Shown piece after piece: positions 1-58,453 of a DNA stretch of 58,453 nt. How positions within the stretch are numbered: position 1 is the stretch's first letter; each line of letters starts with the position of its first letter. The notes under the pieces were generated by a model. It searched no databases and was not told where the DNA came from. It saw only the letters and a list, made by a program, of their open reading frames with translations. Made by a program: the position numbers and the translations under genes. The stretch is from an uncultured virus (IMG/VR IMGVR_UViG_3300002835_000037) (taxonomy: Duplodnaviria > Heunggongvirae > Uroviricota > Caudoviricetes), in the IMG/VR virus record IMGVR_UViG_3300002835_000037; one strand, given 5' to 3'.

Positions 1-1
1 A

Positions 2-349
2 CATTTTTACCTGGTTCCAAAAATCTTTATCTTCAGGATCTAATACATTTGCTGCTAGTTCTTTTTCTAATTCTGAAACTGTTTCTCTAATTTGTCTTAC
101 TCTAGCTTCTCTTTCTTCTGTAGGAAGAAGCTTGATTTCTGGAGCAAATTCATTAAGGCCTGTTAAATATCTCATTACACCATTAGCTTCAAGACATGCT
201 AATTGTTCATGATGTTTAACACCGTCATATAAAGCTAGACCATATTCTTCAAGACCCATGTTACCTGAATTAGTATCTATAAAAGGTCTAATTGCTAACT
301 TAGTTTTTTTTCTGCTGGTAGTTTCTACCATTGTAAATTTTGTTTCCAT
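2..349 (-). CDS. Conserved crAss-like protein downstream of the MCP (partial; runs off the window start)
   Basis: Hand-translated open frame from ATG 349: METKFTMVETTSRKKTKLAIRPFIDTNSGNMGLEEYG...; position directly after the MCP. Confidence 0.7.
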   Translation of the reverse strand, partial: METKFTMVETTSRKKTKLAIRPFIDTNSGNMGLEEYGLALYDGVKHHEQLACLEANGVMRYLTGLNEFAPEIKLLPTEEREARVRQIRETVSELEKELAANVLDPEDKDFWNQVKM

Positions 350-386
350 GTTGGTTTTTTATTTGTTGGTTATTAAATACAAAGTT

Positions 387-415
387 AAAAAAAGGGAGGA
401 GTTTCCCCCTCCCTT
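387..415 (-). terminator. Intrinsic terminator after the MCP
   Basis: Minus strand AAGGGAGGGG-GAAA-CTCCTCCCTT followed by a T tract. Confidence 0.8.
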
Positions 416-427
416 GTAATTATAAAT

Positions 428-2047
428 TTAGAATGAACCTCCTGTAACAGGATTACGCATAACAATTTTTAATACTTTAGTTGGGTCTTTTACCCATACT
501 GCAGGCATTGTTTGTGTCATCATTACACGGTAACCGTTGAACTGACCAGAAGACTGGAAGCCTTGGCTACGTCCCATGTAGTCCATAGTACCATTTTGAT
601 ACCACCACTTCAATTGATTATCCCAAGACAACTTCAATAAGAAAATATTGTCATTAGTATTATCAGTGATATCAAAAATAATGAATGAATAAGAAGACAA
701 TGGGAAACCATCAATGATTGGGTTTTCAATGTCATTAGTATGAATATTATCAAATGCTGGGTTAAGAACAAACTTAACATTAGCAAGGAATGGAATTACA
801 TATGAAGTATAAGCAAAACCAAAGTTCAAGTCCATACCTTTACCAGTGATTGCTCCGATATCAGCAGCCTGAATAACAAGACCTGATGCTACAGCTTCAC
901 GCTTAATGGCTTCATTAACCATTCTCATACCCCCCATACCAGTTTGAACTATTAGAGAACGTTTTGGATCCGGCCCTTGGAATTCAACCTTACCATTGAA
1001 GAAGTTATAGATTTCTCCACGGAACAAGTCAAGAGTAAAGTTATTTTTGTTGTATACTCTCTTGAAAGAGTTATCCAACTGCTTCCAAAGACCTACAGAC
1101 AATCTAATATCATCTGGACCATCTTGACGAACTCTACCACCTTGTCCCCACATCAAGTAAGTCTCGATGTCAGTTGCAATTTTAGAAAGGTGTGCAGCTT
1201 CCATAGAAGTCAAGAAAGTTCTAGAAAGATCACCATTATCAAAAGCTTTTTTCACTTTATCTTTACCCATAATCTTGATCATATCTTCAAGATTAGAGAT
1301 TGATGGATCTTGGATAGACTTATCAAAAGTTCTCCAGATTTCAGTTACAGGAATAGTACCGTCTGCATTCATACCACCTTTGATCATCAAGTCAGCACGA
1401 GAAGATACTGAATAGTGAACGTGAGCTTCTGCTCCTCCTACAAAGTTGTAGAATTCACGGAATGAAGTTCTAGTAGTAATATCAGAGAATCTTTCTCCAT
1501 ATTCACCACGAGCAGAACCTTTACGGAAAAACTTAGTTCCGTTTGCAAGATACTTGTGATCTAAAAATTTAAAATTGTCATTGTTTACCAATTGTACTGT
1601 GTAAACAAAACCATCACCAAGTGGAAGAATATCTTCATCAGTAATGTACATCTCAACTCCGTTATATTTGTCATAAGTGATGATATCACCATGTCCAAAT
1701 TCACGTCTGTTAAGTTTAATTTTAAAGGTAGAACCATCTGTACCAAGGATTTTAACAGGATCCTCAATGTCTTCAATAATGTAAGGAAGATCAATTGCTA
1801 CAGGTGTTTGCCATCTGTATTCACCTCTGTGGTTGTCCACATTGATCACATTCTTCCCACCAAAACTTGACATTTGGTAAAGAGGCATTTCTACTTTCTG
1901 TGCCATAGCCCAAAGGTCTACAGGACCTAAGTCCATTGGCTCAGCATCTTTAAGCATATTCACCAGGTGGTATGAATCCACATGGGAACTTGCATTGTAA
2001 GCGGTATCTCTGAGGAATATACCATTGTTTAAAACTGGAGTTGCCAT
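428..2047 (-). CDS. Major capsid protein (crAss-like)
   Basis: 539 aa; terL-portal-acidic protein-MCP order; followed by a strong terminator. Confidence 0.85.
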   Translation of the reverse strand: MATPVLNNGIFLRDTAYNASSHVDSYHLVNMLKDAEPMDLGPVDLWAMAQKVEMPLYQMSSFGGKNVINVDNHRGEYRWQTPVAIDLPYIIEDIEDPVKILGTDGSTFKIKLNRREFGHGDIITYDKYNGVEMYITDEDILPLGDGFVYTVQLVNNDNFKFLDHKYLANGTKFFRKGSARGEYGERFSDITTRTSFREFYNFVGGAEAHVHYSVSSRADLMIKGGMNADGTIPVTEIWRTFDKSIQDPSISNLEDMIKIMGKDKVKKAFDNGDLSRTFLTSMEAAHLSKIATDIETYLMWGQGGRVRQDGPDDIRLSVGLWKQLDNSFKRVYNKNNFTLDLFRGEIYNFFNGKVEFQGPDPKRSLIVQTGMGGMRMVNEAIKREAVASGLVIQAADIGAITGKGMDLNFGFAYTSYVIPFLANVKFVLNPAFDNIHTNDIENPIIDGFPLSSYSFIIFDITDNTNDNIFLLKLSWDNQLKWWYQNGTMDYMGRSQGFQSSGQFNGYRVMMTQTMPAVWVKDPTKVLKIVMRNPVTGGSF

Positions 2048-2075
2048 TTGTTATATAAATTTAAATTGTTACTAA

Positions 2076-3335
2076 TTAAAAACGTTTAAACATATTGTTT
2101 GAACGTGATATTGTTTTACCAGGTTTTGAAACTCCTCTCTGTTGAGGTTCGTTATCTACACCTGTTGAAGAAGGATTTTTTCTTGCTTCTTCTGTTTTAA
2201 GTTGCCTTACTGTTTTTTCTACAGCTTGTTTACTACCTTGATCTTTTACTTTGCTTCTATAGCCGTCAGGATCTGAAAGTAACCATAGAGCTTCTGCAAT
2301 CAAATCATGTCTAGGTTCTACAAACTGATATTTCTCTAACAAGTGTCCTAGCAAGTTTGTATTTCTTCCCGAAATAGATGGATAATTAGGTTGAACTAAT
2401 CCTGAATAAAGTTGACTTTGTGTTTTTCTATCTAACTTAATTCCACCTACCTCACCTGTTACAAGAGTATTATAAACATTATCTTGATAAGCTTTAGCTT
2501 GTTCTGCTTGTTGTTGCTTTTTATATTCTTGCTCTGCGAGTTGTCTAGCAACAATATCTTCTTGCATTCTATCAAGTTTAGGTTTAAACTGATTTGCTTT
2601 TTGAGATAGTCTTCCAAGCTCTGACCAATCTTGAATTTCTGCTTCAATTTCTTCAGGTGTACCAAACTGAGTAGCATAGAGATATTGTCTTGCAATTGCG
2701 GCTTGGTCATACTCATTAGAGGGATCTAACTGTCTGATTTCTTCTACATGTGCTAATGTTCTGAAAAGACCTTTTAAGTCTTGGCCTCCGTCAGCTACAT
2801 ATTTTGCTGCATATTGAAGTTCTGGAGGAAGAGATTGAAAAAACTCTTTGGGTGTGTTCTCTCTTATTTTAGCCTCTCTCTCTTGAAAGTTGGCTTCAAA
2901 TAATTCTCTAAAGTCTTTAGTAGTATATTCTTCTAATGATTTATCATCATCAAAAGGAATTAAACTACCTTCCTCAATCATTTTGGTAGCTAGATCATAA
3001 AGTCCGGATTTATCAAGTTTAGGTCTGCCTTTATTACCAGCATCCTCTTCTTGACTAATCAAACTATCTAGTTCAGCAATAGTCTCTTCAACTTCTACTT
3101 GTTTTTCTTCATCAACTCTTTTTTCATCAGCAGTTTTTGAAGAAGGATTGTCAAAGAACGTCATATCTGTTTTTTCAGCCGTAAAAACAGATTTTTTTTC
3201 TGGCTCTTCTTGGTTATCAGGAAGCATTACATTTTCTGCACCTGGTGTTCCAAAAATAGCATCTATATCAATATCAACTTGGCCTACCGTTGTAGTCTCT
3301 TGAACCAGATCATCTGGTTTATTTTCATATTTCAT
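2076..3335 (-). CDS. Acidic/coiled-coil protein between portal and MCP (scaffold-like)
   Basis: 419 aa, acidic N-terminus, Q/E-rich helices; position in the head module. Confidence 0.65.
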   Translation of the reverse strand: MKYENKPDDLVQETTTVGQVDIDIDAIFGTPGAENVMLPDNQEEPEKKSVFTAEKTDMTFFDNPSSKTADEKRVDEEKQVEVEETIAELDSLISQEEDAGNKGRPKLDKSGLYDLATKMIEEGSLIPFDDDKSLEEYTTKDFRELFEANFQEREAKIRENTPKEFFQSLPPELQYAAKYVADGGQDLKGLFRTLAHVEEIRQLDPSNEYDQAAIARQYLYATQFGTPEEIEAEIQDWSELGRLSQKANQFKPKLDRMQEDIVARQLAEQEYKKQQQAEQAKAYQDNVYNTLVTGEVGGIKLDRKTQSQLYSGLVQPNYPSISGRNTNLLGHLLEKYQFVEPRHDLIAEALWLLSDPDGYRSKVKDQGSKQAVEKTVRQLKTEEARKNPSSTGVDNEPQQRGVSKPGKTISRSNNMFKRF

Positions 3336-3426
3336 ACTGTTGGTTTTTTATGTTATACTTTAATATACAAAATAAACTTGGAAAATTTAAAATTTAATAA
3401 AACTTTTTTGCACTATATAGCTAAAG

Positions 3427-6177
3427 TTATTTTTTATCTTTTGTCGGTTTTTGAAAATCATATTTATTCTTGTTTGTCTTAGCAATCTGTAACTGCATAT
3501 CTGCTATCTCTTTTTGAGTTGCCAACTTCTGTTGCTCAATGTTCATCTTCTGAGAATGCTTTACCATATCATCACTTTGCTTTTCTCTTTGAATAGATGT
3601 CTGTTCTTGATATTGTTCGGTTTCTCTAATTTCTTTCATAGCATCTTTAAAGTCAGATTGTTGATTTTGATTTATGTCAACGGTTGACCCATAACCGGCC
3701 GCTCTGATCTCAGCAACTGTAATATCTTTCTGAATAATCTTATCATCTCTTTCAGCAGCAGCTTGGATCTCCATTTGTTTCTGTTTTTCAGCAGCTTGGA
3801 TTTGCTCTTGTTGCATTTTTTGCTGCATTTCCATTTCTTGTTGTTTCTGCTGTTGTTGTTTTTGTTCAGAAAGTTTAAGAACATTGTTTACATCAGCAAT
3901 AGAATCAGATTGAATGATTTTACCTAAATCATATATAGAAGCTCCTGTAGTATTATTATTAATAGCAAACTGTTTAAGTTGTTCTAATACAGCTCTGTTA
4001 TTTGCAGTAGTTGTACAGAAAATATTAAGATCTTTCATTAAAAGATCAGTGCCGTTAATTTGAAACATTACCTTTTCATCAGCTTCTGTTAAATAAGTAA
4101 GTCTTGCAGAAGGCTTTGTAGAATGATAATATTGTGCAAGATCAGTACGCATCTGATGCACTCTAGGCATTAAATAATCACAATGCTGAATAAAGTACAC
4201 TTCTGTTTGTGCATATGATGCGGCTGCTGCTTGTTCTACACCTGTTGCTGTCATTTGAGATAACTGCTGACCCATTCTTTGTGGGTTAACACCAATTACT
4301 TCATAAGCTTGTTGTTTAAAATGATTAGCCAGTTGAACTCTGGACATTAATCTTTCTGTCTGAGATAAATCTAGCTTTTGAAAATGAGCAAAATTTAATG
4401 CATTCTCTGTGTTTGTGATAGAAGTATCTAAAGGAAGCATTTGAAAGTTTTTCATTGCCACATAAGCTTTGGCTAAATTTCCTTTACCCCAATCCTCATT
4501 CATAGAATGACGAGGTAAACTGTTTTGATCCAACATTATAATGGTGCCTAATTCATCTACAAGTATGTCAGCAATTTGATTGTTTACAATATTAAAACCA
4601 ATCTGGTATGGCTTCATTAAATCAATAAGAGCTGTAGATCTTGTATTTCTATCTGAAAAAATACTTCCTTCAACAGGAAGCTTGCATCCATACAAAGAAC
4701 TGTCTCCCTTAAATTGAAATCTTAAAGTTCCAATTTTATGTTTATCTATACCTATGTAAACAGGTGTAAATCCCCCAGGATTATTCATTCCCCAAAACGA
4801 TGGAATATTAGGTCCTATTTTTACACCTCCCCATACTTCATTAATCCAAATCCAATCTATATGCTCACCAAATAATAAATTGTCTTTTGTTTTGTTTTTA
4901 AAGAGACGGTTGTCATATAAAGGTTTATCAGTTATAGTGTAATCTTCACTTACTATCTCTGTAAAGACTTCCCCTATTTCTGAAATTTTAGTTAAATGAC
5001 CAACCTTTTTCTGAGATTTCCAATAAGCAGTAGTTACTCTAAGGAGATAAGCAGTTCCTTCATCATAGTAGTCTTCTCCTTCAGAAAGTATCTGAGTTAT
5101 AACATCTGAACCATCTGTAACATTTCCTGCCATAAAAGACGTATATTGTCTATATGCTAAAGAAGGCATCTGAGTATTCCACTCATGAGATTTAGTAGCA
5201 TCATACAAACTACCATCATTTTGTAATCCTCCAATATTATATGCCGCAGATCTGATAGGATAAACAGATTCTAAAGAAGCTAATTGTTCTTCAGTCATTA
5301 AATAACCATACTTGTCAATAACATCAGATGGTGTAAGCATATCTGTTTTACCTACCCAATTGGCCTGAGATATGTATCTTGAATCAGGAGATTTATGATA
5401 AAATGTAAGCACCGGATTCCATAATTCTACATCATAATCATCCTCCATCATTCTGAAATGCCAAAACTCTCTATCTGTAATAAGCATATCTCGAAAAGCT
5501 CTTTCTTCTAACTCTTCTATTCTAAATCTTTCAGTATCTACTTTATGTTGATGAGTAGCCCATTGTTCTACCATAGATCTATAATCTTTTTGAAAGAATT
5601 TTTCAATCTCAGGTAAAGACTTTATATTATTTGGAGACAGTTGTTGTTGAGCTTCTTCTGATTCAGGATCCAATCCTTGCTCTAACATAGCTGCTATAAT
5701 TTTAGTTTGAGCATCTGCCATTAGAGTATCCTCTATCATTGTTCTTTTTTGCTCAAGCATTTCATTGTATGAATATTCATCAACAGCTCTATATGTTAAT
5801 TTAGTAGATCTCTTAGCAAACTCAGCTACTAAAACATTAATCACATTAGGAATAATAGGATAAAACCTAAGCTCTAGTGCAGAGTCATCTTCTTTAGTGA
5901 GCAATTCAACAATATCTCTATACTCATTATCTTCTTCAACAATATAATCACTTCTATCAATAATACCTTTAGCCAGCTTATAGTTTTTCATCAATCTCCG
6001 AGCATTTCTACGAAGCTGTCTTAGACCATTCCATTCTAACCAATCAAGGTTCCATGCTGCCCATTGTTCATCTTTTTCACTCTTACTAAGAAACTGCAAA
6101 GGCTGTGTAATACTACCTAGTCGGTTATGCTCTGCTTTAGCTCCCTTTTTTAACTGCATTGCGTTATATACTTGCAT
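3427..6177 (-). CDS. Portal protein
   Basis: 916 aa, YPIIPNVINVLVAEF segment, Q-rich C-terminal coiled coil; directly after terL. Confidence 0.85.
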   Translation of the reverse strand: MQVYNAMQLKKGAKAEHNRLGSITQPLQFLSKSEKDEQWAAWNLDWLEWNGLRQLRRNARRLMKNYKLAKGIIDRSDYIVEEDNEYRDIVELLTKEDDSALELRFYPIIPNVINVLVAEFAKRSTKLTYRAVDEYSYNEMLEQKRTMIEDTLMADAQTKIIAAMLEQGLDPESEEAQQQLSPNNIKSLPEIEKFFQKDYRSMVEQWATHQHKVDTERFRIEELEERAFRDMLITDREFWHFRMMEDDYDVELWNPVLTFYHKSPDSRYISQANWVGKTDMLTPSDVIDKYGYLMTEEQLASLESVYPIRSAAYNIGGLQNDGSLYDATKSHEWNTQMPSLAYRQYTSFMAGNVTDGSDVITQILSEGEDYYDEGTAYLLRVTTAYWKSQKKVGHLTKISEIGEVFTEIVSEDYTITDKPLYDNRLFKNKTKDNLLFGEHIDWIWINEVWGGVKIGPNIPSFWGMNNPGGFTPVYIGIDKHKIGTLRFQFKGDSSLYGCKLPVEGSIFSDRNTRSTALIDLMKPYQIGFNIVNNQIADILVDELGTIIMLDQNSLPRHSMNEDWGKGNLAKAYVAMKNFQMLPLDTSITNTENALNFAHFQKLDLSQTERLMSRVQLANHFKQQAYEVIGVNPQRMGQQLSQMTATGVEQAAAASYAQTEVYFIQHCDYLMPRVHQMRTDLAQYYHSTKPSARLTYLTEADEKVMFQINGTDLLMKDLNIFCTTTANNRAVLEQLKQFAINNNTTGASIYDLGKIIQSDSIADVNNVLKLSEQKQQQQKQQEMEMQQKMQQEQIQAAEKQKQMEIQAAAERDDKIIQKDITVAEIRAAGYGSTVDINQNQQSDFKDAMKEIRETEQYQEQTSIQREKQSDDMVKHSQKMNIEQQKLATQKEIADMQLQIAKTNKNKYDFQKPTKDKK

Positions 6178-6182
6178 AGCTT

Positions 6183-8378
6183 CTATTTAATATTTTTAAA
6201 TGCCGATCTTCTAATACCTTGAGAATTTTTCCCCATATTACGAAACGGACTCTTATTTAATTTAAACAAATTATCTGACTTTTGCAAGTTTTTAACTGTA
6301 TCGTCAGTAATATACCTTTTTAAAAAACCTCTGTTAGATTCTTGTATTTTCATGAATGCTACTAAAGCTGCAAAAGAAACAAGTCTATCCACGTTTAAAC
6401 CGGGAGTGTATTCTTGCATTTCTTTAATCAACATAGGATCAGGAATTCTTTCTATTCCATATTTAGTTTTTACAATAGTACCATCGGGTTTTGTTTCAAT
6501 ATCTAATTCTTCTTTAGTAAACTCAATAGCATAACTTAACATATGAGATTTAAATAATATACCCGTGTTTTTCCAACCATATTCTTGATATACATTATTG
6601 TTAGCACTAAGATCTTTTAAAAATAGAATCTGATTTTTAGGAACTAAATATTTTTGTTTTCTTCTTGATATCATGTACTGAATAAAATGAGAAATATTAT
6701 TTTCTACAAGTGTCCATGCATTGTACCATTCAATAATTAGCTCTAGCATTTGATGAGTTCTATTTATGTCATCAAATCTTCCACACCATGCAGCTACTAT
6801 GGTACCTTGTTCTATATAGGTATCTGTTTCACCGCTAGACTCTTTAGTAATTTGTACAGGAGCTTTCATTATATAAATAGAACATAATGATTCAGAAGTA
6901 GTTGTCTTTCCTTCTCCAACAGGGTCAATAGATGCATAATACATTTGAAACTGTGGATTAGGAACAGGTCTTTCCCAAACTACAAGACAGCCTGTCTTAT
7001 CTTCAGTTTTTTTACTTATCGGGAATTGGCTTATTGGTCTTTTGTTACTTGTTTTTACAACAGGTTTTCCGGTCTCATCTGTAGAAATATCTAGATATTC
7101 ACAAGGATATTCTTTTTCTTCAATTCTTCTTTGTTGTGCAGCAAGGAGATGTGTTGGGAATACAGAAACACTTCTGTTTGCAAAAGCCTCATGTATATTT
7201 CTGGGGTGCTGGGAAATTCTTAATTGATACTCTTCTGGAGCCAACTCATCTTTCCATTGTTTAAATTGGTCATTTAATGCTTCTAATGCTTTTTCTACAA
7301 GTGAGTTACCATAGTTATCAATGTACGGAGGCATTGACCATTGTTCGGGAATAAATAAACCTGACAGACCTGTTGTACCTTTGCCATCTATAAGATCTGT
7401 TTCTACTGCATAAATATCTTTAGCTGTTGGATTCAGAATCATATCCTTTAACGGAAGACACTGTCCTAAATCTCCCACAGAACCTGCAGCTATAAACATA
7501 CCTGTAGTAATCATTCCTGATCTCATGGCCGGCCGCATATATTCATATGTTTGATCCATTTTTGGAGCAATACCTGCTTCCTCATGAAAGAAGTATTTTA
7601 CAGGACCCCCTACACCATTTGTAGGATCTTTTTCAAATGACATTCCTTGTATGGTACCTTTTAAACCTACTTCATTTTTTCTGTCTCCTTTTCTTACCTC
7701 AATCTTTTGTTGCCACATCATAACCTTGTCAGGATTCATTGGCCGGTACCATGCAGTATGCTCATTTAAGAATGCAGCATATTCTTCTAAGAATTTCCAA
7801 GATCCTTTTTCATTAATGTAATCTTTAAGGCTGGCACCAATTTTTAAAGTAACCCCTGGTTCAAACCATTGTTGATTTAAAAGCTTACCCATATGATAGT
7901 ATGAAGAAGCTATCTGACGTTTTTTAAGAATGGCAACATGCTTGTAAGAAAGCTCAGCTAATAGTTCATAAAGAGCCATATGATACTGAGCATCTCGGAT
8001 TTTAGCAAAGTCAAACTTCTGTTGTTCTTTATCAAAGATTGGTAAGAAGTTTAACCACATGTAGTACTCTCTTGCTACAAACCAAGTTAAATCTTTGTCC
8101 TTAACAATTATTCCTTTTCGGCATTTATCTTTCTGATCATCCCAATAAGCTATGAAATCCTTTGATTTTAAAGGATGCGCACAGTATATCCCATCTTTTT
8201 TGAACCGCATTGATTCAGATATGAATACTTCATTGGTAGTGTCATTGAAACAATATTTTCCAGGTTCTTTAAACACATTATTGAGAATAAAGTGCTTGAA
8301 GTCTTCTCTGGATTCAAAACTTGTAGTTGACCAGTTTCCATTTTCATAAGTTGGTATGTCTTTATAAAATTCACTCAT
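6183..8378 (-). CDS. terL: Terminase large subunit
   Basis: LKKRQIASS (Walker A-like), FFHEEAG (Walker B), SIDPV nuclease motif, C-terminal DRLVS. Confidence 0.9.
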   Translation of the reverse strand: MSEFYKDIPTYENGNWSTTSFESREDFKHFILNNVFKEPGKYCFNDTTNEVFISESMRFKKDGIYCAHPLKSKDFIAYWDDQKDKCRKGIIVKDKDLTWFVAREYYMWLNFLPIFDKEQQKFDFAKIRDAQYHMALYELLAELSYKHVAILKKRQIASSYYHMGKLLNQQWFEPGVTLKIGASLKDYINEKGSWKFLEEYAAFLNEHTAWYRPMNPDKVMMWQQKIEVRKGDRKNEVGLKGTIQGMSFEKDPTNGVGGPVKYFFHEEAGIAPKMDQTYEYMRPAMRSGMITTGMFIAAGSVGDLGQCLPLKDMILNPTAKDIYAVETDLIDGKGTTGLSGLFIPEQWSMPPYIDNYGNSLVEKALEALNDQFKQWKDELAPEEYQLRISQHPRNIHEAFANRSVSVFPTHLLAAQQRRIEEKEYPCEYLDISTDETGKPVVKTSNKRPISQFPISKKTEDKTGCLVVWERPVPNPQFQMYYASIDPVGEGKTTTSESLCSIYIMKAPVQITKESSGETDTYIEQGTIVAAWCGRFDDINRTHQMLELIIEWYNAWTLVENNISHFIQYMISRRKQKYLVPKNQILFLKDLSANNNVYQEYGWKNTGILFKSHMLSYAIEFTKEELDIETKPDGTIVKTKYGIERIPDPMLIKEMQEYTPGLNVDRLVSFAALVAFMKIQESNRGFLKRYITDDTVKNLQKSDNLFKLNKSPFRNMGKNSQGIRRSAFKNIK

Positions 8379-8893
8379 TACATGTCATATGCTAATCCTT
8401 GACCACCTCTTACTTTACTTGATTGTTCTTCCTGAAGATCTTTATAAGCTCCTTTAAAAGATTGTCTTATTCCTTCATAATTCTTAGCAGCTGCAATAAG
8501 AGAATTGAAATTACCATCTCGACCATGGGTTATTGGTGTAATTTCCATATATCTACCTAATCTATCCAACATAGTTGCAATACCTTTATATGCTCTTGAG
8601 GTTGGTGTTTCATACATCTTTTGACAAAAAGACAAAGCTCTAAAGATTGTGTCATCCTCTGTAGAAAATTCTCCCTTAACTTCTTTTAGTATTAAATGTT
8701 CTTTATCTTGCTCCGGGGTAAAGAAAAAAGGATTCATATCCGGATTAGGGCAGCACATATAAAATAAATACAAGTAAATCTTTAAGTAGTCATCAGGATA
8801 TTCATCCATAACATCTTTTAAAGCTTTCAGTGTATAACAGTGCTCTGTAGGAATAACTTTTCCATTTTGAACATCAAACAATCTTGCAAACAT
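8378..8893 (-). CDS. Hypothetical protein coupled to terL (possible small terminase)
   Basis: 171 aa; TAATG overlap with terL; function inferred from position only. Confidence 0.6.
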   Translation of the reverse strand: MFARLFDVQNGKVIPTEHCYTLKALKDVMDEYPDDYLKIYLYLFYMCCPNPDMNPFFFTPEQDKEHLILKEVKGEFSTEDDTIFRALSFCQKMYETPTSRAYKGIATMLDRLGRYMEITPITHGRDGNFNSLIAAAKNYEGIRQSFKGAYKDLQEEQSSKVRGGQGLAYDM

Positions 8894-8894
8894 T

Positions 8895-9731
8895 TTATTT
8901 CTTTTTTATAAAGTTAGGGTTTTCTTTAACATGATTTATTACCGCAATAACTTCATCATATAAATAAGGCACTCGTACTGGCAAAACATCTTTTACTATA
9001 GGGTTACCATCCTCATCTTTTTTTGCAATAGGATATCCCCATTTATCAACGCCTTCTGTTTCAAAAGTAATATGATGAATAACTATATTTCCAGGAAGCA
9101 TTTTAGGATTGTGCTTTAATATAATATACATATAAATACTCAATTGTAAAGCATAGTGATTAAAATGACAATCATCCAAATTAGAAACTGGATGGAGCAT
9201 CTTCTCTGAGATACCCTCCCAGTTCTTGAATGACTCCATCTTAATTTCTTTATTTGTTTTGTAATCAATAATATTAACTCTTCCGTTTACTACTTCAACT
9301 AAATCTGATTGACCGCAAATACCCGCAGATTTTAAATAAACCATGTGCTCTGGATAAACCCCTGGTTCAAGTTTTTGAGAAGGAGCATGCTTAATACCTT
9401 CTTTCAATGGTAAAGGTTTAAATACAGGTACAGTTGCACCTTCTCTTTCTATTGAAGCTAATGAACATATATCATCCTCTCTTTGGTTATGATACCAAGT
9501 TCCTAGATCTGTAGCTCTCTTAGCTTCATTAACCCATATTTCCTGAATTAGTTTAGGATCTATACCATACCATTTAGATTTAGAATTTTTACTTACCTTT
9601 TCTGAAGTTTTTTTAGCATCAAATGGTTTCTTTAAAGAGGATACCACAGTAGTTACACTATACCAAACAATATCTTGTTCAGCATCTAAACTATTGTAAC
9701 TGTGATCAATTGCATTAAATATTATACTCAT
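8895..9731 (-). CDS. PD-(D/E)XK nuclease
   Basis: GTWYH, GQSDLV...IIDYKT, YALQLSIY motifs. Confidence 0.8.
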   Translation of the reverse strand: MSIIFNAIDHSYNSLDAEQDIVWYSVTTVVSSLKKPFDAKKTSEKVSKNSKSKWYGIDPKLIQEIWVNEAKRATDLGTWYHNQREDDICSLASIEREGATVPVFKPLPLKEGIKHAPSQKLEPGVYPEHMVYLKSAGICGQSDLVEVVNGRVNIIDYKTNKEIKMESFKNWEGISEKMLHPVSNLDDCHFNHYALQLSIYMYIILKHNPKMLPGNIVIHHITFETEGVDKWGYPIAKKDEDGNPIVKDVLPVRVPYLYDEVIAVINHVKENPNFIKKK

Positions 9732-10021
9732 AAGTTATTTATTTTATCTTCTTCCTCTTCTGACATTACAGCACTCCATTTACCTAAAGGACATTCTGTA
9801 GATAAGGATCTAGTTTTAAACGCAAGTGAACATCCACACTCATCACAGCAAGGAGCTGTTTTTGGAACTGCACATTTGGTACCTTTACTAGGACATACCT
9901 CACATACATTCATTCTTACTCTGGATATAGATTCTACATATTCATCTCTTATTACAGCATTTGTAATACCCTCTAAGATTTGATTTCTATTATTCCATAT
10001 CTTTTTGAGACTGTTTTTCAT
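9728..10021 (-). CDS. Small Cys-rich (Zn-binding) protein
   Basis: CxxC...CCxxCGC...CPLGKW; start at ATG 10021 preferred. Confidence 0.7.
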   Translation of the reverse strand: MKNSLKKIWNNRNQILEGITNAVIRDEYVESISRVRMNVCEVCPSKGTKCAVPKTAPCCDECGCSLAFKTRSLSTECPLGKWSAVMSEEEEDKINNL

Positions 10022-10376
10022 ACTTGTCTTTTTTAAATTCTTGTTTTTTAAATTCTTTTTCAATCAACTTCAAGTTAAGCTTTTCTAAAGCTTCTACTTT
10101 TTCCTCAAGCATTTTTTTATTGTAATATGCTTTGAATGTAGAAGTATCATGGGAACTTAATGCTTTTGTATATCGATCAATAGATTTTCTTACTAAACCA
10201 GGCTTAGCAACAAATTGACCTAACCCTTCTACATTAATCCGAGGATGTGACAAATTTGTAATTTCAGTTCTTAAGCTTTTATAAAATGACTGTATTAAAT
10301 CTTCTACCAACTCAGCAGGGATATCAAATTCTTCTGCTAATTCTTTGTAAAGCTCATTAGATTTTTTAGGAATCAC
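9990..10376 (-). CDS. HU/IHF-like DNA-binding protein
   Basis: ELYKELAEE...INVEGLGQF pattern. Confidence 0.65.
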   Translation of the reverse strand: MIPKKSNELYKELAEEFDIPAELVEDLIQSFYKSLRTEITNLSHPRINVEGLGQFVAKPGLVRKSIDRYTKALSSHDTSTFKAYYNKKMLEEKVEALEKLNLKLIEKEFKKQEFKKDKYEKQSQKDME

Positions 10377-10732
10377 TTAGCAAAAAATTTGTAATCTAAA
10401 AGTATACTACCCTCGGATTGAATTTTTAAATCAGGATTTATCATAATTACTTTTTTATTTTTGGAATCCTTAATTATTAAAGATTGCTTCTCACATTTAT
10501 TAATACAATTTCTTACTGTTTGTTCAGACTTAAAAATCATATGTTCATCCGAAGCTTCAAAACAAAAACTAGATAATTCAATAGGTCCTATTATAGTAAG
10601 CAAGGTCAAGCACTCAAAATCTGAATCACTTAATGCTATATTATTAATATAACAATGAGTCAGAATTTGATATTTAATAATCCCATTCTTAGACATGATT
10701 ACTTTTTTCTGTACTTGATTTACCGCTGACAT
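10373..10732 (-). CDS. Hypothetical protein (possible winged HTH)
   Basis: 119 aa; SEQTVRNCINK helix followed by short beta segments. Confidence 0.55.
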   Translation of the reverse strand: MSAVNQVQKKVIMSKNGIIKYQILTHCYINNIALSDSDFECLTLLTIIGPIELSSFCFEASDEHMIFKSEQTVRNCINKCEKQSLIIKDSKNKKVIMINPDLKIQSEGSILLDYKFFAK

Positions 10733-10733
10733 A

Positions 10734-11015
10734 TTATTGTTTTTTTAGCTTTCTTGCATTGTTTGGTTTAACATCTTCTCCGTCTTCTTCTTCCTCTTCC
10801 ATTTCAGAATTTTCCTTTTGTTGCTGCATCATCATAGCAAATTGAATTTGAAGACCGGTTCTTTTAAATCTTACTTCATCAAGCTTAAACAACATTTCTT
10901 CATACTCAAATTGAGCCTTAAGATAAGGCATTGATTCTTGATAGAACTCTAGCATTTCTTTTTTTCTTTCCAATAATTCTTCTTCTGTAATTGGATTTTC
11001 TTTTTGATTTTCCAT
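10734..11015 (-). CDS. Hypothetical protein
   Basis: 93 aa; TATATTTG Bacteroidota-type -7 element upstream. Confidence 0.65.
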   Translation of the reverse strand: MENQKENPITEEELLERKKEMLEFYQESMPYLKAQFEYEEMLFKLDEVRFKRTGLQIQFAMMMQQQKENSEMEEEEEDGEDVKPNNARKLKKQ

Positions 11016-11133
11016 TTTTATATATTTAAAGTTTATGCAAATATATAATAAAAGTTTAAACTGAAAATATTTAAATTAAAAAAGGCTCCCTTTTGGAAGC
11101 CTTGCACATAGTTAGTTTAAGAATCTACTTTTA

Positions 11134-11292
11134 CTATCTATTCTTAATTGTAAAATTTAGTATACTGAGTGAATAAAAATTTCTAGACACGTCTATATCT
11201 ATACTTACTATATCAATGTAAGAAAGTCTAACTCTTATCATGAGTTTATCCCATTGTTTTCTGGAAGTTTTCCAATTATTTCTAAATTTCAT
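11134..11292 (-). CDS. Small hypothetical protein (52 aa) ending the lysis cassette
   Basis: Hand-translated MKFRNNWKTSRKQWDKLMIRVRLSYIDI...; ATGA overlap with the upstream gene. Confidence 0.6.
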   Translation of the reverse strand: MKFRNNWKTSRKQWDKLMIRVRLSYIDIVSIDIDVSRNFYSLSILNFTIKNR

Positions 11293-12098
11293 ACAATGTC
11301 GTTTGATTCAATTAATGTATATGTAAAGTTGTTTCCATGTACAGCTTTTGCTCTACGGCAGATTGCCATAAACTCTTCAAAGTCTGCAGATTTTTTAAAT
11401 ACCTGACATCCTTCAGACCAGTTCTCTACAAATGTTGAATCTGCTCCAGCTTTGTGAATGTTAATTCCAAACAATCCTTCTTGTATTGACTTCTCATCAT
11501 ATACCATATCTTTGTTTGGATCACGGAAAACTTTAACTGGTTTGTTTTGTCCTAGTGCTTCATACTTACCTGCATGAAGTCTCATGATGTGAGAGTTGAT
11601 ATACTGACCCTCAACTAATCTAGCTACACCTGCTTTATTTCCGTACTGCATAACACCTTTCGTTCCTGGATCTGTGGTTGCTGGCCAACTATGAAAATGC
11701 TCTACACCATCAACTGTATAAGTTAAAGTCAAATAATCATCAAATAAGTTAGTTACTTTTTGACCTGTAGAAGAGTTACGTACTCCTATAATATTAAGCA
11801 TTAAGTCTTTACCTTCAAACCACTTGTAACCTTTGGATGCTACTGCAGTTTTTACTTGAGCTGCAGTATATTTAGTAGCAACTGCTGGTTTAGAAACTAC
11901 AGGTTTACTATCTACAGTAATACCCATCTTAGCTAATGTAGCAGGTCCTACAACTCCATCTGGAGTAAGACCATGTTTTTTTTGAAACTCAATAACAGCA
12001 GCTTCTGTTTTTGGTCCAAAGTTTCCTATTTGTTCTACACCTAATACTGCCTGAATTTTCTTAACAGTATCATTGTTGTCTCCTTTTTTAAGTACCAT
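11289..12098 (-). CDS. Peptidoglycan-binding domain + putative cell-wall enzyme domain
   Basis: N-terminal PG_binding_1 (FGPKTEAAV..FQ..GL.PDGVVGPAT); C-terminal INIH...SEGC. Confidence 0.75.
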   Translation of the reverse strand: MVLKKGDNNDTVKKIQAVLGVEQIGNFGPKTEAAVIEFQKKHGLTPDGVVGPATLAKMGITVDSKPVVSKPAVATKYTAAQVKTAVASKGYKWFEGKDLMLNIIGVRNSSTGQKVTNLFDDYLTLTYTVDGVEHFHSWPATTDPGTKGVMQYGNKAGVARLVEGQYINSHIMRLHAGKYEALGQNKPVKVFRDPNKDMVYDEKSIQEGLFGINIHKAGADSTFVENWSEGCQVFKKSADFEEFMAICRRAKAVHGNNFTYTLIESNDIV

Positions 12099-12109
12099 AA
12101 CTATTCTAT

Positions 12110-12568
12110 TTATTTTTTAAAGTATAAGTTTGCTTCTGCCTCTCTTCTTCTCACAAGACCTTTTAATGTTTTACCTCCAGCTTTAACCCATTTCATAAAT
12201 TCTAATCTGATTGATTCGTCTTCTGGATTAGCATTAACCTTTTTCAATAGGGTTGATGACTTTAGATTCCCCGGGCCTAAATTATAAGCAAATGATACTA
12301 GAGCATCGAACTGATTCTGATTGATATCATCACGGCAATATGAATCTACATATTGCTCAAAACTGACAAGCATACTTTGTAATAGTTCCGTACCGCGTGC
12401 TTCAGTGATTGTAGCATCTGCCATTGTTACTTTTTTACCGCCTGGGTAAAATGTTGCTCCATACCCAATGGTTGGAATACCTGCAGGACATTTGTAAGGA
12501 GTTCCTCTAAATCCTTCAAAAGCTTTAATCATATCAATTCCAGCCGTGCCTGTTTTTGTAATTTTCAT
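12110..12568 (-). CDS. Endolysin, GH24 lysozyme
   Basis: FEG...Y.CPAG.PTIGYG, NQNQFDALVSFAYN.G, GLVRRREAE. Confidence 0.92.
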   Translation of the reverse strand: MKITKTGTAGIDMIKAFEGFRGTPYKCPAGIPTIGYGATFYPGGKKVTMADATITEARGTELLQSMLVSFEQYVDSYCRDDINQNQFDALVSFAYNLGPGNLKSSTLLKKVNANPEDESIRLEFMKWVKAGGKTLKGLVRRREAEANLYFKK

Positions 12569-12574
12569 ATCCTT

Positions 12575-13690
12575 TTATTTTTTTTCTTTACTGCCTTCTT
12601 GCGTAGCATACTTGATACCCATGATTGTGCCGACTATTGAAAAGGCATTTGTTAATAATACACTAAACATATTACTCCATGTTGATCCAATGATTTGAGT
12701 ATCTTGATTTGTTATAATTGCAGCCCAGTATAGTACAGTTGTTATAACCCCTACTCCAACTATAACAGCCAACGCAACTTTGACAATGATTTTAATCAGC
12801 TCACTTTGGCTTTTTTTCATCATTACATCTAAGTCATTCAGAGCTGCATCTTTTTCTATCTCAATTGCATTCTTAAGCTTTTGTGAGTTATCAAGTTCTA
12901 CCTGTAAATTTGTTGTTAAGTCGTCTATTTTCTTCTTATTGTTTACAGCCTCAGTGACATCAGTTGCAATTTTAACTACATCGGTGATGTTTCCTTTACT
13001 GTCCATTACAGGATTATAAGATGCTTGCAAGTAAACAGTAGATCCATCTACTTTTCTTCTTTCAAATATTCCATCAAAGAACTTACCCTTTTTCAGACTT
13101 TCCCAAAACTTAGCATATTCATCAGATTTAGAATACTCGTAGCTAACAAAAACACTGTGGTGTTTACCAATGACTTTACTTTTTTCATTGGTTTTATAAC
13201 CCATAGTTTCTAAGAATATAGAATTAACTTCTGTTATAAAACCCTCAATATTAAAACTAATAAGAGCTGTACTTCTGTTAATGGCATCTATTTGTTTCTT
13301 ACTATTGACAATTGCACTAATGTCAGTAGCAATCTTCATTACTTTGGTGATCTTACCATCCTCATTTAAAATAGGATTATAAGTTGCTTGAAGATTAATA
13401 AGACTTCCATCCTTTCTTCTTCTCTCAAATTCTCCAGTGTAATACTTACCACTTCTTAGGATATCCCAAAACTTCTCATATTCAAGTGATCTTGAGTAAT
13501 CATCACATACAAAGATGCTATGATGTTTACCAATGATATCATCATGGTTGCCTTTACCATAACCCATTGCTTCCAAAAAAATGTCATTGACCCCTAGTAT
13601 AATACCAGCAAGGTCAAAGTAGATAATAGCATTACTTCTATTAATGGCTTCTAGTCTACTTAGTAACTCTTCTTTTGGGAGATTTTTCAC
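12575..13690 (-). CDS. Tandem PAS-PAC domain membrane protein (no MCP or kinase output domain)
   Basis: Two repeats AINRS.A.I.F...IGKHHS.FV...FW..L..G....G.FERR..DGS...LQA.YNP; coiled coil; two C-terminal hydrophobic helices; GTG start. Confidence 0.85.
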   Translation of the reverse strand: MKNLPKEELLSRLEAINRSNAIIYFDLAGIILGVNDIFLEAMGYGKGNHDDIIGKHHSIFVCDDYSRSLEYEKFWDILRSGKYYTGEFERRRKDGSLINLQATYNPILNEDGKITKVMKIATDISAIVNSKKQIDAINRSTALISFNIEGFITEVNSIFLETMGYKTNEKSKVIGKHHSVFVSYEYSKSDEYAKFWESLKKGKFFDGIFERRKVDGSTVYLQASYNPVMDSKGNITDVVKIATDVTEAVNNKKKIDDLTTNLQVELDNSQKLKNAIEIEKDAALNDLDVMMKKSQSELIKIIVKVALAVIVGVGVITTVLYWAAIITNQDTQIIGSTWSNMFSVLLTNAFSIVGTIMGIKYATQEGSKEKK

Positions 13691-13699
13691 TGCAAGTTA

Positions 13700-13999
13700 T
13701 TATTTCTTGAACTTTTTAAGCCAAACTTTAGATATCAAATTACCTGCTATTTTCAATAAAGGATTTTGAGCATCAACTGTTACAGTAGTACCTTCTTCAG
13801 TTTTAACTACATTAACATCTAATTTTTCACTATCTAGTTTGAATTCTTTTTTTTCTTCAGTTGCATGAACTTCTACATCAACCTTTGGAGTGTCAATTAC
13901 AACATCAACATTTTTTCCTTCTTTCTTTACTTTAGCAGTGACTTTTTTGGTTTTTACTTCAACCTCAATGTCTTTTACTTTTACTTCTTTCTTAGCCAT
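13700..13999 (-). CDS. Lys/Val/Glu-rich hypothetical protein in the lysis cassette
   Basis: 99 aa ORF, co-oriented and tightly packed. Confidence 0.65.
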   Translation of the reverse strand: MAKKEVKVKDIEVEVKTKKVTAKVKKEGKNVDVVIDTPKVDVEVHATEEKKEFKLDSEKLDVNVVKTEEGTTVTVDAQNPLLKIAGNLISKVWLKKFKK

Positions 14000-14010
14000 T
14001 TTTATTTAAT

Positions 14011-14250
14011 TTAGGGATTTACAATTTCTTCTTCTTTCTTGTCTTCAACAGTTAACTGTGAAGTTGCTACAATAGTAGCACTTACTGTTGCTAAATAAGT
14101 TGCAGTAGTAATTACTGCAGCTGGTAATGTTACTGGTGCAGCAATAATAATTCCTGCTACAGTTCCTGTAATAATAGCCCATCTTTGGACTCTTTTCCAA
14201 AACTCAGGTGTTTTAGCCTTCCATCTTTCTTTAAGGGTTTTCTCTTTCAT
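14011..14250 (-). CDS. Small two-TM holin-like protein
   Basis: RWKAKTPEFWKRVQ followed by two hydrophobic segments. Confidence 0.65.
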   Translation of the reverse strand: MKEKTLKERWKAKTPEFWKRVQRWAIITGTVAGIIIAAPVTLPAAVITTATYLATVSATIVATSQLTVEDKKEEEIVNP

Positions 14251-14779
14251 CTTTGATTGATTTTATTGGTTCATCTTTTACATACTGAGCTAGATATCTT
14301 AGTAGAGGATTATATTCTGTCCAACCCAGTCTTTTAAAATTTTCTAAATTTGATAAGAAAAGATTTATAATTATATAGTTATAGAATCCATAATGCAGCC
14401 ATTCATAGATATTAAAGGTAACTCCAAACACTGGTTTAATCGGAATATTTTCAGCTAATGCATGTGATACACCAATCATTAACATATATACAAACAATTT
14501 AAACCATCCTTTACCGAAAAGTTCTGAATCAAATTTTAAACCTTCTTTTCTGGAAGCTTTAAGACCTGTATAAAACTCTAATATAAAAAGTAAAAGAATA
14601 CCTATACCAACAGGCAATACAATACCAAAAACAGAATTAAAATAATAAGCAATTCCTGCAAAAAAAGCACTTATAATTGTTATAGTGCTGGAAGCTTCTG
14701 GATGAAATGCACTGTTTATAAAATGTGTTGTATCACTGTATCCTGCAGCAAAAACTAATTTGTTAAGTATTGTTTTCAT
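14231..14779 (-). CDS. Holin (phage holin family 4-like)
   Basis: Several TMs; EFYTGLKAS...S..FGKG..KLFVY...SNLENFKRLG. Confidence 0.75.
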   Translation of the reverse strand: MKTILNKLVFAAGYSDTTHFINSAFHPEASSTITIISAFFAGIAYYFNSVFGIVLPVGIGILLLFILEFYTGLKASRKEGLKFDSELFGKGWFKLFVYMLMIGVSHALAENIPIKPVFGVTFNIYEWLHYGFYNYIIINLFLSNLENFKRLGWTEYNPLLRYLAQYVKDEPIKSIKDERENP

Positions 14780-14832
14780 TAGGTTAATAATATAAGTATT
14801 AATGCTTTATTATTGCTGTCGGTTTATTTTGG

Positions 14833-15105
14833 TTAATCAATTTTAAATTTTTGCATACCTTCAATAACTCTTTCCATAAGATTTGCTTCTCCCTCATAGT
14901 TAAGATTTTGAGCAGGAATTTTTTCAAGCAGATAATCAAATCCAAATTTAGCATCATCAGATTGAAATCTGCACATTACAGATATTGCTATATCTAAAAC
15001 ATGTACCTGAATACTATTCTGATCAGGTGTAACATTAGGATCTATTGTGTTAAAACCCAAGGTTGGATCCTCACAAGGGAAAAAATATGTTCCTAGTACT
15101 TTCAT
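14833..15105 (-). CDS. Hypothetical protein
   Basis: 90 aa; TAATG overlap with the upstream gene. Confidence 0.65.
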   Translation of the reverse strand: MKVLGTYFFPCEDPTLGFNTIDPNVTPDQNSIQVHVLDIAISVMCRFQSDDAKFGFDYLLEKIPAQNLNYEGEANLMERVIEGMQKFKID

Positions 15106-15797
15106 TAGTTTAAGGTATTAGTTAAAGGGTTATATGTAAATTTACGCATTACAGGTACTATACGCTCACCTGTATTAGCTATTGAAAAATTAGTAGCATT
15201 ACCAGAAAAATAAGCGAAAACATAATATTGGTTCTGTCTTCTTGTACTTGTCCAAAATTGATCTGCCAATACTGCACCAACTCTATTAAGTGGTGGATAA
15301 TTAAGTGTCTGTTGAACATCACTTAGTATTGGAAATTGTTGCCAGAATTTTAATGATGCTGCCATCCATCCTGTTGTATATGAACCAAGAGAAAAAGTTA
15401 ATGCTGCCGTAAATGGGATTCCTAAATTACCAGCCGCACCGGCCGGGTTAAAACTACCAACACCATTTATATTTAACCCCCAAACAGTATTTGTTTGTGG
15501 TCTCCAAGTATCCCAATTAATAATAATTTCATCAGGAAAAGCTGCTGCTCTATTAGCTGCAGCTGAACCATCTGCTAGAAAATAATTACCCGCTAAATCC
15601 TGATAACCACCATTAACTCCAGTTAACAAATAATCATTCCCAAAAGGATTATTAAAATTTGTTCTAAGAAAAGATGGATTATCTCCCGGTTGAAGCATTG
15701 CATCATCATTTAATGCAGCACTATTTACTAGACCAGATTTCATTAAACCACCTGTATCAGGAGAAGATGATGTTAATAACTGTATTAATGTACTCAT
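15105..15797 (-). CDS. Putative virion/receptor-binding protein with a C-terminal DUF1566/C-type-lectin-like end
   Basis: GW...LNYPPL...FWTST...PVMRKF pattern. Confidence 0.5.
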   Translation of the reverse strand: MSTLIQLLTSSSPDTGGLMKSGLVNSAALNDDAMLQPGDNPSFLRTNFNNPFGNDYLLTGVNGGYQDLAGNYFLADGSAAANRAAAFPDEIIINWDTWRPQTNTVWGLNINGVGSFNPAGAAGNLGIPFTAALTFSLGSYTTGWMAASLKFWQQFPILSDVQQTLNYPPLNRVGAVLADQFWTSTRRQNQYYVFAYFSGNATNFSIANTGERIVPVMRKFTYNPLTNTLN

Positions 15798-15799
15798 TT

Positions 15800-15936
15800 T
15801 TAATATGTTTTGTTCAAAATGAATATATCACTATAGATACTGTTTGCCACATTAGCTGCTCCCCACTGAACAGTAATGTCAAGAGTATTAGGTATGGTGG
15901 ATCAGATTCTGGCTTTATATCTATTCTTGTACTCAT
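15800..15936 (-). pseudogene. Internally deleted virion-gene remnant
   Basis: ATG 15936 (MSTRIDIKPESD) joined out of frame to a start-less C-terminal frame TIPNTLDITVQWGAANVANSIYSDIFILNKTY* whose stop lies 2 nt before the next ATG. Confidence 0.55.
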
Positions 15937-15947
15937 TGTTTTATATA

Positions 15948-17198
15948 TTATCTACTTACTTCTTCCCAATCTAATGAAACGTATGCTCCTAAAGTTCCTC
16001 CTGTAGCATCAATAGCCATTTCAATAACCAATTCAAGAGGTGTATTTGTAAAAGAATTTCTTTCAAGTTGACTAGCAAATATTGCCTCTTTTAATATATT
16101 GATACTTGGAGAACCTTGATTAGATGAATTTACATATCCTTGCGCTAATACTCTACCTCCTGAAACAGACGTTCCTGTAAGGTTATATTCTACAGATGAA
16201 TCTGTTCCTGCTGAAACCCAAGACCCTCCTGTTGTTATAGCAGATTGCACAATTCTCCATGCATAGTTTTTACCATTACCTAATCCTAATATAGATACCG
16301 CTGTAGTTATAATTATAGCATCTAATGCAGTAGTTTTAAGTCTAATTCCTACCATTGGATAATACGTTCCTGCTACAGCAAATGTCCTAGGAGCAGTAAT
16401 AGATGTTCCAATTACTTGTTGAGCTCCTCTAAGTTCATAACCACCTTCAGATATTGCACTAGAACAAACTTGTTTTAATGTACTTGGACTAGCTGTAACT
16501 CCAGTATTAGTTATCTCATATCTTAATGGTAATGAAGCTGTAGTGATATAAGTAGATGTAATAAAATTAGCATGATTAAATCTATGGCATACAATGAAGT
16601 TACCATCTATAATAAAACCTACTCTTACAGTTCCTTCTCCTAGCCACTCAATATCCATGAAAAGAATCTGAGCCTTAGTAATATCTAAAGTTATTCCTGA
16701 TGGACCGTTACCATCCATTGTATCCGCATTCCAAGAAGCTTGATTAACTACTGATTCTGTAACAATACCTGTGACTAAACTTCTTTCAACAAAACTTAAT
16801 GTATCACCATTTAACTGAACATAAATTCCATTATCAGTACCAAAGTATCCTACTCTTTGTCTTAATCTTTGTTGAGCAGGAGCCATTACAAATGTATTCA
16901 TTACAAGTAAAGACTTACCTGGTTGATATGACATTACTTTAAATGTTTCTCTCAGTACTTGTGAACCGCTTGTTGTATTCACATTTAGGTTTACTAAGCC
17001 TTCATTTGCACTAAAAACTGCTGCTCCTCCACTTGCTGTAGATGTAGCCCATAAACCATTATCTCTGTATCTATGTGAAGAGTCAAATAATGTCAATGGT
17101 TGTGCTACTCTTATCCTACCAAATGCATCAGCCAACATTGGATCATTAGCCAATATTGATTGATTAGATATGCTGGAAGTAGATATTATAGTAGCCAT
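15948..17198 (-). CDS. Beta-rich virion structural protein
   Basis: 416 aa Thr/Ser/Gly-rich; DAFGRIRVAQP.TLFDS, YQPGKS, EWLG.G.VR.GF. Confidence 0.7.
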   Translation of the reverse strand: MATIISTSSISNQSILANDPMLADAFGRIRVAQPLTLFDSSHRYRDNGLWATSTASGGAAVFSANEGLVNLNVNTTSGSQVLRETFKVMSYQPGKSLLVMNTFVMAPAQQRLRQRVGYFGTDNGIYVQLNGDTLSFVERSLVTGIVTESVVNQASWNADTMDGNGPSGITLDITKAQILFMDIEWLGEGTVRVGFIIDGNFIVCHRFNHANFITSTYITTASLPLRYEITNTGVTASPSTLKQVCSSAISEGGYELRGAQQVIGTSITAPRTFAVAGTYYPMVGIRLKTTALDAIIITTAVSILGLGNGKNYAWRIVQSAITTGGSWVSAGTDSSVEYNLTGTSVSGGRVLAQGYVNSSNQGSPSINILKEAIFASQLERNSFTNTPLELVIEMAIDATGGTLGAYVSLDWEEVSR

Positions 17199-17200
17199 GC

Positions 17201-17611
17201 TTAATCAGCAACAAATATGATTAACAATTCTGTTCCTGTTCCGTCATACGAGAATACACCAAAATAATTATTTAAAGCATCCGCTGAAAAATTTACAATT
17301 TCTCCTGGACTAATGACTGTACCTAAAACATCTCCATTAGCTAAACCTACGTTAGCTACTGATACAGAATAAATAGGAGCATAAGTACTTAAGTCCCCTG
17401 CAGAAGTTTCTCTTATAAAAAACGGCTTTCTTTCAACACCTGTAGTATTAGTTTCTACAATTTGCAAAGTGCTTTCAGTAGCAAGACCTGTAGTATTAAC
17501 AAGCAAGTTCTGCAAATCTAGCAAAACCGCTTGTAAACCTTTTAGTACATTATGCTGATAAGGAAAATTATTACCTATATTCCCATCACTTTTTGTATTC
17601 CCTATTGACAT
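17201..17611 (-). CDS. Putative virion protein
   Basis: 136 aa in the structural operon. Confidence 0.6.
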   Translation of the reverse strand: MSIGNTKSDGNIGNNFPYQHNVLKGLQAVLLDLQNLLVNTTGLATESTLQIVETNTTGVERKPFFIRETSAGDLSTYAPIYSVSVANVGLANGDVLGTVISPGEIVNFSADALNNYFGVFSYDGTGTELLIIFVAD

Positions 17612-17732
17612 AGTATTTTAATTTTTAATCTGTTGAATTAAATACAATAAACCCATTACATTTAATTGTCAACTATATATTTTTCAAAAACAGTAATAAA
17701 TCTTATTATCCTAATTACTTAGACTAATTAAA

Positions 17733-17999
17733 TTAGTTTCTGCTACGCACACGTCTGTAAAATGGTACTACTTCTACTTGAAAATCTCCAGCAGGTGTAT
17801 CAGGATTATCTACTACAACAAAAGTTCCTGTTGGTATTCCGTTTTCAGCAGCTTTTTGAGCTGAGTCCCATACACCAGTACTCAATAAATTTTGAAGAAG
17901 TTTTGTTAATTCAGCTGCTTTAGCTTGTGGTGATGCACTGTATTCACCAGTTAAATATACAGCTGGTGTGATAGTGTTAATTTTATAAGGTGTACTCAT
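17733..17999 (-). CDS. Hypothetical protein
   Basis: 88 aa ORF. Confidence 0.6.
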   Translation of the reverse strand: MSTPYKINTITPAVYLTGEYSASPQAKAAELTKLLQNLLSTGVWDSAQKAAENGIPTGTFVVVDNPDTPAGDFQVEVVPFYRRVRSRN

Positions 18000-18014
18000 G
18001 ATTTTTTAGTTTAA

Positions 18015-18263
18015 TTATTGAACAATTTTAACTAACAAGTCTCCACCGGAGTTTGTTACATACCAATCACCGGGTTTTAAACCAGCTGCAACAGCCGCTG
18101 CATTATTGGCATAAACTTTTTGTTTAGTAGCCGTTCCAGCATCAAACAAAAATTTTTTTACCGATCTGTTTAGATACTGATACATCTGAGTAAGCTTAGA
18201 TTTGTACTCAGGAAGCGTAGATCTTGCATTATCTACATTTTGATATTCTGGATAAGTTGCCAT
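18015..18263 (-). CDS. Small putative virion protein
   Basis: VYANNAAAVAAGL..GDWY motif of the kind seen in fibre proteins. Confidence 0.6.
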   Translation of the reverse strand: MATYPEYQNVDNARSTLPEYKSKLTQMYQYLNRSVKKFLFDAGTATKQKVYANNAAAVAAGLKPGDWYVTNSGGDLLVKIVQ

Positions 18264-18308
18264 AGTAAATATTTTAATTACATAATAATATACAAAAAAA
18301 TACGGAAT

Positions 18309-18344
18309 AAAAAAAATCCTTAGAGATTTTTCTAAGGATTTTTT
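18309..18344. terminator. Bidirectional intrinsic terminator
   Basis: A tract-TCCTTAGA-gattt-TCTAAGGA-T tract. Confidence 0.75.
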
Positions 18345-18357
18345 ATAGTTACTTTGG

Positions 18358-18552
18358 TTAGCTCAGTAGAGAGCCAATGATGACCCCGATGATAACCATA
18401 CCTATTACTACTATATTGGCCCAGGCTTTACTTACTTTATCTTCATGCCACATGTTTGACAATCTATTAAATGTAGGTTTTCTTAAGTTAGATTGTATAT
18501 AAAACAATATAACCAATAAAAACACCCAGACTGATAGTATTAACGCTTTCAT
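18358..18552 (-). CDS. Small two-TM membrane protein
   Basis: 64 aa with two hydrophobic segments. Confidence 0.6.
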   Translation of the reverse strand: MKALILSVWVFLLVILFYIQSNLRKPTFNRLSNMWHEDKVSKAWANIVVIGMVIIGVIIGSLLS

Positions 18553-18887
18553 TATTCTAAACTATTTATTCTTCTTTGTAAATATACTAATGCTTTTTGT
18601 AAGTCTTCTTTAATCTTGCTAGAATCTTTCTTTCCAGCGCGAGCTAGATACTTAATTACGTTGCCTAAATAGAAATCTTTATCTAATCCCCAAGCCTCTA
18701 AAACATTAAATACCTCATATGTATTATCAGCACCTCCGTAATAAACAGGTCTAGGTAAAGAACCAGGATTTAGTTTTTCAACTCTTTTGGTCCAATCTAT
18801 TTCCATGGCCGTTGGGCAAGTAGCTTTACGAATACTTGTATCCTTTCTATATACATCTTTAGACATATTTTCATAAGGTGTTACCAT
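18552..18887 (-). CDS. DUF3310 (SaV-like) protein
   Basis: P.YYGG...FYLGNVIKYLARAGKK...EDLQKA.VYL. Confidence 0.8.
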   Translation of the reverse strand: MVTPYENMSKDVYRKDTSIRKATCPTAMEIDWTKRVEKLNPGSLPRPVYYGGADNTYEVFNVLEAWGLDKDFYLGNVIKYLARAGKKDSSKIKEDLQKALVYLQRRINSLE

Positions 18888-19159
18888 ACAAATGCAATTG
18901 AATTATCTGTAATTAAAATTCTCATTTTTCCGTCAACCTCAATCTTTTCACCGGTTTCCAAAGCATAAGTTTGAACATACACTATGTCACCAACTTTGAT
19001 ATCAGTAACTTCATCTCCAATAGCAAATACTTCTAGCTTCTGCCATTTCTTCATTGCTTCTTGCATGATCATATCCTCATCCTTCATAGAGAGTTCCACA
19101 GCTGATTTTTTCAACTCAGGAACAGTTATCATAATTCTTTTACCTCTTAGATTTTTCAT
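18881..19159 (-). CDS. groES: GroES-like co-chaperonin
   Basis: LRGKRIMI...VFAIGDEVTDIKVGDIV. Confidence 0.7.
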   Translation of the reverse strand: MKNLRGKRIMITVPELKKSAVELSMKDEDMIMQEAMKKWQKLEVFAIGDEVTDIKVGDIVYVQTYALETGEKIEVDGKMRILITDNSIAFVW

Positions 19160-19176
19160 ATATATGTATTAATTAA

Positions 19177-19368
19177 TTACGCATCATATTTTTTTAAAGA
19201 AGTCAATTTACTATCAACCTTCATTAAATTATTTGTATTTACTAATGAAATCTTAATTTTTTCAAGTAGTCCAACTATTGCAAGATTATCATAAGCTTCT
19301 TCATTGATTCTTACTTCTAGACCTTCGCTTGTTTCAGCAATAGAAATAATAACATTTTTTTCTGACAT
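19177..19368 (-). CDS. Hypothetical protein
   Basis: Likely start MSEKNVII at 19368, downstream of a hairpin. Confidence 0.55.
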   Translation of the reverse strand: MSEKNVIISIAETSEGLEVRINEEAYDNLAIVGLLEKIKISLVNTNNLMKVDSKLTSLKKYDA

Positions 19369-19494
19369 ATTTTTAATTTTAAGCAAAAATACAAACTTTT
19401 TTTGTTTAAAACAAAAACCCCAGATATTTATCTGGGGTCTCTGCAAACAAAACATCAGAAAAGCAAATAAATTAACTTTTTACAAATATATAAA

Positions 19495-20121
19495 TTATTC
19501 ATTATCATAAAACATATTCTCTGTATCTTCAGTACCCCACTTAGTATGACTTTCACAATGATAAAACTTCAGATTGAGTTTATAATCCGGAATAGTTTTA
19601 AAAGGTTCTGATACCATGCTAGGTTCATTCCATAGGATCCTATTATTAGGATATATGCAAAAATGCCCTGAATCTAGTTCTATAACATGACCCATCTTAT
19701 GTTGACTAGGTTCTTCAGCATAAGAAGTAGATATAGTAGCACTACTGTCAGCATTCCAATCAATAGTAAATCTATACCGGCCTTCAACTTTCTCTTTGTT
19801 TTTTAAATAGACCTGGCACCTTTTTCCTTTAAGGAACATGAACTGGGTTACACTAGGACTATAAGAAAAGCAATCCCATAGCTGCAGTATATGAAAATCA
19901 ATGTGCGGGGCTTCAGGTTGCTCAAAAGGTACTAGAGCTGATACAGGTATCTTATCATAAATAGCACCTATATCAGTCATCACCACAAACAAAGCCGCTG
20001 TTCCCTGCAGACTCTTAATAGCAAAAGCCGTCCCCTCAACTAACTCCCCGTGGTGAGCTTCTAGATTATAAAGATACTCCTTCCTAATATAACACTCTAT
20101 AGGGGGGATATTAATATTCAT
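19495..20121 (-). CDS. Hypothetical phage protein
   Basis: Likely start MNINIPP at 20121; TATATTTG element upstream; LQLWDCFS, YPNNRILW. Confidence 0.7.
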   Translation of the reverse strand: MNINIPPIECYIRKEYLYNLEAHHGELVEGTAFAIKSLQGTAALFVVMTDIGAIYDKIPVSALVPFEQPEAPHIDFHILQLWDCFSYSPSVTQFMFLKGKRCQVYLKNKEKVEGRYRFTIDWNADSSATISTSYAEEPSQHKMGHVIELDSGHFCIYPNNRILWNEPSMVSEPFKTIPDYKLNLKFYHCESHTKWGTEDTENMFYDNE

Positions 20122-20189
20122 AAGATCAAGCTTTAATTTATACAAATATAAAAACTTTTTGGAATACTGGTACCACAATATATTAGAAG

Positions 20190-20400
20190 ATGTGGTGGGT
20201 CCTTACTGCGAGACCCCCGGGCCTCTCCGCTCGGCAGGGGTACCCCCTGGTGCTGCAAGATGACCAAATGAATTCGGTCATCTTTTGCAAGAAAATTTTC
20301 TTGTCAGAAAATGTTTCTATTGATGTATCATGCTATGCATGATACTACAGCTAGTTATGTGATCATTGCATGATAACATACCAGCTGGAAAGCTAACCCT
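20190..20400. other. GC-rich, palindrome-rich divergence point (candidate genome end/packaging/origin region)
   Basis: Strand switch; GGGGTACCCC 20237-20246 and several inverted repeats. Confidence 0.45.
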
Positions 20401-20432
20401 TGTCATAATATAAAATCTTTAAATTTTATCTT

Positions 20433-20648
20433 ATGAATAGTTTAGTAACTCGGGTTATAAGTAACCCTCATTCCAAAACAAGTTTTATCTTATACCCAAA
20501 TGGTATGAAACCATTTGTGATAAGTAAAACCAGAGCCAAAGGCCTCAAGGCAGGTAAAACCTTTCTTGTAGACCTTAAGGCAAGCACCACGGGTTTTGTC
20601 TATTCAGTCAAAGTCCATGGTGAGCTAGCAATAAAGAAAGGGAAGTAA
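20433..20648 (+). CDS. Hypothetical early protein
   Basis: 71 aa basic ORF followed by a terminator. Confidence 0.6.
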   Translation: MNSLVTRVISNPHSKTSFILYPNGMKPFVISKTRAKGLKAGKTFLVDLKASTTGFVYSVKVHGELAIKKGK

Positions 20649-20667
20649 TTCCCTTTCTTTCTTTTTT
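20634..20667 (+). terminator. Intrinsic terminator
   Basis: AAGAAAGGGAA-GTAA-TTCCCTTTCTT plus T tract. Confidence 0.75.
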
Positions 20668-20722
20668 CCCTCTTTTTTCTAACCCTAAACTTAAATTGAT
20701 AAATCAATTAAATTAATAAATT

Positions 20723-21238
20723 ATGCTTACAGCAAAATTTCTCAAGATGGGCAAAGGCGGAGCCTTAGCCATCTATGAAGTTCACGGAACTTCATCTGAA
20801 TTAGCCAACTTCGTTAAGGCTAATTATAAAGACAGGGAACCTGCCTTTAAAAGCACCATTGATGGTAAACCCATCACTGATGCTAGTGGCAATAAAGTTC
20901 CACTTTATTTCACTTCTTACCCGTTGCCGGGCAAGAATATGAAGCACCCTTTGTATCAAATACAAATGGGTGCTAATGCAGGTTCATTCACTCTTGATAA
21001 GAGTGACCTGCAATTTGAGATGCTTGTTACCAAAGCCTCCGGAGGAGACTTTGGCCAAGCCTATGCAACTGAAGTTGCAAAGAGGTATGCTGATAGCACA
21101 CCTATCTCATCAGCAGCATCTAGCTTACTAGATGATGATGATGATGAGGCAGATGAAGAGGACTTCACTGCCAAAGCATCTGAAGATGCTAGCTTTGATG
21201 TTGCCGAAGCAACACCCAAAGCAAAGACTACTAAGTAG
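20723..21238 (+). CDS. Hypothetical early protein with an acidic tail
   Basis: 171 aa; poly-Asp/Glu near the C-terminus. Confidence 0.75.
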   Translation: MLTAKFLKMGKGGALAIYEVHGTSSELANFVKANYKDREPAFKSTIDGKPITDASGNKVPLYFTSYPLPGKNMKHPLYQIQMGANAGSFTLDKSDLQFEMLVTKASGGDFGQAYATEVAKRYADSTPISSAASSLLDDDDDEADEEDFTAKASEDASFDVAEATPKAKTTK

Positions 21239-21248
21239 TCTTAGAAAT

Positions 21249-21283
21249 AAAGGATGACTCTTAGGAGTCATTCTTTATTTTTT
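21249..21283 (+). terminator. Intrinsic terminator
   Basis: AAAGGATGACTC-ttag-GAGTCATTCTTT plus T-rich tail. Confidence 0.7.
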
Positions 21284-21706
21284 CCTACCTGAAACATTTC
21301 CCTTTTTTTTCTAACCCATAACCTGAAATGATGATTACACTCTTTATAGAGTGTATAAAGTAGAAACATAAATATTAATATTTAAAAGTTTCTGTATGGA
21401 AATGTGCCTGACATAGGCTCATTAGAATTTAGATACTTGCTACTTGCATGTATCAGGTATCATATTTACTTTATTTCTTTACTGAGATTACTGAGTCTCC
21501 ACCGTGTGGAGCAAGTAGACTTTGGTATTGATAATCAAGTAGTTAAAAAATGCGGAACACGTGTATAGATAGGTGTGTTTTATCTATATACCAACTCTTA
21601 CCTCATTTATACCTTCTATCTAGTTAGTATTTTACTATTATAATACTTAGTATTATATAGATTTTATATAGCTAAACCTAGACTAGTAACCAATTAAAAC
21701 AAACAT

Positions 21707-21976
21707 ATGAAGATTAATGATTCATTTATCATTGGAGTTATTACAGGTAAGTTATCTTCTTTAGCATTCTTACTATTACTTATACATGTAGTTGGTGTTT
21801 CAGATGGAGAAACAAAGACTCCGGGAAACTACACTGATGTAGGCGGTAATATAGACATAGAATATTACTTGGAAGTATCAGAAGATAGTATATGGGTTGA
21901 GGGAGTTCAATCTAAAAAAGTATATTCTGGTAAATACTCAGACCTTGATAGTCTTATTAATGCTGATAACCTATAA
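21707..21976 (+). CDS. Hypothetical membrane-anchored protein
   Basis: N-terminal hydrophobic segment. Confidence 0.65.
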   Translation: MKINDSFIIGVITGKLSSLAFLLLLIHVVGVSDGETKTPGNYTDVGGNIDIEYYLEVSEDSIWVEGVQSKKVYSGKYSDLDSLINADNL

Positions 21977-21987
21977 ATATTTAACCA

Positions 21988-22155
21988 ATGGCAGATTTTA
22001 CAATCACTGAAGATCAAGCCATGTCTATGGGCATGGAAATTAATGACCTTATACACATGAAGTGTAAAGAAGGTTATAAAGTACTACATAAATACCAACA
22101 TCCTGCAGTAGGATTGGTAGTAGTTATGACTCCAGACTACTCTCTTGCAGGGTAG
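21988..22155 (+). CDS. Small hypothetical protein (55 aa)
   Basis: Hand-translated MADFTITEDQAMSMGMEINDLIHMKCKEG... Confidence 0.5.
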   Translation: MADFTITEDQAMSMGMEINDLIHMKCKEGYKVLHKYQHPAVGLVVVMTPDYSLAG

Positions 22156-22374
22156 TCTCTATTTAAACATTCTAGTTATAACCTTAACTGGTAAAACTTG
22201 CACTGATTTGCAGGTAATCCTATACTAGATAGGTTCTTGATTCCACGGGTTGACCACCGTGTAATAAATTAAAAGCGTCATATGAAAACAATTTAAATGT
22301 CCTGTAATGGCATCTCAAATTGTAGGTTTATGAGAGTAAGAACACTACAACCTACTGATGATACTACAAAGTAT

Positions 22375-22403
22375 TAGTCCTGAGTAAGACTATAAATTAC
22401 TTT
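22375..22403 (+). ncRNA. Repeated H-type pseudoknot motif, copy 1 (degenerate tail)
   Basis: TAGTC-CTGAGTAA-GACTA-TAAAT-TACTT. Confidence 0.45.
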
Positions 22404-22405
22404 CT

Positions 22406-22539
22406 TTACTGTTAGCAAACAGTGACAAACCTGTGGGGCTACTATTGGGTTCTATATCTCTCCTGCAAAGAGAGTATAGTGCTGACATATCATTTGCAGT
22501 GATATGAATCCAAAGTTAGTGCAGACTCAAAAATCAGGT
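22406..22539 (+). ncRNA. Hatchet self-cleaving ribozyme
   Basis: UUACUGUU/AACAGUGA P1, CAA linker, ACCUG/CAGGU P2, UGGGGCU and UUAGUGCAGAC core strands, A-rich linker; branched P4. Confidence 0.85.
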
Positions 22540-22629
22540 ATTTTACATATAGTATTGATAAAGCTATGTGAGTTTAATTTAAACTAGGCAGTGTTATACA
22601 CGGGAGTAATCCGGCAGTGTGAACCTGTT

Positions 22630-22746
22630 GACCGCAGCAGTAATATGTGGTATGCCATTATCTATTCTCCTCCACAAGATTCCACTTGGGAGAATACAGC
22701 TGACTGAAGTGGAATTCGGTTTAATTCAAATGAAGACTCAGCGGTC
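22630..22746 (+). ncRNA. Unidentified structured RNA with an 8+9 bp pseudoknot
   Basis: GACCGC/GCGGTC closing stem; TATTCTCC/GGAGAATA and ATTCCACTT/AAGTGGAAT. Confidence 0.45.
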
Positions 22747-22883
22747 TAAATGCAGTGTAGGATACTGTATTACATTTGTCTATTACTTTATTAATACTGA
22801 CTAGATCAGTATAACCATTAACAACATTAATCAAGTCCTGTGTACCTAACACAGGCAAGTCCTCACCAATAAATTTATATCTT

Positions 22884-23120
22884 ATGAATTCAACAGCACA
22901 CATTAGAACTCCTAAGCATGTTAATGTATACATGCCTTCTGATAACACTCTTAATCAAGAGTTAATAAAAACATCAGAAAAACTCTTTAAGCAACCATTA
23001 AATGAATTACAAATTATGGAAATTACCAAAATGAGTAAGGAAAATAAAGAATGGTTGCTTCAACAGTATAAACAAGAAGTAAGCTTCATTAAGGAGCCAG
23101 ATCTTTCTAGTTTATATTAA
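22884..23120 (+). CDS. Hypothetical protein between the two ribozymes
   Basis: 78 aa with an AT-rich leader. Confidence 0.6.
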   Translation: MNSTAHIRTPKHVNVYMPSDNTLNQELIKTSEKLFKQPLNELQIMEITKMSKENKEWLLQQYKQEVSFIKEPDLSSLY

Positions 23121-23126
23121 TGATCT

Positions 23127-23153
23127 TTCCTGAGCATGAATAAAAACTGCTCA
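23127..23153 (+). ncRNA. Repeated H-type pseudoknot motif, copy 2
   Basis: TTC-CTGAGCAT-GAA-TAAAAAC-TGCTCA. Confidence 0.5.
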
Positions 23154-23259
23154 TTTAATACATCAACTGTAAATAACTGCCTGGAGGTTTTTGACCTTTG
23201 CACCTTACGCGGTTTACATACAAGTAGTAATACTTGAGGGGGTTGTTGATGTTAAGCAA

Positions 23260-24015
23260 AGTAGTAATGCACCATTCCTGTTTCCCAATTCAAATATATT
23301 TAGTATATTTGTATTATGAAGATTTCTATATACACCTTGACAGATCCTAATACTAATAAAATTAGATATGTAGGACAAACAAATGATCCTAAAAGAAGAT
23401 TGAGTAGACATATAAACAACTCAAGAGCTTTTAAGGATAAAAGACATATCAGTAATTGGATAAGAAGTTTAACTTCTGCTCCAATAATGGATATAATTGA
23501 AGTTTGTGAGTATTCAATTAGAAATAGTAGAGAAAACTATTGGATTGATTACTATAAGAATCAAGGTTATGATTTATGCAACTCTTCTAATGGTGGTGCA
23601 GGTGCTGGTATTGGTAATAAGAATTGTTTAGGAAGAATTATGTCTGATAAAACAAAACAGAAAATAGCTAATGCAAACAAGAATAATACCAATGGATTAG
23701 GCAATAAAGGAGGAAAACCTTCAAAAACAATTTATCAATATGATAAAAATAAAATACCTATTGCTGTTTATAAATCAATACAAGATGCTGTTAAAGCTAC
23801 TGGATATAACAGAACAACAATAAGAAGAAATATTCAAAATATTAGTTCAAGTAAATTATTTATTTGGACTGATAAACCTTTGCTCTAACTCATCCAAGGG
23901 TGAGCAGTTGTAATAATATTGTAGTCCAGATTAGTTACAGTTAAGCACATTAGCTGTAATGAGTGGCAGCAACCGGAGCTGGAAACTATTATTACAACTG
24001 AGTGCAGAGGGTACT
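23260..24015 (+). ncRNA. Twister ribozyme interrupted by a GIY-YIG gene
   Basis: 5' AGUA-G-UAA-UGCA-CC (23260-23273); 3' CUCA-UCCAAGGG-UGAG (23889-23904), 14-bp P5, UGCA-GAGGG-UACU (24003-24015). Confidence 0.65.
23316..23888 (+). CDS. GIY-YIG homing endonuclease with NUMOD-type DNA-binding repeats
   Basis: SIYTL...RYVGQT...RRLSRH, E..WI; C-terminal IYQYD...YKSI..A. Confidence 0.85.
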   Translation: MKISIYTLTDPNTNKIRYVGQTNDPKRRLSRHINNSRAFKDKRHISNWIRSLTSAPIMDIIEVCEYSIRNSRENYWIDYYKNQGYDLCNSSNGGAGAGIGNKNCLGRIMSDKTKQKIANANKNNTNGLGNKGGKPSKTIYQYDKNKIPIAVYKSIQDAVKATGYNRTTIRRNIQNISSSKLFIWTDKPLL

Positions 24016-24058
24016 CAACTTATAGAAACTTAATTAATAATTTAAAAATAAACTCAAA

Positions 24059-24871
24059 ATGAAAATTCATTTACATTCTAAACCAGGGTTATATGAAGTA
24101 GTAACCTATGGTAGAAACAGTATTACTTGTTCTACCAAGCATAGCACATTTCAAGTACCAAGCAGTGATTTTAAATCATTTGCCGGTGGTAGTTGGAACT
24201 TTAGTGTTACCAAAGATCAGATGGATATATTTCTATCTGTTGTTCAACCTGATAAATATAAGATCCAAGTAGAACAAGAAGATCAAATCTTGACATTAGC
24301 TGCTAGATTAGATATCATTCAAGCTGCTGTTAAAGCACAACAAACTGTTGTTGTTGAAGAAGAACCAGAAGCTTATGAAGATGATTATCCTGATGGTAAT
24401 CCACAAGAACCTACCAAAGAAGAATATGAAAAGTGGTGGAGACAAGAATCTGATAAGAATTATGAATTGAACAATAAGATGAGAAATATTGCACGTCAAG
24501 TGTATTCTCAGAATCTTGACTTTACTCATTTTCAGAATCACAAGGGTATTAAATTTATTATACAACAAGATCATTATGATGATAAAATCAACAGATTTTG
24601 TTGGGATCCTTATGGCTTTGTTAGTAATGGTCACAGTGATATCAGTAGTATTTATAGTGAAGGTGATTGGGGTACAATTAATGGTGGTTGGATTAAAATC
24701 ATAGATGATAATGTGATTTTATATGCTAAATCAGGTGATTATGGTGTATATGATGATGCTATTGCCATAGAGTGTGCAAAGAAAATATTTCCTACAAAGA
24801 AAATACATTCATTTGCCGGCAGACAATGGAATGATGAATTAACTTCAAAATTCTCATTGTATTCTTTTTGA
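24059..24871 (+). CDS. Hypothetical protein with a C-terminal Janus/Ocnus (PHPT1)-like domain
   Basis: GIKFII...HSDI...GGWIKI...ILYAKSGDYG...AI...K.IFP. Confidence 0.6.
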   Translation: MKIHLHSKPGLYEVVTYGRNSITCSTKHSTFQVPSSDFKSFAGGSWNFSVTKDQMDIFLSVVQPDKYKIQVEQEDQILTLAARLDIIQAAVKAQQTVVVEEEPEAYEDDYPDGNPQEPTKEEYEKWWRQESDKNYELNNKMRNIARQVYSQNLDFTHFQNHKGIKFIIQQDHYDDKINRFCWDPYGFVSNGHSDISSIYSEGDWGTINGGWIKIIDDNVILYAKSGDYGVYDDAIAIECAKKIFPTKKIHSFAGRQWNDELTSKFSLYSF

Positions 24872-24876
24872 TCTTG

Positions 24877-24904
24877 TATCCTGAGTATGATATTAAACTA
24901 CTCA
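24877..24904 (+). ncRNA. Repeated H-type pseudoknot motif, copy 3
   Basis: TATC-CTGAGTAT-GATA-TTAAAC-TACTCA. Confidence 0.5.
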
Positions 24905-24995
24905 TTTATTATCTCTCTCTATAGTACAATACTAGTTTCCGGGGAATCAATAATAAAACTAAAAATAAATCATTAATCACTTTAAACATTAAACT

Positions 24996-25907
24996 ATGAG
25001 AAACTTAAGTAACAATGGCCTTAGCATGTCACAGGCACAAACTATCAGTAACCTATGTAATCAAAGAGCTACTGAGATTCAAAGAGAGTTAGACTCTTAT
25101 AACAACTGTAGTAAGACTATTACTATAGATGGTAAAACACATCTTGTTGTTGAACCAAGTCCTGTTCCGGGAGATTTTTTAACTAAGCTCAAGCTTAAAG
25201 CTTCTTTGCATGCTTGCCAGGCTTTCCTTATGGAAGCTATTAAGTCTAAAGATGCTGAAATCAAAAGAATCAAACATGCTCAAGTAGATATCTCTCATTT
25301 AGAGATACCTAAAAGAGAATACATTGAAGACTTTGATATACTTGATAATGTGGAAGAATCCTGGGGATGGCAACAGCTCACAGATACTGAATACTCTGAG
25401 TATTTAGATGCTGAAGCAATGGCTGCTCACTTAGGTCAATTCATTCATAAGAATGGTGTATTAAGTAACTTAAGAAAAGAGCTTCCGGGGATCCCAACCA
25501 TTGAGTGGTTTGAGGTAGAAACTGGTAAGAAAACACCAGTTATGGTTACCAAACACCACAACTCTAATCAGCTTATGAATATTCATGAGACTATTGCAAA
25601 AGAGCATAAGATCTATGAGCAACGTGTAAATTATTACAAAGCTAAGGTTAAAAACCTGGTAAGTGATGAGAATGCACGTATTCAAAAGTATAATGCTGAT
25701 AGAGCAGCTGAGCAAATAAAGCTTGAACAAGAAGTTGAAGCTAAATATGAAGTTGCACGAAATGCATATACTGGAGAAGTTGTTAGATTAAAGATGGAGT
25801 TCAATGCTAAAAGAGAACAAGACATCAAAGCTACTGCAGCATTAAGAATTAATGTTGATCCTAGATTTCAGCCTGTAATTGACATGTTCAATACACCTGA
25901 AAACTAG
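24996..25907 (+). CDS. Coiled-coil hypothetical protein upstream of a structured RNA
   Basis: 303 aa, helical and E/K/A-rich. Confidence 0.8.
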   Translation: MRNLSNNGLSMSQAQTISNLCNQRATEIQRELDSYNNCSKTITIDGKTHLVVEPSPVPGDFLTKLKLKASLHACQAFLMEAIKSKDAEIKRIKHAQVDISHLEIPKREYIEDFDILDNVEESWGWQQLTDTEYSEYLDAEAMAAHLGQFIHKNGVLSNLRKELPGIPTIEWFEVETGKKTPVMVTKHHNSNQLMNIHETIAKEHKIYEQRVNYYKAKVKNLVSDENARIQKYNADRAAEQIKLEQEVEAKYEVARNAYTGEVVRLKMEFNAKREQDIKATAALRINVDPRFQPVIDMFNTPEN

Positions 25908-26114
25908 TAAACTTATAAGGTTATAATTACACAGAGCGTCTCCTTACTGCCCATAGGATATGGGTGCTGCATAAAAAGCAGGTAGTAAAGTGGGTAATGC
26001 CACAGGATGTCCTGATAGGTATGATGTAATGAATGTTGGTCTTGAGTACAACCAACAGTAACTTTAAATTAGGTGAGTAAGAGATAAGCACAAGCTGATT
26101 CTCTTACTCTTTAT

Positions 26115-26370
26115 ACTTAGTGACAGGAATCACATATAAGCAAATTGATAAATGGTTTTGGTACCATAATACAACAAAATAATTTTAAACCGCTTCTCTT
26201 CAAACTTATAAAAACTGAGATAGAACTCATCCGTTAGACAGGTTATTGTGTTATTGAAACACTATTGGCTAACACATTGAGACTTGGTATTTGTATTTGC
26301 CTTTGTAGAAGAGAAGGTCTTTGAATTTGATTTTGTATTTGACATTAGCTATATATTTCTGTCACTAAGT
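26115..26370 (+). ncRNA. Structured element with a TTTGNN hexamer register
   Basis: 16-bp closing stem, 9-bp inner stem, eight in-register hexamers at 26284-26343. Confidence 0.55.
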
Positions 26371-26519
26371 GACTATTTTACTTGGTCTTACATTTGAACC
26401 TAGTAATATTTTAGATATTGTTTCGGTTAAAGATGTGCCAAACTTTGTGATCTATTCAGATTCAGGAGATATTTAATAAACAGGGAGCGTAACAACTCCC
26501 CTTAAAAACTAAAAAAAAG

Positions 26520-26765
26520 ATGAAAAAAGAACTTAAAGACGATTGGACACCACAAGCGGGGGAGTGGGTGTTGGTTAGCAATGATAATGTTGTTTGGGAT
26601 AAAAGGCTGTTTGTTTGTGTTTGGAAAGACAAATACCGATGCGAGGCACTTGGGAGCACGGACTACATAATAGCTTGGCAACACATCCGCCAAATCAAGC
26701 CCGAAACAATGACCTTGCAAGAAGTGAGAGAGGTGTTGGGTAAACCTAATTTGGTTATTGAGTAG
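26520..26765 (+). CDS. Hypothetical protein directly upstream of the attC-like site
   Basis: 81 aa; visibly GC-richer than neighbours. Confidence 0.65.
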   Translation: MKKELKDDWTPQAGEWVLVSNDNVVWDKRLFVCVWKDKYRCEALGSTDYIIAWQHIRQIKPETMTLQEVREVLGKPNLVIE

Positions 26766-26898
26766 TGATAACGGTTTCGGGCTTGCCGTCAGGTTGGGAT
26801 TAATTAGTACAAATTTTAAATTGAAATACAAATGTTAAATAAAGCACTTACATACATAGAAGCACGAATGCCCAACTTGCGGCAAACCCGTGTTATAA
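26766..26898 (+). mobile_element. attC-like recombination site
   Basis: TGATAAC...GTTATAA ends; arms CGGGCTTGCCGTCAGGTTGGG / CCCAACTTGCGGCAAACCCG with one unpaired base. Confidence 0.6.
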
Positions 26899-27074
26899 GC
26901 CGTTTTTTATGCTACTTCGGAGTACATAAGATAAGAATAGGCTTAGGTTGGTCAGGAATTAAAAGATTTGATACTTGCTATCATTGTAAGTATTCAATTT
27001 GGGTTGAAGATATTGAAGGCAATAAAAAGATTAATGCTGAATTACAAAAGCATATTGATAGCAAGTCGTCTTAA
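26832..27074 (+). CDS. Cassette-borne hypothetical protein
   Basis: Start lies inside the attC-like site; C.F..H...C..C motif. Confidence 0.6.
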   Translation: MLNKALTYIEARMPNLRQTRVISRFLCYFGVHKIRIGLGWSGIKRFDTCYHCKYSIWVEDIEGNKKINAELQKHIDSKSS

Positions 27075-27157
27075 AATGACTTATAACTAACAAATACACG
27101 CTATTATTTAGCACCTATACAACAAAAAAAGAAAATAAACGATAAAAACTAAACAAG

Positions 27158-27403
27158 ATGGAAAAAAAGAATTTAAAACAAAGACTTAGTGATCTCTATA
27201 AAGAAAGGGATCGGCTGATAAATCATTTAGATGATATACCTGGTAGTCCATACACAATAATGGAATTATTAGATATTGAATTTCAAATTGGAGCTATAGA
27301 AGATGCATTAGCATTTGAAAAAATGTTACGTCCTTTCAAAATAAGTTTATATGTTTTTATTGCTTTTTCTGTAGGATTACTTATATTTTCTTTATTTAAA
27401 TAA
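27158..27403 (+). CDS. Hypothetical protein with a C-terminal TM
   Basis: 81 aa. Confidence 0.6.
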   Translation: MEKKNLKQRLSDLYKERDRLINHLDDIPGSPYTIMELLDIEFQIGAIEDALAFEKMLRPFKISLYVFIAFSVGLLIFSLFK

Positions 27404-27423
27404 CTTAAATTAAAAACAAACGT

Positions 27424-27735
27424 ATGAAAAAAATTAAATTATCAGCTGTATTGTTTATTACAGCATCTATGTTATTATTTTCTTCTTGTAAAAAAGAAAA
27501 ACCTTGTAATTGTGGGGTCATAACTAATGATGATATAGAAACATCAAATGGTGAATTATACTACACATTGACAATTAAAAATGATTGTTCCGGTAATAGT
27601 CAAAAATTTTATTTTGACTATAATACCTGGTTAAATGCTCCAGTAGGACAAAATTTTTGTGTAACTAATGTTTCAACTTGGATGCCTATTGGTCAAACAA
27701 CAATTGAACAAGTAGAGAATAAAGAAATTATATAA
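27424..27735 (+). CDS. Lipoprotein
   Basis: Signal peptide with LLFSS-C lipobox followed by KKE. Confidence 0.75.
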   Translation: MKKIKLSAVLFITASMLLFSSCKKEKPCNCGVITNDDIETSNGELYYTLTIKNDCSGNSQKFYFDYNTWLNAPVGQNFCVTNVSTWMPIGQTTIEQVENKEII

Positions 27736-27781
27736 TAAACAGGACTTTACCTGTTTTTATTAATCATTAAAACTATAAGTT

Positions 27782-27943
27782 ATGCTCTCATTATTAGCAA
27801 TCCTTTCCATTATTCTATTCCTCGTGGCTATTTATACGCATGAAGTAATAAGAAAAGAATACGGAAATACAATAATTCCAGGGTATTTATATATAATTAT
27901 AGGACTTTCTGGAATTATAGCTGTACTATTATTAGTTAATTAA
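27782..27943 (+). CDS. Small two-TM protein (53 aa)
   Basis: Hand-translated MLSLLAILSIILFLVAIYTHEVIRKEYG... Confidence 0.5.
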   Translation: MLSLLAILSIILFLVAIYTHEVIRKEYGNTIIPGYLYIIIGLSGIIAVLLLVN

Positions 27944-27953
27944 CTTCTAAAAT

Positions 27954-28175
27954 ATGAAAGATAATTTTTTAATATCATCTGTTTTAGGATTTGATCTAAA
28001 AGCAGATATAAAAGACAATCAGGGTATTAGTATATCTTCTGGCATTAAATTAACTATTTATCCATTAGAACAATTAAGAATACCTTCTGCATCAATAAAA
28101 GATAAAAGATTCTTTACTAATTTTAATGAAGACTTGTTTAATAAAATAATTAATCATAGAAAACTTACAACTTAG
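27954..28175 (+). CDS. Hypothetical protein
   Basis: 73 aa. Confidence 0.6.
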   Translation: MKDNFLISSVLGFDLKADIKDNQGISISSGIKLTIYPLEQLRIPSASIKDKRFFTNFNEDLFNKIINHRKLTT

Positions 28176-28176
28176 T

Positions 28177-28596
28177 ATGAGAATATCTGTAACATATGAA
28201 AATTCCGATGTAGCAAAAGCATTGGGTAGGATAATCAAGGATTCAAATTCTGAAGAATTTGTCAAATTGATTACTCCTATGATCTGTACTAGTCAGTATG
28301 CAACTGAATATTTCTTTAAACTTATGTTAGGTAATAAACTACCTGATGTAATACCTGATGGTACATTGTGTAAAGTATCTGTAAATAGTCTTAGTTATAA
28401 TAGTAATAAAGAAGCTATCAAAGAAAGATTTGGTGATGAAGATGGAAAAGTGGTTGTTACTATAAAAGAATTTAGAGGATATCATGAGTATAGTCAGTAT
28501 CATATTGAATATACTGATGTCCTGGATAATGGTACTACAAAAAAGGACACTGTTTATGTTCAACACAAAGATTTGGAAGTAATTGAAGAGTTTTAA
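28177..28596 (+). CDS. Hypothetical protein
   Basis: 139 aa followed by a terminator. Confidence 0.7.
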   Translation: MRISVTYENSDVAKALGRIIKDSNSEEFVKLITPMICTSQYATEYFFKLMLGNKLPDVIPDGTLCKVSVNSLSYNSNKEAIKERFGDEDGKVVVTIKEFRGYHEYSQYHIEYTDVLDNGTTKKDTVYVQHKDLEVIEEF

Positions 28597-28636
28597 GAAG
28601 TGTATTTTGTAAATATGCTTTTCCAAACCAAATGAG

Positions 28637-28659
28637 AGGGGAGAGCAATCTCCCCTTTT
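28637..28659 (+). terminator. Intrinsic terminator
   Basis: AGGGGAGA-GCAA-TCTCCCCT-TTT. Confidence 0.7.
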
Positions 28660-28753
28660 CATTGTTTAGCTATATAGTGCTAAATATTATTATTAAAAGG
28701 CTTAAAGTTTCATTTAGATAGTATATTTTTATCTGCATATTTATTATGTAATA

Positions 28754-29026
28754 ATGCTATATCAACTTCCTAATGGAAAAGTAGTTTATCTTAGTATAGA
28801 AGAATATCTAAATCTTAGTGATGAAGATATTCAATATTTAATGTCTATAGACTACGGTGAATATATGCCTGATCCTTTTGCAGACTCTGCAATTAATAAA
28901 AAATCCAAAGAAGAATATTATGATTTTGAATATTATCCGCAAGATGATGAAGCTATAAACAACATTGCAGCTGATGATATTCCTTTTGATGATATTATTG
29001 ATTTATCAGATAACTTGGATATATAA
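28754..29026 (+). CDS. Acidic hypothetical protein
   Basis: 90 aa, very D/E-rich. Confidence 0.7.
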   Translation: MLYQLPNGKVVYLSIEEYLNLSDEDIQYLMSIDYGEYMPDPFADSAINKKSKEEYYDFEYYPQDDEAINNIAADDIPFDDIIDLSDNLDI

Positions 29027-29049
29027 TCTTATAGATTATTTTACTTATT

Positions 29050-29088
29050 GCTAGCTTGAGTAACTAGCTTTATAGTACATCTACTCAA
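29050..29088 (+). ncRNA. Repeated H-type pseudoknot motif, copy 4
   Basis: GCTAG-CTTGAGTAA-CTAGC-13 nt-TACTCAA. Confidence 0.45.
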
Positions 29089-29127
29089 AACATCAATTTA
29101 TTTATTAACTTTTTTAAAATTTACATT

Positions 29128-29601
29128 ATGAACTCAAAAGTTTTTGTAATGGCCGATGAAACAGGCTCTGTTATTAATGTTTCAGAAAATAATTCAGATT
29201 ATGGTTATGTACGTGTACAACAAACTAGAACTATGATTGATGACAACGGATTTATCCGTAGAAAAAGCATCAGTGCCCTAATGCCCGGGCTATTTGAAGA
29301 TTTAAAAGAAATGAATCTTTATGCTAATCAAGCTTTAGATGGTAAAATTGTTATTGAAGAGTCTTTAAGTCCTTTCAATAAAAAGAATCCAGAACGTGAT
29401 TTGAAAATTGCTGGTGAGACAGGTATTGTATGTACATTAGGTGGACTTCCAATCTACCGTAGAACTAAATTTACATTTAATGAATCAGCAGTAGATGTTA
29501 CTGTAGACCATGACAATGTAGATGAGTTGCGTTCAGCTTATGCTGCTCAAGAGAAAGTTAAAGCTATGCAACCTAATGAAGATTTCTCTATAGAGGGTTA
29601 A
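29128..29601 (+). CDS. Hypothetical protein
   Basis: 157 aa; terminator ACAGAGGGGCA-GCAA-TGTCCCTCTGT follows. Confidence 0.75.
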   Translation: MNSKVFVMADETGSVINVSENNSDYGYVRVQQTRTMIDDNGFIRRKSISALMPGLFEDLKEMNLYANQALDGKIVIEESLSPFNKKNPERDLKIAGETGIVCTLGGLPIYRRTKFTFNESAVDVTVDHDNVDELRSAYAAQEKVKAMQPNEDFSIEG

Positions 29602-29668
29602 TATATCTTTGTTTAAAACTACAGAGGGGCAGCAATGTCCCTCTGTTTTATTTATGAATTAAAAATGT

Positions 29669-30157
29669 ATGATTAAAATGGAAAAGCTAAAAAAACAAAT
29701 CAATGATTATCAGTTGTATACAGGTAATACTTATATGCAATATGAACAGGATACTTACAATTCTTATCAAAACTATCTTTATAAAAGAGCTCTCTATGGA
29801 ATTCAAGCTATAGATGAAAAAGAGCTTACTACTATGTGTAGTAAAAAAAAACAACGGATTGTAAATGTTTATAAAAGAGCTCAATCTGTATTAAACATTG
29901 CTAAACAAAAAGTTACAATTCATTACACTAATTTGTTGTTTAAACAATTGTTTCCAACAAGTCCTTTTACTGAAATGTTATTAAAAGAATCTGAAACAGA
30001 CATTTCTTTTAAAAATACTTTGACATTTAAAGATCTAAACATGAAGAAAGAAGATATTATTTTTATCTTTATGTCTGAAGGTATACTACCAAAAAACTTT
30101 TTAAATCTAACTAAAGAGCCTGTAACGTTACCGAGATTAAAAAATGAAAAAACTTAA
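29669..30157 (+). CDS. Hypothetical protein
   Basis: 162 aa. Confidence 0.7.
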   Translation: MIKMEKLKKQINDYQLYTGNTYMQYEQDTYNSYQNYLYKRALYGIQAIDEKELTTMCSKKKQRIVNVYKRAQSVLNIAKQKVTIHYTNLLFKQLFPTSPFTEMLLKESETDISFKNTLTFKDLNMKKEDIIFIFMSEGILPKNFLNLTKEPVTLPRLKNEKT

Positions 30158-30545
30158 AGAATGTGATGGTTGTCAAAAGATGACTGTTATTTGGAAAAAC
30201 CATGAGGGATTCAGGTATTGCAAACAATGCTGGAGTTGCCACAAAAGCAAAAATAATACACAGAAACCAACAAATTCTGGTATCCCTCTGGTTTCTTCTA
30301 AAAGAAAAAAGAAAGATGCTGAGTATCTCAAACTAAGAGAAAGATATCTTACTGAAAACTCTTTGTGTATGGTGAAGGTGAACGGATGTAGTCATATGGC
30401 TACTGATGTTCACCATACATATGCAGGAGCCAACAGAGATGCTTTCTATTTAGTTCAGAGCACTTGGCGGGCTACTTGTAGAAATTGTCATGATTGGGTG
30501 CACAAATTTCCAAAAGAAGCTAGAATAATGAATTGGTTAAAATGA
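30144..30545 (+). CDS. Zn-binding HNH-like protein
   Basis: CxxC pairs; DVHH...CRNCHDWVH. Confidence 0.7.
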   Translation: MKKLKECDGCQKMTVIWKNHEGFRYCKQCWSCHKSKNNTQKPTNSGIPLVSSKRKKKDAEYLKLRERYLTENSLCMVKVNGCSHMATDVHHTYAGANRDAFYLVQSTWRATCRNCHDWVHKFPKEARIMNWLK

Positions 30546-30557
30546 TTACTAAAATTT

Positions 30558-31301
30558 ATGATTATGAAAATGATTGGAAAAGAATTAAAAATTAAACACG
30601 TATCTGATTACTCAAAATTTGCTGTATTACCTATGAACAGAGGTATTGATAGCAAGCATGTACAAAAAATGATAGCAAGTATCCGTAAAATGGGAGTGCT
30701 TAGATGTGTAATTACTTGCACTACAGATATTATTGAAGGTATACTGAAAACTTACATTATTGATGGTCAGCATTTGGCCACAGCATTAGAAAGAGAAGGT
30801 ATGCCTATACCATACATTGACATTGTAATTGAATCAGAAGAGGATTTAGTTGAGAAAATGGCATATTTAAACAATTCTTCTAAGTCTTGGGACTTGATGA
30901 ATTATATCAATGCTTGGAAAATGATCCGTCCAGATTATATGAAGTTATTCAAATGGAAAAACATGTATGACATAGAGATTACCATGCTTGCTATAATTGG
31001 TGTAAATAATGCAGGAATTAGACAAGGTACTTCAAAAATTAAAACTGGTGAATTCAAGATCACCAACTCTAGAGCAGAGGAGATGTGTAAAGCATTTAAT
31101 GATATCTTTTTAAAGATAGGAATGTCTGATAGAGCAGTAAAGTTTCAGTTTTTGACAGCATTTATGCAAGCATACGGAAATTATAATCATGCTAAAGTAT
31201 TAGCTAACATTGACAAGCATCTCAAAACTGTAAAACTTATGACTACAGGAGATGAGACTGGTCAATATATTAGAAAACAAATCTTTAATTTACCAAAATG
31301 A
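30558..31301 (+). CDS. ParB/Srx-like domain protein
   Basis: NRGID..HV..M..SI, YIIDGQH. Confidence 0.65.
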   Translation: MIMKMIGKELKIKHVSDYSKFAVLPMNRGIDSKHVQKMIASIRKMGVLRCVITCTTDIIEGILKTYIIDGQHLATALEREGMPIPYIDIVIESEEDLVEKMAYLNNSSKSWDLMNYINAWKMIRPDYMKLFKWKNMYDIEITMLAIIGVNNAGIRQGTSKIKTGEFKITNSRAEEMCKAFNDIFLKIGMSDRAVKFQFLTAFMQAYGNYNHAKVLANIDKHLKTVKLMTTGDETGQYIRKQIFNLPK

Positions 31302-32392
31302 CAAAAGATGAAATACAAGCACAAGCTTTAGAAGCTACAAAAACTAAGAATAGATGTAGTATAGTTTTGGGTACCGGAGTAGGTAAAACTTTGGTTGGTC
31401 TTAACCACATGAGTAAGAATTCAACTTCTTTAATGAGAATTCTAGTGGTGGCTCCAAAAAAATCTATTTTTCAATCTTGGAAGGATGATGCTATAAAGTT
31501 TGGCATGGATGATCTTTTATCAAGTATAACATTTACCACATACTTAAGTCTCAACAAGTGTAATCCAAATGATTATGCGTTGGTTTATCTAGATGAAGCT
31601 CATAGTTTACTAGATAGTCACAGAAGTTTTCTTGAAACTTATAAAGGGAAGATACTTGGTCTAACAGGTACTCCTCCTAAGTACAAGAATTCTGAAAAAG
31701 GCCGTCTAGTAGCTGAGTTTTGTCCAGTTGTATTTACTTTTGGTGCAGATGATGCTATAGAAAATAAAATCTTAAATGATTATACCATCTATGTTCACAT
31801 GCTCAAACTAAATAGTGGAAACAATTACTTAGTTGAGAATAAAAACAAAAAATTCCTTACTTCTGAGGAGAAGAATTACAACTATTGGTGCAATAGAATA
31901 GATACAGGAAATGGGCCAGCCCATATTTTAAGAGTTATGAGAATGAAAGCTATGATGGAATATCCTTCCAAAGAAAAATATGCAAAGCTTTTGTTTCACT
32001 CTATAAATAGTAAATGTATCCTTTTTGCTAATACTCAAGATCAAGCTGATAAGCTTTGTTCTAGCAGTTATCACAGTAATAATCCTAAATCAGAAGAAAA
32101 TCTTCAGATGTTTAAGACCGGTCAGATTAATAAATTATCTACTGTGCTTCAATTGAATGAAGGTGTAAATATCCCAAACCTTAAACAAGGCATAATTATG
32201 CATGCTTATGGTAATGAACGTAAGGCTAGTCAGCGTATTGGGAGGCTTCTCAGATTAAACCCTGATGATAAAGCTATAGTACACATATTATGTTATGTAG
32301 ATACCGTAGATGAAAAATGGGTTACTGAAGCTTTGGAAGGTTTTGATCAAAGTAAAATTGTATGGAAAGATTTCGGGGTTAACTTAGGTTAA
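31298..32392 (+). CDS. Superfamily 2 (DEAH) helicase
   Basis: GTGVGKT, DEAH, LTGTP, EGVNIP, QRIGR. Confidence 0.9.
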   Translation: MTKDEIQAQALEATKTKNRCSIVLGTGVGKTLVGLNHMSKNSTSLMRILVVAPKKSIFQSWKDDAIKFGMDDLLSSITFTTYLSLNKCNPNDYALVYLDEAHSLLDSHRSFLETYKGKILGLTGTPPKYKNSEKGRLVAEFCPVVFTFGADDAIENKILNDYTIYVHMLKLNSGNNYLVENKNKKFLTSEEKNYNYWCNRIDTGNGPAHILRVMRMKAMMEYPSKEKYAKLLFHSINSKCILFANTQDQADKLCSSSYHSNNPKSEENLQMFKTGQINKLSTVLQLNEGVNIPNLKQGIIMHAYGNERKASQRIGRLLRLNPDDKAIVHILCYVDTVDEKWVTEALEGFDQSKIVWKDFGVNLG

Positions 32393-32416
32393 CCCTATTT
32401 TTAATTATATTATAGT

Positions 32417-32671
32417 ATGGAAAATACAAAAACACATAAGTTAGTATTGCATAATGATAAATCTAATGATTTTTTATATGTAATAGCTTGCTTGATTAAA
32501 ATATGCAATCAAAATCCAATTCAGGCAGAACAATGCGCTATTTTAACACATTATAAAGGAAAATATCCTATTAAAACAGGAGATTTTAGTGAGTTATTAG
32601 ACTTACATCACTCCTTTAAAGAGTTAGATTTAAAAACTGAAGTTGAAAGTTATGAAAGTTATATGTATTGA
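32417..32671 (+). CDS. clpS: ClpS-like adaptor
   Basis: LVLHND..N.F.YVI..L...C...QAEQCA...HYKGK. Confidence 0.8.
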   Translation: MENTKTHKLVLHNDKSNDFLYVIACLIKICNQNPIQAEQCAILTHYKGKYPIKTGDFSELLDLHHSFKELDLKTEVESYESYMY

Positions 32672-32912
32672 TTCAAGCAACAAACCTGCAAAAATATCAT
32701 TAGATGAATGGGTAAAAGAAGGTGCTGTATATACAGTAATTCTTGCTTTAAATATGGGTTTACAACCGGGAAAAATTGGATTTAAACTTAAAGAAATTCA
32801 GCTAACAGAAAAATCTTTTCCTTATGAATGTTATGATGCATCCAGATTTGTACCAGTAGACTATAATCAACAAGAAGTTTTAGAAGAAAATTTAGAATTA
32901 ACAATCAATTAG
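32652..32912 (+). CDS. Hypothetical protein
   Basis: MKVICID...YDASRF. Confidence 0.65.
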   Translation: MKVICIDSSNKPAKISLDEWVKEGAVYTVILALNMGLQPGKIGFKLKEIQLTEKSFPYECYDASRFVPVDYNQQEVLEENLELTIN

Positions 32913-32913
32913 T

Positions 32914-33363
32914 ATGAAAAAATATAATAAAGATGATGTAATTAATGAGTTATTAAAATTAGCTAACAAACAAAGATTACAAGTAGTAGTTGATCAAAGA
33001 TCTTATCTCATTGCTATTTTAATTTATAAGTTTTCTATGACAGAACAATCTGTTGCTGATGCTACAGGTTTATCTAGAATTAGAGTACATTACAATAAAA
33101 AATTAGCAATTAATTTTTATGAACATGTAAGTTTTCAAAAGCACACCGAGGTATATCAAAATCTATTTCCTTTTGATTTTAATGCAGTTGCTGATAAATT
33201 AACTGAAAAAGCAAAAACTAATAGAAAAAATGAAGTTACTATATTTTTAGATGATGTAACTTTTTCAAAGTTAAAAGATGTAGGTGCCATCTTAGGTCAC
33301 GCACAAATAACAGCTACTATGAAATTATTTATAGAAAAAGGGTTAAGATTATGGGAAAAATGA
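32914..33363 (+). CDS. Hypothetical protein (possible HTH)
   Basis: TEQSVADATGLSR. Confidence 0.6.
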   Translation: MKKYNKDDVINELLKLANKQRLQVVVDQRSYLIAILIYKFSMTEQSVADATGLSRIRVHYNKKLAINFYEHVSFQKHTEVYQNLFPFDFNAVADKLTEKAKTNRKNEVTIFLDDVTFSKLKDVGAILGHAQITATMKLFIEKGLRLWEK

Positions 33364-33548
33364 AAGATTTTTATATCAAATTACTTAATAAAAATAAAGG
33401 TTGTCCTGAGCAAATGACGATTGCAGACATGGTTGAAATGCAAGAATTAAATATGTATAATTGGAAAGAATATGAGCAATTACAAGAAAAAAGGAGAATC
33501 TCCGAAAATGAAAAAAGTAATGGAAACTATGAAAATAAGAGAGATTAA
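33351..33548 (+). CDS. Hypothetical protein
   Basis: 65 aa. Confidence 0.5.
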   Translation: MGKMKDFYIKLLNKNKGCPEQMTIADMVEMQELNMYNWKEYEQLQEKRRISENEKSNGNYENKRD

Positions 33549-33813
33549 ATCAAAAAAAAATATTTCTAAATTTTCAATGACTGAAAAAACAGTAAAAAGA
33601 ATAAATAATGAAGAAGGGGATTAAACCCAATAAGATTAATAAAGATGTTATTTTAAAAAACGTTATTTATAAAAATTATGCTGTCTTCTTGAGAAAAAGA
33701 CTAGGTAAAAAACGGACCATAGGAAAAGTGAAGATTGGTACAGCATAGAGGACTTCTCATCCTCAAATTTAGTCAGGTGGCGTAAAATTGTTAAATACTT
33801 AAAAACAAATAAT

Positions 33814-34164
33814 ATGGAAAATTTACAGAAAGACTTTTTACATTATGAGTTAGCTTTAAAGATGAAGCAACTTGGATTTGATGAACCTTGTTTAGGATAT
33901 TGGAGAAATGAAGATTTACCAAATCCTATAACTATAGGTCAATATACTACTAAAGAAGATATAGAGTATGAAATTAGTGGTCAAGATGAGTATCATAATT
34001 TTAAAAATATAATTGCACTTGCACCACTATACCAACAAGCATTTAGATGGTTATATCAGAAATTAAGTATTGAAAATGGTACAATGCCTTTAAATACTGA
34101 AACTCAACAGTTATTACTAAAAGAATTAATAGACAAAGTGTCATCTAAACACTTGTTGGTATAA
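33814..34164 (+). CDS. Hypothetical protein (N-terminal half of an apparently split gene)
   Basis: YELALKMKQLGFDEPC...APLYQQAFRW. Confidence 0.65.
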   Translation: MENLQKDFLHYELALKMKQLGFDEPCLGYWRNEDLPNPITIGQYTTKEDIEYEISGQDEYHNFKNIIALAPLYQQAFRWLYQKLSIENGTMPLNTETQQLLLKELIDKVSSKHLLV

Positions 34165-34183
34165 TTTTTGTAGAGTATATAGT

Positions 34184-34840
34184 ATGAAAACATACATATA
34201 TGTACTTAAACATCCTGAAACTTTTGAAGTAAAGTATGTTGGTAAAACTAATAATATAAAAAGAAGATTTGCTCAACATAAAAGTAAAAAGTGTTTGGAA
34301 AAAACAGGAAGTAAAAAATTAGCTTCTTGGATATTTAAATTATTGTCAAATGATTTACTTCCTATAATGGAAATTATAGAAGAGTGTAATGATAATTGGG
34401 CAGAAAGAGAAAAATATTGGATTTCTTATTACTCTAACACTAACCTATGTAATTTATCAGAGGGTGGTGAAGGAGTAGGTCACAATAATTCTACTAAAAG
34501 TAAAATTAAAAATGCTTTGCTTGGTAGAAAAAGAAGTGATGAAGAAAAACAAGCAATATCTAAAGCAATGATAGGTTTAAAAAGAGGTAAATATTCTACA
34601 TCTAATGGTCATAAAGAAAGATACAAAAACCTTGAAGAAAGAAAAAAACACTCTATTAAACTTAGAAAAAAAGTAGGACAATATGATTTAGAGAACAATT
34701 TGATACAAGAGTTTGAGTCTGCAAGAGAAGCATCAAGACAACTTAATATAGATTGTGGTTCTATTTCTAAATGTTGTAGAAACAAACAAAAACAATGTAG
34801 TGGATTCACTTTTAAATACATAACAAATGAAAATATTTAA
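34184..34840 (+). CDS. Free-standing GIY-YIG homing endonuclease (NUMOD repeats)
   Basis: YIYVL...KYVGKT...RRF.QH; VGQYDL...EFESAREA. Confidence 0.85.
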   Translation: MKTYIYVLKHPETFEVKYVGKTNNIKRRFAQHKSKKCLEKTGSKKLASWIFKLLSNDLLPIMEIIEECNDNWAEREKYWISYYSNTNLCNLSEGGEGVGHNNSTKSKIKNALLGRKRSDEEKQAISKAMIGLKRGKYSTSNGHKERYKNLEERKKHSIKLRKKVGQYDLENNLIQEFESAREASRQLNIDCGSISKCCRNKQKQCSGFTFKYITNENI

Positions 34841-35135
34841 AGAATTAAAAAAACTTGGTTATATACATTATTCCGCTACTACAATAGAAGAGTTAGATGA
34901 TTTACCATTAAATAGTGCTGAAAGAGTTTCAGAACAAGCTTTGGCTTTAAGATGGTTTAGAGAGAAGTATCAATCACACTCAACTATTACATCTATAAGT
35001 CAAGAATCTTGGCAATGGCACATCACAAAACCTGGAGAATCATTAGGTAAATTATATGATGAAGATTTTTATACTTACGAGGAAGCAGAACTTGCTTGCT
35101 TGGTCAAGTTGATAGATATTATAGAAAATAAATAG
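34827..35135 (+). CDS. Hypothetical protein (C-terminal half of an apparently split gene)
   Basis: LRWFREKY...TYEEAELACLVKLI. Confidence 0.65.
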   Translation: MKIFKELKKLGYIHYSATTIEELDDLPLNSAERVSEQALALRWFREKYQSHSTITSISQESWQWHITKPGESLGKLYDEDFYTYEEAELACLVKLIDIIENK

Positions 35136-35139
35136 TAAT

Positions 35140-35382
35140 ATGGAAAAAATACCAACAGCAGCAGAATGGTTAACATCCTTTGGTGCTGATGCTGATGATA
35201 TGTTTTATAAACACTCAGTAGAAGAAGCAATGATTGAATTTGCTAAACTTCATGTAGAAGCTACATTGAAAGATGTAGAACAACAATTAATTGATGCATT
35301 AGATGATCATTTAATGTTAGAAGAAAATATTTGTGATGTTATAGAAAACATAAATAATTACTCATTAGAAAATGTTAAGTAA
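35140..35382 (+). CDS. Hypothetical protein
   Basis: IPTAAEW...AMIEFAKLHVEA. Confidence 0.65.
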   Translation: MEKIPTAAEWLTSFGADADDMFYKHSVEEAMIEFAKLHVEATLKDVEQQLIDALDDHLMLEENICDVIENINNYSLENVK

Positions 35383-35395
35383 TAAAAAATAAGAA

Positions 35396-36292
35396 ATGAT
35401 TAATAAAATAAATAGAAAGTCTATGATTATTAGACCTTCTTTTAGATCAACTGATTTCTTAACCCCAACTATAATAATGGGTTGCGGTTTTCAATGCTCT
35501 TATTGTTATTGTAAAAGATATAAAACAGAAGGTGTAGATGTAGCAACTAATATTAATGATATACTTACAGAAATTAATCATCATGTATGGTTTGCTGATG
35601 TAGAAAAACCTAATCAAACTCATCCTGAGTTTATAAGTTATGATTTAGGATGTAATTCAGATATGGCTCTACATGCTAAACATTATGACTGGGAAAAAGT
35701 TTTTAGTTTTTTTAGAGATCACCCTCTTGCTATGGGTTCATTTGCTACCAAGTATGTAAATAGTGAATTACTAAAATTTAATCCAGAAGGAAAAATTAGA
35801 ATTAGATTTAGCTTGATGCCAGAAGATTGGCGAGAGTTATTAGAACCAAATACATCAGATATTAATTTAAGGCTTAATGCAGTTCCTAGATTTATAGATG
35901 CTGGTTATGAAGTTCATTTAAACTTTAGTCCTGTTATTGTTCATGACAATTGGTTAGATAAATATAGACATCTATTTAATTTAGTTGCTCATCATGCAAG
36001 AACAAACAATTGGGATAATAACTCTGTTAAGGCTGAAGTAATATTTCTTACTCATAATGAAGGAAAACACAAGTATAATCTAGCTCATAAGCTCCCAGGA
36101 GAACATTTATTATGGGTACCTAAAATACAGGAAAGGAAAATATCACAGTATGGTGGAGAAAATATTAGGTATGAGCATAATAGAAAAGCTGACTATATCA
36201 AACAATTTATTGAACTTCATGATGAGATAATCCCTTGGAATACAATTAGGTATTGTTTTACTTTTTTATTACTTTTGTCTCAAATTGTATAA
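35396..36292 (+). CDS. Spore photoproduct lyase-like radical SAM protein
   Basis: GCGFQCSYCY (CxxxCxxC), FATK, RIRFSLMP, VHLNFSPVI. Confidence 0.8.
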   Translation: MINKINRKSMIIRPSFRSTDFLTPTIIMGCGFQCSYCYCKRYKTEGVDVATNINDILTEINHHVWFADVEKPNQTHPEFISYDLGCNSDMALHAKHYDWEKVFSFFRDHPLAMGSFATKYVNSELLKFNPEGKIRIRFSLMPEDWRELLEPNTSDINLRLNAVPRFIDAGYEVHLNFSPVIVHDNWLDKYRHLFNLVAHHARTNNWDNNSVKAEVIFLTHNEGKHKYNLAHKLPGEHLLWVPKIQERKISQYGGENIRYEHNRKADYIKQFIELHDEIIPWNTIRYCFTFLLLLSQIV

Positions 36293-36294
36293 TT

Positions 36295-36882
36295 ATGGGA
36301 ACAAAAGAAATAAACATTACAGGTCAGAAATTCAATAAGTTAACAGCAATTAATTATGCCGGTAGTGAAAAATGGGTGTTTGAATGTGAATGCGGAAATT
36401 TTATTATTAAAAACGCTAGTGATGTAAAAAGAGGTAAAACAAAATCTTGTTCTAAATTATGTACTACAGGTAATCCAAGTAAACATCCTTTGTATCAAAC
36501 TTGGGATGGAATTAAAAAAAGATGCTATCAAGTAGGAGCAACTGGATACAGTAACTATGGTGGTAGAGGTATTAAGATGTGTGATGAATGGAAAAATTCA
36601 TTTTGGATTTTTGTAAGTGATATGGGTAATAAACCTTTCTCAGCTTCAACAATTGAGAGAATTGATAATAATGCTGACTATTGTAAAGAAAATTGTATTT
36701 GGGCAACTCCTAAAGAACAAGCTTCAAATAGAAGGAATAATATCTATGTCACTTATCAAGATGAAGTCTATACTCTTTATACTATTTGTAAGTTATTAAA
36801 GCTTAAACATAGCACCATTTACTGGAGATTACAAAGAACTTCATTATCTCCACAAGAGTACTTTGAGAAAAACATATTTTAA
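36295..36882 (+). CDS. HNH-type homing endonuclease
   Basis: CECG, W..IKKRC, YGGRGI.MC.EW, IERIDN..DY..ENC.WAT..EQ..NRR; ATG 36295 preferred. Confidence 0.85.
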   Translation: MGTKEINITGQKFNKLTAINYAGSEKWVFECECGNFIIKNASDVKRGKTKSCSKLCTTGNPSKHPLYQTWDGIKKRCYQVGATGYSNYGGRGIKMCDEWKNSFWIFVSDMGNKPFSASTIERIDNNADYCKENCIWATPKEQASNRRNNIYVTYQDEVYTLYTICKLLKLKHSTIYWRLQRTSLSPQEYFEKNIF

Positions 36883-36884
36883 CT

Positions 36885-37163
36885 ATGACACTAAGAGATA
36901 CGGAATTAATAGGTAAAAAACTTGTAAAACATGGATTTTTTAGATCAGCTAAAGATCATCAAGCTTATAGATTTAATGGAGTTAGCGGGTCTATATCATT
37001 ATATTTTAATAAATCAGGAGAAACTTGGAAAGCTTTATTTATTCATGCAATAGATTATCACACATTAGTTGAATTTGATCATCATGAAGCTGTATTTACT
37101 CCAGAGTGGATAATAGAAGAACATAAGAAGTTACAAGCAATATTTAAACTTTTAAGATTATGA
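36885..37163 (+). CDS. Hypothetical protein
   Basis: 92 aa. Confidence 0.65.
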   Translation: MTLRDTELIGKKLVKHGFFRSAKDHQAYRFNGVSGSISLYFNKSGETWKALFIHAIDYHTLVEFDHHEAVFTPEWIIEEHKKLQAIFKLLRL

Positions 37164-37561
37164 TAAAAAATTTTAGTGATGTAAAAATAAAAAAACTTAT
37201 ACAAGATATATGTAATGAGCATGTCGCTGTTTCTAGATCAGAAGATAGCAATATTGGATATTTATGGCTAATGTATGCATCAGGTACGAAAAAAGGTCAG
37301 TTTAGACCATTCATTTTTTTAGCAGAATTAAACTTACTTTTGAAAACTGATTGTATAAAAAAAGATGAACAACATAATTTAATAAAAATGCTTACAAGTT
37401 CTGACTCAGATAATAGTTATCTTACAGCTTATTCCATTATTACTTTAAGAAATCAAAGAATTAAGAATATGGGCTTATGGACTTTAGAAAATGATAAGTA
37501 TAAAGATGTAAATTATATTAGAGATATACTAAATACAGATATGTTTTTACTAAACAGTTAA
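37160..37561 (+). CDS. Hypothetical protein
   Basis: 133 aa; ATGA overlap. Confidence 0.65.
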   Translation: MIKNFSDVKIKKLIQDICNEHVAVSRSEDSNIGYLWLMYASGTKKGQFRPFIFLAELNLLLKTDCIKKDEQHNLIKMLTSSDSDNSYLTAYSIITLRNQRIKNMGLWTLENDKYKDVNYIRDILNTDMFLLNS

Positions 37562-37565
37562 TAAA

Positions 37566-37784
37566 ATGGCAAAAGTAATTTTAGAATATGATTCTATAGA
37601 AGATGCTAGAGCAGCTATAGACGGATGGTATTGGCAAAATGCAATGTGGGAATTAGATCAACACTTAAGATCTGAAATAAAGTATAATGATGTGGTAAAT
37701 GAAGAAACTAAAGATACCTATGATCAAATTAGAAAAAAGATTAGAGAAATTTTAAGTAATAACAATATAAATTTAGACTTATGA
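37566..37784 (+). CDS. Hypothetical protein
   Basis: 72 aa. Confidence 0.65.
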   Translation: MAKVILEYDSIEDARAAIDGWYWQNAMWELDQHLRSEIKYNDVVNEETKDTYDQIRKKIREILSNNNINLDL

Positions 37785-37859
37785 ATGAGACTATTGAAAT
37801 AATAGCTACTACTATCATGGCTTTGAGTTTATTGTTGTTTTTATATAAATTAATAAAAG

Positions 37860-38048
37860 ATGTCTAGATTAAAATGTATTAAATGTGAAAAACCTGCTAC
37901 CACAAGATATAGTCCTGATTTAGACATTGAAGGTATTGGTATGTGTGATGAGCATGAAAAAGAAATAAAACTTGATTTACTTATTGCGCAGTTTGATTCT
38001 AAAGGTTGGGAAAAATTTGAAAAGAAATATTGTAATACTAAAAAGTAA
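37860..38048 (+). CDS. Small Zn-finger protein
   Basis: CIKC...C.EH. Confidence 0.6.
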   Translation: MSRLKCIKCEKPATTRYSPDLDIEGIGMCDEHEKEIKLDLLIAQFDSKGWEKFEKKYCNTKK

Positions 38049-38398
38049 TGTTTTCAGGAAAATTTATAAAAAAAGAAGGAAAGCTTGTTTATAGCCGTAT
38101 TCAGGATAAACTTGCTTATGAAATCTTTGTAGAAGGGTTGTCTGAGAATCAAGAAATTGAAATGTTTCTTGATCTTATAGCGCATGATCATACTAAAGCA
38201 CAACTTGCAAAAGTTCATGCTTGTATTAGAGAATTGGCAAAAGAATCCGGTTATACTTTTGAAGAAATGAAACTGGTTATAAAAGAACAATCTGGACTAA
38301 CTGGTAAGTCTTTTGGAGAGTGTAGTAAGAGTGATTTAATGTTAGCTATTGAAGCATGTATTCAAATAGGCAAAGATCAATTTAATATTAATCTTTAG
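38048..38398 (+). CDS. NinB-like hypothetical protein
   Basis: QLAKVHACIRELA..SGYT.EEMK. Confidence 0.55.
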   Translation: MFSGKFIKKEGKLVYSRIQDKLAYEIFVEGLSENQEIEMFLDLIAHDHTKAQLAKVHACIRELAKESGYTFEEMKLVIKEQSGLTGKSFGECSKSDLMLAIEACIQIGKDQFNINL

Positions 38399-38714
38399 AG
38401 TCGGGTTCAGATTCTTCTGGTTTAACCATATTATCTACATTGATTTCTTTTTCTTCAAAAGCATCATTCAAAGTAGCTTGTCTTTCAATCTCACCTAGTA
38501 ACAAAGTTACTGTATAAAAAGATCTTTGCTCATCTGTCATTTCTGCGTAAGGCTTTTTAATCAATGTTTGTAAAAACTCTTCTGTAATACCTTTTTTTTG
38601 TAATTCTAAAAAAAGATTATATAATAAAGCTTTTACCATGATGTAAAAACTCTTATTGACAGGAACATTGATGATAGCATCATCTTTTATTTCTTTAACT
38701 TTTACTGTACTCAT
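38388..38714 (-). CDS. Hypothetical protein (lone minus-strand gene)
   Basis: Likely start MSTVKVKE at 38714; fills the gap between plus-strand genes. Confidence 0.65.
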   Translation of the reverse strand: MSTVKVKEIKDDAIINVPVNKSFYIMVKALLYNLFLELQKKGITEEFLQTLIKKPYAEMTDEQRSFYTVTLLLGEIERQATLNDAFEEKEINVDNMVKPEESEPDSKD

Positions 38715-38745
38715 AAAATTAATTTTTATCAAAAGTATAAAAAAA

Positions 38746-39444
38746 ATGGATTTATCTGAAATTAAACAAAAAATGTTTGTCAAACTAACTGATAGTGGGT
38801 GGGATAGAATTTTTAAATCTTTTATATTTAGTTCTGAGTTTGATGATATAATATTAAAACTATGGAAGCTAAGCCAAGAAGAAAAAAGGTTTACACCACC
38901 TCTAAAATATTTATTCAGAGCATTTGAAGAATGCCCTTATGATAAACTACAAGTGGTGTTCATAGGACAAGATCCTTATCCAAAACTTGGTGCTGCCGAT
39001 GGTATTGCATTTAGTTGTGCTAATAGTAATAGCATGCAGCCCAGTCTTAAATTTATCTTACAAGAAGTTGACAGAACTGTATACAATAATGATGTGGTAA
39101 GTAAAGATTTGGATCTTAAAAGATGGTCTAATCAAGGAATGCTAATGCTTAACACCGCACTTACTACTGAAGTGCAAAAGATTGGGGCCCATTATGAAAT
39201 ATGGAAATCATTTACTGCATATTTATTAGATTGGTTAAATAACTACAATCCGGGATTAATTTATGTGTACATGGGTAAAAAAGCTGAAGAATGGTCTGAG
39301 CTTACTAATGATAATAATTATAAGTTTACTGTTAAACATCCTGCTTCTGCTGCTTATACTGGCAGTAAATGGGATAGTAATGATATCTTTAATAAGATAT
39401 CTAAAGTTGTAATGGAAAATAATGGTTACAAAATAATTTGGTAA
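38746..39444 (+). CDS. ung: Uracil-DNA glycosylase (family 1)
   Basis: GQDPY, GIAFS, LNTALT, HPAS; start ATG 38746. Confidence 0.9.
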   Translation: MDLSEIKQKMFVKLTDSGWDRIFKSFIFSSEFDDIILKLWKLSQEEKRFTPPLKYLFRAFEECPYDKLQVVFIGQDPYPKLGAADGIAFSCANSNSMQPSLKFILQEVDRTVYNNDVVSKDLDLKRWSNQGMLMLNTALTTEVQKIGAHYEIWKSFTAYLLDWLNNYNPGLIYVYMGKKAEEWSELTNDNNYKFTVKHPASAAYTGSKWDSNDIFNKISKVVMENNGYKIIW

Positions 39445-39445
39445 A

Positions 39446-40033
39446 ATGACAGAAATCTTTAATAAACTCATCAGAGAAGGTTTAACACCTAACACTTTTT
39501 ATGTATTATATTGTGTCAAAGAAAAAATTGTAGTAGGCAACTTTGTAAATAAAGCATTAGAATGCACAAAATTACGAAATGATGGTTGGCTTGATGGAAA
39601 TTTGCAATTAACATCAAAAAGTATTATCTTTATTACTGAAATAGATGGTTATTTCAGAAAAGCAAAAAAGAAAACTACTACAGATTTATTAGGAGATTCT
39701 TTTATTGAAAACATAAAACAATACAATGAGATATTTCCTAATATAAAACTTTCTAGTAGTAAATATGCTAGAGTAAATCCTAAAACTCTTGAGAATGGTT
39801 TTAGATGGTTTTTTGAGAATTATGATTATTCTTGGGAAGTAATTCTTAAAGCTACATTAAAATATGTTAATGAATATAGTATTCGTAGATATGACTATAT
39901 GAGAACATCACAGTATTTTATCAGAAAACAAAATACTGATAAAACTTGGGATTCAGATTTAGCAACTTATTGTGAACTAATAATCAGTGGAGAAGATGAA
40001 GTAATAGATTATTTTAAAGAGAGAGTAGATTAA
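39446..40033 (+). CDS. Hypothetical replication-associated protein
   Basis: 195 aa upstream of DnaB. Confidence 0.65.
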   Translation: MTEIFNKLIREGLTPNTFYVLYCVKEKIVVGNFVNKALECTKLRNDGWLDGNLQLTSKSIIFITEIDGYFRKAKKKTTTDLLGDSFIENIKQYNEIFPNIKLSSSKYARVNPKTLENGFRWFFENYDYSWEVILKATLKYVNEYSIRRYDYMRTSQYFIRKQNTDKTWDSDLATYCELIISGEDEVIDYFKERVD

Positions 40034-40212
40034 TGAAAAATAAAAAGTTTTTAATTGCTTTAGCATTTTTAGGAACTTTGTTAGGTTGGTCTTTAACAGA
40101 TATTTTCATAATTAAGTTAAGTATTTTACAATTTATAGGAATTGAGATACTTATAACTTTATTTCATGGATTATACAACCAAACAAAACTGAACATAATT
40201 AAAAATTCATAA
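40033..40212 (+). CDS. Small membrane protein (59 aa)
   Basis: Hand-translated MKNKKFLIALAFLGTLLGWSL...; TAATG overlap. Confidence 0.5.
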   Translation: MKNKKFLIALAFLGTLLGWSLTDIFIIKLSILQFIGIEILITLFHGLYNQTKLNIIKNS

Positions 40213-40213
40213 T

Positions 40214-41239
40214 ATGAATCAATTCAATGGAGCCGCACCTTTAATACCGGTAAGTGAGAGAGATGCTCTCAAAAAAGCAATTTATAAAATAGATGCTAGA
40301 AGAAAAGGAAGACTGAAGTCATTAAAAAGTGCTTGGCCAAAATTTAATGATGCATTTTGTGATGGATTAGAATGGAGAACTATCACCGTTGTTGGTGCTA
40401 GACCTGGAACAGGTAAAACTTTATTTATGGAACAATTAATTGATGATATTATTCAATTTAATCAAGATCATGAATTTAGAATACTTAAGTTTCAGTTTGA
40501 AATGCTTGATGAAACCAATGGTATTAGAAAGCTTAGTTTAAATACAGGTTATGATTACAATTCTTTAATGAGTAAAGCAGAACCATTAGATGATGCTATA
40601 TTTAACAAATGTGTTAATCTTTATCGCAAATCTGAAAACAGAGATGTTATTGATGTTGTGTATGATCCTTGTACAGTTGATGTAATGTGTGCAACAATAC
40701 ATCATCATATGGAAAAACATGCTGTAATGATTCAAGATAAAGATGGTAAAATGGTTAAAAAGTACAATAACATGCTTGTTACCATAGACCACTCAGCACT
40801 ATTTAAAGTTGCCAAGGGAGAAAAAGATAAGTTTGAGATGCTGTATGCTCTAGGAGAAGCCCTTACTTATATGAAAAAACATTACCCTATAGCTTTTGTG
40901 GTGTTGAGTCAGCTCAATAGAAATATTGATCATCCGGACAGAGCTCGGGATGGAGAATATGGTAATTATGTATTAGATTCTGACTTATTCGGAGCAGATG
41001 CCTTATTGCAACATGCTGATGTAGTATTGGGTATAAATAAACCATCTATTAGAAAGATCAGACAATATGGTCCAGAAAAGTTTATCATTGAAGATGATGA
41101 TACTCTAGTATTTCATTTTCTTAAATCTAGAAATGGTCTTACTAAAATTAGCTTCTTTAAATTAGATAGACAAAACATGAGAATCGTAGAGATGGATCCT
41201 CCAGCACAAGCTACAGCAATGAGTATAAAAAACAAATAA
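40214..41239 (+). CDS. dnaB: DnaB-like replicative helicase
   Basis: GARPGTGKT, FEM, IDH, LSQLNR, ADVV, KSRNG. Confidence 0.9.
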   Translation: MNQFNGAAPLIPVSERDALKKAIYKIDARRKGRLKSLKSAWPKFNDAFCDGLEWRTITVVGARPGTGKTLFMEQLIDDIIQFNQDHEFRILKFQFEMLDETNGIRKLSLNTGYDYNSLMSKAEPLDDAIFNKCVNLYRKSENRDVIDVVYDPCTVDVMCATIHHHMEKHAVMIQDKDGKMVKKYNNMLVTIDHSALFKVAKGEKDKFEMLYALGEALTYMKKHYPIAFVVLSQLNRNIDHPDRARDGEYGNYVLDSDLFGADALLQHADVVLGINKPSIRKIRQYGPEKFIIEDDDTLVFHFLKSRNGLTKISFFKLDRQNMRIVEMDPPAQATAMSIKNK

Positions 41240-41245
41240 TAAATT

Positions 41246-41848
41246 ATGGATAGAAAAAAGAAAGAAAAAGAGTATTTTGCATATCATGCAAACACTTTTA
41301 AGAATTTAAAGCTTGCAAGTCCCAATTTTACATTAAAAATGGCTTTTTATGAAAAAGGTAAATTTGGAAGAAACATTCAGCTTTATGAAAGTGAGCTTAA
41401 AAGAAATGAAGATCTTTATATGGAATTCATTGATGTAATAAGAGATGATCGGGGAAATGAAGTGGATTATTCTCCTATGTTAGAAGACAGACCTCTCTTT
41501 AAATTTAAGGCTAATCCTTTTTTTGCTGAGGAATATGAGCTTAGAGAAAGATCTGGAGGATATTCTGTATACATTATTTCAGTAAGTGAATTGATGGTTA
41601 TACAGGAAGATGGAACTGAAATTTCTTATGCTCTTTATGAGAAAAGAAAAGAAGAGCAAAAAGCAAAAACAGACAGCTTACCTAAATTACAAAGTACATT
41701 ATCAGTATTTCCGGATTTTGAAGAAGAAACTCTTGTCAAAAAATCTGATTTAAGTATTGATATTACACTTGAAGATGAAGAGTCAGTTTCAGATATTCTT
41801 AACAGAATGGCAAAAGATTTTCAAAAATTAGCATTAAAATTTGAATAA
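41246..41848 (+). CDS. Hypothetical protein
   Basis: 200 aa. Confidence 0.7.
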   Translation: MDRKKKEKEYFAYHANTFKNLKLASPNFTLKMAFYEKGKFGRNIQLYESELKRNEDLYMEFIDVIRDDRGNEVDYSPMLEDRPLFKFKANPFFAEEYELRERSGGYSVYIISVSELMVIQEDGTEISYALYEKRKEEQKAKTDSLPKLQSTLSVFPDFEEETLVKKSDLSIDITLEDEESVSDILNRMAKDFQKLALKFE

Positions 41849-41849
41849 C

Positions 41850-42575
41850 ATGAGTATAGTACTTCCAACTAAAAAAGTGCAGGCTGAAAGACAAAATCCT
41901 AAAAGAATTGTGATTTATTCTAAGCCTAAGACTGGTAAAACTACTGCATACGCAGGACTTGAAGATAACCTTATTTTAGATTTAGAGAACGGGACAGACT
42001 TTGTTGAAGCTCTTAAAATAAAAGTAAATAATCTTCAAGAACTTTTGGACACTGGTAAAGCAATCAAAGCTGCAGGTAATCCATACAAGTTTGTTACTAT
42101 TGATACAGTTACAGCCTTAGAAGATATGATACAACCTCTTGCTATCAAACTTTACCGGGCAACACCGATGGGAAAGAACTTTGATGGTGATAATGTAACA
42201 ACACTACCAAATGGGGCAGGTTATTTATATATCCGTCAAGCATTCTTCCAAGTTTTAGATTTTATTGATACATTAGCGCCCACAATTATTCTATCAGGTC
42301 ACATAAAAGACAAAGTGGTAGATGATAAAGGTGAAATGGTCATGTCTGCAAATATAGATTTGACAGGTAAAATAAAATCATTGATTTGTGCAAATGCTGA
42401 TGCTATTGGTTACATGTATAGAAAAGGTAATAAAACTATTTTGTCATTTAAGACTAATGAAGAGGTTACATGTGGTGCAAGACCAGAACATTTACGTAAT
42501 CAAGAAATAGTAATTACTGAAATAATTGATGGAGAGTTAAAAACTTCATGGGAAAAAGTATTCATTAACAAATAA
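41850..42575 (+). CDS. AAA_24/Sak4-like ATPase
   Basis: YSKPKTGKTT, LDLENG, IDTVT, GAGY. Confidence 0.8.
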   Translation: MSIVLPTKKVQAERQNPKRIVIYSKPKTGKTTAYAGLEDNLILDLENGTDFVEALKIKVNNLQELLDTGKAIKAAGNPYKFVTIDTVTALEDMIQPLAIKLYRATPMGKNFDGDNVTTLPNGAGYLYIRQAFFQVLDFIDTLAPTIILSGHIKDKVVDDKGEMVMSANIDLTGKIKSLICANADAIGYMYRKGNKTILSFKTNEEVTCGARPEHLRNQEIVITEIIDGELKTSWEKVFINK

Positions 42576-42586
42576 AATAAAAACAA

Positions 42587-43261
42587 ATGGGATTAAGTAC
42601 AACTGATTTAGGAGGTGGTTCCTCTTTAGCAAAAACAATTGCTCCAGGCAATCATGTTTTAAAAGTAAATAACATTGAATTAGAAGATTTTCGATTCATT
42701 GATGGTGCAAAGCACTTGATATTACATGTAGAAACAGAGCCAATTGAGGGCTTTGAAGGTTTTTTGCTTGATAAAGATGATGAAAGTAAAGGCAGATATA
42801 CCGGTCAAATTGGTAGAGTGAAAGCAAGTCAATATGCTTTTGCTGATGGTGAAACAAAATCTGGTATTAAAATTCAAAGAGATAGATCTGTTTTAATATT
42901 TTTACAGACTTTATCTAAAGCATTAGGAGTAAATGATTGGTTTGCTGAACAAGACGGTAAACATGAAACACTTGAAGACTTTGTTGATGCTTTTAATATT
43001 CAAGCTCCAATTAAAGATAAATATCTTAGGATGTGTGTAGCAGGTAAAGAATACTTGAACAAAGCTGGTTATACTACTTATGATATGTGGTTACCTAAAG
43101 CAGATAATAAAAAGTATGCACTTACTGAGTTAAATTCAGATAAAGTAATCACTTTTGATGAAACTAAGCATTTGAAAAAGTTGGAAGTTAAAGACGTAAA
43201 TAATTTTGGAAATGATGATTTTACGAGTCCTGATATATCTTCTGATTTCAGCCTAGATTAA
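42587..43261 (+). CDS. Putative single-stranded DNA-binding protein
   Basis: After the Sak4-like gene; acidic/aromatic C-terminal tail; terminator at 43270-43300. Confidence 0.55.
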   Translation: MGLSTTDLGGGSSLAKTIAPGNHVLKVNNIELEDFRFIDGAKHLILHVETEPIEGFEGFLLDKDDESKGRYTGQIGRVKASQYAFADGETKSGIKIQRDRSVLIFLQTLSKALGVNDWFAEQDGKHETLEDFVDAFNIQAPIKDKYLRMCVAGKEYLNKAGYTTYDMWLPKADNKKYALTELNSDKVITFDETKHLKKLEVKDVNNFGNDDFTSPDISSDFSLD

Positions 43262-43310
43262 TTAATCTTAGGGGGGAGTCAAAAGCTTCCCCCTATTTTA
43301 TTTTAAAGAT

Positions 43311-44291
43311 ATGATATCTACTAAAAATATAGTTTCTCAATTAGAAGACATACCTAAAGAATGGGTTTTTGAATTTTATCTAAATTTATCTGAAAAACTT
43401 ACTGGTCAAAGTGTAAAAATTAAATCTATTTTTAATAGTAAAGAAAAAACACCTTCAATGTATATTTATTTAGATGATAAGAATACTTATAAATTTAAAG
43501 ACTTTTCATCTGGTAACGGTGGAGATGCTTTAAATCTAGTACAACTTTTATTTAATCTACCTACTAGAGCTAATGCATCATTTAGAATACTTGATGATTA
43601 TTGCGAGTATTTAAAAACTAATGAAAAACCTGTAATACAAGAACTCAAGTCTCACAGTAAGTTTAGAGTAGATGATTATGAAATAAGACATTGGAACAAC
43701 TTAGATCAAAACTATTGGTCTGCTTTCGAAATAGGATCTAAACTTTTAGAACACTATAATGTGGCTCCTCTTAAATTCTATATAATGGTTAAAGAAGATA
43801 ATTTAGGTATACAGTCTAAAATGACAATATCTACTAATTATACTTACGGCTATTTTAAAAAGGATGGTACTTTATATAAAATTTATCAACCTAAAGTAAA
43901 GGATAGTAAATTTATTAAAGTACGGGATTATGTACAAGGTACAGAACAACTAAGAGGTGATAAGCAATTTTTAGTAATTACATCTTCACTAAAAGATTTG
44001 ATGGCTTTTAATAGATTAAATATAAAAGATGTTGAATCTATAGCTCCGGATAGTGAAAATTCAATGATTCCTGTAAACATTATGGTAAATGCTATAAAAC
44101 ATTATAAAAAAGTGTTTTTACTATTTGATAATGACGAGCCTGGTCAAAAAGCAGCTCAAAAATACAAAAGTATGTTTGGAATAGAAATTATAAATCTTCC
44201 TATGGAGAAAGATTTATCTGATTCAGTAAAAGTACATGGTATTGAAGCTGTGAGAAATTTATTATTACCTTTATTAAAAGAAGCATTATGA
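43311..44291 (+). CDS. DNA primase (Toprim)
   Basis: EKTPSM, FKDFSSG.GGD, LFDNDEPG, KDLSD. Confidence 0.85.
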   Translation: MISTKNIVSQLEDIPKEWVFEFYLNLSEKLTGQSVKIKSIFNSKEKTPSMYIYLDDKNTYKFKDFSSGNGGDALNLVQLLFNLPTRANASFRILDDYCEYLKTNEKPVIQELKSHSKFRVDDYEIRHWNNLDQNYWSAFEIGSKLLEHYNVAPLKFYIMVKEDNLGIQSKMTISTNYTYGYFKKDGTLYKIYQPKVKDSKFIKVRDYVQGTEQLRGDKQFLVITSSLKDLMAFNRLNIKDVESIAPDSENSMIPVNIMVNAIKHYKKVFLLFDNDEPGQKAAQKYKSMFGIEIINLPMEKDLSDSVKVHGIEAVRNLLLPLLKEAL

Positions 44292-44713
44292 GTTGGATTC
44301 ATCAAGGTAAAGAATTTGAGGATGGTGATATACCTGCAGGAGCAATTGGATTTATTTATAATATGTCTGCGATCATTAACAATAAATCTGTTTCTTATAT
44401 AGGTAAAAAGAACTTCTTTGCCAATATTAAAAGACCTCTGGGTAAAAAAGCTCTAGCAATGTCTACGGACAAAAGACTAAAGAAGTACAAAAGAGAAATA
44501 AAACCGGATTTTAGAAACTACTACAGCAGTAATAAAATCTTGAAAGATGCTCATAAAGGAGGTGTTATGATTAAAAGGGAAATTCTAATGATTTGCTACT
44601 CAGCAATGGAATTAACTTATCAAGAAGTAAAGCACCAGTTTCAATATGAGGTGCTTGAAAAAGAGGAATATCTTAACGGTAACATTCTTGGCCGCTTCTA
44701 CAAAACAAAATAA
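44288..44713 (+). CDS. GIY-YIG-like nuclease
   Basis: GFIY...YIGKK...YYSS...REIL...N.NILG. Confidence 0.7.
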   Translation: MSWIHQGKEFEDGDIPAGAIGFIYNMSAIINNKSVSYIGKKNFFANIKRPLGKKALAMSTDKRLKKYKREIKPDFRNYYSSNKILKDAHKGGVMIKREILMICYSAMELTYQEVKHQFQYEVLEKEEYLNGNILGRFYKTK

Positions 44714-44714
44714 T

Positions 44715-44930
44715 ATGAATAAAGACAGACATATCTGGGAAGGTTGGACAGTTCAGGCATTTATTGATGACTTAGAACCAACGTTTAACATGATTATGGA
44801 TAATAACTCTTGGCAAAAGCCATTTAAGAGTAAAGAGGAAGTGAAAGCTTGGTGTAAGTCTGAACAGCCTTACTACAAGAAACACATTCCTGAAGTAGCA
44901 AAATATTTTATTCAAAAAGCAAAAGTATGA
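44715..44930 (+). CDS. Hypothetical protein
   Basis: Start MNKDRHIWEGW at 44715. Confidence 0.65.
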   Translation: MNKDRHIWEGWTVQAFIDDLEPTFNMIMDNNSWQKPFKSKEEVKAWCKSEQPYYKKHIPEVAKYFIQKAKV

Positions 44931-45331
44931 CAGAAAATGAAATGACAGGCCTTCTATTTAAGTTGGCTGACCTTGGCATTACTGGTATTAAAGTACATTA
45001 TGATGGTGGAGGAGATTCCGGTTCCATAGAACAAATTGCTTATACTAAAATAAAGTGTGATACTCCAGAAGATGTAAATGATAATGTAGATGTTTGGGAG
45101 TATGATGCAAATTTAGCAAAGTTAGATTCAAGTGCTTATTCTAAAATTGCAGAGTTTGCACATGAAACTATTCTTGATGATATAGAAGACTGGTGGAATA
45201 ATGAAGGTGGTTTTGGAGATTTATGTATATGTGTTCCTTCAGGAAAATATATTGTAAATAATCACGTAAGAATTACTGAAACTGAAGACTATACTCATGA
45301 AGGCAGTTTATTAAATAAAGTAAAAGAGTAA
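44927..45331 (+). CDS. DUF6878-like protein
   Basis: YDGGGDSG.IE; DWWNNEGGFG. Confidence 0.65.
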   Translation: MTENEMTGLLFKLADLGITGIKVHYDGGGDSGSIEQIAYTKIKCDTPEDVNDNVDVWEYDANLAKLDSSAYSKIAEFAHETILDDIEDWWNNEGGFGDLCICVPSGKYIVNNHVRITETEDYTHEGSLLNKVKE

Positions 45332-45678
45332 TGGCACATCCTCTAGAACATTCTAAATCATCTGTTAGAAGATGGAAAGGTCAACTATCTGATTATCAAG
45401 CTATTCACGAGTGGTTAGATGAAACAAAAGGATGGTTAGGCCATTCTTTACATAGAATGTTCCGGCACCATAGTGAAGGAATATTTGAATGTGAAAGAGT
45501 ATTTGGTAAAAGCTTTATTAATTCTGACGGTAAAACAGTATATACTAGATATGTTGCAGAACAACATGTTAAAGAGGATTGCAATGGATATATACCAAGT
45601 GCAAAAGAATGGGTTACGATGATAACTTCAGGAAAAACTGAATCTTGGGCTATAAAAACACTTAAAATAGAAGACTAA
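45331..45678 (+). CDS. DUF6915-like protein
   Basis: MAHP..HS.SS...W.G, HR.FRHH..G, EQHV.ED. Confidence 0.7.
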   Translation: MAHPLEHSKSSVRRWKGQLSDYQAIHEWLDETKGWLGHSLHRMFRHHSEGIFECERVFGKSFINSDGKTVYTRYVAEQHVKEDCNGYIPSAKEWVTMITSGKTESWAIKTLKIED

Positions 45679-45988
45679 TGGAAGATGTAAAGATTAAAAT
45701 AGTTTTTAGAAATGAAACAAATTCTGATGAAAAAGAATTATTTATAGAATTTGAATGTAAAAAAGATGGGGATACAAAAGCTACTAATGTTGGTTTAGAT
45801 CCACTTGTATTTAATACAGAAGCTTCATTTATGGGTAATATGTATATGGATACTCTTAATGTGTTAATGACTATAAAAAAGTTACTTGATAATAAAGAAT
45901 CTTATGAAGGTCTTCACATACTGACTAGAGCAGAGTATAAAGAATATGTAACAAAAGTATTAGGACTAAAAATTGAAGACTAATGGAA
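45664..45988 (+). repeat. 20-bp direct repeats flanking one ORF
   Basis: AAAATAGAAGACTAATGGAA (45664-45683) and AAAATTGAAGACTAATGGAA (45969-45988). Confidence 0.75.
45678..45983 (+). CDS. Hypothetical protein between direct repeats
   Basis: 101 aa; ends LKIED* like the preceding gene. Confidence 0.65.
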   Translation: MEDVKIKIVFRNETNSDEKELFIEFECKKDGDTKATNVGLDPLVFNTEASFMGNMYMDTLNVLMTIKKLLDNKESYEGLHILTRAEYKEYVTKVLGLKIED

Positions 45989-46078
45989 AAACAACTGTTT
46001 ATAATTGATGGTTACAAAATATGGGCAACTTCATATGAAGAAGCTTTAGAACACTACAAAATGATTTTAAAATTTTAA
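45983..46078 (+). CDS. Small hypothetical protein (31 aa)
   Basis: MEKQLFIIDGYKIWATSYEEALEHYKMILKF; TAATG overlap. Confidence 0.5.
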   Translation: MEKQLFIIDGYKIWATSYEEALEHYKMILKF

Positions 46079-46089
46079 ATTATATACCA

Positions 46090-46506
46090 ATGAGTAAAAT
46101 AATTTTTGACAAAGAAGAAACAAAGAATCTGATTAATATGCTTAGATCTTCAGATGCTGATAATCATACTATAGCATTTGAAGCATTAAAAAATGTAAAT
46201 ATACAAAAATACATAGGAGAATTAATTGTAATGTATAAGTTTAGCGGTCATTCTAAAAATACTTGGTCTGAACAGTGTCCTAATGTTTTTAAGAAACTTG
46301 AAGAAGTTATAGTTAGTAAAGGAGGTGTATTAGAAAGCCTGACAAGCCCGCAAACATTAGCAGTACTTACAAAAGTAGTAGGATCTTCTAACTCAATTGA
46401 ACTGTTTATGGAGTATTTTGTAAAAAATATGACGAATGTTCTTGAAGGTATAGGTTATCCTATTGATAAATTTGAAATAACCATTAAACTAAAAGACAAT
46501 GGATAA
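46090..46506 (+). CDS. Hypothetical protein
   Basis: 138 aa. Confidence 0.7.
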   Translation: MSKIIFDKEETKNLINMLRSSDADNHTIAFEALKNVNIQKYIGELIVMYKFSGHSKNTWSEQCPNVFKKLEEVIVSKGGVLESLTSPQTLAVLTKVVGSSNSIELFMEYFVKNMTNVLEGIGYPIDKFEITIKLKDNG

Positions 46507-47803
46507 ACAACAAAGTCTTAGTAAAACGAGTAAAGAGCTAATGTTGAAAGAGCCCTATTATGGGTTCTTTCTCATTATGCTTAATAAAATATGGGACAGT
46601 AAAAGAGTTCCTACAGCAGGTGTAAGTAAGAATGGTATTAATTATCAACTTGCTATTAATCCTAGCTTTTGGGAAAGTCTGAATGATAATCATAGACTTG
46701 GATTATTGAAGCATGAATTGCTTCATATTGCATTTGGACATCTTACAACATTCTTTAAGTTTACTGATAAGAAACTTGCAAATGTTGCAATGGATATGGA
46801 AATCAATCAGTATATTGATAAATCTTGGCTTCCGGGCGGAAATTATACTAAAGAAGAGTTTGATACTCTTAAAGCAAGTATAATGTCTGAATTAGAGAAT
46901 GCTAAGCAAAATAATGCTACTGAGGAAGAGTTACAAATTATTGCAAGTAAACTTCCTCCTAGAGGTATTATGATTGAAGATTATGAGGAATTAAATCTTG
47001 ACTTAAAAGCTGGCTCTAGATACTACTATGATAAACTAAAGCAACTTCAGGACAAAAAAGATCAAGAAGGTAGTTCTGGAAGTTCAGCAATGGACCAACT
47101 TCTTGATGACATAGCAAACGGTGATGTTCCTGATCATAGCACATGGGATGAGTTTGAAAACATTACAGAAGCAGAACAAAAACTGATTGACAAGCAATTG
47201 CAGAAAGTTTTATCCGATGCTAAAGAGCAAACTGTAAAGAAAAGAGGAACAGTCCCTGGTGAAATAGAAGGTGTTATCATTATAGAGGAGATTGTTCCTC
47301 CAAAATTTGACTGGAGAGGTTTTATCAGAAGATTTACAGGAGTAAGTACTAAAGTGTTTACTAAGAAAATCAGAAGAAAAGAAAACCGTAGGTTTGAAGC
47401 TAATCCCGGTCTTAAAGTAAAAATGAGACAACATATGTTGTTAGCCATTGATACTTCAGGATCTGTAAGTGATGATGAGCTTAAAGAATTTATGAGTGAA
47501 ATCTACCATATTTACAAGTGTGGTGTTGATATTACTATTGTACAATGTGATACAAGAATCAGATCAATTGAACCTTACAAAGGTAAATTTGAAATGGTAG
47601 TGCAAGGTAGGGGAGGAACTGAGTTTGACCCTGTCCTAGAGTATTTTAATGAAAACCAAAAGAAATATACTAGCCTGGTATATTTTACTGACGGTGAATG
47701 TTGGACACATGTAAAACCAAAAGGAAATGTTCTTTGGGTTATATCCGAAAGATCACAAATGAATAATGATCTTCCTGGAAAAGTTATTAAATTAGAATTA
47801 TAA
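46499..47803 (+). CDS. Metallopeptidase-like (HExxH) + vWA domain protein (DUF2201-type)
   Basis: KHELLH; DTSGS MIDAS; GRGGTEF; YFTDG. Confidence 0.85.
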   Translation: MDKQQSLSKTSKELMLKEPYYGFFLIMLNKIWDSKRVPTAGVSKNGINYQLAINPSFWESLNDNHRLGLLKHELLHIAFGHLTTFFKFTDKKLANVAMDMEINQYIDKSWLPGGNYTKEEFDTLKASIMSELENAKQNNATEEELQIIASKLPPRGIMIEDYEELNLDLKAGSRYYYDKLKQLQDKKDQEGSSGSSAMDQLLDDIANGDVPDHSTWDEFENITEAEQKLIDKQLQKVLSDAKEQTVKKRGTVPGEIEGVIIIEEIVPPKFDWRGFIRRFTGVSTKVFTKKIRRKENRRFEANPGLKVKMRQHMLLAIDTSGSVSDDELKEFMSEIYHIYKCGVDITIVQCDTRIRSIEPYKGKFEMVVQGRGGTEFDPVLEYFNENQKKYTSLVYFTDGECWTHVKPKGNVLWVISERSQMNNDLPGKVIKLEL

Positions 47804-47814
47804 AAAAAAGAAGT

Positions 47815-50800
47815 ATGAGTCAAGTACAATTAAACGTTGAAGAGTTAAAGGATTTTATTAAGCATATGGTTAAGAATAACCAACACATTCAGTCTGAAGG
47901 AAAAGTTCCTGTGGCAGTGAACATTGAAGGTGATGCTGGGCTTAATTCAAAATAAATGAGTATATTTGTAACATGAAGAAATTAATTTCAGAGTGTTTAC
48001 ACAAAGACTTAAATCAAAAGTGTGGTATTTACAAACTTACTTGTAATGAGCACAGTTATATTGGTAGCAGTATTAATATTTATTATAGGTTGAAAAGACA
48101 TATATCAGATTTGCTAAAAAATAAGCATGCAAATAAGTATATGCAAAATGCTTTTAATAAATATGGAAAGGATAGTTTTATATTTGAAGTAATAGAAGAA
48201 TGTAATAGAGATGTGTTAATTAAAACAGAATCCTATTATATAGAATCTATGTCTCCGGACTTAAACTTTATTCAAAATCCTGTTGCAATGATCCACAGTA
48301 ATGAAACATTACTTAGGATTTCTGCAACATTAAAAGAAGCTTATGCTTCTAAAAGAATAAAAAATCCTATTTCTAAAACTGTTCATCAATATAATATAAA
48401 TGGTTTTTATCTTAAATCTTATGAATCCTGTGCTGAAGCAGAAAAACAATTGAACTTACCAAAAGGAAAAGTTTCAAGAGTAGCTTCAGGAAAAGGATTT
48501 TCTTGTAAAAACTATAGATGGAGTTATGAATTAAAAAATAAACTTGGAGAATCTGTTATTAAACCAGATACAACAAAAAAAGTTTATGTATATGATGAGA
48601 ACAACAACTTAGTTCAAGAATGGCAAAGAGTGGGTAATGTAGCTAGTAATCTAGGTATTAGCTCATCTGCAATGTCTACAAGAATTAAAAAAGGTAATTA
48701 CTATGATGGTTTAAGATATTCATTTAACCCAGGTCCAGGGTAAAAATTGGGTGAATTGCTGGGAGTTCCTAAAGCTTTGTTAGCTACAACATAACCGGAA
48801 ATGGTAAGTGTGAATGCTTGAAAATAACAAAGATGTCCTAATGGATAATCAGCAGCCAAGTCTAGATCTAAATGGTCTGGAAAGGTTCAACGACTAGGTA
48901 TTGAAACTATGTAAATAGAATATAATATACCCAAGAGTGCCCAACACCAAGTAATTGGTGAAGATATAGTCTGAACTATAGTGAAAGCTATAGAAACAAG
49001 GATAAAGAGCCTTGTGATAACAAAATGTGGAAAAACAAGTGCAATTATGCAGTTGGGTAAAGAATTGCAAATGGATGTTGTAAAGTTGAATTTATCTCAA
49101 CTTGAAGAATTAGGTGACTTAGTTGGGTTTCCTGTAAAAGAATTTCAGATACAAAATGCAGAAGGTAAAACTACCTGGATTAATGAATCTCAGATATCTG
49201 CAGCTAGTGCGAAAGGTTATAAGGTTGTTGGAAAAAGAATGTCACATGCTGCTCCTGAATGGATTCAGGGTAAAGGTGAAGGTGGTTTCTTAATCTTAGA
49301 TGACTATACTCGTGCGGATTAACAAAATATGCAGTCTAGTAGTGTTAGTGTGAATAATTTAATTATCTTTGTGATATGGAAAAATTAAACACACAAACTC
49401 TTAAGACCGCATTAAAGAGTATAGGAATCTATAAAATTAAAATTAATGATAAAGAGTACATTGGTAGCTCTTGTAATATTGGTCAAAGATTAAAACATCA
49501 TTTATGGTCTCTTGAAAATTTAAAACACCATAATAGAACAATGCAGAATTTATACAACAAGTATAGTAAAGAAGAAATTTACTTTGAAGTTGTAGAAGAG
49601 TGTTCAGATGAAGTTTTAATTGAGAGAGAAGCTTATTATATTAGCACACTTAATCCATATATAAATCATATACTAGATCCACAAACTCTAGTCAGGGATG
49701 ATGTATGTAAACAAAGGATAAGTGATACTAAGAAAAAAGCTTATGCAAATGGTCTAAAACCTCACAATCTTAAAGCAGTACATAAATATTCACTTGATAA
49801 AGGTGAGTATTTAGAAAGTTTTGATTCTCTTACAGCTGCTGCTAAATCTATTAATGCTAAAAGTATTAATAGTATAAAAGCAGTATGTAATAGTAAGCAA
49901 ACTTCTGCAGGAGGTTATGTTTGGTCTTATAATAAAGTTAATCTAGTTTTTTCTAGAGATAAAAAATATAAGTTAGAACCAGTGTTACAATTTACTATTG
50001 ATAATATTTTTATCAAAAAATGGGAGTCTATAACTGAAGCAAGTAAAGAACTTGGTATCTCTAATATTAATAGAGCAATATCTAGAAATTTAACTGCTGG
50101 GGGTTATAGATGGTCTAAAAAGCATAAAGTGTTTGGTCCGCAATAAATCATGTGAATTCAGGGAAACTCCAGAGATGGACAATCCTGAGCCAAGCCTTAT
50201 AGGGATATAAGGAAGGTGCAACGACTAGTGTATGGAGTCTAGAACAGACAGTAAAACACCAAGAGCGCATGACACATAGAAATATGTGATGATATAGTCT
50301 GAACTGTACATATAATCTAAATGAAAGTACAGAATCTAAGGATAAAGAGCCTTAGAGTTAACAAAATGCAACGCTTTATGCAAGCAACAATGGAGATCCT
50401 AGACAGACAAGAATATGTTTCTTGGAAGTTACCAAAGAACTGGCATGTACTTTTGACTACTAATCCAGACAATGGTGATTACAATGTAACTTCTCTGGAT
50501 GTAGCTCAGAAGACTAGATTTATCTCTGTAGAGTTAAAGTATGATTCTGATGTATGGGCTAAGTGGGCAGAGAAAGCAAGTATTGATGGTAGATGTATTA
50601 ACTTTATGTTGATGCATCCAGAATTGGTAACTCAAAGAGTTAATCCAAGATCTATCACTACATTCTTTAATGCAATTAGTTCTATTCCAAAGTTTGAAGA
50701 TAACTTACCTTTAATTCAAATGATTGGTGAGGGATCTGTTGGACCTGATTTTAGTTCTATGTTTACTATGTTCATTAATAACAAACTTGATAGAATTATT

Positions 50801-51118
50801 AGTCCGGAAGATATCCTAAATAAAGATGAGCAATATGTAATGAACTCTTTAACTAATGCAGTTGGTAAAGATGATGATTTCCGTGCTGATATTTCAAGTA
50901 TTATTGCAACAAGGTTGATTAACTATTCTCTTACTTTAGCTGAAAAAGGATCTGTGGGTAAACCAGTTATTGATAGAATAGCTAAACTTACTACTGATTG
51001 TGATGCATTTACAAATGACCTTAGATATTATATGGTTAAGGAGATTGTCAATGGAAACAAGGTTAAATTTAGCTCATTAATGCTAAATTCAGAGGTGGTG
51101 AAGATGGCTGTCAAGTAA
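47815..51118 (+). CDS. MoxR-like AAA+ ATPase in three exons (47815-47942, 49028-49319, 50369-51118; 389 aa spliced)
   Basis: Splicing restores Walker A GDAGL|GKTS and ILDDYTRAD|QRFMQ; partner vWA gene upstream. Confidence 0.85.
47943..49027 (+). mobile_element. Group I intron 1 (in Walker A)
   Basis: P AATTGCTGGGA, Q AATCAGCAGC, R GTTCAACGACTAG, S AAGATATAGTCT; exon ends in U, intron ends in G. Confidence 0.88.
47973..48743 (+). CDS. Intron-encoded GIY-YIG homing endonuclease
   Basis: GIYKL...YIGSS.NI..R...H. Confidence 0.88.
   Translation: MKKLISECLHKDLNQKCGIYKLTCNEHSYIGSSINIYYRLKRHISDLLKNKHANKYMQNAFNKYGKDSFIFEVIEECNRDVLIKTESYYIESMSPDLNFIQNPVAMIHSNETLLRISATLKEAYASKRIKNPISKTVHQYNINGFYLKSYESCAEAEKQLNLPKGKVSRVASGKGFSCKNYRWSYELKNKLGESVIKPDTTKKVYVYDENNNLVQEWQRVGNVASNLGISSSAMSTRIKKGNYYDGLRYSFNPGPG
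49320..50368 (+). mobile_element. Group I intron 2 (just after Walker B)
   Basis: P AATTCAGGGAA, Q AATCCTGAGC, R GTGCAACGACTAG, S ATGATATAGTCT; U/G boundaries restore the frame. Confidence 0.88.
49376..50146 (+). CDS. Intron-encoded GIY-YIG homing endonuclease
   Basis: GIYKI...YIGSS.NI..R..HH. Confidence 0.88.
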   Translation: MEKLNTQTLKTALKSIGIYKIKINDKEYIGSSCNIGQRLKHHLWSLENLKHHNRTMQNLYNKYSKEEIYFEVVEECSDEVLIEREAYYISTLNPYINHILDPQTLVRDDVCKQRISDTKKKAYANGLKPHNLKAVHKYSLDKGEYLESFDSLTAAAKSINAKSINSIKAVCNSKQTSAGGYVWSYNKVNLVFSRDKKYKLEPVLQFTIDNIFIKKWESITEASKELGISNINRAISRNLTAGGYRWSKKHKVFGPQ

Positions 51119-51177
51119 TTGAAACGTAAAAAGTTTTCCCACTTTTATTAAACAATAATCTAATTAATTCACACATA

Positions 51178-51201
51178 AGGGGAGGTAATGCTCCCCTTTT
51201 T
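51178..51201 (+). terminator. Intrinsic terminator
   Basis: AAGGGGAG-gtaatg-CTCCCCTT-TTT. Confidence 0.7.
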
Positions 51202-51213
51202 AACATTATCATT

Positions 51214-52560
51214 ATGAAAACACAGTTATTTATTTATGATGTTGATGCATCTACAGAGCTAACAATGAAAGTTCAACCTTTATATTGTGGTTCTCAAGAA
51301 AATAACATTTTAGCAATCAGTGATAAAGAATATACTCCTACAAAAGGAGATAAACTTTATTTCCTTCCTGGTGTAAATATTCCCAGAGTAAAGCTTAAAG
51401 ATTTGTATTTGCAACACGGTATTAAAACTGTAAGAGACATTGATCAAGCAACTCATGTATTCTGTGGTAAAAACACCATAAATAAAATTACAAATAATCA
51501 TTGGTATTATTACATGCCTACTGAAACTCTCAAAGCAATTTTAAATGATCCTGAAACTATAATGGATGACTATTATAGAGAAAATCTAGATCAAGCTTTG
51601 GAGTTTTATACAGAGCCTGATGTAGTTGTAGCATATAGTTCGGCAAGTGAGCTTAGAAACGCAGGAGCATCTTTTATTGAAAGACACATTAACGGAAATA
51701 TATTAAGACACTCTAATACTTATTATACAGTAGATGATGAATACAAAGATTTATTTCCAAAAATTCTTAGTATAGAACTTTTTGATGAAAGTGAATTACT
51801 TAAACACATAAATGGTGAAGATGCTGCCACTATAGATGAAACTATGTTTCTGCAGATAAGTGATATGTTTAAAAGCTCTGATAAAGACAACCATATCATA
51901 GCAATGGAAATTATGGCCAATTCTAATTATATGGAAAGTCTATTATACATCGAAATGTTATTTAAAGAGTTTTATAATATAATGTCTGACTGCAATACTA
52001 GAAACCACGTTAATTTCAAATCATTAATTAGTTTTTTAGGTAAGAATAAAAATTACATGCGTACTGATATTGATGATATAGTAAACTCTCTTTTAGATAA
52101 AAATAAGCTTTCTATAGAAAAAGTTGATGTAATCATGAAGTATTATGCTGATGAAATTGCAATGAATGGAGGTACTAGGTATTTTGAAATCAGGAGTTTA
52201 ACTCTAAATAATGATATTGCAAAACTTCTAAATACTGACTATGCTTATCAAACATTCCCTGATTATTTACCTGAAAATACTTCAGAAGTATCTGAAATAT
52301 ACACTGACCTTGCAGATCTTAATTCTTTAGATACAAATACTTCTGAAATTACTGATGAAGTTGAAACAATTGAAGAAGTACTAGAGGAAATATTTATACA
52401 GACTGATGAAAGACTGGATGAACTTAAGTCAGAATTAATAGAATCAGAGGAAGACTTTTCTGTTTCTGAATTAGAATTAAATAAAGAAGACCAGTTAAAA
52501 ACTCAATCAAATAACAATCAAATAGAAGAAAAAAATGGAGATGACTTTGAATGGTTCTGA
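51214..52560 (+). CDS. Hypothetical protein with an acidic tail (possible BRCT-like N-terminal region)
   Basis: 448 aa; YFLPG...IKTVRDIDQATHVF; D/E-rich C-terminus. Confidence 0.7.
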   Translation: MKTQLFIYDVDASTELTMKVQPLYCGSQENNILAISDKEYTPTKGDKLYFLPGVNIPRVKLKDLYLQHGIKTVRDIDQATHVFCGKNTINKITNNHWYYYMPTETLKAILNDPETIMDDYYRENLDQALEFYTEPDVVVAYSSASELRNAGASFIERHINGNILRHSNTYYTVDDEYKDLFPKILSIELFDESELLKHINGEDAATIDETMFLQISDMFKSSDKDNHIIAMEIMANSNYMESLLYIEMLFKEFYNIMSDCNTRNHVNFKSLISFLGKNKNYMRTDIDDIVNSLLDKNKLSIEKVDVIMKYYADEIAMNGGTRYFEIRSLTLNNDIAKLLNTDYAYQTFPDYLPENTSEVSEIYTDLADLNSLDTNTSEITDEVETIEEVLEEIFIQTDERLDELKSELIESEEDFSVSELELNKEDQLKTQSNNNQIEEKNGDDFEWF

Positions 52561-53551
52561 TGAAATAGAAAAATTCTATCAGAAAAAATTTTATTTTAGT
52601 TACAGTGGATTAAATAAATTACTTTATTCTCCTGGACTTTTTTATAATCATTATGTGCTCAATCAGAGAGAAGATAGTACAGACTCACATCTTATAGGGG
52701 GTAGAGTTTTGCACTGTCTTTTATTTGAACCCGAAAAGTATGATGATTATTTTATTTCTTTACCGGGTAAACTCCCTAGTGAAAATCCTAAAAAAATTAT
52801 TGATAATATTTTCAGAATTCATCTTGGATATGGAAATGATTCATTACTTTTGGAAGATTACTCACAAGATATACTTACACAGCTACTTACAGCAAATCTT
52901 TATCAGAATCTTAAAACAGATCAACAAAGGCTTGACAAGATTCTTACAGAAGAACACAAAGAGTATTTTGAATTCCTTAAAAATAGTCTAGATAAATCAA
53001 TAGTTGATCAACCTACTTTGGATGGCTGCAAAGTACAAGTAGAAATACTAAAAAGCAATAGAGATGTAAGAAATCTAATGCAACTAGATAAATCTGAGGA
53101 AGACACTCACATTGAAACCTATAATGAGTTGCATATTAAGGTTGACCATGACAAAATACCTTTTGGTTTACACGGAGTACTTGACAATGTCGTTGTTGAT
53201 AATGAGGCCAAGATAATTTTTATTAATGACCTCAAAACAACTGGTAAATCTATACAAGATTTTCCTGATGCAGTTGATTATTATAAATACTGGATACAAG
53301 CAGTTATTTATACTATTCTGGCAACAGACAAATTTTTAAAAGATAAGCCGAATAAAGAAGCTTGGAAAACTCAAGTAAGCTTTATTGTAATTGACAAATA
53401 TAATTTAGTTTACCCTTTTCAAGTTTCTAACGAGACAATGAGTCAATGGAAAAGTAATTTTAGATCTGTATTAGAAATTGCTAAATGGCATTATATACAG
53501 AAAAAATATGACTTACCATATGACTTAGCAGTAGGTAATTTTAAATTGTAA
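52535..53551 (+). CDS. PD-(D/E)XK exonuclease (RecE/Cas4-like)
   Basis: FSYSGL, G.VLH, GVLDN...INDLKTT, YWIQA..Y. Confidence 0.8.
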   Translation: MEMTLNGSDEIEKFYQKKFYFSYSGLNKLLYSPGLFYNHYVLNQREDSTDSHLIGGRVLHCLLFEPEKYDDYFISLPGKLPSENPKKIIDNIFRIHLGYGNDSLLLEDYSQDILTQLLTANLYQNLKTDQQRLDKILTEEHKEYFEFLKNSLDKSIVDQPTLDGCKVQVEILKSNRDVRNLMQLDKSEEDTHIETYNELHIKVDHDKIPFGLHGVLDNVVVDNEAKIIFINDLKTTGKSIQDFPDAVDYYKYWIQAVIYTILATDKFLKDKPNKEAWKTQVSFIVIDKYNLVYPFQVSNETMSQWKSNFRSVLEIAKWHYIQKKYDLPYDLAVGNFKL

Positions 53552-53556
53552 AACTT

Positions 53557-54123
53557 ATGGTAATAGATGCGCTTTATAGGAAGTATTTCCAAAAATCCAA
53601 GATATTTTTATATCCGCTCTTGGACATTAAAAGAGGTACCAGTGTTGTTCCGAATGAAACTTATGTTTCTTGGAATGGCACTATAAACTCTGAGGATATG
53701 GTATTAGTTTGTGTTTACCCAACTAGAACAGATCAGGAATATTTAAAATTTGAGAAAAATGTTCTTCTCAAACACAATAGATTGGTTGATTTTGTAAAAG
53801 TGGATGACGATAACTTAATAGTTACATTTAATTTTTCTGATTTAAGAGATGATTGGTTCAATTTTTTGAACGGTAAATACAGTAAAATAAATATAAATAC
53901 AAAGCGCAAAATTTTAGATTTTTTTGATAAGAACAGTGGTAATTATGCCTATGTAGAAAGCTATCTGTTTCCAGAAAAGCATTTTGAAACATATGCTAAA
54001 ATTCTAGGAATAGAAACTGAGCTACTGATATCTGTTGGTGAACTTTGCGACAAACCTGATTTAGAAAGAGAAAAATTACTTATGCAGGTCGCAGATTTGG
54101 AAAACATAACTATTATTAATTAA
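53557..54123 (+). CDS. Hypothetical protein
   Basis: 188 aa. Confidence 0.7.
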   Translation: MVIDALYRKYFQKSKIFLYPLLDIKRGTSVVPNETYVSWNGTINSEDMVLVCVYPTRTDQEYLKFEKNVLLKHNRLVDFVKVDDDNLIVTFNFSDLRDDWFNFLNGKYSKININTKRKILDFFDKNSGNYAYVESYLFPEKHFETYAKILGIETELLISVGELCDKPDLEREKLLMQVADLENITIIN

Positions 54124-54144
54124 CTTTGCTAAAAAACCAATAGT

Positions 54145-54495
54145 ATGAGTGAAAACACAATGATGCTTGTAGAAGCAAGCTGGCAAGACAAAACAACTTT
54201 TAGAATGATTCCTATTTCGGAACATTGCCCTTATGTAGAATGCATTTTTGATCCTGAAAGCAAAGTCTTTGTTATAGTATCAAAAATTAAAAAAACTTCT
54301 TTACATATGCTGCCTAAATTAGACGAGTATGGTATTGCTATTTCTGGCAACCGTGGAGCTAAGCAGGAAAGACATAAAATTGAAGTGTTTCAAGAATTCT
54401 ATGTAGAGGATGTAGTTGCTATAGAAGAATTAATCAAAATTTTAGCAGTCAATTCAAAATTTGATTATAAAAAATTTATGACTGACAAAGCATAA
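54145..54495 (+). CDS. Hypothetical protein
   Basis: 116 aa; TAACTTTG element upstream; terminator at 54518-54545. Confidence 0.7.
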   Translation: MSENTMMLVEASWQDKTTFRMIPISEHCPYVECIFDPESKVFVIVSKIKKTSLHMLPKLDEYGIAISGNRGAKQERHKIEVFQEFYVEDVVAIEELIKILAVNSKFDYKKFMTDKA

Positions 54496-54586
54496 ATATT
54501 GTACTTCTAACAAAAATAAGGGAGTGTATTATGCACTCCCTTTTTATTAATTTAAAGAGGGGGAACAGCTTAACTGAACAACACCT

Positions 54587-56584
54587 ATGAGAACACATTG
54601 GGTAATGGACTATGAAACTCTCAGTGATTGTTTCATAGCAGTTTTTGAAGATGTAAAATCTGAACAACAAGAAATTTTTGTCTGTCATCAATCTAGAAAT
54701 GATATTGAAGCTTTAGTAAACTTCTTAAAAAAGAATATTCATTTAGGTGAATGGCACATAAGCTTTAATGGTTTAGGTTTTGATAGCCAAATTACAGAGT
54801 ATGTTATTAGAAATGGAGAGCACTTGCAAAACATGAATGGAGAATCAATTGCAAACTATCTATATAACAAGGCTCAATATGTAATCAATAAGCAAAAGAA
54901 TAATGAATTCTTAGACTTCTCACAGAAAGATCTAAGTATTAATCAAATTGATGTATACAAACTGAATCATTGGGATAACCCAGCTAAGAAATCAAGTTTG
55001 AAATGGATTCAGTTTAGTATGGATTGGCATAATATTATTGATATGCCTATTCATCATAGTGAAAAAGTCAATGCTCATCAAATTCCAATGATAATAAAGT
55101 ATTGTCAAAATGATGTAACTTCAACTAAAGCAATATTACACTTAAGTAAAAGCCAGGTAGAGTTAAGAAAAGTTTTAACACAAGACTATGGTATTGATTT
55201 ATTTTCTGCTTCAGAGCCTAGAATATCCAAGGAATTATTTCTACACTTTTTGAGTAAACAAACCGGTATTAAAAAGTGGGATCTTAAAAACATGAGAACC
55301 CATAGATTAAAGATTTCAGTTGATAATATTATACTTCCTTATATTAAGTTTGAGACAGCTACTTTTCAAAGACTTTTAGATAAGTTCAAAGAAGTAGTTA
55401 TATATCCGGATGAAACAAAAGGTGGTTTTAAATATTCAGTACAATATAAAAGTGTAAAAACAGATTTTGGCCTCGGGGGTATCCATGGAGCCAAAGAAAG
55501 CAAAGTATATGAATCAACCTCTGATATGGTCATTATGACATCAGATGTTGTAAGTTATTATCCTAATCTTGCAATTAGAAATAAATGGGCACCGGCACAT
55601 CTACCTAAAAAAGAGTTTTGTGATCTGTATGAATGGTTTTTTGAAGAAAGAAAGAAGATACCAAAAAAAGATCCTAAAAATTATGTGTACAAGATTATTC
55701 TCAATTCTACATATGGTTTGAGTAATGATGCCAATAGTTTTCTATATGATCCAGAATTTACCATGAAGATTACAATAAATGGTCAGCTAAGTTTGACTAT
55801 GTTGTATGAAATGCTTACAGAAGGTATACCAGGTGCAATACCCTTAATGCAAAATACAGATGGTCTTGAGACAATGATTCCGAGAAAATATGTAGACAAG
55901 TACATGGAAATATGCAAGGAATGGGAAAAGATAACCAGTCTAGAACTTGAGCATGGTGCTTATCAGAAGCTTGTGTTAGGAGATGTAAATAATTACATAG
56001 CTGTATCTGAATACGCAGAAGTCAGCAAAGATGTTTATGAAAAGCTTAAGAAAGATATTCCTCATGACCTCTATAAAGAGGAGAATGGGAAATATTATTA
56101 TGCCGGCACCAAGTGCAAAGGACGTTTTGAGTTTCATAATCTAGCTCTACATAAGAATAAAAGTTTCTTAACCATACCTAAAACATTGTTTTACTACTTT
56201 GTACACGGTATTGAACCCTGGATTACTCTAACATCTACGGATAATATTTTTGATTTTTGTGGTGGTGTAAAAATTAAAGGTGATTGGAAATTTAAGGAAG
56301 TATTCATTGAAATAATGGATGGTGAATATGTTGAAAAACCTTTACAAAATACCCTCCGTTATTATATCTCTAATGTAGGTAGTAAGATTATAAAAGAACA
56401 TAGAACTGATGGAAGAATGATTCAAGTTGAAGCCGGAAGATGGCTCCAAACTGTGTATATTGATCATGTAGAGAAAGACATTTCTGAATATGATATTAAT
56501 TATGATTATTATTTAAATAAGATTAGGAAAGAGATTGAGTCTCTAAATCCTAGTTCAAATCAATTAAGTTTAAATTTGTTTTAG
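54587..56584 (+). CDS. polB: Family B DNA polymerase
   Basis: DYET exonuclease motif, YCQND, DVVSYYPN, KIILNSTYG, NTDG. Confidence 0.9.
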   Translation: MRTHWVMDYETLSDCFIAVFEDVKSEQQEIFVCHQSRNDIEALVNFLKKNIHLGEWHISFNGLGFDSQITEYVIRNGEHLQNMNGESIANYLYNKAQYVINKQKNNEFLDFSQKDLSINQIDVYKLNHWDNPAKKSSLKWIQFSMDWHNIIDMPIHHSEKVNAHQIPMIIKYCQNDVTSTKAILHLSKSQVELRKVLTQDYGIDLFSASEPRISKELFLHFLSKQTGIKKWDLKNMRTHRLKISVDNIILPYIKFETATFQRLLDKFKEVVIYPDETKGGFKYSVQYKSVKTDFGLGGIHGAKESKVYESTSDMVIMTSDVVSYYPNLAIRNKWAPAHLPKKEFCDLYEWFFEERKKIPKKDPKNYVYKIILNSTYGLSNDANSFLYDPEFTMKITINGQLSLTMLYEMLTEGIPGAIPLMQNTDGLETMIPRKYVDKYMEICKEWEKITSLELEHGAYQKLVLGDVNNYIAVSEYAEVSKDVYEKLKKDIPHDLYKEENGKYYYAGTKCKGRFEFHNLALHKNKSFLTIPKTLFYYFVHGIEPWITLTSTDNIFDFCGGVKIKGDWKFKEVFIEIMDGEYVEKPLQNTLRYYISNVGSKIIKEHRTDGRMIQVEAGRWLQTVYIDHVEKDISEYDINYDYYLNKIRKEIESLNPSSNQLSLNLF

Positions 56585-56585
56585 T

Positions 56586-57797
56586 ATGCCAAAGAAAATT
56601 CAAAACACAACAAAAGCACACTTAATAAGTGTGCCATTACCAAACCATGCTGCCACATATACTGTGATCAGTCATCAGTTTGTTATTGATTATGCTTATC
56701 AAGCCCTTGCTGCTGCAGGGTTTGGAATTGTAGAAGAAGAGTACAGATGTACTTCTGATGGGCAAATTGCCCAGGGTATTTATAAATTAAATTTTAATAA
56801 TGATCCTGAATTATCAATGATGTTTGCTTGGACAAACAGTTATAATAAACAAGTAAAGTTTAAATGTGTGGTTGGTGCATATATCAATAACACAGGTGCG
56901 GTGATGATTTCTGGTGAAGTAGGTTCATGGGTTAGAAAACACACTGGTACTGCAGATGTTGAAACCAAAGCTACTATTGATGAATATGTTGCTAATGCAA
57001 ACATGTATTACAATCAACTAGTAGCCGATAAGGCAGTTATGGAAAACATAACCCTTAATAAAAGAAAACAATCTCAGTTATTAGGTGTGCTATTTGCGGA
57101 GTATGAAGTACTTACTACAGAGCAAGCAAGTTCTGTAAGAGATCAAATGAAGAAACCCTTTCATGTATTTAAAAATAGTGATAGTTTGTGGGCCTTTTAT
57201 AACTATGTAACAAATGCTTTGCAATTTTCACATCCAAAAACTTGGATGGAAGATCAAAGGATTCTTCATTATTTCATTTCTACAATTGGAAACTTTCAAC
57301 AGGTTAGTATTCCTCAAACGGTGATACCAGTAACACCTGTAGAAACTCCTGTGGAAGATCCATTAGAAAACAACTATGGGGAACCGGAAAATCAAACTAA
57401 TTTATTAGTTCAGATAGCCGAGATTACAGGTGATGCTAGTGTGCTTGAACCACAAGTTGTAAAAAGCTCATCTGAGCAAGATGAAGACGAGGTTGAAGAA
57501 CCAACAGAAGATGGTTTACCTTATACTTTTTCAGAAACTGTGTATACAGAAGAAGAAATAGTTGAACAATTATACGGGGTTAACAATAATCCTGAAGTAA
57601 GTTTGTCAATTGAATCTGAAGAAGAAGAGGAACCACAAATGGAAGAAAAATTTGAAGCTATAGATTTTCACAATGCTACAATTGAAACAGTTGAAGAAGA
57701 AATATTGATTAAAGAAAGTTTAGATGATGATTTTGATTTTGATTTAAATACTGATGATGCTGAATCTGAAGCAGAAGATGCTACAGATTTCTTTTAA
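56586..57797 (+). CDS. DUF932-like protein with an acidic tail
   Basis: YTVISH, NSYNK, RKHTG, LWAFYN.VT; terminator at 57837-57869. Confidence 0.6.
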   Translation: MPKKIQNTTKAHLISVPLPNHAATYTVISHQFVIDYAYQALAAAGFGIVEEEYRCTSDGQIAQGIYKLNFNNDPELSMMFAWTNSYNKQVKFKCVVGAYINNTGAVMISGEVGSWVRKHTGTADVETKATIDEYVANANMYYNQLVADKAVMENITLNKRKQSQLLGVLFAEYEVLTTEQASSVRDQMKKPFHVFKNSDSLWAFYNYVTNALQFSHPKTWMEDQRILHYFISTIGNFQQVSIPQTVIPVTPVETPVEDPLENNYGEPENQTNLLVQIAEITGDASVLEPQVVKSSSEQDEDEVEEPTEDGLPYTFSETVYTEEEIVEQLYGVNNNPEVSLSIESEEEEEPQMEEKFEAIDFHNATIETVEEEILIKESLDDDFDFDLNTDDAESEAEDATDFF

Positions 57798-57880
57798 TAT
57801 CCTTGTAAGCATATAAGGATTTATTGATTTATCACCAAAAGAGATAGCTTTGGCTATCTCTTTTTTTTTAAATTTGAAAT

Positions 57881-58261
57881 ATGAAAAAACAGTTAAGTAA
57901 AGTAGAAGAATTCCATAACAAGTTTGGAGTTGAGAATGCTCATAAACCAACGCTGGTAGACCAAGAAATTGGCATGTTGAGATTTGAGCTAATGAGAGAA
58001 GAAAATCAAGAGTATCTAGATGCTGTTGATGAAAAAGATTTAGTAGGTATAGCAGATGCATTAGGTGATCAATTGTATATCCTATGTGGTACTATACTAA
58101 AACATGGTATGCAACATATTATAGAAGATGTATTTGAAGAAATACAAGCTAGTAATATGAGCAAGCTAGGTGCAGACGGTAAACCAATTTACAGGGAAGA
58201 TGGTAAAATTTTAAAAGGAGAAAATTACTTCAAGCCTGATATCTCTAAATTTATAAAATAA
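57881..58261 (+). CDS. MazG-like NTP pyrophosphohydrolase
   Basis: EE..EY...ADALGD, SNMSK, REDGKILKG. Confidence 0.85.
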   Translation: MKKQLSKVEEFHNKFGVENAHKPTLVDQEIGMLRFELMREENQEYLDAVDEKDLVGIADALGDQLYILCGTILKHGMQHIIEDVFEEIQASNMSKLGADGKPIYREDGKILKGENYFKPDISKFIK

Positions 58262-58266
58262 AAATT

Positions 58267-58452
58267 ATGCACCCAACAACATTTAAGAAAGCACTTATTG
58301 AAGCTTACCTAGCAGGAGCTGATAGCATGTTTTGTGGTTGTTACGATAGGAAAACAAAAGCTGATGCTAGAGAATGGTTTGACAATCAATATGGTTTAAC
58401 AGAGTCTGATCAAAAATGTGATTGCTGTGAAGAAGAAACTGAAGAAGAATGA
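58267..58452 (+). CDS. Hypothetical protein (may continue past the window end)
   Basis: Open frame to the edge. Confidence 0.55.
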   Translation: MHPTTFKKALIEAYLAGADSMFCGCYDRKTKADAREWFDNQYGLTESDQKCDCCEEETEEE

Positions 58453-58453
58453 A

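What the first reader, a model, noticed from the sequence alone, without database searches (positions are those of the whole stretch)
24996..26370. Coiled-coil gene followed by a ~255-nt structured element with a strict 6-nt TTTGNN register
Seen: a 16-bp stem (26115-26130/26355-26370) closes a domain with a 9-bp stem CTTCTCTTC/GAAGAGAAG. The 3' side reads TTGGTA TTTGTA TTTGCC TTTGTA gaagag aaggtc TTTGAA TTTGAT TTTGTA TTTGAC. The 12-nt interruption keeps the register and is the pairing strand. Read from TTG 26284 it gives LVFVFAFVEEKVFEFDFVFDISY..., an alternating-Phe beta-strand peptide. More hairpins fill 25936-26109. Inference: an uncharacterised protein + ncRNA module, either an array of binding sites (sponge/scaffold) or a structure-gated amphipathic micropeptide.
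Basis: partly seen in the sequence, partly recalled or inferred. Interest (0 to 1): 0.8.

Follow-up and report, generated by a model that had tools for sequence, protein, structure and literature searches.

The report
New phage RNA with partner protein
Just after an unknown 303-residue protein gene, this crAss-like phage and hundreds of other large environmental phages carry a conserved, folded ~300-base non-coding RNA with two strictly spaced rows of U-U-G motifs; it matches no catalogued RNA family.

Summary
Window 26072-26374 (+) is a ~303-nt structured RNA. G-U far outnumbers A-C in the pairs (239:18), which points to the + strand as RNA.

The 6-nt TTTGNN register holds without a single indel in 47/47 close and 51/51 distant relatives. 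The register across the 12-nt interruption holds only in 37/47 and 28/51.

The peptide reading fails: 9/47 keep a start codon and 10/47 carry a frameshift to a stop.

The protein-RNA link held wherever it could be tested:
- From the RNA side, 80 of 82 loci have the protein upstream.
- From the protein side, 78 of 80 loci have the RNA downstream.
- The four misses are three loci cut off by a contig end and one chance match.

In other phages the pair sits inside arrays of 21-29 tRNA genes. No Rfam, Pfam, PHROG, NCBIfam or PDB match was found for either part.

Hairpins at 25905-26066 are a separate inserted element.

Best reading: a new phage RNA-protein module whose single-stranded UUG arrays act as a multivalent binding platform. 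Its function is unknown.

The parts
24996..25907 (+). p303: 303-aa protein of unknown family, the obligate upstream neighbour of the RNA
   Evidence: ORF. No Pfam or PHROG hit. 1858 clusters of relatives, all named 'hypothetical' or unnamed. AF2 model pLDDT 84.9 with no fold match beyond its own family. Predicted homodimer.
25905..26066 (+). about 160-nt insertion between the p303 stop codon and the RNA; a separate small structured element, not part of the RNA family
   Evidence: Absent from 29 relatives. An RNA-library contig joins 25903 to 26067. The same ~150 nt occur in 11 viral contigs, in several different flanking contexts among the 10 aligned.
26072..26374 (+). whole structured RNA element (P0 to P0')
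   Evidence: Conserved at 70-82% nt identity, starting about 10 nt after the homologue's stop codon. Alignments A2 and A4 with pair counts.
26072..26074 (+). P0 5' strand (GGT), pairs with 26372-26374 (ACT); closes a three-way junction with P1 and P2
   Evidence: 47 of 47 sequences paired but invariant, so no covariation. In the wider family, 88.2% of the helix's cells are paired (32+2, 50 and 51 of 51 for its three pairs).
26075..26109 (+). P1 hairpin (10 bp) with internal loop and 3-bp tip helix P1b (26087-26089 / 26094-26096) closed by a 4-nt loop
   Evidence: 7 of 10 pairs changed on both sides in A2 and 10 of 10 in A4.
26114..26130 (+).
   Evidence: 12 of 17 pairs changed on both sides. 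Family-wide duplex energy with the own partner is -21.9 +/- 2.4 kcal/mol, against -7.4 +/- 3.7 with a distant member's partner.
26131..26192 (+). variable region with lineage-specific hairpin(s)
   Evidence: Poorly alignable; differing hairpins are visible in A1, A2 and A4.
26193..26201 (+).
   Evidence: 100% paired in A2, with 5 of 9 pairs changed on both sides. 7 of 9 in A4.
26210..26229 (+). A-rich strand. P6 (26210-26219 with 26283-26292), the 6-nt internal loop ATAGAA (26220-26225), and P6b (26226-26229 with 26278-26281)
   Evidence: Consistent partners in the base-pair probabilities of 51 sequences (about 0.43). 84-94% paired but nearly invariant, so covariation is inconclusive. This core differs in the most distant members.
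26233..26273 (+). P7-P8-P9 long hairpin with a conserved A-G mismatch (26238/26268) and a variable tip
   Evidence: 98% paired. 3 of 9 (A2) and 6 of 9 (A4) pairs changed on both sides. The A-G is present in 51 of 51.
26283..26307 (+). hexamer array 1: four slots with G at 26287, 26293, 26299 and 26305. The first two slots take part in P6, the last two lie in an internal loop
   Evidence: Slot spacing is 6 nt in 47 of 47 and 51 of 51 sequences.
26308..26316 (+).
26317..26354 (+). hexamer array 2: slots with G at 26323, 26329, 26335 and 26341, then a degenerate fifth slot (TTTAGC), then conserved CTATAT. This is the junction strand between P5 and P2
   Evidence: Slot spacing is 6 nt in 47 of 47 and 51 of 51. 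No consistent pairing partner (each 0.17 or less).
26355..26374 (+). P2 3' strand (26355-26371) and P0 3' strand (26372-26374)

Best explanation
Window 26072-26374 encodes a ~303-nt structured non-coding RNA on the + strand. It is genetically locked to the gene just upstream, p303 (24996-25907).

SHOWN HERE:
- The fold. P0, P1 and P2 form a closing three-way junction. Inside it, P5 encloses a P6/P6b/P7-P9 domain.
- The strand.
- The absence of a conserved reading frame.
- Two arrays (4 + 5 slots) of YUUG at an invariant 6-nt period. The second array and half of the first have no conserved pairing partner.
- Linkage to p303 in every testable locus, across phages whose p303 proteins are only 43-71% identical to the window's (alignment A5).

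INFERRED:
(a) The RNA is made as the 3' extension of the p303 transcript. It would end at an intrinsic terminator or an abutting tRNA gene.
(b) The helices act as a scaffold that displays the two single-stranded UUG arrays as a multivalent platform, with one hexamer bound per protein subunit or domain.
(c) The ligand is p303 itself, predicted to be a symmetric homodimer with one protomer per array, giving a phage ribonucleoprotein.
(d) The frequent position inside tRNA arrays and next to RNA-repair genes suggests a role in tRNA or RNA metabolism, or in counter-defence, during infection.

My odds:
- Real functional ncRNA coupled to p303: about 0.9.
- Arrays are a protein-binding platform: about 0.6.
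- The ligand is p303: about 0.35-0.4.
For: STRUCTURE
- A2 (47 distinct close relatives): 96.8% of 2959 cells paired, against 36.5-47.5% when the 3' partners are slid.
- 31 of 64 pairs changed on both sides, against 4-9 in the slid controls.
- 0 of 500 shuffles reached the observed value for four of the five measures.
- A4 (51 members under 90% identical): 90.4% paired against 32-53%, and 27 of 47 pairs against 10-14.
- P2 covaries as a whole helix.

STRAND
- G-U to A-C cells are 239:18 in A2 and 183:58 in A4.

NOT CODING
-.

REGISTER
- Every consecutive slot is 6 nt apart in 47 of 47 and 51 of 51 sequences, while hexamer positions 5-6 vary.
- The arrays, P1, P2 and P5 persist even in the most distant members, where the central core differs.

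LINKAGE
- 60 of 61 motif-bearing contigs have p303 upstream; the other has only 27 nt of upstream sequence.
- 80 of 82 core-bearing loci have it. The misses are one truncated locus and one chance hit.
- 78 of 80 loci found through the protein alone carry the RNA downstream. The two misses have 6 and 41 nt of downstream sequence. 17 of the 78 lack the 14-mer used in the RNA scans.

TRANSCRIPT
- The gap between the stop codon and P0 is about 5-20 nt.
- 21 of 67 distinct downstream sequences have a terminator-like hairpin within 140 nt, most of them 5-21 nt after the end.
- tRNA or tRNA-like genes abut the 3' end in L221, L222, L226 and L244.
- RNA-library contigs cover the element in 4 of the 4 runs laid. 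One contig bridges the p303 3' end and the start of the element.

DIMER
- ipSAE 0.57 against a best control of 0.18.
- That mark was reached by 20 of 30 proteins solved as pairs of one chain, and by 1 of 23 solved as single chains.
- The runs share at least 98% of contacts, and the partner's pLDDT is at least 87.

CONTEXT
- In 3 of 4 large contigs examined, the module sits within arrays of 21-29 same-strand tRNA genes.
- 35 of 60 loci have a tRNA gene within 1.6 kb.
- Neighbours include RNA ligase, HAD_SAK_2, a phosphoesterase, YqeY and a cyclic-phosphate receiver domain.
Against: - No binding was tested, and the tools cannot model protein with RNA.
- p303 is mildly acidic (median pI 5.9, median net charge -6 over 33 members). 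It matches no known RNA-binding domain.
- Many of its invariant residues lie in the predicted dimer interface, so their conservation need not reflect RNA contact.
- Its invariant His, Glu and Cys residues could equally mark an enzyme.
- The array motif is kept across a wide range of phage contigs (9.6 to 364 kb). That would fit a conserved host ligand just as well.
- The RNA libraries were read as contigs and may contain DNA, so transcription, RNA ends and abundance are not shown.
- P6 and P6b are nearly invariant and so unproven by covariation.
- The invariance of the 14-mer core in A4 follows from how those loci were found.
- One of the five shuffle measures on A2, 'further standard pair types', did not exceed the shuffles (485 of 500 reached it).
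Confidence: 0.5

Rival explanations
1. Host-protein sponge or decoy. The RNA displays eight or nine single-stranded U-rich hexamers that titrate an abundant host single-strand RNA-binding protein. Cold-shock-domain proteins are the best candidate; ribosomal protein S1 or an Hfq-like protein are others. p303 would be a helper or a functionally related but separate product.
For: - The most conserved block of array 2, GGT[C/T]TTTG, contains in most members the heptamer reported as the preferred site of Bacillus subtilis CspB, 5'-GTCTTTG/T-3' (abstract of PMC1904285, seen; block conservation).
- A cold-shock domain covers about 6-7 nt (my own knowledge, not from a call). That fits a 6-nt period.
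- The motif is kept in phage contigs of 9.6 to 364 kb, as expected if the ligand is a highly conserved host protein.
- p303 is acidic.
- No cold-shock or RRM gene was seen among 93 window ORFs, so such a ligand would have to come from the host.
Against: - This does not explain why p303 is always the upstream gene.
- It does not explain why such an elaborate scaffold is conserved (P1 loop, the A-G pair, the ATAGAA loop).
- Only one slot carries the full heptamer.
- No binding data exist, and the hosts are unknown.
Confidence: 0.2
2. RNA-only ornate RNA, in the manner of ROOL and GOLLD. The RNA works through its own tertiary or quaternary structure. The U-rich periodic strands would be structural (base triples, long-range or inter-molecular contacts). 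p303 would share the operon because it acts in the same pathway or acts on the RNA, for example by processing, modifying or chaperoning it.
For: - Same niche as ROOL and GOLLD, which are described as encoded in phages and prophages, often near tRNA islands (passages of PMC12286853 read; context).
- The sequence is very highly conserved in loops and junctions, which is typical of RNAs with tertiary structure.
- The invariant His, Glu and Cys residues of p303 suggest an enzyme rather than a coat protein.
Against: - No Rfam family, including those two, matches at E <= 1-10.
- The RNA is less than half their size.
- A strict 6-nt period with two free positions per unit is what repeated recognition by a protein would produce. 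It is not a known RNA tertiary motif (my judgement).
Confidence: 0.15
3. Cis-acting 3' UTR element of the p303 mRNA, such as an autoregulatory operator, a stability or termination element, or a processing signal. It would have no function in trans.
For: It starts about 5-20 nt after the stop codon and is often followed by a terminator. One RNA-library contig spans the gene's end and the start of the element.
Against: - About 300 nt with seven or more conserved helices and invariant loops is far more than known 3' stabilisers or operators need.
- Against the window, the element is about 80% identical at nucleotide level in contigs whose p303 is about 68% identical at protein level.
- In 11 of 82 loci, 300-900 nt, in some cases with another ORF, separate the gene from the RNA without loss of the RNA. 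In the window a 160-nt insertion does the same.
Confidence: 0.1
4. One reading: translation from TTG 26284 gives an alternating-Phe beta-strand peptide whose start is gated by the structure.
For: The frame is open for 32 or more codons in the window and in the 34 of 47 close relatives that show no stop in the stretch translated.
Against: - A TTG, GTG or ATG start is present in only 9 of 47 sequences.
- 10 of 47 carry a 1-nt insertion that gives TGA after 8 codons.
- In the window a TGA lies two codons upstream of the TTG.
- Variation falls on codon positions 2 and 3 alike.
- The longest stop-free stretches lie on different strands and in different frames in close relatives.
Confidence: 0.01
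5. DNA-level element: a replication origin, iterons or a promoter array built from TTTG boxes.
For: - TTTG resembles the -33 box of Bacteroidota promoters (my own knowledge, not from a call).
- The element lies about 5 kb from the strand-switch and GC-skew minimum near 20-21 kb.
Against: - G-U outnumbers A-C by 239:18 in the pairs, a strand asymmetry that duplex DNA does not need.
- Long-range helices covary.
- A 6-bp period does not match the DNA helical repeat.
- The element is present in RNA-library contigs.
- The sigma-70-type promoter scan found fewer sites than in the shuffles (5 against 8.4).
Confidence: 0.02

Closest known systems
ROOL and GOLLD large ornate RNAs of phages and prophages
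   Same: Phage-encoded, highly structured, function unknown, often beside tRNA islands (passages of PMC12286853). Here the module lies inside 21-29-tRNA arrays in 3 of 4 large contigs examined, and 35 of 60 loci have a tRNA within 1.6 kb.
   Different: - No match to any Rfam 15 model.
- About 300 nt, against about 580 nt for ROOL (recalled) and more than 800 nt for many GOLLD members.
- An obligate upstream protein gene.
- Periodic single-stranded hexamer arrays.
OLE RNA with its Oap partner proteins
   Same: A large conserved ncRNA whose partner-protein gene lies next to it, forming an RNP (my own knowledge; OLE is described as an RNP in the title and abstract of PMC12054373, listed).
   Different: OLE is a chromosomal RNA of Bacillota extremophiles, about 600 nt, with membrane-protein partners. 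There is no sequence or model match. Here the protein is soluble, helical, and of no known family.
TRAP bound to the trp leader (periodic triplet array wrapped around an oligomer)
   Same: It works in a similar way on paper: short conserved triplets separated by 2-3 free nucleotides, read one per subunit (my own knowledge). Here (Y)UUG recurs at exactly 6 nt, with positions 5-6 free.
   Different: - The triplet is UUG, not GAG or UAG.
- There are two short arrays of 4-5 slots, not 11.
- No TRAP-family protein was found among 93 window ORFs.
- p303 is a predicted dimer, not an 11-mer ring.
CsrB/RsmZ-type protein-sponge RNAs
   Same: One RNA carries many copies of a short motif and sequesters a dimeric RNA-binding protein (my own knowledge).
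   Different: Their motifs (GGA) sit in hairpin loops at irregular spacing. Here the motifs are in single strands at a fixed period, and the RNA has a large conserved scaffold.
Cold-shock protein binding site (Bs-CspB consensus 5'-GTCTTTG/T-3')
   Same: The heptamer occurs in the best-conserved slot of array 2 (abstract of PMC1904285).
   Different: The consensus was derived on single-stranded DNA for one Bacillus protein. Nothing here shows binding.
omega-RNA or guide RNA modules of IscB/TnpB
   Same: A structured RNA of about 200-300 nt encoded directly beside its protein's gene (my own knowledge).
   Different: p303 shows no nuclease domain (RuvC or HNH) in Pfam. No transposon ends or guide segment are evident, and the locus sits at a fixed position in phage genomes.

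Membership tests
ROOL / GOLLD (and any other Rfam 15 family) | Match to the family's covariance model at or above the gathering score | tested here: not met
   - Whole window at gathering score: only two group I introns and a Hatchet ribozyme, all elsewhere.
- 25800-26600 at E <= 10: only one chance-level lncRNA match outside the element.
- 12 and 11 divergent loci: only tRNAs and sub-threshold chance hits.
ROOL / GOLLD | Phage or prophage location, often near tRNA islands | tested here: met
   The feature is as worded in PMC12286853.
ROOL / GOLLD | RNA-only homo-oligomeric assembly | not testable with these tools
   No RNA 3D or oligomer prediction is available.
Small ORF / micropeptide gene | Conserved start codon and reading frame, with mostly synonymous variation | tested here: not met
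   Start codon in 9 of 47 sequences, frameshift to a stop in 10 of 47. No common frame.
tRNA / tmRNA | Detected by ARAGORN or the Rfam tRNA and tmRNA models | tested here: not met
   No tRNA or tmRNA in the window. No Rfam hit on the element.
TRAP-type periodic binding array | Short conserved triplets at a regular 5-6-nt period in single-stranded RNA | tested here: met
   Slots are 6 nt apart in 51 of 51 sequences. Array 2 has no conserved pairing partner.
TRAP-type periodic binding array | A TRAP-family oligomeric protein as the ligand | tested here: not met
   No such Pfam family among 93 window ORFs or in p303. Only 58 kb of the genome was seen.
Cold-shock-domain binding sites | Presence of the published preferred heptamer | tested here: met
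   GGTCTTTG in the window. In A4 the slot reads G, then T 51/51, T 51/51, T 49/51, G 50/51, with C the majority letter before the T run. Consensus taken from the abstract of PMC1904285.
Cold-shock-domain binding sites | Binding by a cold-shock protein | not testable with these tools
   Needs an EMSA or CLIP experiment.
Intrinsic terminator only | A short GC-rich hairpin plus a T run explains the structure | tested here: not met
   The only hit inside the element (26361-26373) is a 5-bp alternative to P2. It is broken in relatives that keep P2 (read from A1). True terminators lie downstream of the element in other lineages.

The most novel reading that the evidence does not exclude
The p303 dimer and this RNA form a previously unknown phage ribonucleoprotein machine that acts on the translation apparatus. 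It could be a tRNA-directed processing or protection particle, or a decoy that disarms host tRNA-cleaving or RNA-sensing defences. The two UUG arrays would be the protein-assembly track, and the conserved central domain (the ATAGAA loop, the A-G pair) would be the active or recognition site. On this reading it would be a new class of RNP that large phages carry together with their own tRNA sets and RNA-repair enzymes.
Probability: 0.15. Interest if true: 0.92.

Novelty: new variant of a known kind. Interest (0 to 1): 0.82.

Why it matters
Large, conserved structured RNAs of unknown function are rare, and past examples have led to new biochemistry. This one has four features that make it worth pursuing:

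- **Widespread in environmental phages.** 223 contigs encode the protein. There are 1858 protein clusters at 90% identity.
- **Uncatalogued.** It is absent from Rfam, and the protein is absent from 50,697 deposited phage genomes.
- **A built-in handle.** An obligate partner protein and a very regular motif array make the question directly testable by gel shift, cryo-EM or slot mutagenesis.
- **An informative location.** It lies within phage tRNA arrays and next to RNA-repair genes. This ties it to the open question of why large phages carry their own translation-related RNA toolkits.

Tried and rejected
- **DNA search of deposited phages** (blastn 'distant'): no match. The tblastn search with p303 also found none, so no cultured or deposited carrier is known from that collection.
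- **Own assembly**: not held.
- **Fold searches with the p303 model.** Foldseek against PDB found nothing at E <= 0.001. VIA-align wide gave a best Z of 7.3, all generic helical bundles below the tool's stated noise level for helical proteins. BFVD returned only an uncharacterised relative.
- **Profile searches with p303.** Against PDB sequences, the best E-value was 0.086. Against NCBIfam there were only scattered coiled-coil noise hits. The ESM Atlas gave only unnamed clusters with scores of 0.81 or less.
- **Prokaryotic genomes** (185,579 species representatives). Two pattern hits. One is a chance match inside an ORF. The other is a MAG contig that also carries p303. There is therefore no sign of a cellular or prophage reservoir at that stringency.
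- **The 3' local hairpin** (26361-26373, flagged as terminator-like). Rejected in favour of P2 because relatives break it and keep P2.
- **A partner strand for array 2.** None was found that is consistent across 51 sequences. Lineage-specific short pairings between the CTATAT region and the variable region were seen by eye but not established.
- **My first family-wide register count by regular expression** (last two lines). It parsed only 16 of 47 and 21 of 51 sequences and was replaced by the column-based count.
- **Metatranscriptome cover.** Parts of the stretch without contigs, and contig depths, were not used as evidence.
- **Literature searches** (passages). None turned up a description of this RNA or protein. 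One search failed on a term format and was not repeated. These searches cover only the open-access library held, so absence from print is not proven.
Full report
**1. What the window is**

The 58-kb window is AT-rich phage DNA. On the - strand, 1-20 kb holds:
- a major capsid protein that matches Pfam Crass_capsid
- portal, terminase and lysis genes

On the + strand, from about 20.7 kb, lie replication genes. It is therefore a crAss-like phage. Related IMG/VR contigs reach 103-123 kb.

Rfam finds a Hatchet ribozyme (22402-22539) and two group I introns (48701-48993, 50086-50315). It finds nothing at the finding's coordinates, even at E <= 10. ARAGORN finds no tRNA.

**2. The observation**

- The outer stem is 26114-26130 with 26355-26371.
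- The inner stem is 26193-26201 with 26308-26316.
- 26105-26380 folds better than all 200 shuffles (z = -3.82).
- In 26283-26354, 7 of 8 TTG share one 6-nt register. None of 5000 dinucleotide-preserving shuffles exceeded 5.

**3. Relatives and the true extent of the element**

A protein-seeded scan gave 34 viral loci. The window's intergenic region was compared with them by blastn.
- The whole region matches only the two near-identical contigs.
- The part corresponding to about 26067-26383 matches 29 further loci at 70-82% identity. One of these (L024) is cut short at 65 nt, and the weakest (L032) matches in two short pieces.
- In those loci the match begins about 10 nt after the homologue's stop codon.

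So 25905-26066 is an insertion specific to the window's clade. The conserved element is 26072-26374.

**4. Structure**

RNAalifold on 22 sequences predicted 50 pairs, 24 of them with compensatory changes.

I then wrote a structure by hand: P0, P1/P1b, P2, P5, P6, P6b, P7, P8. I counted it on two alignments.

| Measure | A2: 47 distinct close relatives | A4: 51 members <90% identical |
|---|---|---|
| Cells paired | 96.8% | 90.4% |
| Cells paired, partners slid 1-3 columns | 36.5-47.5% | 32-53% |
| Pairs changed on both sides | 31 of 64 | 27 of 47 |
| Same, slid controls | 4-9 | 10-14 |
| Shuffles reaching the observed value | 0 of 500 for four of five measures | 0 of 500 for all five |

On A2, the fifth measure, 'further pair types', did not exceed the shuffles (485 of 500).

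How well each helix is supported:
- P1, P2, P5 and P7-P8 carry the covariation.
- P0, P6 and P6b are almost invariant. They rest on thermodynamic consistency only (about 0.43 mean pairing probability to the same partner columns in 51 sequences).
- P2 could not be aligned across subfamilies, but it covaries as a whole helix. Each RNA's own 5' and 3' strands give -21.9 +/- 2.4 kcal/mol. A 5' strand combined with a distant member's 3' strand gives -7.4 +/- 3.7 (51 own pairs, 496 crossed pairs).

An A-G opposition inside P7-P8 is present in 51 of 51 sequences.

G-U cells outnumber A-C cells 239:18 (A2) and 183:58 (A4). The folded strand is therefore the + strand, the same strand as the genes around it.

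**5. The hexamer register**

Counted by alignment column, the G of each slot falls at nine positions:
- window 26287, 26293, 26299, 26305
- then 26323, 26329, 26335, 26341
- then a degenerate ninth slot

Every consecutive pair of slots within an array is exactly 6 nt apart, in 47 of 47 and 51 of 51 sequences. Positions 5 and 6 of the hexamer vary freely.

Across the P5 3' strand, the distance is 18 nt in 37 of 47 and 28 of 51 sequences, and 19 nt in the rest. There are thus two separately phased arrays, not one continuous register.

Pairing status of the slots:
- The first two slots of array 1 are the 3' strand of P6.
- The other two slots lie in an internal loop.
- Array 2 is the junction strand between P5 and P2 and has no consistent partner.

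**6. Not coding**

- Only 9 of 47 sequences have TTG at the start. The others have TTA, TTC, TTT, TGA, TGT or TAT.
- 10 of 47 have a 1-nt insertion that gives TGA after eight codons.

Long stop-free stretches exist (median 57 codons). They lie on different strands and frames even in close relatives. They reflect the lack of stop codons in the complement of the repeats.

**7. Linkage to p303**

From the RNA side:
- A degenerate motif spanning array 1, P5 and array 2 hit 61 viral contigs. 60 have a p303 homologue directly upstream on the same strand. The 61st has only 27 nt of upstream sequence.
- Of the 80 loci fetched from that scan plus 2 genome hits, 80 have a p303-like ORF upstream (231-606 bits). 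The two exceptions are a truncated locus and a chance match inside an ORF.

From the protein side:
- A scan with the family alignment found 223 contigs that encode a relative.
- Of the best 80, 78 carry the RNA downstream by nhmmer. The other two have 6 and 41 nt of downstream sequence.
- 17 of the 78 lack the 14-mer and are therefore independent of the RNA-seeded scans.

No testable locus has one partner without the other.

In 11 of the 82 loci, 300-900 nt separate the gene and the RNA.

**8. A caution on 'invariant' nucleotides**

The 14-mer core is invariant in A4 because A4 was retrieved with it. In the protein-retrieved distant members, the central domain differs or is reduced. What persists everywhere:
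- P1 with its loop
- P2 and P5
- both hexamer arrays
- the CTATAT block

The arrays are thus among the most deeply conserved features.

**9. Context and transcript**

- In three of four large contigs examined, the pair lies inside same-strand arrays of 21, 25 and 29 tRNA genes.
- 35 of 60 loci have a tRNA gene within 1.6 kb. This includes a tRNA-Arg(TCT) downstream in many crAss-like relatives, though not in the window.
- Neighbours in those contigs include two RNA ligases, a HAD_SAK_2 fragment, phosphoesterases, YqeY, a cyclic-phosphate receiver domain and Tad3.
- A terminator-like hairpin follows the element within 140 nt in 21 of 67 distinct downstream sequences, mostly 5-21 nt after P0.
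- In L221, L222, L226 and L244 a tRNA or tRNA-like gene abuts the 3' end.
- All four RNA-library runs that I laid (coded X1, X2, X4, X9; recorded as three freshwater and one riverine metatranscriptome) hold contigs on the element.
- One 182-nt contig matches the end of p303, skips the window's insertion and continues into P1.
- Many contigs match only the conserved core, with unlike flanks, as expected for relatives.
- These are contigs from libraries that may contain DNA. They show presence only, not transcription, RNA ends or abundance.

**10. The protein**

The p303 family is uniform in length (299-309 aa in 29 members). It has many invariant residues, including six His, several Glu and Gln, and a Cys.

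The AF2 model (pLDDT 84.9) shows two helix / beta-hairpin / long-helix units followed by long helices.

No sequence or fold relative with a known function was found. No homologue was found in 50,697 deposited phage genomes.

Two copies are predicted to form a symmetric dimer:
- ipSAE is 0.57, against a best control of 0.18.
- That mark was reached by 20 of 30 proteins solved as pairs of one chain and by 1 of 23 solved as single chains.
- The runs share at least 98% of contacts, and the partner's pLDDT is at least 87.

The protein is mildly acidic (median pI 5.9).

**11. Interpretation**

Shown:
- a conserved + strand RNA fold
- two strictly periodic, largely unpaired UUG arrays
- no coding frame
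- obligate adjacency to p303

Inferred:
- co-transcription with p303
- the arrays acting as a multivalent protein-binding platform
- the p303 dimer as the ligand, one protomer per array

The main rivals:
- **A host ligand.** A cold-shock-domain protein is attractive because the best-conserved slot contains the published CspB heptamer (abstract of PMC1904285).
- **An RNA-only role**, like ROOL or GOLLD, which share the phage and tRNA-island niche (passages of PMC12286853).
- **A purely cis-acting 3' UTR element.**

The micropeptide reading and DNA-level readings are rejected.

**12. Novelty**

The kind of thing is known: a large structured phage RNA of unknown function near tRNA genes. This RNA matches none of the 4227 Rfam families. 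Its partner protein matches no family in any of the libraries searched. The combination of an obligate partner gene with two phased hexamer arrays has no described counterpart that I could find (searches, limited to the open-access library held).

Noticed in passing
window 25905-26066: A ~150-160-nt structured insert lies between the p303 stop codon and the RNA (fold z = -3.25). About 150 nt of it recur nearly unchanged (most columns identical in the alignment) in 11 viral contigs, in several different flanking contexts. It also appears in metatranscriptome contigs with unlike flanks. A close relative lacking it exists (joint 25903 to 26067). No Rfam hit at E <= 10. It looks like a small mobile structured element.
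   Followed up: partly
window 22402-22539 (+): A Hatchet ribozyme (Rfam RF02678, 77.7 bits) lies about 780 nt upstream of a GIY-YIG/NUMOD1 homing endonuclease gene (23316-23888). That gene is present only in the window's own clade (2 of 34 loci).
   Followed up: no
window 48701-48993 and 50086-50315 (+): Two group I introns (84.6 and 77.9 bits), each just after a GIY-YIG/NUMOD1 endonuclease ORF (47973-48743, 49376-50146). The host gene they interrupt was not worked out.
   Followed up: no
window 24059-24871 (+): A 270-aa protein with no Pfam or PHROG match lies directly upstream of p303. It is conserved in that position in 20 of 34 crAss-like loci. It was not seen next to p303 in the tRNA-array phages.
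   Followed up: partly
L222:1765-1853, L226:1797-1867 (also L221:1782-1849, L244:1599-1702): tRNA or tRNA-like genes start within a few nucleotides of the RNA's 3' end. Two of them have odd anticodon loops by ARAGORN (4-nt and 2-nt 'anticodons'). RNase P cleavage there could define the RNA's 3' end.
   Followed up: no
L219, L224, L227, L228, L237, L254 and others: Many crAss-like relatives carry a tRNA-Arg(TCT) 0.4-1.5 kb downstream of the RNA on the same strand. ARAGORN finds no tRNA anywhere in the 58-kb window.
   Followed up: no
window 12575-13690 (-): A 371-aa protein with tandem PAS domains sits inside the lysis and structural module, next to a lysozyme (12110-12568) and a holin (14231-14779). 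A sensor-type domain is unusual in that position.
   Followed up: no
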